Shown here: positions 1 to 13,480 of the stretch, one piece after another
How positions within the stretch are numbered: position 1 is the first letter of the stretch
How the letters are laid out: every line of letters starts with the position of its first letter
The notes under the pieces: generated by a model
The model's database searches: none
What the model saw: the letters and a program-made list of their open reading frames with translations, nothing else
What the model was told of the DNA's origin: nothing
Assembly: GCA_046761065.1 (NCBI GenBank)
Contig: JBHIFL010000096.1
Span: 1-13,480 of the forward strand
Reading direction: 5' to 3'
Source of the DNA: Candidatus Heimdallarchaeota archaeon
GTDB lineage: Archaea; Asgardarchaeota; Wukongarchaeia; Wukongarchaeales; JBHIFL01
Length of the DNA stretch: 13,480 nt
Made by a program: the position numbers and the translations under genes

Positions 1-478
1 CTTTTTTCTAATAAAATTAACCAAGTTGTGACCATTAGGAAATTATCATTTGTTTAGCCGCATTCCTGAGTTTTTATAGAAGAAGAGAAAATAAAACCTT
101 CACAAAAGTGATATAAATTCTAATAACCCTCTTTTAAGAAAATATATCAAAAGATGTTTTTTTTGTAAAGAATGAGAATTTACAGTCGTTTTCGCCTTTT
201 TGCTATCTTAGAGAAACATATTCTAAGTTATAACAAGTTACCTAAAATATAAACATGTTAAAAATCATGATCCTACCTGGAGATTGAAAAAAATCCCTAA
301 TATTTGTGATTTTAAGCTAACAGAGAAGAAACTATCAGTTTAAACTAATATTGTTTTATATAAACGATTGATCCCAAAAAACAACTTTATCTTTGAGTCA
401 ATGATATCATTCTTGGATTAGTCAACTTTTCTGCTTCAGCAGACAAATATTTCTAGAAAGGAATCACAACTTAGTGCA

Positions 479-816
479 GTGAAACTCATGCATCACAAAA
501 AATGGTTAATAATCTTTGCCGAAGAAATCAAAGGAAATTGCGCCGTGTTCTGTAGTGGGGAAAGAATCACAATAGATGGACCGAAAATTAATCTTAATAA
601 AACTGATAAAATATGTCTTCATGCTCTAGCAATGATACCCAACTTCATCTTACCGCTTCAGTGGGGAATTTCACTCAAGGAAGTAGGTTACATACTAAAC
701 ATGGAAAAAAAGCCTATTTTCAATGTCTAGATCCAAGACCCCCTTATACTGAAGGAGGAACAGTATTGTTTCGAATTGTGATAGAATCACAAGATGAAAT
801 TGCTCATAGTCATTAA
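479..816 (+). pseudogene. TIGR04076-family-like small Cys-containing protein split by a -1 frameshift (pseudogene, sequencing error or programmed frameshift)
   Basis: ORF 479-730 gives the N-terminal motifs (EIKGNC...GERITIDGPKINLNKTDKICLHAL). The overlapping -1 frame ORF 613-816 gives the C-terminal motif (KAYFQCLDPRPPYTEGGTVLFRI). The frame change lies at about 686-712. Confidence 0.75.
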
Positions 817-864
817 ACGGACAGAAAGCCCCCCTTCAACCAACAACAAAGGATTTGTGATCCC

Positions 865-2223
865 ATGTCAGTTCATCCAATAGATTACCGATATTTTAGA
901 CCGGTAATGAGAAAGATCTTCACCGAAGATGCTTTGCTTCAAAAATGGTTAGATGTGGAGAGTGCTCTGGCTTTTGCTCACGCTGAGGTAGGTAACATCC
1001 CAAAAACTGTCAGTGCTGAGATCATGAAAAAAGCCACTACCGAATATGTGAAACTAGCAAATGTCAAAGAACTTGAGGTCGAAACACGCCATGATATAAT
1101 GGCTATGGTCAAGGCGCTTACGAATGTCTGCGCGGATGATGCAGGGGTCTATGTTCATTTTGGTGCCACGAGTAGTGATATTAAGGATACAGCTCGTGCA
1201 TTACAATTCCGAGAAGCATTAGATCTTCTGCAAAGGGATCTTGAGGAGCTAGGCAGAATACTCCTGATTAGAGCCCGAGAACATAAAGAAACCGTTTGTG
1301 TCGGTCGCACCCATGGGCAGCATGCTGTCCCAACAACTTATGGGATGAAGTTCGCAGTTTGGCTGGATGAAATAGGAAGACACCTAGAACGGCTGGAGGA
1401 GTGCCGAAAGAGAGTGTTAGTTGGAAAAATGACGGGCGCGGTTGGAACCATGGCAAGTTTTGGAGATAAAGGTATACAAATCCAAAAAATAACTCTCAAT
1501 CGGTTAGAACTAGGAGTTACGAGCATAACAAATCAAGTGATCCAGAGAGACAGGTATGCAGAGCTTACCGCACTCCAAGCGTTGATTGCAGCGACAGTGG
1601 ATAAAATTGCTAAGGAAATACGAAATTTACAACGAACAGAAATTGCAGAGCTTTTTGAACCGTTTGAAAAAGAGCAAGTCGGTAGTTCGACGATGCCACA
1701 GAAACGTAATCCGATCCAAAGCGAACAACTCTGCAGCATTTCGCGTGTAATCAAATCTAATGTATTTGTCGCATTGGAAAATGTTTCCTTAGAGCATGAA
1801 AGAGATCTGACGAATTCTGCTGCTGAACGGATTGTAATTCCTGAGAACTTTGTTTTATTGGATTATGTCCTTGTCCAATTAAAAGAGGTACTAAAAAACT
1901 TATCTCTAAACTACGAAAAGATCAAGAAAAACTTACAACTCACAAATGGGCAAATCATGGCTGAAAAAGTAATGCTTGAGCTTGTAAAAAAAGGAATGGG
2001 GCGGCAAGAAGCGCATCGAATTGTACAAGAAGTAGCAAAGAAGAGTTTCATAGAAAAAAAGTCCTTTCAGGAGGTGTTACTCCAGTATGAAACGCTTCAG
2101 GAGTGTCTTTTGGCACAAGAAATCGAAAGATGGTTAGATCCCCACAGTTATTTGGGATTTGCTATCGAACTAGTTAATGGGGTTGTTAAAAAATATGCAG
2201 AACGATGGGACATAGCGATCTAG
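865..2223 (+). CDS. purB: Adenylosuccinate lyase
   Basis: 452 aa with the fumarase/ASL superfamily signature GSSTMPQKRNP, plus RHDIMA, VHFGATSSD, GRTHGQHA and EHERDLTNS motifs. Confidence 0.97.
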   Translation: MSVHPIDYRYFRPVMRKIFTEDALLQKWLDVESALAFAHAEVGNIPKTVSAEIMKKATTEYVKLANVKELEVETRHDIMAMVKALTNVCADDAGVYVHFGATSSDIKDTARALQFREALDLLQRDLEELGRILLIRAREHKETVCVGRTHGQHAVPTTYGMKFAVWLDEIGRHLERLEECRKRVLVGKMTGAVGTMASFGDKGIQIQKITLNRLELGVTSITNQVIQRDRYAELTALQALIAATVDKIAKEIRNLQRTEIAELFEPFEKEQVGSSTMPQKRNPIQSEQLCSISRVIKSNVFVALENVSLEHERDLTNSAAERIVIPENFVLLDYVLVQLKEVLKNLSLNYEKIKKNLQLTNGQIMAEKVMLELVKKGMGRQEAHRIVQEVAKKSFIEKKSFQEVLLQYETLQECLLAQEIERWLDPHSYLGFAIELVNGVVKKYAERWDIAI

Positions 2224-2241
2224 ATGTGATAGGCATGTATC

Positions 2242-2247
2242 AGGTGA
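2242..2247 (+). promoter_or_regulatory. Shine-Dalgarno site (AGGTGA) for the EndoQ-like gene
   Basis: AGGTGA ends 6 nt before ATG 2254, inside the 30-nt gap after purB. This suggests co-transcription with purB. Confidence 0.65.
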
Positions 2248-2253
2248 ACTACC

Positions 2254-3618
2254 ATGCAAGTGATCGCTGATTTACATATCCATGGACCAAAGAGCGGAGG
2301 AAGCTCGAGGAACATGAATTTTGAAAATCTAGCGCTCAATGCCGCATTAAAAGGCGTAGATATCGTTACAACCAGTGATTTCACACAACCAGAATGGACA
2401 AAAGAGATTAAGGAAAAGCTCGAATATTCTGAAAGTTCAGGCTTGTTCAAGTTGAAAGATCGCTATATTGCTGATAAAGACAAATCAAAGGTAAAAAGAA
2501 CACGATTTATCCTCGGAACTGAAGTAAATTGTACCTTCGATTCGCCAATTGAAGGTGAAAAACGAAAAAAACAGATCCATCATGTCCTCTTAGCCCGATC
2601 GTTGGAAATTACTAACCAACTAACGGAAGAGTTACAACGGTTTGGGAAGCTTGAGCGACTGGGTAGACCTTCGTTACATGTGTCTGCAGCTGAACTTGTA
2701 GAAATTGTAAAAGAAATTGACCAAGCCAATTTGATCTTTGCGGCCCACATATGGACGCCACACTTCTCCCTGTTTGGCGCCAACTCTGGATTTAATAACC
2801 CTAAAGATTGCTACGGCAATCAATTGAATAAAATAGATGCCCTTGAAACAGGCCTTTCTTCGGATCCTTTAATGAATTGGAGAGTCTCCTCACTCGATAA
2901 GTTTGTTCTAGTCAGCAACAGTGATGCGCACAGTCCATCTCCTTGGCGGCTTGGAAGAGAAGCAAATCAATTCGAACTTCCGCGGATCACTTATGAGGAA
3001 TTGGTTGAGGCTATCCAGCATCCTTCCAACGGAAAATTTAAGCAAACTATCGAGTTTCCTCCACCCCTCGGCAAGTATCATTGGACTGGCCACCGGAAAT
3101 GTGCAGTTTGCCTTGCTCCTACCGAAGCTTTACAACTCGCGAATCACTGCCCAGTATGTGGTAAAAAACTTACAATCGGTGTTGATCAACGTGTTGAAGA
3201 ATTAGCAGATCGACAAAGTCCAATTCGGCCATCTGGATCCCCAGGATTTATATTCCTTGTACCACTTCATAATTTATTGGCTTTAGCACTTAATATTACC
3301 ACGTTAAACAGCAAAAAAGTAAATCAGATGTTTGTCAAAATGATCAAAAGATTTGGATCAGAATATGCAGTCACATTACAAGCCAGCTATACAGAATTAC
3401 AAGAAATAACAAATGAGCAAATCGCCAAAGCGATCTACGCAATGCGCTTTGGAAAATATCAGATCTTTCCAGGTTCGGATAATCAGTATGGCCAGTTAAA
3501 CTTATATTTAAATGACGTTACTGGAATGGAAACAGAAAAAGAAAGGAAATTGCCTACTATCGGAAATGGAACTCGAGGTAAACAAGGTGACTTGGCCAAA
3601 TATTTTCGAATATCTTAA
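2254..3618 (+). CDS. endoQ: Endonuclease Q family (TIGR00375-like) PHP-domain DNA repair nuclease with Zn finger and C-terminal PIP box
   Basis: Motifs DLHIH, IHHV, AHIWTPHFS, ETGLSSDP, SNSDAHS, LGRE and GKYHWTGHRKC...CPVCGKKLTIGVDQRVEELADR. The C-terminal QGDLAKYF matches the QxxLxx[FY]F PCNA-binding motif. Confidence 0.88.
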   Translation: MQVIADLHIHGPKSGGSSRNMNFENLALNAALKGVDIVTTSDFTQPEWTKEIKEKLEYSESSGLFKLKDRYIADKDKSKVKRTRFILGTEVNCTFDSPIEGEKRKKQIHHVLLARSLEITNQLTEELQRFGKLERLGRPSLHVSAAELVEIVKEIDQANLIFAAHIWTPHFSLFGANSGFNNPKDCYGNQLNKIDALETGLSSDPLMNWRVSSLDKFVLVSNSDAHSPSPWRLGREANQFELPRITYEELVEAIQHPSNGKFKQTIEFPPPLGKYHWTGHRKCAVCLAPTEALQLANHCPVCGKKLTIGVDQRVEELADRQSPIRPSGSPGFIFLVPLHNLLALALNITTLNSKKVNQMFVKMIKRFGSEYAVTLQASYTELQEITNEQIAKAIYAMRFGKYQIFPGSDNQYGQLNLYLNDVTGMETEKERKLPTIGNGTRGKQGDLAKYFRIS

Positions 3619-3716
3619 TGAACGTATCAAAGGAGTTACATGTGAGTTTGTACAATAGACAAATTTAGAGATTGTGATTTTTGCTGTATATTTTTTATTC
3701 CTTAATTGAAATAATC

Positions 3717-3921
3717 TTACCTTTTTCTCAAGCCAAAAATAATGATGATTATTCCAATTAAAGCTAAAATACCTCCTTCGATTTCAACAACAGTCCACGT
3801 GTTCAAACGTCCTTCGGTTATGAACCGAATTATGCAATTTCTTGGTTAGGCATATAAAAAAATCAAACCTCCAACTATTATGAAGAAAAATTCCTAAAAA
3901 ATAAGTTCGCTTCTTCAACAC
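3717..3921 (-). pseudogene. Probable decayed small two-TM membrane protein gene
   Basis: The minus strand reads VLKKRTYFLGIF, then a +1 shift in the T-run near 3886-3890, then FIIVGGLIFLYA*PRNCIIRFITEGRLNTWTVVEIEGGILALIGIIIIIFGLRKR*. There is an internal TAA at 3846-3848 and an upstream GGTGA. Confidence 0.45.
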
Positions 3922-4228
3922 ATCTATAACTACTCACCCTACACTTTTTGTTTTTTTTCAAAAAATTGATAGATTTTATTATATAATTTTAAAAAATAGT
4001 AGTGTAGATTGGAAAAAATGTATGATCTAAATTGTCATACTTGGAATTGTGGACTTGATTTGTACTTAATACGATCACTGGAATGGAAGTGGAAAAAGAT
4101 AGACAATTGTCTGCCATCGAATATTTGTCTTGGTATAACTAAATGCCCATCGTTTTTAAAATGGCTTGAGTATCGAAGTTAGATCATTCGAGTCTTTGTA
4201 ATCTAGTCGATTTGTATTAAGTTATTGT

Positions 4229-4837
4229 TCATTCTTCGACTATTGCATATTGTGTACGGAAGAAAAAGCCCATAAATACTACGACAATTGCAGTGATCAC
4301 AATAAGACCAATTGCAGCCCAATTAAAGCCTAATTCGGTATAGACCATACCGAAACCCATGTTAATGAGTCCAATGATGCCTCCGATAATTAAAGAGAAA
4401 AGCATATAGCGGGAGATACTTTGTTTCCCACGTTCCAGCTCTTCTTCAGCCAAGGAACCCACGCCCAAGCGGGGACCAAGAACTGTAAGGAGTATAAGGA
4501 ACCCGTAGGCAACAATAATCATTGAAGCGAGGTCAAAGAGGAGGCGCTCATGAGCCGGAAAGAAGACACCACCTGACAATACAGCACAGACAGCATAGAG
4601 AAAGGCAAAGATATTGGAAAAGAGCATATCGTCGGGATGAGTGTAACCGCCGATCTCTGTAAAGGTGGTGAAAAACGCACTGATGAACACAATTGCAAAT
4701 ATACCGATAGCTCCAATATAGACTGGGATTAAATCTGAAGGTTCGACTTCAGTAAGAAGGAATGGAATGAACACAGCAATGCCTAGAACTGCTAATCCTA
4801 TACCAGTGAACAATAGTCCAATAACCAAGAATCGCAT
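4229..4837 (-). CDS. Hypothetical multi-pass (about 6 TM) membrane protein
   Basis: 202-aa ORF with several long hydrophobic segments and an AGGAGAG SD upstream. No family recognised. Confidence 0.8.
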   Translation of the reverse strand: MRFLVIGLLFTGIGLAVLGIAVFIPFLLTEVEPSDLIPVYIGAIGIFAIVFISAFFTTFTEIGGYTHPDDMLFSNIFAFLYAVCAVLSGGVFFPAHERLLFDLASMIIVAYGFLILLTVLGPRLGVGSLAEEELERGKQSISRYMLFSLIIGGIIGLINMGFGMVYTELGFNWAAIGLIVITAIVVVFMGFFFRTQYAIVEE

Positions 4838-4860
4838 TTTTATATTCTCTCCTTATATAG

Positions 4861-4880
4861 ACAAGCACATAAGTGCTTGT
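4861..4880. promoter_or_regulatory. Perfect 8-4-8 inverted repeat (ACAAGCAC-ATAA-GTGCTTGT), candidate operator or 5'-UTR hairpin
   Basis: Lies between a minus-strand TTTAAGTA TATA-like box (4897-4904) and the start codon at 4837. Confidence 0.5.
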
Positions 4881-5027
4881 TGGGAAATGTTTCTAATACT
4901 TAAAGGTACGTTTGCTGTTATCCCATAGAATATATAAAAGACTTTTTCTTCTAATTGTCAATTGAATTGACACAAAGAATTTTAAAAATTGTCCATATTC
5001 ATTACCCAATCAAGCTTTTTAATGAGA

Positions 5028-6203
5028 TCAAAGAATTTTCTGGAGAGAAGTTGGTTCATGCTCGTCGTAATTCCCATTATTTTTCAGTAGGGATTTTTTT
5101 ATCATATCCTTCAAAATGGCAGTGCCCTCCAATGTGACATTAGACACAAAAATATGTTTCTCCTCTTTAAATAACTCCTCCAGAGTGTACTCCTTTTCGA
5201 TATCATCCTTGATCAAGTCAACCTTGCAAAGTACATGAATTATTGCGTTAGGGGCGCTTAACTCTGCCAGGATGCTTCGACAGGTGTTTAACTTAGATAC
5301 AATTTGTTCAAGCCCATCAGAAACATCAAGAATTAACAGGATCAAATCAGAGGAGGAGACCTCTTCTAGGGTCGACCGGAAGGCCTCCATAAACTCTAGG
5401 GGGAGATTTTCTATGAAACCGACTGTATCATTGACCAAAATTTGTTCATCGACACGGCGAATTTTTGTTGCAAGAGTCGAGAATGGCTCAGCTGAGACTC
5501 TTGCATTGCTTCCTGTTAGAGTTCGGTGGAGACTTGATTTTCCAGCGTTGTAATAACCAACAAGAGAGATGATTTTGAATCCCTGCCTTTCCCTCCGTTT
5601 CCTCCTAGTTTGTCTTTCTTGTCGGATTTTTTCCAATTTTTCTTTCACTTTCACAATTCTTCGTTTGATCATCCTTTCATAATCGGCGACCTTCGGGGTT
5701 CCACTACCAAGAAAACCAGGATGTTCGGTCCCTGATAACTTACGCTTTACAAATTCCGCGTATCGGGGCATTTCATAGCGTAAACGGGCTAGTTCTATTT
5801 GTAGCCGGGAAACTCGATCATGTGAGTGGCACTCAAAAATCTTCAAGATGAGATGATATCTGTCTACCACTGGTCGACTAAGCATTTGCTCGAGATGAAA
5901 AAAGCTTGAGGGGTTTAAGTGATCATCGAAGATTACCACATCGATGTTTTTCTCATCTATAAGCTCTTTTAATTCTTGGACTTTCCCTTTACCTATGACA
6001 TAAGGAGACCTAGGCCAAGTTTTTTGAATTATTGTTTCGACTACTCTATATCCCGCGGCTTTTGTTAATGCTAGCATTTCCGATGGATTATAATTAAACC
6101 GTGAAGTCGGGTTAAGGCGTTTAATCAGGAGAGCTCTAGTTTCACTTGGTATTGTACATAATTGTTTAATGACTGGTTTTTTACTGCTTACACCAAGCTT
6201 CAC
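5028..6203 (-). CDS. hflX: Ribosome-associated GTPase HflX
   Basis: N-terminal IGKGKVQEL, DRYHLILKIF and LQIELARLRYEMPR motifs. G1 GYYNAGKSS, G2 FSTL, G3 DTVGFI, then AFRSTLEE. GTG start with GGAGG SD. Confidence 0.93.
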   Translation of the reverse strand: MKLGVSSKKPVIKQLCTIPSETRALLIKRLNPTSRFNYNPSEMLALTKAAGYRVVETIIQKTWPRSPYVIGKGKVQELKELIDEKNIDVVIFDDHLNPSSFFHLEQMLSRPVVDRYHLILKIFECHSHDRVSRLQIELARLRYEMPRYAEFVKRKLSGTEHPGFLGSGTPKVADYERMIKRRIVKVKEKLEKIRQERQTRRKRRERQGFKIISLVGYYNAGKSSLHRTLTGSNARVSAEPFSTLATKIRRVDEQILVNDTVGFIENLPLEFMEAFRSTLEEVSSSDLILLILDVSDGLEQIVSKLNTCRSILAELSAPNAIIHVLCKVDLIKDDIEKEYTLEELFKEEKHIFVSNVTLEGTAILKDMIKKSLLKNNGNYDEHEPTSLQKIL

Positions 6204-6252
6204 AGTAGAGCCTCCATCAGAATGGAGAAAATTATTGTTAATATCTTTACAT

Positions 6253-7125
6253 TTATTGAAAGATAATAGAGCTATATGCTACAACGTGCCCGAAATCTCC
6301 CGTGACATCCCCTGAAGTCGCGTATTTTAGCAATTTCCCAGATTTAGCTCCCTTTTCTTTAGCAAATACTATACTTGCCACAATTGGAGCATAACCACAG
6401 ATCGAAGCGTTTCGATTATAAACGGTTTGGACGAACCCTTCATCATCTAGGGCTAGTATCTTTTCAATAGCCTCGTGATCTTTGCTTTGGGCACTTCTAG
6501 CGGATTCAAAATGAGTAAAGTCCGAGGAGGCAATGACCATTCCATCAATTCCAATTTTGTCTAAAGCTCCAGCAACCGCCCTACCAACTTCGGTACTTCG
6601 TTTCCAAGTTTCTTCAACTTGATGCTTGGTTAGTGAGCCAGCTTTCATGGAGATCGGTACAATTTTAGCGTGGGGGAAGAGAAATTGGAGAAAGGGTAGC
6701 TGGACTTCTATGGAATGTTCATGCTGATGCGCGTGTTCATCTGCTTCTGCATAGCGACTTTGATTAATAATGGCATCTGCAACCCTTTCATCAATCATAA
6801 CCTCTCCAAGTGGTGTTTTCCAGCTTCCACGACTCCAAACAGCAATTGTTTCTCCAGTCAGATGATGGTTTGGTCCTAGAACCACAAAGACTTCTGGTTC
6901 ACCGTCTTTGAAAATTTCTGAAAAGGTAAATGCGGCCACAGGTCCACTGTATATATACCCAGCGTGAGGACTGACAACAGCTTTTAATAATCTCTTTGTT
7001 CCTTTTTGATCTGGAAGTTTCCCAGGCCCCAATTTATGCAAAAAACTATGTTCTATCTCTCGTTTAAGGTGTTCTTCATCGCCTTCATAAAATTGGCCTG
7101 CAACTACAGGAAGTCGTATAGTCAT
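6253..7125 (-). CDS. amrB: MEMO1 family / AmmeMemoRadiSam system protein B
   Basis: Motifs RLPVVAGQFY, PHAGYIYSG, LGPNH, WKTPLG, EHSIEVQLPFLQ, ASSDFTH, SICG and YATSGD. Start moved to ATG 7125, which has an AGGTGA SD; the ORF-track start at 7185 looks too long. Confidence 0.92.
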   Translation of the reverse strand: MTIRLPVVAGQFYEGDEEHLKREIEHSFLHKLGPGKLPDQKGTKRLLKAVVSPHAGYIYSGPVAAFTFSEIFKDGEPEVFVVLGPNHHLTGETIAVWSRGSWKTPLGEVMIDERVADAIINQSRYAEADEHAHQHEHSIEVQLPFLQFLFPHAKIVPISMKAGSLTKHQVEETWKRSTEVGRAVAGALDKIGIDGMVIASSDFTHFESARSAQSKDHEAIEKILALDDEGFVQTVYNRNASICGYAPIVASIVFAKEKGAKSGKLLKYATSGDVTGDFGHVVAYSSIIFQ

Positions 7126-7427
7126 TATTTTCACCTTGATGATGAAAAAATTTATGATATTTAGTAGAAGGAATTGTACCACCAAATATTTAAAGATTTA
7201 AGGGTTGTGAAAATTCAGCAATCTGAGATCATCTCTCCTTAAAAATGTCTTGGAATCATTTTAGGTGTAATTTCACTCCCTTTATTCCCCCTGTGCCTTT
7301 AACCGCGTTTGGGAACATTTTAGGAGTTTTATTTAATTTTTAACCCTTTAGAAAATCTGGAAAAAATATTAAAACCACAAGTGCTTGGTTCGTGATTCTT
7401 ACAATTTGTCAATAAATAGATGATGTA

Positions 7428-7763
7428 TTATGGGGGTAATAATTCTTCGAACTTTGCGCCCCAGATTTGTAAAAATTCGAAGATCTCTGCATGTGTTTGT
7501 TGCAGTTCTTTGTCTTTGGTTAGTAGTAAGGGATCGGTGTGGACTTGTACAATGAGATTTCCTTCTGGTGGCCATTGAATAATTATTTTTACTGCTTTAT
7601 CTGTCCTCCGTACATATTCTACTGTAAAAATTGGCACTTCAACAGTGTCAGTGTATCTTATCTCATGCCGTTGAAGTAACTGCTTGAATTCTTCCTTTAT
7701 CTCAGCCCAGATGGTTCGTTCTTTAAAGGTTGCTTTATATGAGGGCATACGTGAGGAATTCAT
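7428..7763 (-). CDS. Hypothetical protein (111 aa)
   Basis: Compact ORF co-oriented with its neighbours, protein-like composition, AAGGTG upstream. No family recognised. Confidence 0.7.
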   Translation of the reverse strand: MNSSRMPSYKATFKERTIWAEIKEEFKQLLQRHEIRYTDTVEVPIFTVEYVRRTDKAVKIIIQWPPEGNLIVQVHTDPLLLTKDKELQQTHAEIFEFLQIWGAKFEELLPP

Positions 7764-7860
7764 TCAAAATACACCTTGAACCCTATTTATTAGTCAAATG
7801 GTTTGAGCCAACTTTATCTTATATTTTATCTGTTTAAAGAGCCCCATGCTTCTCTTCGAA

Positions 7861-8796
7861 TTAGGTGTGATCTTGTGGAACAGACTCAGTTCCCTGGGTT
7901 TGCATTTTAGTCCCCACACTGAGTTGTGCAAGTTTTGAATCAAGTTCCCCAATTTCTGCCTTCAAATCTTCAATCAATCTTGCTGTTGTAACGCATCCTT
8001 TTTGGGATTCGATGCGGAATGACACCCAAATCGGATAACTCTTGACTCCTGACATTCGTCTAACCCGCAATTGTTTGACCAAAATGCCCGATTCCATCAA
8101 TGATTTCTCAAAACGTAAATCAATTAGACCGTCTGAGAGATAATCAAATCCAGAGGGAAACTCATTGGAGATCCCAAAATGGGCAACCCCCCAGACTGGA
8201 ACGAACCGAATTGAGCAAGCTATAGCTCTGATATTTTTGAGATTGTTAAACAATCGTGCCCCCACACGCGAATAGAGTTCAGTTAATGAATCAAAAATGA
8301 TAATCCCTTGGTTGATCATATTTAGTTTGTTCAACCAACGATATACATAATCTAATAAGAGTTCTATATTGCTTGGATCTCTTATTTGAGTTGTGATAGT
8401 ATCCAACCTTTTATGGATTTTAGCATTGATGTCTGATAATTGGATATATTGACTTTGATCCTTATCAAAAGCTGTTTCCTCGACCAGAGCAGTGAATGCA
8501 TCAATGATTCGGATAGATTTTGTTTCAATAAAGGGTTCAATATCCCATCCCATTCCTAAAAAACGATGGTACAAGGATAAGGGAGAGTTTTCGTCTATTA
8601 CATAGATTACAGGTTCTTCTTTTTCTTTGAGTGTTCTATAAGCCAGTTCAGTGACGATCGCACTTTTTCCAGTTCCAGCCTCACCCCCCAGCATCACAAA
8701 ACTATTTCGGGGAATTCCATGAGGCAATAACACATCTAAGATCGATACACCACTCTTGGTAATACTCTGCTCCCAATACCTTTTGGGCTTACTCAA
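7861..8796 (-). CDS. KaiC/RAD55-like RecA-superfamily ATPase (single domain) with C-terminal coiled-coil-like tail
   Basis: SGVSILDVLLPHGIP, Walker A GEAGTGKS, Walker B IIIFDSL, FDYLSDGLIDL and LRVRRMSG. TTG start with GGAG SD. Confidence 0.85.
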   Translation of the reverse strand: MSKPKRYWEQSITKSGVSILDVLLPHGIPRNSFVMLGGEAGTGKSAIVTELAYRTLKEKEEPVIYVIDENSPLSLYHRFLGMGWDIEPFIETKSIRIIDAFTALVEETAFDKDQSQYIQLSDINAKIHKRLDTITTQIRDPSNIELLLDYVYRWLNKLNMINQGIIIFDSLTELYSRVGARLFNNLKNIRAIACSIRFVPVWGVAHFGISNEFPSGFDYLSDGLIDLRFEKSLMESGILVKQLRVRRMSGVKSYPIWVSFRIESQKGCVTTARLIEDLKAEIGELDSKLAQLSVGTKMQTQGTESVPQDHT

Positions 8797-9421
8797 CTTT
8801 TTTTACTCCATTTTAGGTGATCAACAACTCTGCAATATAAGCGTGATGCTACATATGGATAAGATGAGTGACTTATTGGATTTAAAAATACTCAATTAAG
8901 AAAGTTTGAGATAGTTTCCCATGGTTTCAGGATAGCATAGAACGTGTAAACTGTAGAATCGTTTATATAATTGTTTGAAATGTGAAAAATTCATATTGAA
9001 ATTAAATTTCATTGATTCTAAGAGTACACTTACTAGGTGTAACCCTACCCGCTCTATTCCTTACATGTCGAACTTTTTCAGGCCTACTGTTCGAAATATG
9101 CTGGAAATTTCATTTATATCTATAATAATGAGAATTTGGATAATTTAATGAAAAGTATTCATTCATTTTATGACTATTATATATAATATAATATGATATT
9201 AATCCTTGATCAAAAACGCTGAACTGTAGAATGTAAGCATTAAAAGTCACTCATTTTTTATACGAACAATAAATTGTTGAGTTTAATTCAAATGAAGGAA
9301 GGATGTATGTTTTAAAAGAGATTTTAATAACTTCAATAGGGAAAATAAAGGGCAGTGACAGAAAGTTAGCGTAGATAATTACGAACATTGAAATGTAAAT
9401 CTATCTAGAGATAAGCGGAAG

Positions 9422-9462
9422 ATTCATAAATGAATATACTATAGGCTCATTAACGTGGAGGT
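9422..9462 (+). promoter_or_regulatory. Putative promoter/operator and SD of the Lrp/AsnC RAM-domain gene
   Basis: Palindrome ATTCAT-AA-ATGAAT (9422-9435) overlaps a TATA-like TTCATAAA. A strong SD GGAGGT at 9457-9462 ends 7 nt before ATG 9470. Confidence 0.55.
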
Positions 9463-9469
9463 TATTTTC

Positions 9470-9736
9470 ATGCCAATGGCGTTTGTCTTACTAAACACAG
9501 AGATTGGGTCAGAAGATGCGGTTCTAGAAGAATTGATGAATATCCCTGGAGTCCAAGAAGCATACTGAAGTAGAAGCTCTATCTCAGGCTGAGATTTGGT
9601 CTACGGGGTTTATGATCTCATTGCAAAGATCCAAAGCGATAACATGGATACGTTAAAGAATGTAATTATGACAAAAATAAGGCAGTTGGAAAAAGTTCGT
9701 TCGACTCTTACCATGATTGTCATTGAAAGTAGCTAG
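9470..9736 (+). CDS. Stand-alone Lrp/AsnC ligand-binding (RAM) domain protein (demi-FFRP), interrupted: join(9470..9563,9594..9736), 78 aa
   Basis: Genomic translation is MPMAFVLLNTEIGSEDAVLEELMNIPGVQEAY*SRSSISG*DLVYGVYDLIAKIQSDNMDTLKNVIMTKIRQLEKVRSTLTMIVIESS*. Removing 30 nt gives the typical ...IPGVQEAYLVYGVYDLIAKI...KVRSTLTMIV pattern of archaeal AsnC C-terminal domains, with no other lesion. Confidence 0.88.
9564..9593 (+). other. Candidate 30-nt BHB-type (tRNA-endonuclease-spliced) mRNA intron
   Basis: Outer helix CCAAG 9553-9557 / TTTGG 9595-9599, extendable to 12 of 14 pairs over 9544-9557 / 9595-9608. Central helix AAGC 9558-9561 / GCTG 9588-9591 (3 pairs plus A.G). 3-nt bulges ATA 9562-9564 and AGA 9592-9594. 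Inner hairpin CTGAAGTAGA-AGC-TCTATCTCAG. Cuts after the second bulge nucleotide remove both UGA stops and keep the frame. Confidence 0.8.
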
Positions 9737-9777
9737 GTCGGTTAAATGAATTTCAAAAATGGCCTATTCAAGATTTA

Positions 9778-10296
9778 TCAGTCTTTTGAGGGATTTTGCT
9801 GACTGATCCATAGAAAGGCGGGTTGGACACTTTCTCCCGTTTTTGCACTAGTTTCAAAATACGGAGCTTTCATTGTTTTCGCAAATTTTTCTGCACGTGC
9901 TTTTGAAATTTTTCGTTTTTTTCTCGTTATTAAGTCAATTTTATTCCCGCAAATGGCAAAAGGGATTGTTCCAGCATTTCTTTTCATTTCATCTATCCAA
10001 TAATCGAGTTTCGCGAATGTCACAGGCCGTAATAAATCAAAGACAAGAATTGCTCCAGTAGCACCCTTGTAAAAATTTTGCCGGACCTTTTCATATTTTT
10101 CTTGCCCTCCCAAGTCCCAGATCTGAAAGACAAAAGCTTTATCATCAATTTTCATGTCTTTGCGATACACATCGACTCCAATTGTTGATAGATAATCGGC
10201 CTCAAATTTACCAGTGACGAACCGACGACTTAAACTCGTCTTTCCGACAGCGGGTTCCCCAATCATCGTTATCTTACGTATATATGTATCAGACAT
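9778..10296 (-). CDS. Rab-like small GTPase (Ras superfamily; Asgard eukaryotic-signature type)
   Basis: G1 GEPAVGKT, switch I YLSTIGVD, G3 WDLGGQE, FYKGA, G4 NKID, G5 ETSAK. No C-terminal Cys prenylation motif. Confidence 0.93.
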   Translation of the reverse strand: MSDTYIRKITMIGEPAVGKTSLSRRFVTGKFEADYLSTIGVDVYRKDMKIDDKAFVFQIWDLGGQEKYEKVRQNFYKGATGAILVFDLLRPVTFAKLDYWIDEMKRNAGTIPFAICGNKIDLITRKKRKISKARAEKFAKTMKAPYFETSAKTGESVQPAFLWISQQNPSKD

Positions 10297-10414
10297 TTGA
10301 TGATCATCTACTCAAATTCTCACTCACATTGTTTTAGCACATGCAATAATATCTTTTTGCTCTTGTCGGTTAAGTTGATATATTTATAAGAATATTTAAG
10401 ATCATGCTCCTCCG

Positions 10415-11305
10415 GTGATCGAATTGAGTATCCCATCTAGACTTTGGGTGATTATTCGCCTTACAAGATTCGAACATAGTATTATTGGGGGAATTGGAGT
10501 GATTGTAGGAGCTATAATAACAACAGAACTCGAAAAAGCACCGATGAACTTTGAACGCTTATTGGCTGGCATTTTAGTAGCAGTTCTCCTTATTGCTGCA
10601 GGTTTTGCGTTAAATGATCTTGCCGATGTTGAGGTTGATAAATTGAATAAACGATTTGATCGCCCACTTGTTACTGGAGAGCTTACTAAAAATCAAGTCA
10701 TACTTAGCTCAATTGTATGGATCTGCCTTGGAATAATAATAGCTATTTTCCTTGGTCTGTTTTCTTTCGTGATAGCGACAATTTGGTTAGTACTCGCTAT
10801 CCTGTATGATTTCAAATTAAAAGAATTTGGGTTAATTGGAAATATCTATGTTGCAACTACATACGCAGCTCCTTGGTTTTATGGCAGTATGCTATTCTTT
10901 CCTAAAAGTTTCCAAACATGGATCGCTGTCGGATCCCTGTCTTTAATCGCGTTTGTAGCTGGTTTCGGACGTGAAATATTAAAGGGGATCATGGATATCA
11001 AGGGAGACAGAATAAGGAATGTGAGAACCGTTGCACGAACTTATGGAACAAAAAAAGCTGCATATCTGGCTATTTTATTACTCTTTAGTGCCATTATATT
11101 GACACCATTACCCTATTACTATTCCTTCAATAGAAGTCTGATCTATTTATTGTTTGTTTCTATCACAAATCTCTTGCTGATTGGAACGTGTATACCTTTA
11201 TTGAGTGATCAATCTTATGCGACTGCAAGAAAAGCCAGAAATAGAACGCTCATTGCTTTCATCCTTGGTTCATTGGCATTTCTTGGAGGAGTAATTGGCT
11301 CTTGA
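10415..11305 (+). CDS. UbiA-family prenyltransferase, digeranylgeranylglyceryl-phosphate (DGGGP) synthase-like
   Basis: First Asp-rich motif NDLADVEVDKLNKRFDRPL, then YDFKLK, second motif REILKGIMDIKGD, and multiple TM helices. Confidence 0.88.
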   Translation: MIELSIPSRLWVIIRLTRFEHSIIGGIGVIVGAIITTELEKAPMNFERLLAGILVAVLLIAAGFALNDLADVEVDKLNKRFDRPLVTGELTKNQVILSSIVWICLGIIIAIFLGLFSFVIATIWLVLAILYDFKLKEFGLIGNIYVATTYAAPWFYGSMLFFPKSFQTWIAVGSLSLIAFVAGFGREILKGIMDIKGDRIRNVRTVARTYGTKKAAYLAILLLFSAIILTPLPYYYSFNRSLIYLLFVSITNLLLIGTCIPLLSDQSYATARKARNRTLIAFILGSLAFLGGVIGS

Positions 11306-11475
11306 TGGGAGTTTACATAGGATCAGGATCAATTTACCTAGAAGACTCCGCAATGCAGGTAATCATTTTCTATCAGCGATGATTAGGTGTTTACTTTAGT
11401 AAAATTCTTCTTTTTTTCTTCTGTTTTCTTTAGGGTTTTATTCATAGTATTGCTCAATATAAATAGAACCCAAGG

Positions 11476-12966
11476 TCATGATGGCGGTGTTCTAGACATC
11501 AATTGTTGTTGTGTGTGTTTTATTCTTCTCAAGACTGCTCGTGATCCGATCTTCATAGTAAGCATTAAAGCTAGTTTAGTGATAATATTTATTTGTGGAG
11601 CGTTTAGATAACATCCTTGATTCTCAACTTGAGAAGAGTGTTTCCAACACTTGTAGATAAGCTCCCAATGTTTTTCAGTCAAATCTCTCATATTAAAACG
11701 ATGTTCCGTTTTAGCGGAGCCCATTGGTACAAAAAATGTAGGAGTAATTGTGGAGTAGGAACCAGAGAGTGCATCAACAAGTGCTATTGTTTCTTCAATA
11801 TCCTCTTTCTCTTCACCTGGGAGGCCAAGTATTAATGTACACCAAGGAAACCAGTTGTTCTTATTGAGGATTCGAATTGCATCGATAACCACATCATGCC
11901 ACTCGTCAGGAGCAAAAGGAAGGGTTTTATTTGACATATTTTTTTCTATCAACCGTGAAGAACCCGTTTCAATTCCAGGTTGGAGGCCTTGCATTCCTTT
12001 ATATTTTCTCTCTACAATTGCAGTAAGCTCTTCTACCATTTTAGGATCAGCCGCTACCGGAGCCAAGGAGCCATGAGTTGCAAGGATATTATCAACTCCA
12101 TCAATTGCCATAAGTGCTTGATAAAGCTCAACAAGAGCTTCTCTGTTAGGTTGAAAGTTTTTGGAGTTACATTGATAGAGGAAAATATCCTCTGATAAAA
12201 GCCAAGTTGAACGCTTTCCACTCGCTGCATTGATTTCGGCCTCCCCTACAATTTGCTCCTGTGAAATGTTCCTCATTCGACGATGAGTAGAATCGCAGAA
12301 ATGACACCTCCGACCACAGCCCCGAGCGATTTCTATTAAACTATTAATACTAGGTCCTTTTATTAATGGGATCTCATCTACTTGGGGAGGTCTGCCCCGC
12401 ATGATGGAGTCAGCTGTTCCATTCATGATTTTAGTGAAGATTTCAATTCCCGACTTTTCAAATTCGCCTAAGATGACATGATCAATACCATAACGTTCCC
12501 TTTTTTCTCGACTCATGAATTGCCATGAACCAGCTCCACCTATGATGATTTTATGCTTCCCTCTAGGGAGTTTGTTAATCATTCGTTCGAATTTTTTTTG
12601 GGTATGGGGAATCGAATCAGAAAAGATATGAAATGAAGCTGGGATTGGTCCTAGTCCTAGAGGATCCATTGTATTAATCCCTAAAATCTCTGTGTCAGAT
12701 CCAATAAATTTGTCAATATGTTTAGGATGAGCTATCACAACCTCGGAGCGACCGAACTCTTGTAAGAGGGTGGCTTCAACTTTTCGGAGACTATATTGAG
12801 CATATGTTGCTATCCCATTGTTATGGGGCACCAGAGGGGCGAAAATTTGATCATAGAGTAGTTCTGGAATGAATCGCGTTGGCATACTCGAAAGAAATGA
12901 AAATAAGGAGTTATTTCTAAATTCTGTCATTAATGTGTGGTCTGCAGTTAATACAATTCGGGTCAA
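11476..12966 (-). CDS. Archaeal B12-binding-domain-type radical SAM protein
   Basis: CxxxCxxC in EIARGCGRRCHFC. N-terminal IVLTAD, YSLRKVEA, MDPLGLGP, IIIGGAG and ILGE motifs. Later GIETGS and ILGLPGE. TTG start with GGTGG SD. Confidence 0.88.
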   Translation of the reverse strand: MTRIVLTADHTLMTEFRNNSLFSFLSSMPTRFIPELLYDQIFAPLVPHNNGIATYAQYSLRKVEATLLQEFGRSEVVIAHPKHIDKFIGSDTEILGINTMDPLGLGPIPASFHIFSDSIPHTQKKFERMINKLPRGKHKIIIGGAGSWQFMSREKRERYGIDHVILGEFEKSGIEIFTKIMNGTADSIMRGRPPQVDEIPLIKGPSINSLIEIARGCGRRCHFCDSTHRRMRNISQEQIVGEAEINAASGKRSTWLLSEDIFLYQCNSKNFQPNREALVELYQALMAIDGVDNILATHGSLAPVAADPKMVEELTAIVERKYKGMQGLQPGIETGSSRLIEKNMSNKTLPFAPDEWHDVVIDAIRILNKNNWFPWCTLILGLPGEEKEDIEETIALVDALSGSYSTITPTFFVPMGSAKTEHRFNMRDLTEKHWELIYKCWKHSSQVENQGCYLNAPQINIITKLALMLTMKIGSRAVLRRIKHTQQQLMSRTPPS

Positions 12967-13150
12967 GGGAGAAATTCCACCGTACCAACTTTTTCATTGT
13001 CGTGGACACCTTTTTTATCCTTAATGTTTATTATTTTGAGGTGATATCTCCAATATGTAAGATTTATTAAAGAATATCTGAGATCTTTCTCAAACTAATT
13101 TATAATCCTAACAACATGATTAAATTCTTCATCCTTTTACCGCGGATATT

Positions 13151-13480
13151 ATGGAGGAACAGTATTTGAATTTTGCCTCTAAAATTCAGGCTGTTTTTCG
13201 ACTTATACGTGTGGAGCATAGTCTAATTGGAAGTATTGGAGTTGTTGTTGGGGGTATTATCACAACAAGAATTGAGAACACGTTTTTGAATCGATTTCGT
13301 CTCCTTCAAGCCGCTCTTGCAGCTATTTTCCTTATTGCTGGGGGTTTTGCTTTAAATGATTACTTCGATGTTGAGGTCGATAGAAAGAATCGACGTTTTG
13401 ATCGTCCTATTGTCACCGGCGACTTAACAGCCCACCAAGTCTTGATTGGAGCGATTATTGCGTTTATTATAGGCTTAATC
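13151..13480 (+). CDS. Second UbiA-family (DGGGP synthase-like) prenyltransferase, partial (runs off the window end)
   Basis: Open frame MEEQYLNFASKIQAVFRLIRVEHSLIGSIGVVVGGIITT...LIAGGFALNDYFDVEVDRKNRRFDRPIVTGDLT..., clearly paralogous to 10415-11305. The true start may be TTG 13166 behind GGAGG. Confidence 0.88.
   Translation, partial: MEEQYLNFASKIQAVFRLIRVEHSLIGSIGVVVGGIITTRIENTFLNRFRLLQAALAAIFLIAGGFALNDYFDVEVDRKNRRFDRPIVTGDLTAHQVLIGAIIAFIIGLI

What the first reader, a model, noticed from the sequence alone, without database searches (positions are those of the whole stretch)
9544..9608. Hidden BHB-type mRNA intron in an Lrp/AsnC (RAM-domain) gene of a probable Asgard archaeon
Seen in sequence: an otherwise intact 78-codon AsnC C-terminal-domain gene with a strong SD contains a 30-nt insert with two in-frame UGAs (9566-9568, 9590-9592), so gene callers miss it. 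The local RNA folds as an exon-exon helix (CCAAG/UUUGG), a central helix AAGC/GCUG, two 3-nt bulges on opposite strands (AUA, AGA) and a 10-bp intron hairpin with 9 of 10 pairs counting G-U. Applying the standard cleavage rule (AU|A and AG|A) excises exactly 9564-9593 and rebuilds GAA GCA UAU UUG GUC = EAYLV, which is the spacing the protein family needs. Structure and protein alignment therefore independently give the same intron. Established: archaeal EndA cuts BHB motifs and RtcB ligates them, and the crenarchaeal cbf5 intron is the well-known protein-coding example. Inference: this is a spliced mRNA. I am not aware of such an intron being described in Lrp-family genes or Asgard mRNAs, but I could not search the literature.
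Basis: partly seen in the sequence, partly recalled or inferred. Interest (0 to 1): 0.95.

Follow-up and report, generated by a model that had tools for sequence, protein, structure and literature searches.

The report
tRNA-type intron inside Asgard gene
A small amino-acid-sensing regulator gene of an Asgard archaeon is interrupted by a 30-base stop-containing insert that folds into the shape cut by the tRNA-splicing enzyme and has been kept, with matching base-pair changes, in four related genomes, so it is almost certainly spliced out of the mRNA, something published so far for only one archaeal coding sequence (cbf5).

Summary
Window 9470-9736 is a 78-codon stand-alone Lrp/AsnC RAM-domain gene broken by exactly 30 nt (9564-9593) that carry in-frame TGA. 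The flanks fold as helix-bulge-helix-bulge-helix in the polarity the splicing endonuclease EndA needs. Cutting after the second nucleotide of each bulge gives EAY|LVYG, which aligns without gaps to about 20 intact homologues.

New evidence:
- Three other assemblies (L053, L215, L216) carry the same 30-nt insert.
- Both exons are under strong purifying selection (dN/dS 0.04-0.10) while synonymous sites reach saturation.
- The insert differs at up to 15 of 30 positions but keeps 92% of its pairs. Four changes are compensatory, two of them in the central helix.
- Close intron-less relatives exist.
- An independent 31-nt insert in a paralogue of another genus sits exactly where the BHB rule predicts, judged against four intact congeners.
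- The genome is Asgard (actins, profilin). It encodes EndA alpha and beta subunits and RtcB, has heavily interrupted tRNA genes, and carries similar inserts in rpoA1 and EF-2.

Weak points: no RNA data could be obtained, the central helix has only 3 of 4 pairs in every copy, and my structure-first genome scan showed no enrichment.

Earlier notes of this scan report similar candidate mRNA introns on other DNA of this genome. I found no publication describing them.

The parts
9457..9461 (+). Shine-Dalgarno-like GGAGG, 8 nt upstream of the ATG
   Evidence: Read directly from the sequence. Conserved in L053, L215 and L216.
9470..9563 (+). Exon 1: 31 codons plus the first base of the junction Tyr codon. 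Ends ...GAA GCA U.
   Evidence: Codon log-odds score 10.6. Purifying selection.
9564..9593 (+). 30-nt intron with in-frame TGA at 9566-9568 and 9590-9592
   Evidence: Same length and site in L053, L215 and L216. 15-25 of 30 positions identical between copies. Unique in the genome.
9594..9736 (+). Exon 2: last two bases of the junction codon, 46 codons, then TAG
   Evidence: PF01037 profile positions 30-72. Exon 2 shows 6 synonymous to 1 non-synonymous change against L053 and 11 to 1 against L215.
9544..9551 (+). 5' strand of the outer exon-exon helix. Pairs with 9601-9608.
   Evidence: MFE fold. 96% of cells paired in four sequences.
9553..9557 (+). 5' strand of helix H (CCAAG). Pairs with 9595-9599.
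   Evidence: 100% of cells paired. G-U becomes G-C in three sequences.
9558..9561 (+). 5' strand of the 4-position central helix h (AAGC, exon 1). Pairs with 9588-9591 (GCUG, intron). A9558 and G9591 are unpaired.
   Evidence: 3 of 4 pairs in each of four sequences. Two compensatory changes: A-U to G-C and G-C to U-A.
9562..9564 (+). 5' bulge AUA. Predicted cut between 9563 and 9564.
   Evidence: Geometry read from the sequence. AUA or AUU in all four copies.
9565..9587 (+). Intron hairpin H': 9565-9574 pairs with 9578-9587, loop 9575-9577
   Evidence: 9 of 10 pairs here and 92.5% of cells paired across four sequences. Two compensatory pairs, and the A.C mismatch becomes G-U or G-C.
9588..9591 (+). 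3' strand of central helix h (GCUG)
9592..9594 (+). 3' bulge AGA. Predicted cut between 9593 and 9594.
   Evidence: AGA or AUA in all four copies.
9595..9608 (+). 3' strands of helix H (9595-9599) and of the outer helix (9601-9608), in exon 2

Best explanation
Window 9470-9736 encodes a functional 78-residue stand-alone RAM-domain protein (a demi-FFRP of the Lrp/AsnC family). Its pre-mRNA carries a 30-nt archaeal bulge-helix-bulge intron at 9564-9593.

Proposed mechanism:
1. After transcription, exon 1 (9544-9561) pairs with exon 2 (9595-9608) and with the 3' end of the intron (9588-9591). The intron forms its own 10-bp hairpin. This leaves two 3-nt bulges on opposite strands, each lying 3' of a 4-position central helix.
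2. The host's heteromeric (alpha-beta)2 splicing endonuclease cuts after the second nucleotide of each bulge, after 9563 and after 9593.
3. RtcB joins the exons and probably circularises the 30-mer.
4. The joined message reads GAA GCA UAU UUG GUC (EAYLV).

Shown here: the gene family, the exact 30-nt excess, selection on both exons, conservation and covariation of the fold, the presence of the enzymes, and analogous inserts in essential genes of the same genome.

Inferred: the cleavage, the ligation and the exact cut sites. These follow the established BHB rule.
For: (1) Family and spacing. PF01037 matches across the insert. The spliced product aligns gaplessly to about 20 intact homologues, all with VYGVYD. 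The closest solved relatives are stand-alone RAM proteins 2ZBC, 2CVI and 2E1A.

(2) The insert is retained while the gene stays under selection.
- L053 is syntenic. Its neighbouring genes have dS about 0.52 and intergenic DNA is 54-69% identical.
- Exon 1 is 93.6% identical, exon 2 is 94.4% and the intron 77%.
- For the spliced CDS, dN/dS is 0.09 against L053 and 0.04 against L215. It is 0.055-0.093 for the three pairs that involve L216, where dS is 1.2-1.9, close to saturation.
- The spliced proteins are 86-96% identical.

(3) Structure. Across four sequences 92.3% of pair cells are paired, against 21-53% when the partners are slid. Four pairs show compensatory double changes, two in the central helix and two in the hairpin. 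Only 4-16 of 500 shuffles reach the observed values. Folding z-scores run from -1.3 to -3.4.

(4) The BHB rule gives exactly the 30 nt the protein needs. The chance rate is about 3e-6 per position. The junction codon is Tyr in all four copies (UAU or UAC).

(5) An independent case. In G020 a paralogue carries a 31-nt frameshifting insert. Four congeneric species have the intact gene, and the gap lies exactly at the cut sites I derived beforehand from a 4-of-4 central helix: GUAU | ACGAU.

(6) Host context.
- An EndA catalytic-type ORF of 195 aa, a second EndA-domain ORF of 214 aa that lacks the His, and RtcB.
- Asgard archaea are reported to have (alpha-beta)2 EndA with the L1 loop that widens specificity (PMC5829648).
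- aragorn finds only 19 tRNA genes, 16 of them with introns.
- rpoA1 carries a 31-nt frameshifting insert with a canonical 4-of-4 BHB.
- EF-2 carries a 33-nt insert with TAA inside DTPG|H.

(7) Rival readings are contradicted. TGA ends 480 of 1629 long ORFs and 5 of 11 genes in the window. The insert read as peptide is not conserved.
Against: - There is no RNA-level evidence.
- The protein search with exon 2 found no 78-aa protein at least 96% identical, that is, no assembled spliced cDNA, among 5.8 billion clusters. This is uninformative rather than negative.
- The central helix has only 3 of 4 pairs in each of the four copies. Thermodynamic folding predicts it only in L216, and partly in the window. 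The motif is therefore relaxed rather than textbook.
- The covariation rests on four sequences, three of which are close kin.
- My structure-first scan of the whole genome found as many ORF-joining motifs in a mirrored, non-substrate geometry as in the canonical one. Motif plus ORF-joining alone carries no weight. The case rests on the homology-fixed position and on the comparative data.
Confidence: 0.85

Rival explanations
1. Translational bypass (ribosome hopping), as in phage T4 gene 60 or the byp elements of yeast mitochondria. The ribosome stalls at the TGA next to the hairpin, slides over 30 nt and resumes at UUG.
For: A stop codon follows the last exon-1 codon within one codon, and a stable hairpin starts there. 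In the same genome the EF-2 insert is flanked by a CGGAC direct repeat. That gives matching GGA codons 33 nt apart, as hopping requires.
Against: In none of the four AsnC copies does the codon before the stop (UAC, UUC, UUC, UUC) match the codon before the resumption point (GAU, UAC, GAC, GAC). Compensatory changes occur in the central helix between exon 1 and the 3' end of the intron. Hopping has no use for that helix. The rpoA1 and G020 inserts obey the BHB cut rule to the nucleotide.
Confidence: 0.05
2. A decaying pseudogene. A 30-nt insertion with stops inactivated a dispensable RAM-domain gene.
For: There are in-frame stops, gene callers split the gene, and the genome holds other RAM-domain genes.
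Against: Exon 2, downstream of the stops, shows 6:1 and 11:1 synonymous to non-synonymous changes. dN/dS is 0.04-0.10 at divergences where intergenic DNA is 54-69% identical and synonymous sites saturate. There are no further indels or stops in four lineages.
Confidence: 0.02
3. Stop-codon read-through or recoding of TGA (Sec, Trp or Gly), giving an 88-residue protein with a 10-residue loop insertion.
For: The insert is a multiple of three and in frame. Three of the four copies have only one TGA.
Against: TGA is a frequent genuine stop here. The insert peptide is not conserved: SRSSISG*D, GRISISGIY, GRISVSGLD and GRHPAPGPD. The changes preserve RNA pairing rather than residues. The insertion would fall at profile position 29/30 of the RAM domain, inside the conserved EAYLVYG stretch, where the family has no gap.
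Confidence: 0.02
4. The insert is removed from the RNA, but by something other than EndA and RtcB, for example an unknown hairpin-specific nuclease and ligase. Alternatively the two halves are made as separate peptides that assemble.
For: The central helix is imperfect in every copy, and EF-2 fits the strict rule only with a relaxed motif. TTG at 9596 could serve as a start codon.
Against: The canonical polarity of the bulges, the 3-nt bulge size and exact restoration by the EndA rule are seen in the AsnC, G020 and rpoA1 cases. No Shine-Dalgarno sequence precedes 9596. A RAM domain cut at this point would be split inside the conserved EAYLVYG stretch.
Confidence: 0.05

Closest known systems
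cbf5 pre-mRNA intron of Crenarchaeota (Desulfurococcales, Sulfolobales; PMC2738675)
   Same: A short BHB-type intron inside an archaeal protein-coding sequence. The cleavage motif is often relaxed. The host has a heteromeric EndA that accepts relaxed motifs outside a tRNA context. There is a gain and loss pattern among close relatives.
   Different: A different gene (a RAM-domain regulator rather than a pseudouridine synthase) and a different phylum (Asgard). Here the case appears to be one of several interrupted coding genes in a single genome (rpoA1, EF-2). Splicing has been shown experimentally for cbf5 but not here.
BHB intron in the 5' UTR of Haloferax volcanii HVO_1309 (PMC7714728)
   Same: An mRNA substrate of the archaeal splicing endonuclease outside tRNA and rRNA.
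   Different: That intron lies in the untranslated leader and does not interrupt the reading frame. The host has a homodimeric EndA with strict specificity.
BHB introns of Asgard tRNA genes (bioRxiv 10.64898/2026.10.13.758758)
   Same: The same predicted enzyme and motif. The lineage has heavily interrupted tRNA genes and repeated intron gains at sites able to form a BHB. G000 shows the same tRNA pattern.
   Different: Those are in tRNA genes. That study does not mention mRNA.
HAC1/XBP1 unconventional splicing (Ire1 cleavage, with Trl1 ligation in yeast and RtcB in metazoa)
   Same: Non-spliceosomal, protein-enzyme splicing of a small intron from an mRNA that encodes a regulator. Stem-loop cut sites and RtcB-type ligation.
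   Different: A different nuclease and motif. In HAC1/XBP1 splicing is stress-regulated, and nothing here shows regulation.
Stand-alone RAM-domain proteins (demi-FFRP: P. horikoshii DM1 2E1A/2Z4P, 2CVI; 2ZBC)
   Same: The intact relative P0003 matches 2ZBC over its full length at E 1e-20. Size is about 75-83 residues with no DNA-binding domain.
   Different: None at the protein level. The novelty lies in the gene structure.

Membership tests
Archaeal BHB intron (EndA substrate) | Two 3-nt bulges on opposite strands, each 3' of the central helix (canonical polarity) | tested here: met
   Bulges at 9562-9564 and 9592-9594, each following its central-helix strand. Bulge length is 3 nt in all four copies.
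Archaeal BHB intron (EndA substrate) | Central helix of exactly 4 base pairs between the bulges | tested here: inconclusive
   The four positions are correctly spaced, but only 3 of 4 pair in each of the four sequences. The mismatch falls at position 1 or position 2. Two compensatory changes support the helix. This makes it a relaxed motif, of the kind accepted by (alpha-beta)2 enzymes (PMC5829648, PMC2738675).
Archaeal BHB intron (EndA substrate) | Flanking helices on both sides (exon-exon helix and intron helix) | tested here: met
   H has 5 bp, plus 7 more pairs in the outer helix. H' has 9-10 of 10 pairs in three copies and 8 of 10 in L216. Cells paired: 96-100% for H and the outer helix, 92.5% for H'.
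Archaeal BHB intron (EndA substrate) | Cutting after the second bulge nucleotide yields a functional product | tested here: met
   Removes exactly 30 nt and restores EAYLVYG without a gap. The junction codon is Tyr in all four copies. The chance rate is about 3e-6 per position.
Archaeal BHB intron (EndA substrate) | Host encodes the splicing endonuclease and an RtcB ligase | tested here: met
   Two PF01974 genes, one with and one without the catalytic His, and one PF01139 gene.
Archaeal BHB intron (EndA substrate) | Cleavage and exon ligation observed in RNA | not testable with these tools
Lrp/AsnC ligand-binding (RAM) domain, stand-alone form | Full-length match to PF01037 with no helix-turn-helix domain | tested here: met
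   PF01037 profile positions 2-72 of 73, 46.9 bits against a cut-off of 25. The product has 78 residues. The closest solved structures are 75-83-residue RAM-only proteins.
Programmed translational bypass (T4 gene 60 / byp type) | Matching take-off and landing codons flanking the gap | tested here: not met
   UAC/GAU, UUC/UAC, UUC/GAC and UUC/GAC in the four copies.
TGA recoding (alternative code or selenocysteine) | TGA not used as a stop, or a conserved recoded position with a conserved surrounding peptide | tested here: not met
   TGA ends 480 of 1629 long ORFs. The second TGA is lost in three copies and the insert peptide is not conserved.
Asgard archaea (host assignment) | Eukaryote-type actin, profilin and Ras-family GTPases | tested here: met
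   Two actin matches at 445-454 bits. A profilin match above the cut-off, with none in the 14 control genomes. A Ras-family gene lies next to the intron gene. The best-matching hit that carries a phylum name in genome contigs is a Heimdallarchaeota MAG.

The most novel reading that the evidence does not exclude
In this Heimdall-type Asgard lineage, BHB introns have spread from tRNA genes into a set of protein-coding genes. These include essential ones (RNA polymerase A', EF-2) as well as this RAM-domain regulator. EndA/RtcB-dependent mRNA splicing would then be a routine and obligatory step of gene expression in a close prokaryotic relative of eukaryotes. For this gene in particular, splicing could act as a switch that decides whether a 32-residue stub or the functional amino-acid sensor is made.
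Probability: 0.6. Interest if true: 0.92.

Novelty: new member of a known kind. Interest (0 to 1): 0.82.

Why it matters
In the literature I could search, protein-enzyme (EndA-type) splicing inside an archaeal coding sequence is documented for a single gene, cbf5, and only in Crenarchaeota. Here the comparative evidence for a second gene family is strong. [quoted passage not shown]

- It would show that interrupted protein-coding genes and obligatory mRNA splicing can arise without a spliceosome or group II introns.
- It gives a tractable system for asking how introns colonise coding sequences: four intron-bearing and several intron-less orthologues, plus an independent recent gain with an empty-site control.
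- It exposes a systematic annotation error. Gene callers split or drop these genes, which distorts Asgard gene inventories and completeness estimates.

Tried and rejected

(2) Spliced protein look-up. I did not look up the joined 78-aa protein by exact sequence, because a joined sequence has no reference. One search found no 78-aa protein at least 96% identical to exon 2. That is not informative either way.

(3) Structure-first scans of the whole genome for BHB motifs whose excision joins two open, coding-like frames.
- The canonical geometry was no more frequent than a mirrored control: 72 against 103 loci, and 115 against 127.
- Only small excesses appeared with a perfect central helix (6 against 1).
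- The AsnC site ranked first by coding score, but the scan has no power to count introns.

(4) The next-best scan hit, C26:15724-15772 (49 nt, 4-of-4 central helix), separates two ORFs that each hold a complete MgtE domain. It may simply be two adjacent genes, so I did not accept it.

(5) The 45-aa hits P0011 and P0014 looked like more distant interrupted copies.
- L218 and L219 are intact genes with a miscalled start.
- L217 carries frameshifts that look like assembly or sequencing errors.

(6) The TAG inside the G004:C27 match is the terminal stop.

(7) The intron has no similar copy elsewhere in the genome and no Rfam match. It is not a repeated mobile element or a known RNA.

(8) The 400-genome phylum search found no other interrupted orthologue among species representatives. 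The close relatives came only from metagenome and protein-cluster searches.

(9) L069, a long match, was not examined.

Full report
**Observation**

The window holds an ATG at 9470, preceded by GGAGG at 9457-9461. It opens a frame that runs to TAG at 9734-9736 but is broken by TGA at 9566-9568 and 9590-9592. Read through, the 88-residue product matches the Lrp/AsnC ligand-binding (RAM) domain PF01037 over profile positions 2-72 of 73 (E 2.6e-12). The part after the stops alone matches positions 30-72. Removing 9564-9593 gives a 78-residue protein that aligns end to end, with no gap at the junction, to about 20 intact homologues from related genomes, all reading ...EA(Y/F/S/H)(L/I/V)VYGVYD.... 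The excess is therefore exactly 30 nt.

**Structure in the window**

- Helix H: 9553-9557 with 9595-9599.
- Central helix h: 9558-9561 with 9588-9591.
- Bulges: AUA at 9562-9564 and AGA at 9592-9594.
- Intron hairpin H': 9565-9574 with 9578-9587, 9 of 10 pairs.

Two points need adding. The central helix has an A9558/G9591 mismatch, so only 3 of 4 positions pair. An outer helix continues the stem to 9544-9551/9601-9608 (MFE -24.2 kcal/mol, z -2.26).

On each strand the bulge lies 3' of the central helix. This is the polarity of pre-tRNA BHB motifs. [quoted passage not shown]

In the organism's own genome, a motif of at least this quality at intron length 30 occurs 26 times in 8.84 million strand positions, or 2.9e-6 per position. 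Only about five placements would remove both stops. The agreement between the structural cut rule and the protein-required deletion therefore has a chance probability near 1.5e-5.

**Host**

The window is contig C96 of a 4.4-Mb, 234-contig assembly, 91% complete with 8% contamination.
- It encodes two eukaryote-type actins (445-454 bits) and a profilin match above the Pfam cut-off that no control genome has.
- A Ras-family GTPase lies next to the gene.
- The best-matching hit that carries a phylum name in genome contigs is a Heimdallarchaeota MAG.

Together these identify it as an Asgard archaeon.
- It has two EndA-domain genes. One 195-aa ORF keeps the Tyr/His/Lys catalytic pattern. One 214-aa ORF lacks the His, as expected for an alpha plus beta heterotetramer.
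- It has one RtcB gene.
- PMC5829648 reports that Asgard archaea have the (alpha-beta)2 enzyme with the L1 loop associated with broad substrate range.
- aragorn recognises only 19 tRNA genes, 16 of them interrupted. This fits the heavily interrupted Asgard tRNA genes described in bioRxiv 10.64898/2026.10.13.758758.

**Comparative evidence: the same intron in four assemblies**

Species representatives of the phylum have only intact 231-nt orthologues. A metagenome scan and a protein-cluster search then found three closer relatives with a 30-nt insert at the identical site:
- L053 (JABAOC010017534.1)
- L215 (GCA_048887265.1, JBHLJX010000599.1)
- L216 (JGI Ga0310066_1075694)

All three are syntenic, with the Ras and UbiA genes alongside. 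An assembly artefact is therefore excluded.

Selection on the exons:
- Against L053, the neighbouring genes have dS about 0.52 and intergenic DNA is 54-69% identical. The two exons are 93.6% and 94.4% identical and the intron 77%.
- For the spliced CDS, dN/dS is 0.09 against L053 and 0.04 against L215. It is 0.055-0.093 for the three pairs that involve L216, where synonymous sites are near saturation (dS 1.2-1.9).
- Exon 2 alone, which lies downstream of the stops, shows 6:1 and 11:1 synonymous to non-synonymous changes.

A gene whose second half stays under such constraint is being translated through the junction.

By contrast, the insert read as peptide is not conserved (SRSSISG*D, GRISISGIY, GRISVSGLD, GRHPAPGPD). 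The second TGA is lost in three copies. TGA is an ordinary stop in this genome, ending 480 of 1629 long ORFs and 5 of 11 genes in the window.

**Covariation**

I counted pairs in the BHB structure across the four-sequence alignment.
- 92.3% of pair cells are standard pairs, against 21-53% when partners are slid by 1-3 columns.
- Four pairs change on both sides while staying paired.
  - Central helix: A-U to G-C in L216 and G-C to U-A in L215. In L215 the exon-side change also alters Ala to Ser.
  - Hairpin: U-A to C-G and A-U to C-G in L216.
- The window's A.C mismatch in the hairpin is G-U in L053 and G-C in L215 and L216.
- Only 4-16 of 500 column shuffles reach the observed values.
- The L216 hairpin shares little sequence with the window's (15 of 30 intron positions identical), yet its minimum-energy fold reproduces the helix, bulge, 3-bp central helix and hairpin.
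- With the same cut sites, the junction codon is Tyr in all four copies (U|AU or U|AC).

Limits: there are only four sequences, and three of them are close kin. Every copy has just 3 of 4 central pairs.

**Intron-less relatives and an independent gain**

L220, L221 (syntenic) and L222 are 78-88% identical at the protein level to the intron-bearing copies, and they read GCA UAU CUU or its equivalent without interruption. The intron is therefore polymorphic among fairly close lineages, as the cbf5 intron is in Crenarchaeota (PMC2738675).

In another family of the phylum, genome G020 has a paralogue with a frameshifting insert. From the fold I derived, before seeing any orthologue, the following model:
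- a BHB with a 4-of-4 central helix (GGGU/ACUC);
- an 8-bp intron helix;
- cuts giving GUA U|AC GAU, that is GVYD.

Aligning four congeneric species that have the intact gene puts the 31-nt gap exactly there. A motif of that quality at fixed length occurs at 6.8e-7 per position in G000.

**Other interrupted genes in the same genome**

Earlier notes of this scan list candidate mRNA introns in uS5, rpoA1, EF-2, trm112 and an ABC ATPase of this genome. I treated them as leads and checked three.
- rpoA1: the Rpb1 domain-1 match starts at profile position 30. The sequence reads ...ITAD, then 31 nt with an in-frame TGA, then TYDEDGTP in another frame. It has outer helix ACG/CGU, central helix GCAG/CUGU (4 of 4), bulges AU|C and AA|A, and exact frame restoration.
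- EF-2: a 33-nt in-frame insert with TAA sits inside the invariant DTPG|H motif. It has a 10-bp hairpin and a relaxed BHB. It is also flanked by a CGGAC direct repeat, which leaves hopping formally possible there.
- uS5: the S5 domain match lacks its first 8 profile positions.

An organism cannot do without RNA polymerase A' or EF-2, so it must remove such inserts efficiently.

**Negative and cautionary results**

- My own structure-first scans for BHB motifs whose excision joins two open, coding-like frames found as many hits in a mirrored geometry that EndA should not accept as in the canonical one. Motif plus ORF-joining alone is therefore not evidence, and the number of true mRNA introns in this genome remains unknown.
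- The second-ranked scan hit, between two MgtE-domain ORFs, may be an ordinary gene boundary.
- The intron has no other copy in the genome and no Rfam match.
- RNA data could not be obtained.

**Rivals**

- Pseudogene: contradicted by the selection data.
- Read-through or recoding: contradicted by TGA usage, the non-conserved insert peptide, and substitutions that preserve pairing.
- Hopping: contradicted for this gene. Take-off and landing codons do not match in any of the four copies, and hopping does not need the covarying central helix.
- Removal by an unknown enzyme cannot be excluded without biochemistry. However, the bulge polarity, the bulge size and nucleotide-exact restoration in three independent cases all point to EndA.

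**Comparison with what is known**

The kind is known. A BHB intron inside a coding sequence was described for cbf5 of Crenarchaeota, often with a relaxed motif and linked to heteromeric EndA (PMC2738675). An EndA-processed intron also lies in the 5' UTR of Haloferax HVO_1309, and that paper states that cbf5 was the only other reported mRNA case (PMC7714728).

Searches for BHB or cbf5 together with Asgard or Heimdall terms returned nothing on mRNA introns. The recent Asgard tRNA-intron preprint does not mention mRNA.

This is therefore a new member of a known kind, in a new gene family and a new phylum. It is probably part of a multi-gene phenomenon.

The protein itself is an ordinary stand-alone RAM-domain (demi-FFRP) protein, closest to 2ZBC, 2CVI and 2E1A.

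**Verdict**

My confidence that the insert is removed from the mRNA by the tRNA-splicing machinery is about 0.85. The missing piece is direct RNA or biochemical evidence.

Noticed in passing
L225:2347-2377 (minus strand) = G000:C2:18012-18042: RNA polymerase subunit A' (rpoA1) is interrupted by a 31-nt frameshifting insert with an in-frame TGA. It has a canonical BHB: outer helix ACG/CGU, central helix GCAG/CUGU, bulges AU|C and AA|A. Excision restores ...ITAD|TYDEDGTP.
   Followed up: partly
L140:1738-1771 = G000:C76 about 15448-15481: EF-2 carries a 33-nt in-frame insert with TAA inside the invariant DTPG|H motif. It has a 10-bp hairpin, a relaxed BHB (3-bp central helix) and flanking CGGAC direct repeats that give matching GGA codons.
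   Followed up: partly
L022:1072-1102 (minus strand) = G020:C151: In another family of the phylum, a RAM-domain paralogue has a 31-nt frameshifting BHB insert 18 nt downstream of the window's site. Four congeneric species (L211-L214) have the intact gene, and the gap coincides with the predicted cut sites.
   Followed up: yes
G000 whole genome: aragorn finds only 19 tRNA genes in a 91%-complete 4.4-Mb genome, and 16 of them have introns. Many tRNA genes are probably too interrupted to be recognised.
   Followed up: no
L223:825-873 = G000:C26:15724-15772: Two ORFs, each with a complete MgtE domain, are separated by 49 nt that form a BHB-like motif with a 4-of-4 central helix. This is either a spliced two-domain transporter or two adjacent genes.
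   Followed up: partly
L221:1501-2336: In an intron-less syntenic relative, the single RAM-domain gene is replaced by three tandem RAM-domain genes, between the KaiC-like ATPase and the Ras GTPase.
   Followed up: no
G000:C15:16076-16503 (minus strand): An ABC ATPase domain is split into two matches (profile positions 2-51 and 52-137) that overlap by 4 nt. This is a frameshift without an insert.
   Followed up: no
G000:C20:30439-30687 (minus strand): A third, partial actin match (profile positions 322-407) contains four stop codons. It is either a decayed copy or a multiply interrupted gene.
   Followed up: no
G000:C19:7235-7405: The uS5 domain match begins only at profile position 9 in a 164-aa open frame.
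   Followed up: no
window 2254-3618, 4229-4837, 7428-7763: Three sizeable ORFs (454, 202 and 111 aa) have no Pfam match at E 0.01 or better.
   Followed up: no
window 9470-9736 compared with L053: Synonymous divergence of the RAM-domain gene (dS 0.24) is about half that of its neighbours (about 0.52). This may reflect RNA-structure constraint on exon bases that form the BHB helices.
   Followed up: no

What the first reader, a model, noticed from the sequence alone, without database searches (positions are those of the whole stretch)
9470..9736. Possible splicing-controlled feast/famine regulator, a conceptual parallel to HAC1/XBP1 non-spliceosomal splicing
Seen in sequence: the unspliced mRNA yields only a 32-aa fragment, so the full protein depends on intron removal. 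The product has no HTH and is only a ligand-binding/assembly domain. Established: such demi-FFRPs bind amino acids and can hetero-oligomerise with full-length Lrp regulators, and eukaryotes activate HAC1/XBP1 by tRNA-ligase-dependent removal of a non-spliceosomal intron (cut by IRE1, not EndA). Inference: regulator output could be tied to tRNA-splicing capacity or stress. That would be a post-transcriptional switch in a lineage close to eukaryotes. It is an analogy, with no homology claimed.
Basis: inference. Interest (0 to 1): 0.8.

Follow-up and report, generated by a model that had tools for sequence, protein, structure and literature searches.

The report
Spliced intron in small Lrp-like gene
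A 78-residue, DNA-binding-domain-less Lrp/AsnC-type gene of a probable Asgard archaeon is interrupted by a conserved 30-base tRNA-type (bulge-helix-bulge) intron that must be cut out of the mRNA to make the protein, but nothing shows that this splicing is a regulatory switch, and the same genome carries such introns in housekeeping genes too.

Summary
The ORF at 9470 stops after 32 codons. A 30-nt in-frame insert splits an otherwise intact Lrp/AsnC ligand-binding-domain gene with no HTH.

The insert folds as a relaxed bulge-helix-bulge (BHB). Cutting after the second nucleotide of each bulge removes 9564-9593 and gives ...EAY-LVYGVYD..., exactly what close intron-less relatives encode.

Three related metagenome contigs carry a 30-nt insert at the same site. 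The helices are kept through compensatory changes, and dN/dS across the exons is 0.04-0.09. So this is not a pseudogene.

The genome encodes a crenarchaeal-type (alpha-beta)2 EndA and RtcB.

The HAC1/XBP1-like switch is untested. No RNA data were available. I confirmed similar short introns in cbf5, rpoA1, uS5 and an ABC ATPase of the same genome. Few tRNA genes are detectable, and most of those have introns. The simplest reading is therefore a constitutively spliced passenger intron.

It is a new member of a known kind: the cbf5-type archaeal pre-mRNA intron. The scan had already noted this stretch in this window, but no look-alike on other DNA.

The parts
9458..9462 (+). Shine-Dalgarno-like GGAGG, 7 nt before the start codon
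   Evidence: Read directly from the sequence. The same motif is present in L035, L184 and L182.
9470..9563 (+). Exon 1: 31 codons plus the first base of the Tyr codon
   Evidence: PF01037 profile positions 1-28. The BHB cut lies after U9563.
9564..9593 (+). 30-nt BHB intron. It holds the in-frame TGA at 9566-9568 and the TGA at 9590-9592.
   Evidence: My motif scan finds it as the only correctly oriented BHB here that fuses the frames. MAFFT places the gap at exactly these columns against intron-less relatives. Three relatives have a 30-nt insert at the same site.
9594..9736 (+). Exon 2: the last two bases of the Tyr codon, 46 codons and the TAG stop
   Evidence: PF01037 profile positions 30-72. 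The spliced product is 78 aa and reads ...QEAYLVYGVYD....
9553..9557 (+). Outer (exon-exon) helix, 5' strand CCAAG, pairing with 9595-9599. It extends, with interruptions, to 9544-9551 pairing with 9601-9608.
   Evidence: Pairs are 97.9% kept in the four sequences. G9557-U9595 becomes G-C in the three relatives.
9558..9561 (+). Central 4-bp helix, 5' strand AAGC (exon), pairing with 9588-9591 GCUG (intron). In the window, 3 of 4 positions pair, with an A.G mismatch at 9558/9591.
   Evidence: Pair 2 is A-U in the window and G-C in L182. Pair 3 is G-C in three sequences and U-A in L184. Every sequence keeps 3 of 4 pairs.
9562..9564 (+). 5' bulge AUA. The predicted cut is after U9563.
   Evidence: Geometry read from the sequence. 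The cut position follows the tRNA BHB rule (established knowledge).
9565..9587 (+). Intron hairpin: CUGA:UCAG, an A.C 1x1 mismatch, GUAGA:UCUAU, and loop AGC
   Evidence: 92.5% of cells pair. A9569.C9583 becomes G.U in L035 and G-C in L184 and L182. The distal stem is entirely replaced by a GC-rich stem in L182.
9588..9591 (+). Central helix, 3' strand GCUG
9592..9594 (+). 3' bulge AGA. The predicted cut is after G9593.
9595..9599 (+). Outer helix, 3' strand UUUGG (the Leu UUG codon plus the G of Val)
   Evidence: All four intron-bearing genes use TTG for this Leu. Three intron-less relatives use CTT, CTC or CTG.

Best explanation
Bases 9564-9593 are a bulge-helix-bulge (tRNA-type) intron inside the coding sequence of a stand-alone RAM-domain (demi-FFRP) gene. 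The pre-mRNA folds into an exon-exon helix, a 3-nt bulge, a 4-bp helix with one mismatch, a second 3-nt bulge on the other strand, and an intron hairpin. The host's (alpha-beta)2 splicing endonuclease cuts in both bulges and RtcB joins the exons. The result is a 78-codon mRNA whose product reads ...QEAYLVYGVYD.... Unspliced RNA yields only a 32-residue peptide. The intron was most likely gained once in a narrow lineage as part of a genome-wide spread of BHB introns, and it is spliced constitutively. Shown here: the anatomy, conservation, covariation, selection on the protein, and presence of the enzymes. Inferred: the cleavage and ligation themselves, and that splicing is constitutive.
For: (1) The insert is exactly 10 codons, at a site where all homologues are continuous.
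(2) A correctly oriented BHB sits so that excision restores the frame and gives the residues that intron-less close relatives encode. In this genome a motif of this quality occurs at about 6.6e-5 per position-and-length combination. Only about 4 combinations give this product, so the chance expectation is about 3e-4.
(3) Three relatives (L035, L184, L182) have a 30-nt insert at the same site. 92% of structure cells pair, against 21-53% when partners are slid. Four pairs show double compensatory changes, one of them between exon and intron. The distal stem of L182 has a wholly different sequence but still pairs.
(4) dN/dS is 0.04-0.09 between intron-bearing copies, at dS up to 1.9, and both exons stay intact.
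(5) TGA is an ordinary stop in this genome, ending 480 of 1629 long frames.
(6) EndA alpha has the Tyr/His/Lys triad and aligns without a gap to the Aeropyrum pernix catalytic subunit, including its loop region. A His-less beta paralogue and one RtcB are also present. Asgard (alpha-beta)2 EndA with the L1 loop is described in PMC5829648.
(7) The same genome has BHB-type inserts that restore conserved motifs in cbf5 (GHAGTLDP), an ABC ATPase (GENGAGKTT), rpoA1 (ITAD|TYDEDG) and uS5.
(8) There is a precedent: cbf5 pre-mRNA splicing in Crenarchaeota with the same enzyme type (PMC2738675, PMC10485636).
Against: No RNA evidence was available, so the spliced junction has not been seen. The central helix has one mismatch in each of the four sequences, so the motif is relaxed rather than strict. 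RNAalifold leaves that segment unpaired. Only four sequences support the covariation, three of them close to one another, and the shuffle controls are only moderately strong (10-28 of 500 shuffles reach the observed values). That splicing is constitutive is inferred from context only.
Confidence: 0.78

Rival explanations
1. One reading: the intron is a post-transcriptional switch. Splicing efficiency varies with EndA/RtcB capacity or with stress, so the amount of the RAM-domain protein, and through hetero-oligomers the activity of full-length Lrp regulators, is set by splicing. This would be functionally analogous to HAC1/XBP1.
For: The protein needs splicing. The BHB is imperfect in all four lineages (3 of 4 central pairs), which could allow sub-maximal, tunable cleavage. 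The intron lies only 94 nt into the ORF, so splicing must compete with coupled translation (inference). The genome has seven other PF01037 loci as possible partners, at least five of them in frames long enough for a full-length Lrp. Intron-bearing lineages have one copy at this locus, where intron-less relatives have three tandem paralogues.
Against: No data show conditional splicing. No stress-activated nuclease is evident: the IRE1 KEN domain was not found, although that search had no positive control. The same genome has such introns in rpoA1, uS5 and cbf5, and its tRNA genes are heavily interrupted, all of which need constant splicing. The enzyme type is known to accept relaxed motifs (PMC5829648), so the mismatch need not lower efficiency.
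Confidence: 0.1
2. The gene is a pseudogene disrupted by a recent 30-nt insertion, and no protein is made.
For: There are two in-frame stops in the window, and no expression data.
Against: The insert is retained in four lineages that differ at dS up to 1.9 with dN/dS 0.04-0.09. There are no frameshifts or further stops in the exons. Structure-preserving substitutions occur in the insert. Leu codon choice in the exon is kept to maintain the outer helix.
Confidence: 0.03
3. The insert is dealt with during translation. Either TGA is read through or recoded, giving an 88-aa protein with a 10-residue insertion, or the ribosome bypasses the gap as in T4 gene 60.
For: The insert is in frame and contains a hairpin immediately after a stop codon. 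UAC occurs at 9563-9565 and again at 9602-9604.
Against: The translated insert is not conserved between lineages, whereas the pairing is. The insertion would fall in the middle of a beta-strand segment that aligns without a gap to solved demi-FFRPs. Landing at 9602 would delete the conserved LVY residues. The take-off codon is UUC in the three relatives, which does not match UAU or UAC. TGA is a normal stop in this genome.
Confidence: 0.03
4. The gene is truly split. A 32-aa N-terminal peptide and a 46-aa C-terminal peptide, the latter starting at TTG 9596, are made separately and assemble non-covalently.
For: TTG at 9596 could serve as a start, and gene callers annotate the 3' piece on its own.
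Against: No ribosome-binding motif precedes 9596. TTG is simply the conserved Leu codon. This reading does not explain the conserved 30-nt length or the BHB covariation.
Confidence: 0.02

Closest known systems
cbf5 pre-mRNA BHB intron of Crenarchaeota (Aeropyrum, Sulfolobus; Watanabe 2002, Yokobori 2009, PMC2738675)
   Same: A short intron inside an archaeal protein-coding sequence, with a relaxed BHB fold. The host has (alpha-beta)2 EndA. Its distribution is narrow, with gain or loss among close relatives. The window's own genome has a cbf5 intron too.
   Different: A different gene family (a small regulator-type RAM-domain protein, not an RNA-modification enzyme) and a different phylum (Asgard). 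Splicing has not been shown experimentally here.
HVO_1309 5'-UTR BHB intron of Haloferax volcanii (PMC7714728, PMC10485636)
   Same: An mRNA substrate of the tRNA splicing endonuclease. Its removal affects expression.
   Different: That intron lies in the 5' UTR and is cut by an alpha2-type enzyme. Here the intron interrupts the ORF and carries stop codons.
Archaeal tRNA BHB introns, including the multi-intron tRNA genes of some Asgard archaea (bioRxiv 10.64898/2026.10.13.758758)
   Same: The same motif geometry, the same predicted cut positions and the same enzymes. After splicing, the exons leave a 5-bp stem with a 7-nt loop, as in an anticodon arm.
   Different: The host RNA is an mRNA. No sequence similarity to other places in the genome was found.
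HAC1 / XBP1 unconventional splicing (IRE1 plus Trl1 or RtcB)
   Same: Non-spliceosomal, with protein-enzyme cleavage at stem-loops and ligation by an RtcB-type ligase. The product is a regulator that needs splicing.
   Different: No stress-sensing nuclease is present. EndA recognises a BHB, not twin IRE1 loops. Here splicing repairs the middle of the ORF rather than switching the C-terminal frame. Conditionality is unknown. This is an analogy only.
Demi-FFRP / stand-alone RAM-domain proteins (solved: 2ZBC from Sulfolobus tokodaii; 2E1A, 2Z4P and 2CVI from Pyrococcus horikoshii)
   Same: A RAM domain of 75-83 aa with no HTH. The intron-less relative P0004 matches 2ZBC at E 1e-20 over its full length.
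   Different: The gene is interrupted by an intron. Ligand and oligomeric partners were not examined here.

Membership tests
Archaeal BHB (EndA-type) intron | Two 3-nt bulges on opposite strands, each 3' of its strand of a 4-bp central helix | tested here: met
   The bulges are 9562-9564 and 9592-9594. The central helix is 9558-9561 pairing with 9588-9591. Orientation is correct, but 3 of 4 central pairs form in each of the four sequences, so the motif is relaxed.
Archaeal BHB (EndA-type) intron | Flanking helices h (exon-exon) and h' (intron) | tested here: met
   A 5-bp outer helix with extension, and a 10-position intron hairpin. These pair at 98% and 92.5% across the four sequences. RNAalifold predicts both independently.
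Archaeal BHB (EndA-type) intron | Excision at the bulges gives a functional mature RNA | tested here: met
   Removing 9564-9593 restores a 78-codon frame identical at the junction to intron-less relatives, reading EAYLVYG.
Archaeal BHB (EndA-type) intron | Structure maintained in evolution (covariation) | tested here: met
   Four pairs show double changes. Slid controls pair at 21-53% against 92%. Only four sequences were available.
Archaeal BHB (EndA-type) intron | The host encodes a splicing endonuclease able to accept relaxed motifs, plus an RtcB ligase | tested here: met
   EndA alpha (with the catalytic triad) plus a His-less beta paralogue. The best solved match is the A. pernix alpha subunit, and the loop region aligns without a gap. 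One RtcB is present (PMC5829648).
Archaeal BHB (EndA-type) intron | Spliced RNA and/or excised (circular) intron observed | not testable with these tools
   No RNA run is listed for this DNA.
Demi-FFRP / stand-alone RAM-domain protein | Lrp/AsnC ligand-binding (RAM) domain as the only domain, about 75-85 aa, with no HTH | tested here: met
   Only PF01037 is found, and it covers nearly the whole product. The full-length match of a close relative to 2ZBC, 2E1A and 2CVI confirms it.
Demi-FFRP / stand-alone RAM-domain protein | Amino-acid binding and (hetero-)oligomer formation | not tested
   No fold or complex prediction was run. Seven other PF01037 loci exist in the genome.
HAC1/XBP1-type regulated unconventional splicing | A signal-activated endonuclease (IRE1 kinase/KEN RNase) | tested here: inconclusive
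   PF06479 was not found in a genome that is 91% complete, and the control set also gave no hit. EndA is a housekeeping enzyme (established knowledge).
HAC1/XBP1-type regulated unconventional splicing | The spliced fraction changes with condition | not testable with these tools
   No RNA data.

The most novel reading that the evidence does not exclude
Splicing of this intron is rate-limiting and variable. For example, it may compete with coupled translation only 94 nt from the start codon, or depend on EndA/RtcB load in a cell whose tRNAs and core mRNAs all queue for the same enzymes. The dose of a RAM-domain modulator of Lrp-type regulators would then report RNA-splicing capacity. That would be a regulated protein-enzyme mRNA splicing switch in an Asgard archaeon.
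Probability: 0.08. Interest if true: 0.8.

Novelty: new member of a known kind. Interest (0 to 1): 0.45.

Why it matters
In the papers I could search, BHB introns inside archaeal coding sequences are documented only for cbf5 of Crenarchaeota, plus one 5'-UTR case in Haloferax (PMC7714728, PMC10485636). Here a different gene family in a probable Asgard archaeon carries one, with comparative evidence of long-term maintenance under selection. Together with cbf5, rpoA1, uS5 and an ABC ATPase in the same genome, this points to a lineage in which protein-enzyme mRNA splicing is routine. That bears on how interrupted genes were tolerated in the closest prokaryotic relatives of eukaryotes. It is also a practical annotation problem, because the gene is called as fragments in public databases. 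The specific switch idea would be important if true, but it currently has no support.

Tried and rejected
(a) No RNA holder was listed for this DNA, so expression and splicing could not be examined.

(b) A strict BHB with boundaries exactly at the stop codons (9566/9595) does not exist. The motif appears only with boundaries 9564/9593 and one central mismatch (hand analysis).

(c) Translational bypass: the take-off and landing codons do not match at the position that would give the homologous product, and they differ in the relatives.

(d) The intron sequence has no other copy in the genome; blastn-short finds only 11-16-nt chance matches. Rfam finds nothing in the window, and there are no tRNAs in the window.

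(e) A genome-wide count of CDS introns by BHB motif plus ORF fusion failed, with or without helix extension or a codon-usage filter. Correctly oriented and mirror-image motifs pass in equal numbers, so the total number of mRNA introns could not be estimated this way. Individual true cases (cbf5, the ABC ATPase and this gene) do appear in the list.

(f) The short database proteins P0012 and P0015 looked like further split genes but are not. L183 has single-base frameshifts typical of long-read assembly, and L185 is an internal-start call.

(g) A motif candidate in rpoA1 at C2:17852-17880 is a false positive, because it lies inside the coding CPGHFGHIELA motif.

(h) An IRE1 KEN-domain search found nothing, but the control set also gave no hit.

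(i) The complex prediction with full-length Lrp proteins was not run, because the report makes no binding claim.

Full report
**What is in the sequence**

A frame opens at ATG 9470, 7 nt after GGAGG. It closes at TGA 9566-9568 after 32 codons, and a second in-frame TGA lies at 9590-9592. The same frame then continues open from 9596 to TAG 9734-9736.

Read through, the translation matches only Pfam PF01037 (Lrp/AsnC ligand-binding or RAM domain, E 2.6e-12). The first piece covers profile positions 1-28 and the second covers 30-72. Uninterrupted homologues of 76-78 aa occur in 42 of the 60 related genomes searched, and all of the closest ones are continuous. In an alignment with ten of them, the window has exactly ten extra codons between EAY and [ILV]VYGVYD. 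A close intron-less relative (P0004) aligns over its whole length, without a gap at this point, to solved 75-83-aa HTH-less proteins (2ZBC, 2E1A, 2CVI).

**Is the insert real?**

Contigs assembled separately from four metagenome runs (hydrothermal vent, one study) carry the stretch with no differences at 17-37x depth. These may include the source sample, so they exclude an assembly slip but are not independent populations.

**The fold**

By hand, and then with a motif scanner of my own, the only correctly oriented bulge-helix-bulge that fuses the two frames has these parts:
- outer helix 9553-9557 pairing with 9595-9599 (CCAAG:UUUGG, extended with interruptions to 9544/9608)
- 3' bulge 9592-9594
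- central helix 9558-9561 pairing with 9588-9591 (three pairs plus an A.G mismatch)
- 5' bulge 9562-9564
- an intron hairpin at 9565-9587

Cutting after the second nucleotide of each bulge, the rule for tRNA introns, removes 9564-9593 (30 nt). It joins GCAU to AUUUGG, giving Ala-Tyr-Leu.

Across this genome, a motif of at least this quality occurs at 6.6e-5 per position-and-length combination, in either true or mirrored geometry. Only about four combinations give this product, so the chance expectation is about 3e-4.

**Relatives**

A metagenome scan and a search with the 3' fragment found three further contigs with a 30-nt insert at the same site: L035, L184 (an NCBI MAG) and L182 (JGI). All three show the same gene neighbourhood of KaiC-like ATPase, this gene, a small Ras/Arf-type GTPase and UbiA.

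On the four-sequence alignment:
- 92% of the cells of my structure form pairs, against 21-53% when partners are slid by 1-3 columns.
- Four pairs show changes on both sides.
- Central pair 2 is A-U in the window and G-C in L182.
- Central pair 3 is G-C in three sequences and U-A in L184, an exon-intron covariation that costs an Ala-to-Ser change.
- The A.C mismatch in the hairpin becomes G.U or G-C.
- The distal stem of L182 is a different, GC-rich sequence that still pairs.

RNAalifold independently predicts the outer helix and the hairpin but leaves the central segment open. Each sequence has exactly one mismatch in the central helix, so the motif is relaxed. With four sequences, three of them close, the covariation is suggestive rather than overwhelming (10-28 of 500 shuffles reach the observed values).

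**Selection on the protein**

Between intron-bearing copies, dN/dS is 0.04-0.09. The most distant pair has dS of about 1.9, yet both exons remain intact. The gene has therefore been kept functional while carrying an insert with a stop codon.

TGA is a normal stop in this genome, ending 480 of 1629 long open frames. The insert's translation is not conserved, whereas its pairing is. This rules out a pseudogene and makes read-through unattractive.

Close intron-less relatives (L191, and the tandem triplets in L192 and L193) read ...QEAYLVYGVYD.... MAFFT puts the gap at exactly 9564-9593. These relatives use CTT, CTC or CTG for the Leu codon, whereas all four intron-bearing genes use TTG, which builds the outer helix. 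In a short-protein tree, the four intron-bearing genes sit in an unresolved cluster with one intron-less sequence. A single gain is not excluded.

**Enzymes**

- One EndA homologue has the Tyr/His/Lys catalytic residues. It aligns without a gap to the Aeropyrum pernix catalytic subunit (3P1Z_B, E 7e-41), including the loop region.
- A second paralogue lacks the His.
- There is one RtcB.

This is the (alpha-beta)2 architecture, reported for Asgard and TACK archaea with the L1 loop that gives broad substrate range (PMC5829648; also bioRxiv 10.64898/2026.10.13.758758). It is also the type found in the Crenarchaeota that splice cbf5 pre-mRNA (PMC10485636).

**Context**

Notes from earlier in this scan pointed to other mRNA introns in this genome, and I checked four of them.
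- My scanner recovers a strict BHB in cbf5 (C28:25211-25236, minus strand), whose removal restores GHAGTLDP.
- It also recovers one in an ABC ATPase (C73:13137-13191) that restores GENGAGKTT.
- Reading rpoA1 shows a 31-nt insert between ...ITAD and TYDEDG..., with a 4-bp central helix and flanking helices.
- uS5 is broken after VNISLVQR and resumes at QTDAGRK.

ARAGORN detects only 19 tRNA genes in this 91%-complete genome, 16 of them with an intron. This fits the heavy interruption of tRNA genes described for some Asgard archaea.

**Mechanism and the switch idea**

The best-supported mechanism is EndA/RtcB splicing of the pre-mRNA. Nothing here bears on whether it is conditional, because no RNA run holds the locus. 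An organism whose RNA polymerase, ribosomal protein uS5, Cbf5 and most tRNAs depend on the same enzymes must splice constantly, so a passenger intron is the simpler reading.

Some points keep the switch idea alive at low probability:
- The central helix is imperfect in all four lineages.
- The intron lies 94 nt into the ORF, where splicing competes with translation (inference).
- There is a single gene copy at this locus, where intron-less relatives have three.

The HAC1/XBP1 parallel is limited to ligation chemistry and the dependence of a regulator on splicing. No IRE1-like nuclease was found, although that search lacked a positive control.

**Novelty**

In the literature I could search, coding-sequence BHB introns are documented only for crenarchaeal cbf5, with one 5'-UTR case in Haloferax. 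A 2023 review expects more to be found (PMC7714728, PMC2738675, PMC10485636). This is a new member of that kind, in a new gene family and phylum.

Organism assignment rests on three things: the best named relatives (Heimdall- and Hermodarchaeota MAGs), the neighbouring Ras/Arf-type GTPase, and the tool's phylum grouping. I did not verify it with marker genes.

Noticed in passing
G000:C28:25211-25236 (minus strand): The cbf5 gene of the same genome has a 26-nt strict BHB intron (central helix CCUU:AAGG). Excision joins G|AT and restores the catalytic GHAGTLDP motif. The Pfam TruB_N match is cut off at profile position 17 without it.
   Followed up: yes
G000:C73:13137-13191 (plus strand): A 55-nt BHB insert with an 11-bp intron stem interrupts the Walker A motif of an ABC-type ATPase. 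Excision gives ...LLGENGAGKTT... and fuses 40 and 468 open codons.
   Followed up: partly
G000:C2, about 18012-18045 (minus strand): rpoA1 has a 31-nt insert between ...RIITAD and TYDEDGTPI.... It has a GCAG:CUGU central helix, AU|C and AA|A bulges and a GGUGA:UCACU intron stem. The Pfam Rpb1_1 match starts only at profile position 30.
   Followed up: partly
G000:C19, about 7214-7250 (plus strand; L188 about 1480-1516): The uS5 gene is broken after VNISLVQR and resumes in another frame at (K)QTDAGRKSRFK. A palindromic insert of about 35 nt lies between the two parts. My strict scanner did not call it.
   Followed up: partly
whole genome G000: ARAGORN finds only 19 tRNA genes, 16 with an intron, in a 4.4-Mb genome that is 91% complete. 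This suggests many tRNA genes are hidden by multiple or non-canonical introns.
   Followed up: partly
window 8797-9469: A 673-nt stretch without a credible ORF lies between the KaiC-like ATPase gene and the RAM-domain gene. A stretch of the same length is present in L184 and is alignable in L035 at about 80-85% identity. It has no Rfam match. Intron-less relatives (L192, L193) instead have three tandem RAM-domain genes at this locus.
   Followed up: partly
window 9778-10296 (minus strand): A 172-aa small GTPase of the Ras/Arf/Roc type is convergent with the RAM-domain gene and conserved in this position in all related contigs. It is typical of Asgard genomes.
   Followed up: no
L183:2900-3010: A distant homologue that databases list as a 45-aa fragment is broken by two single-base insertions, not by an intron. 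This is most likely long-read assembly error.
   Followed up: yes
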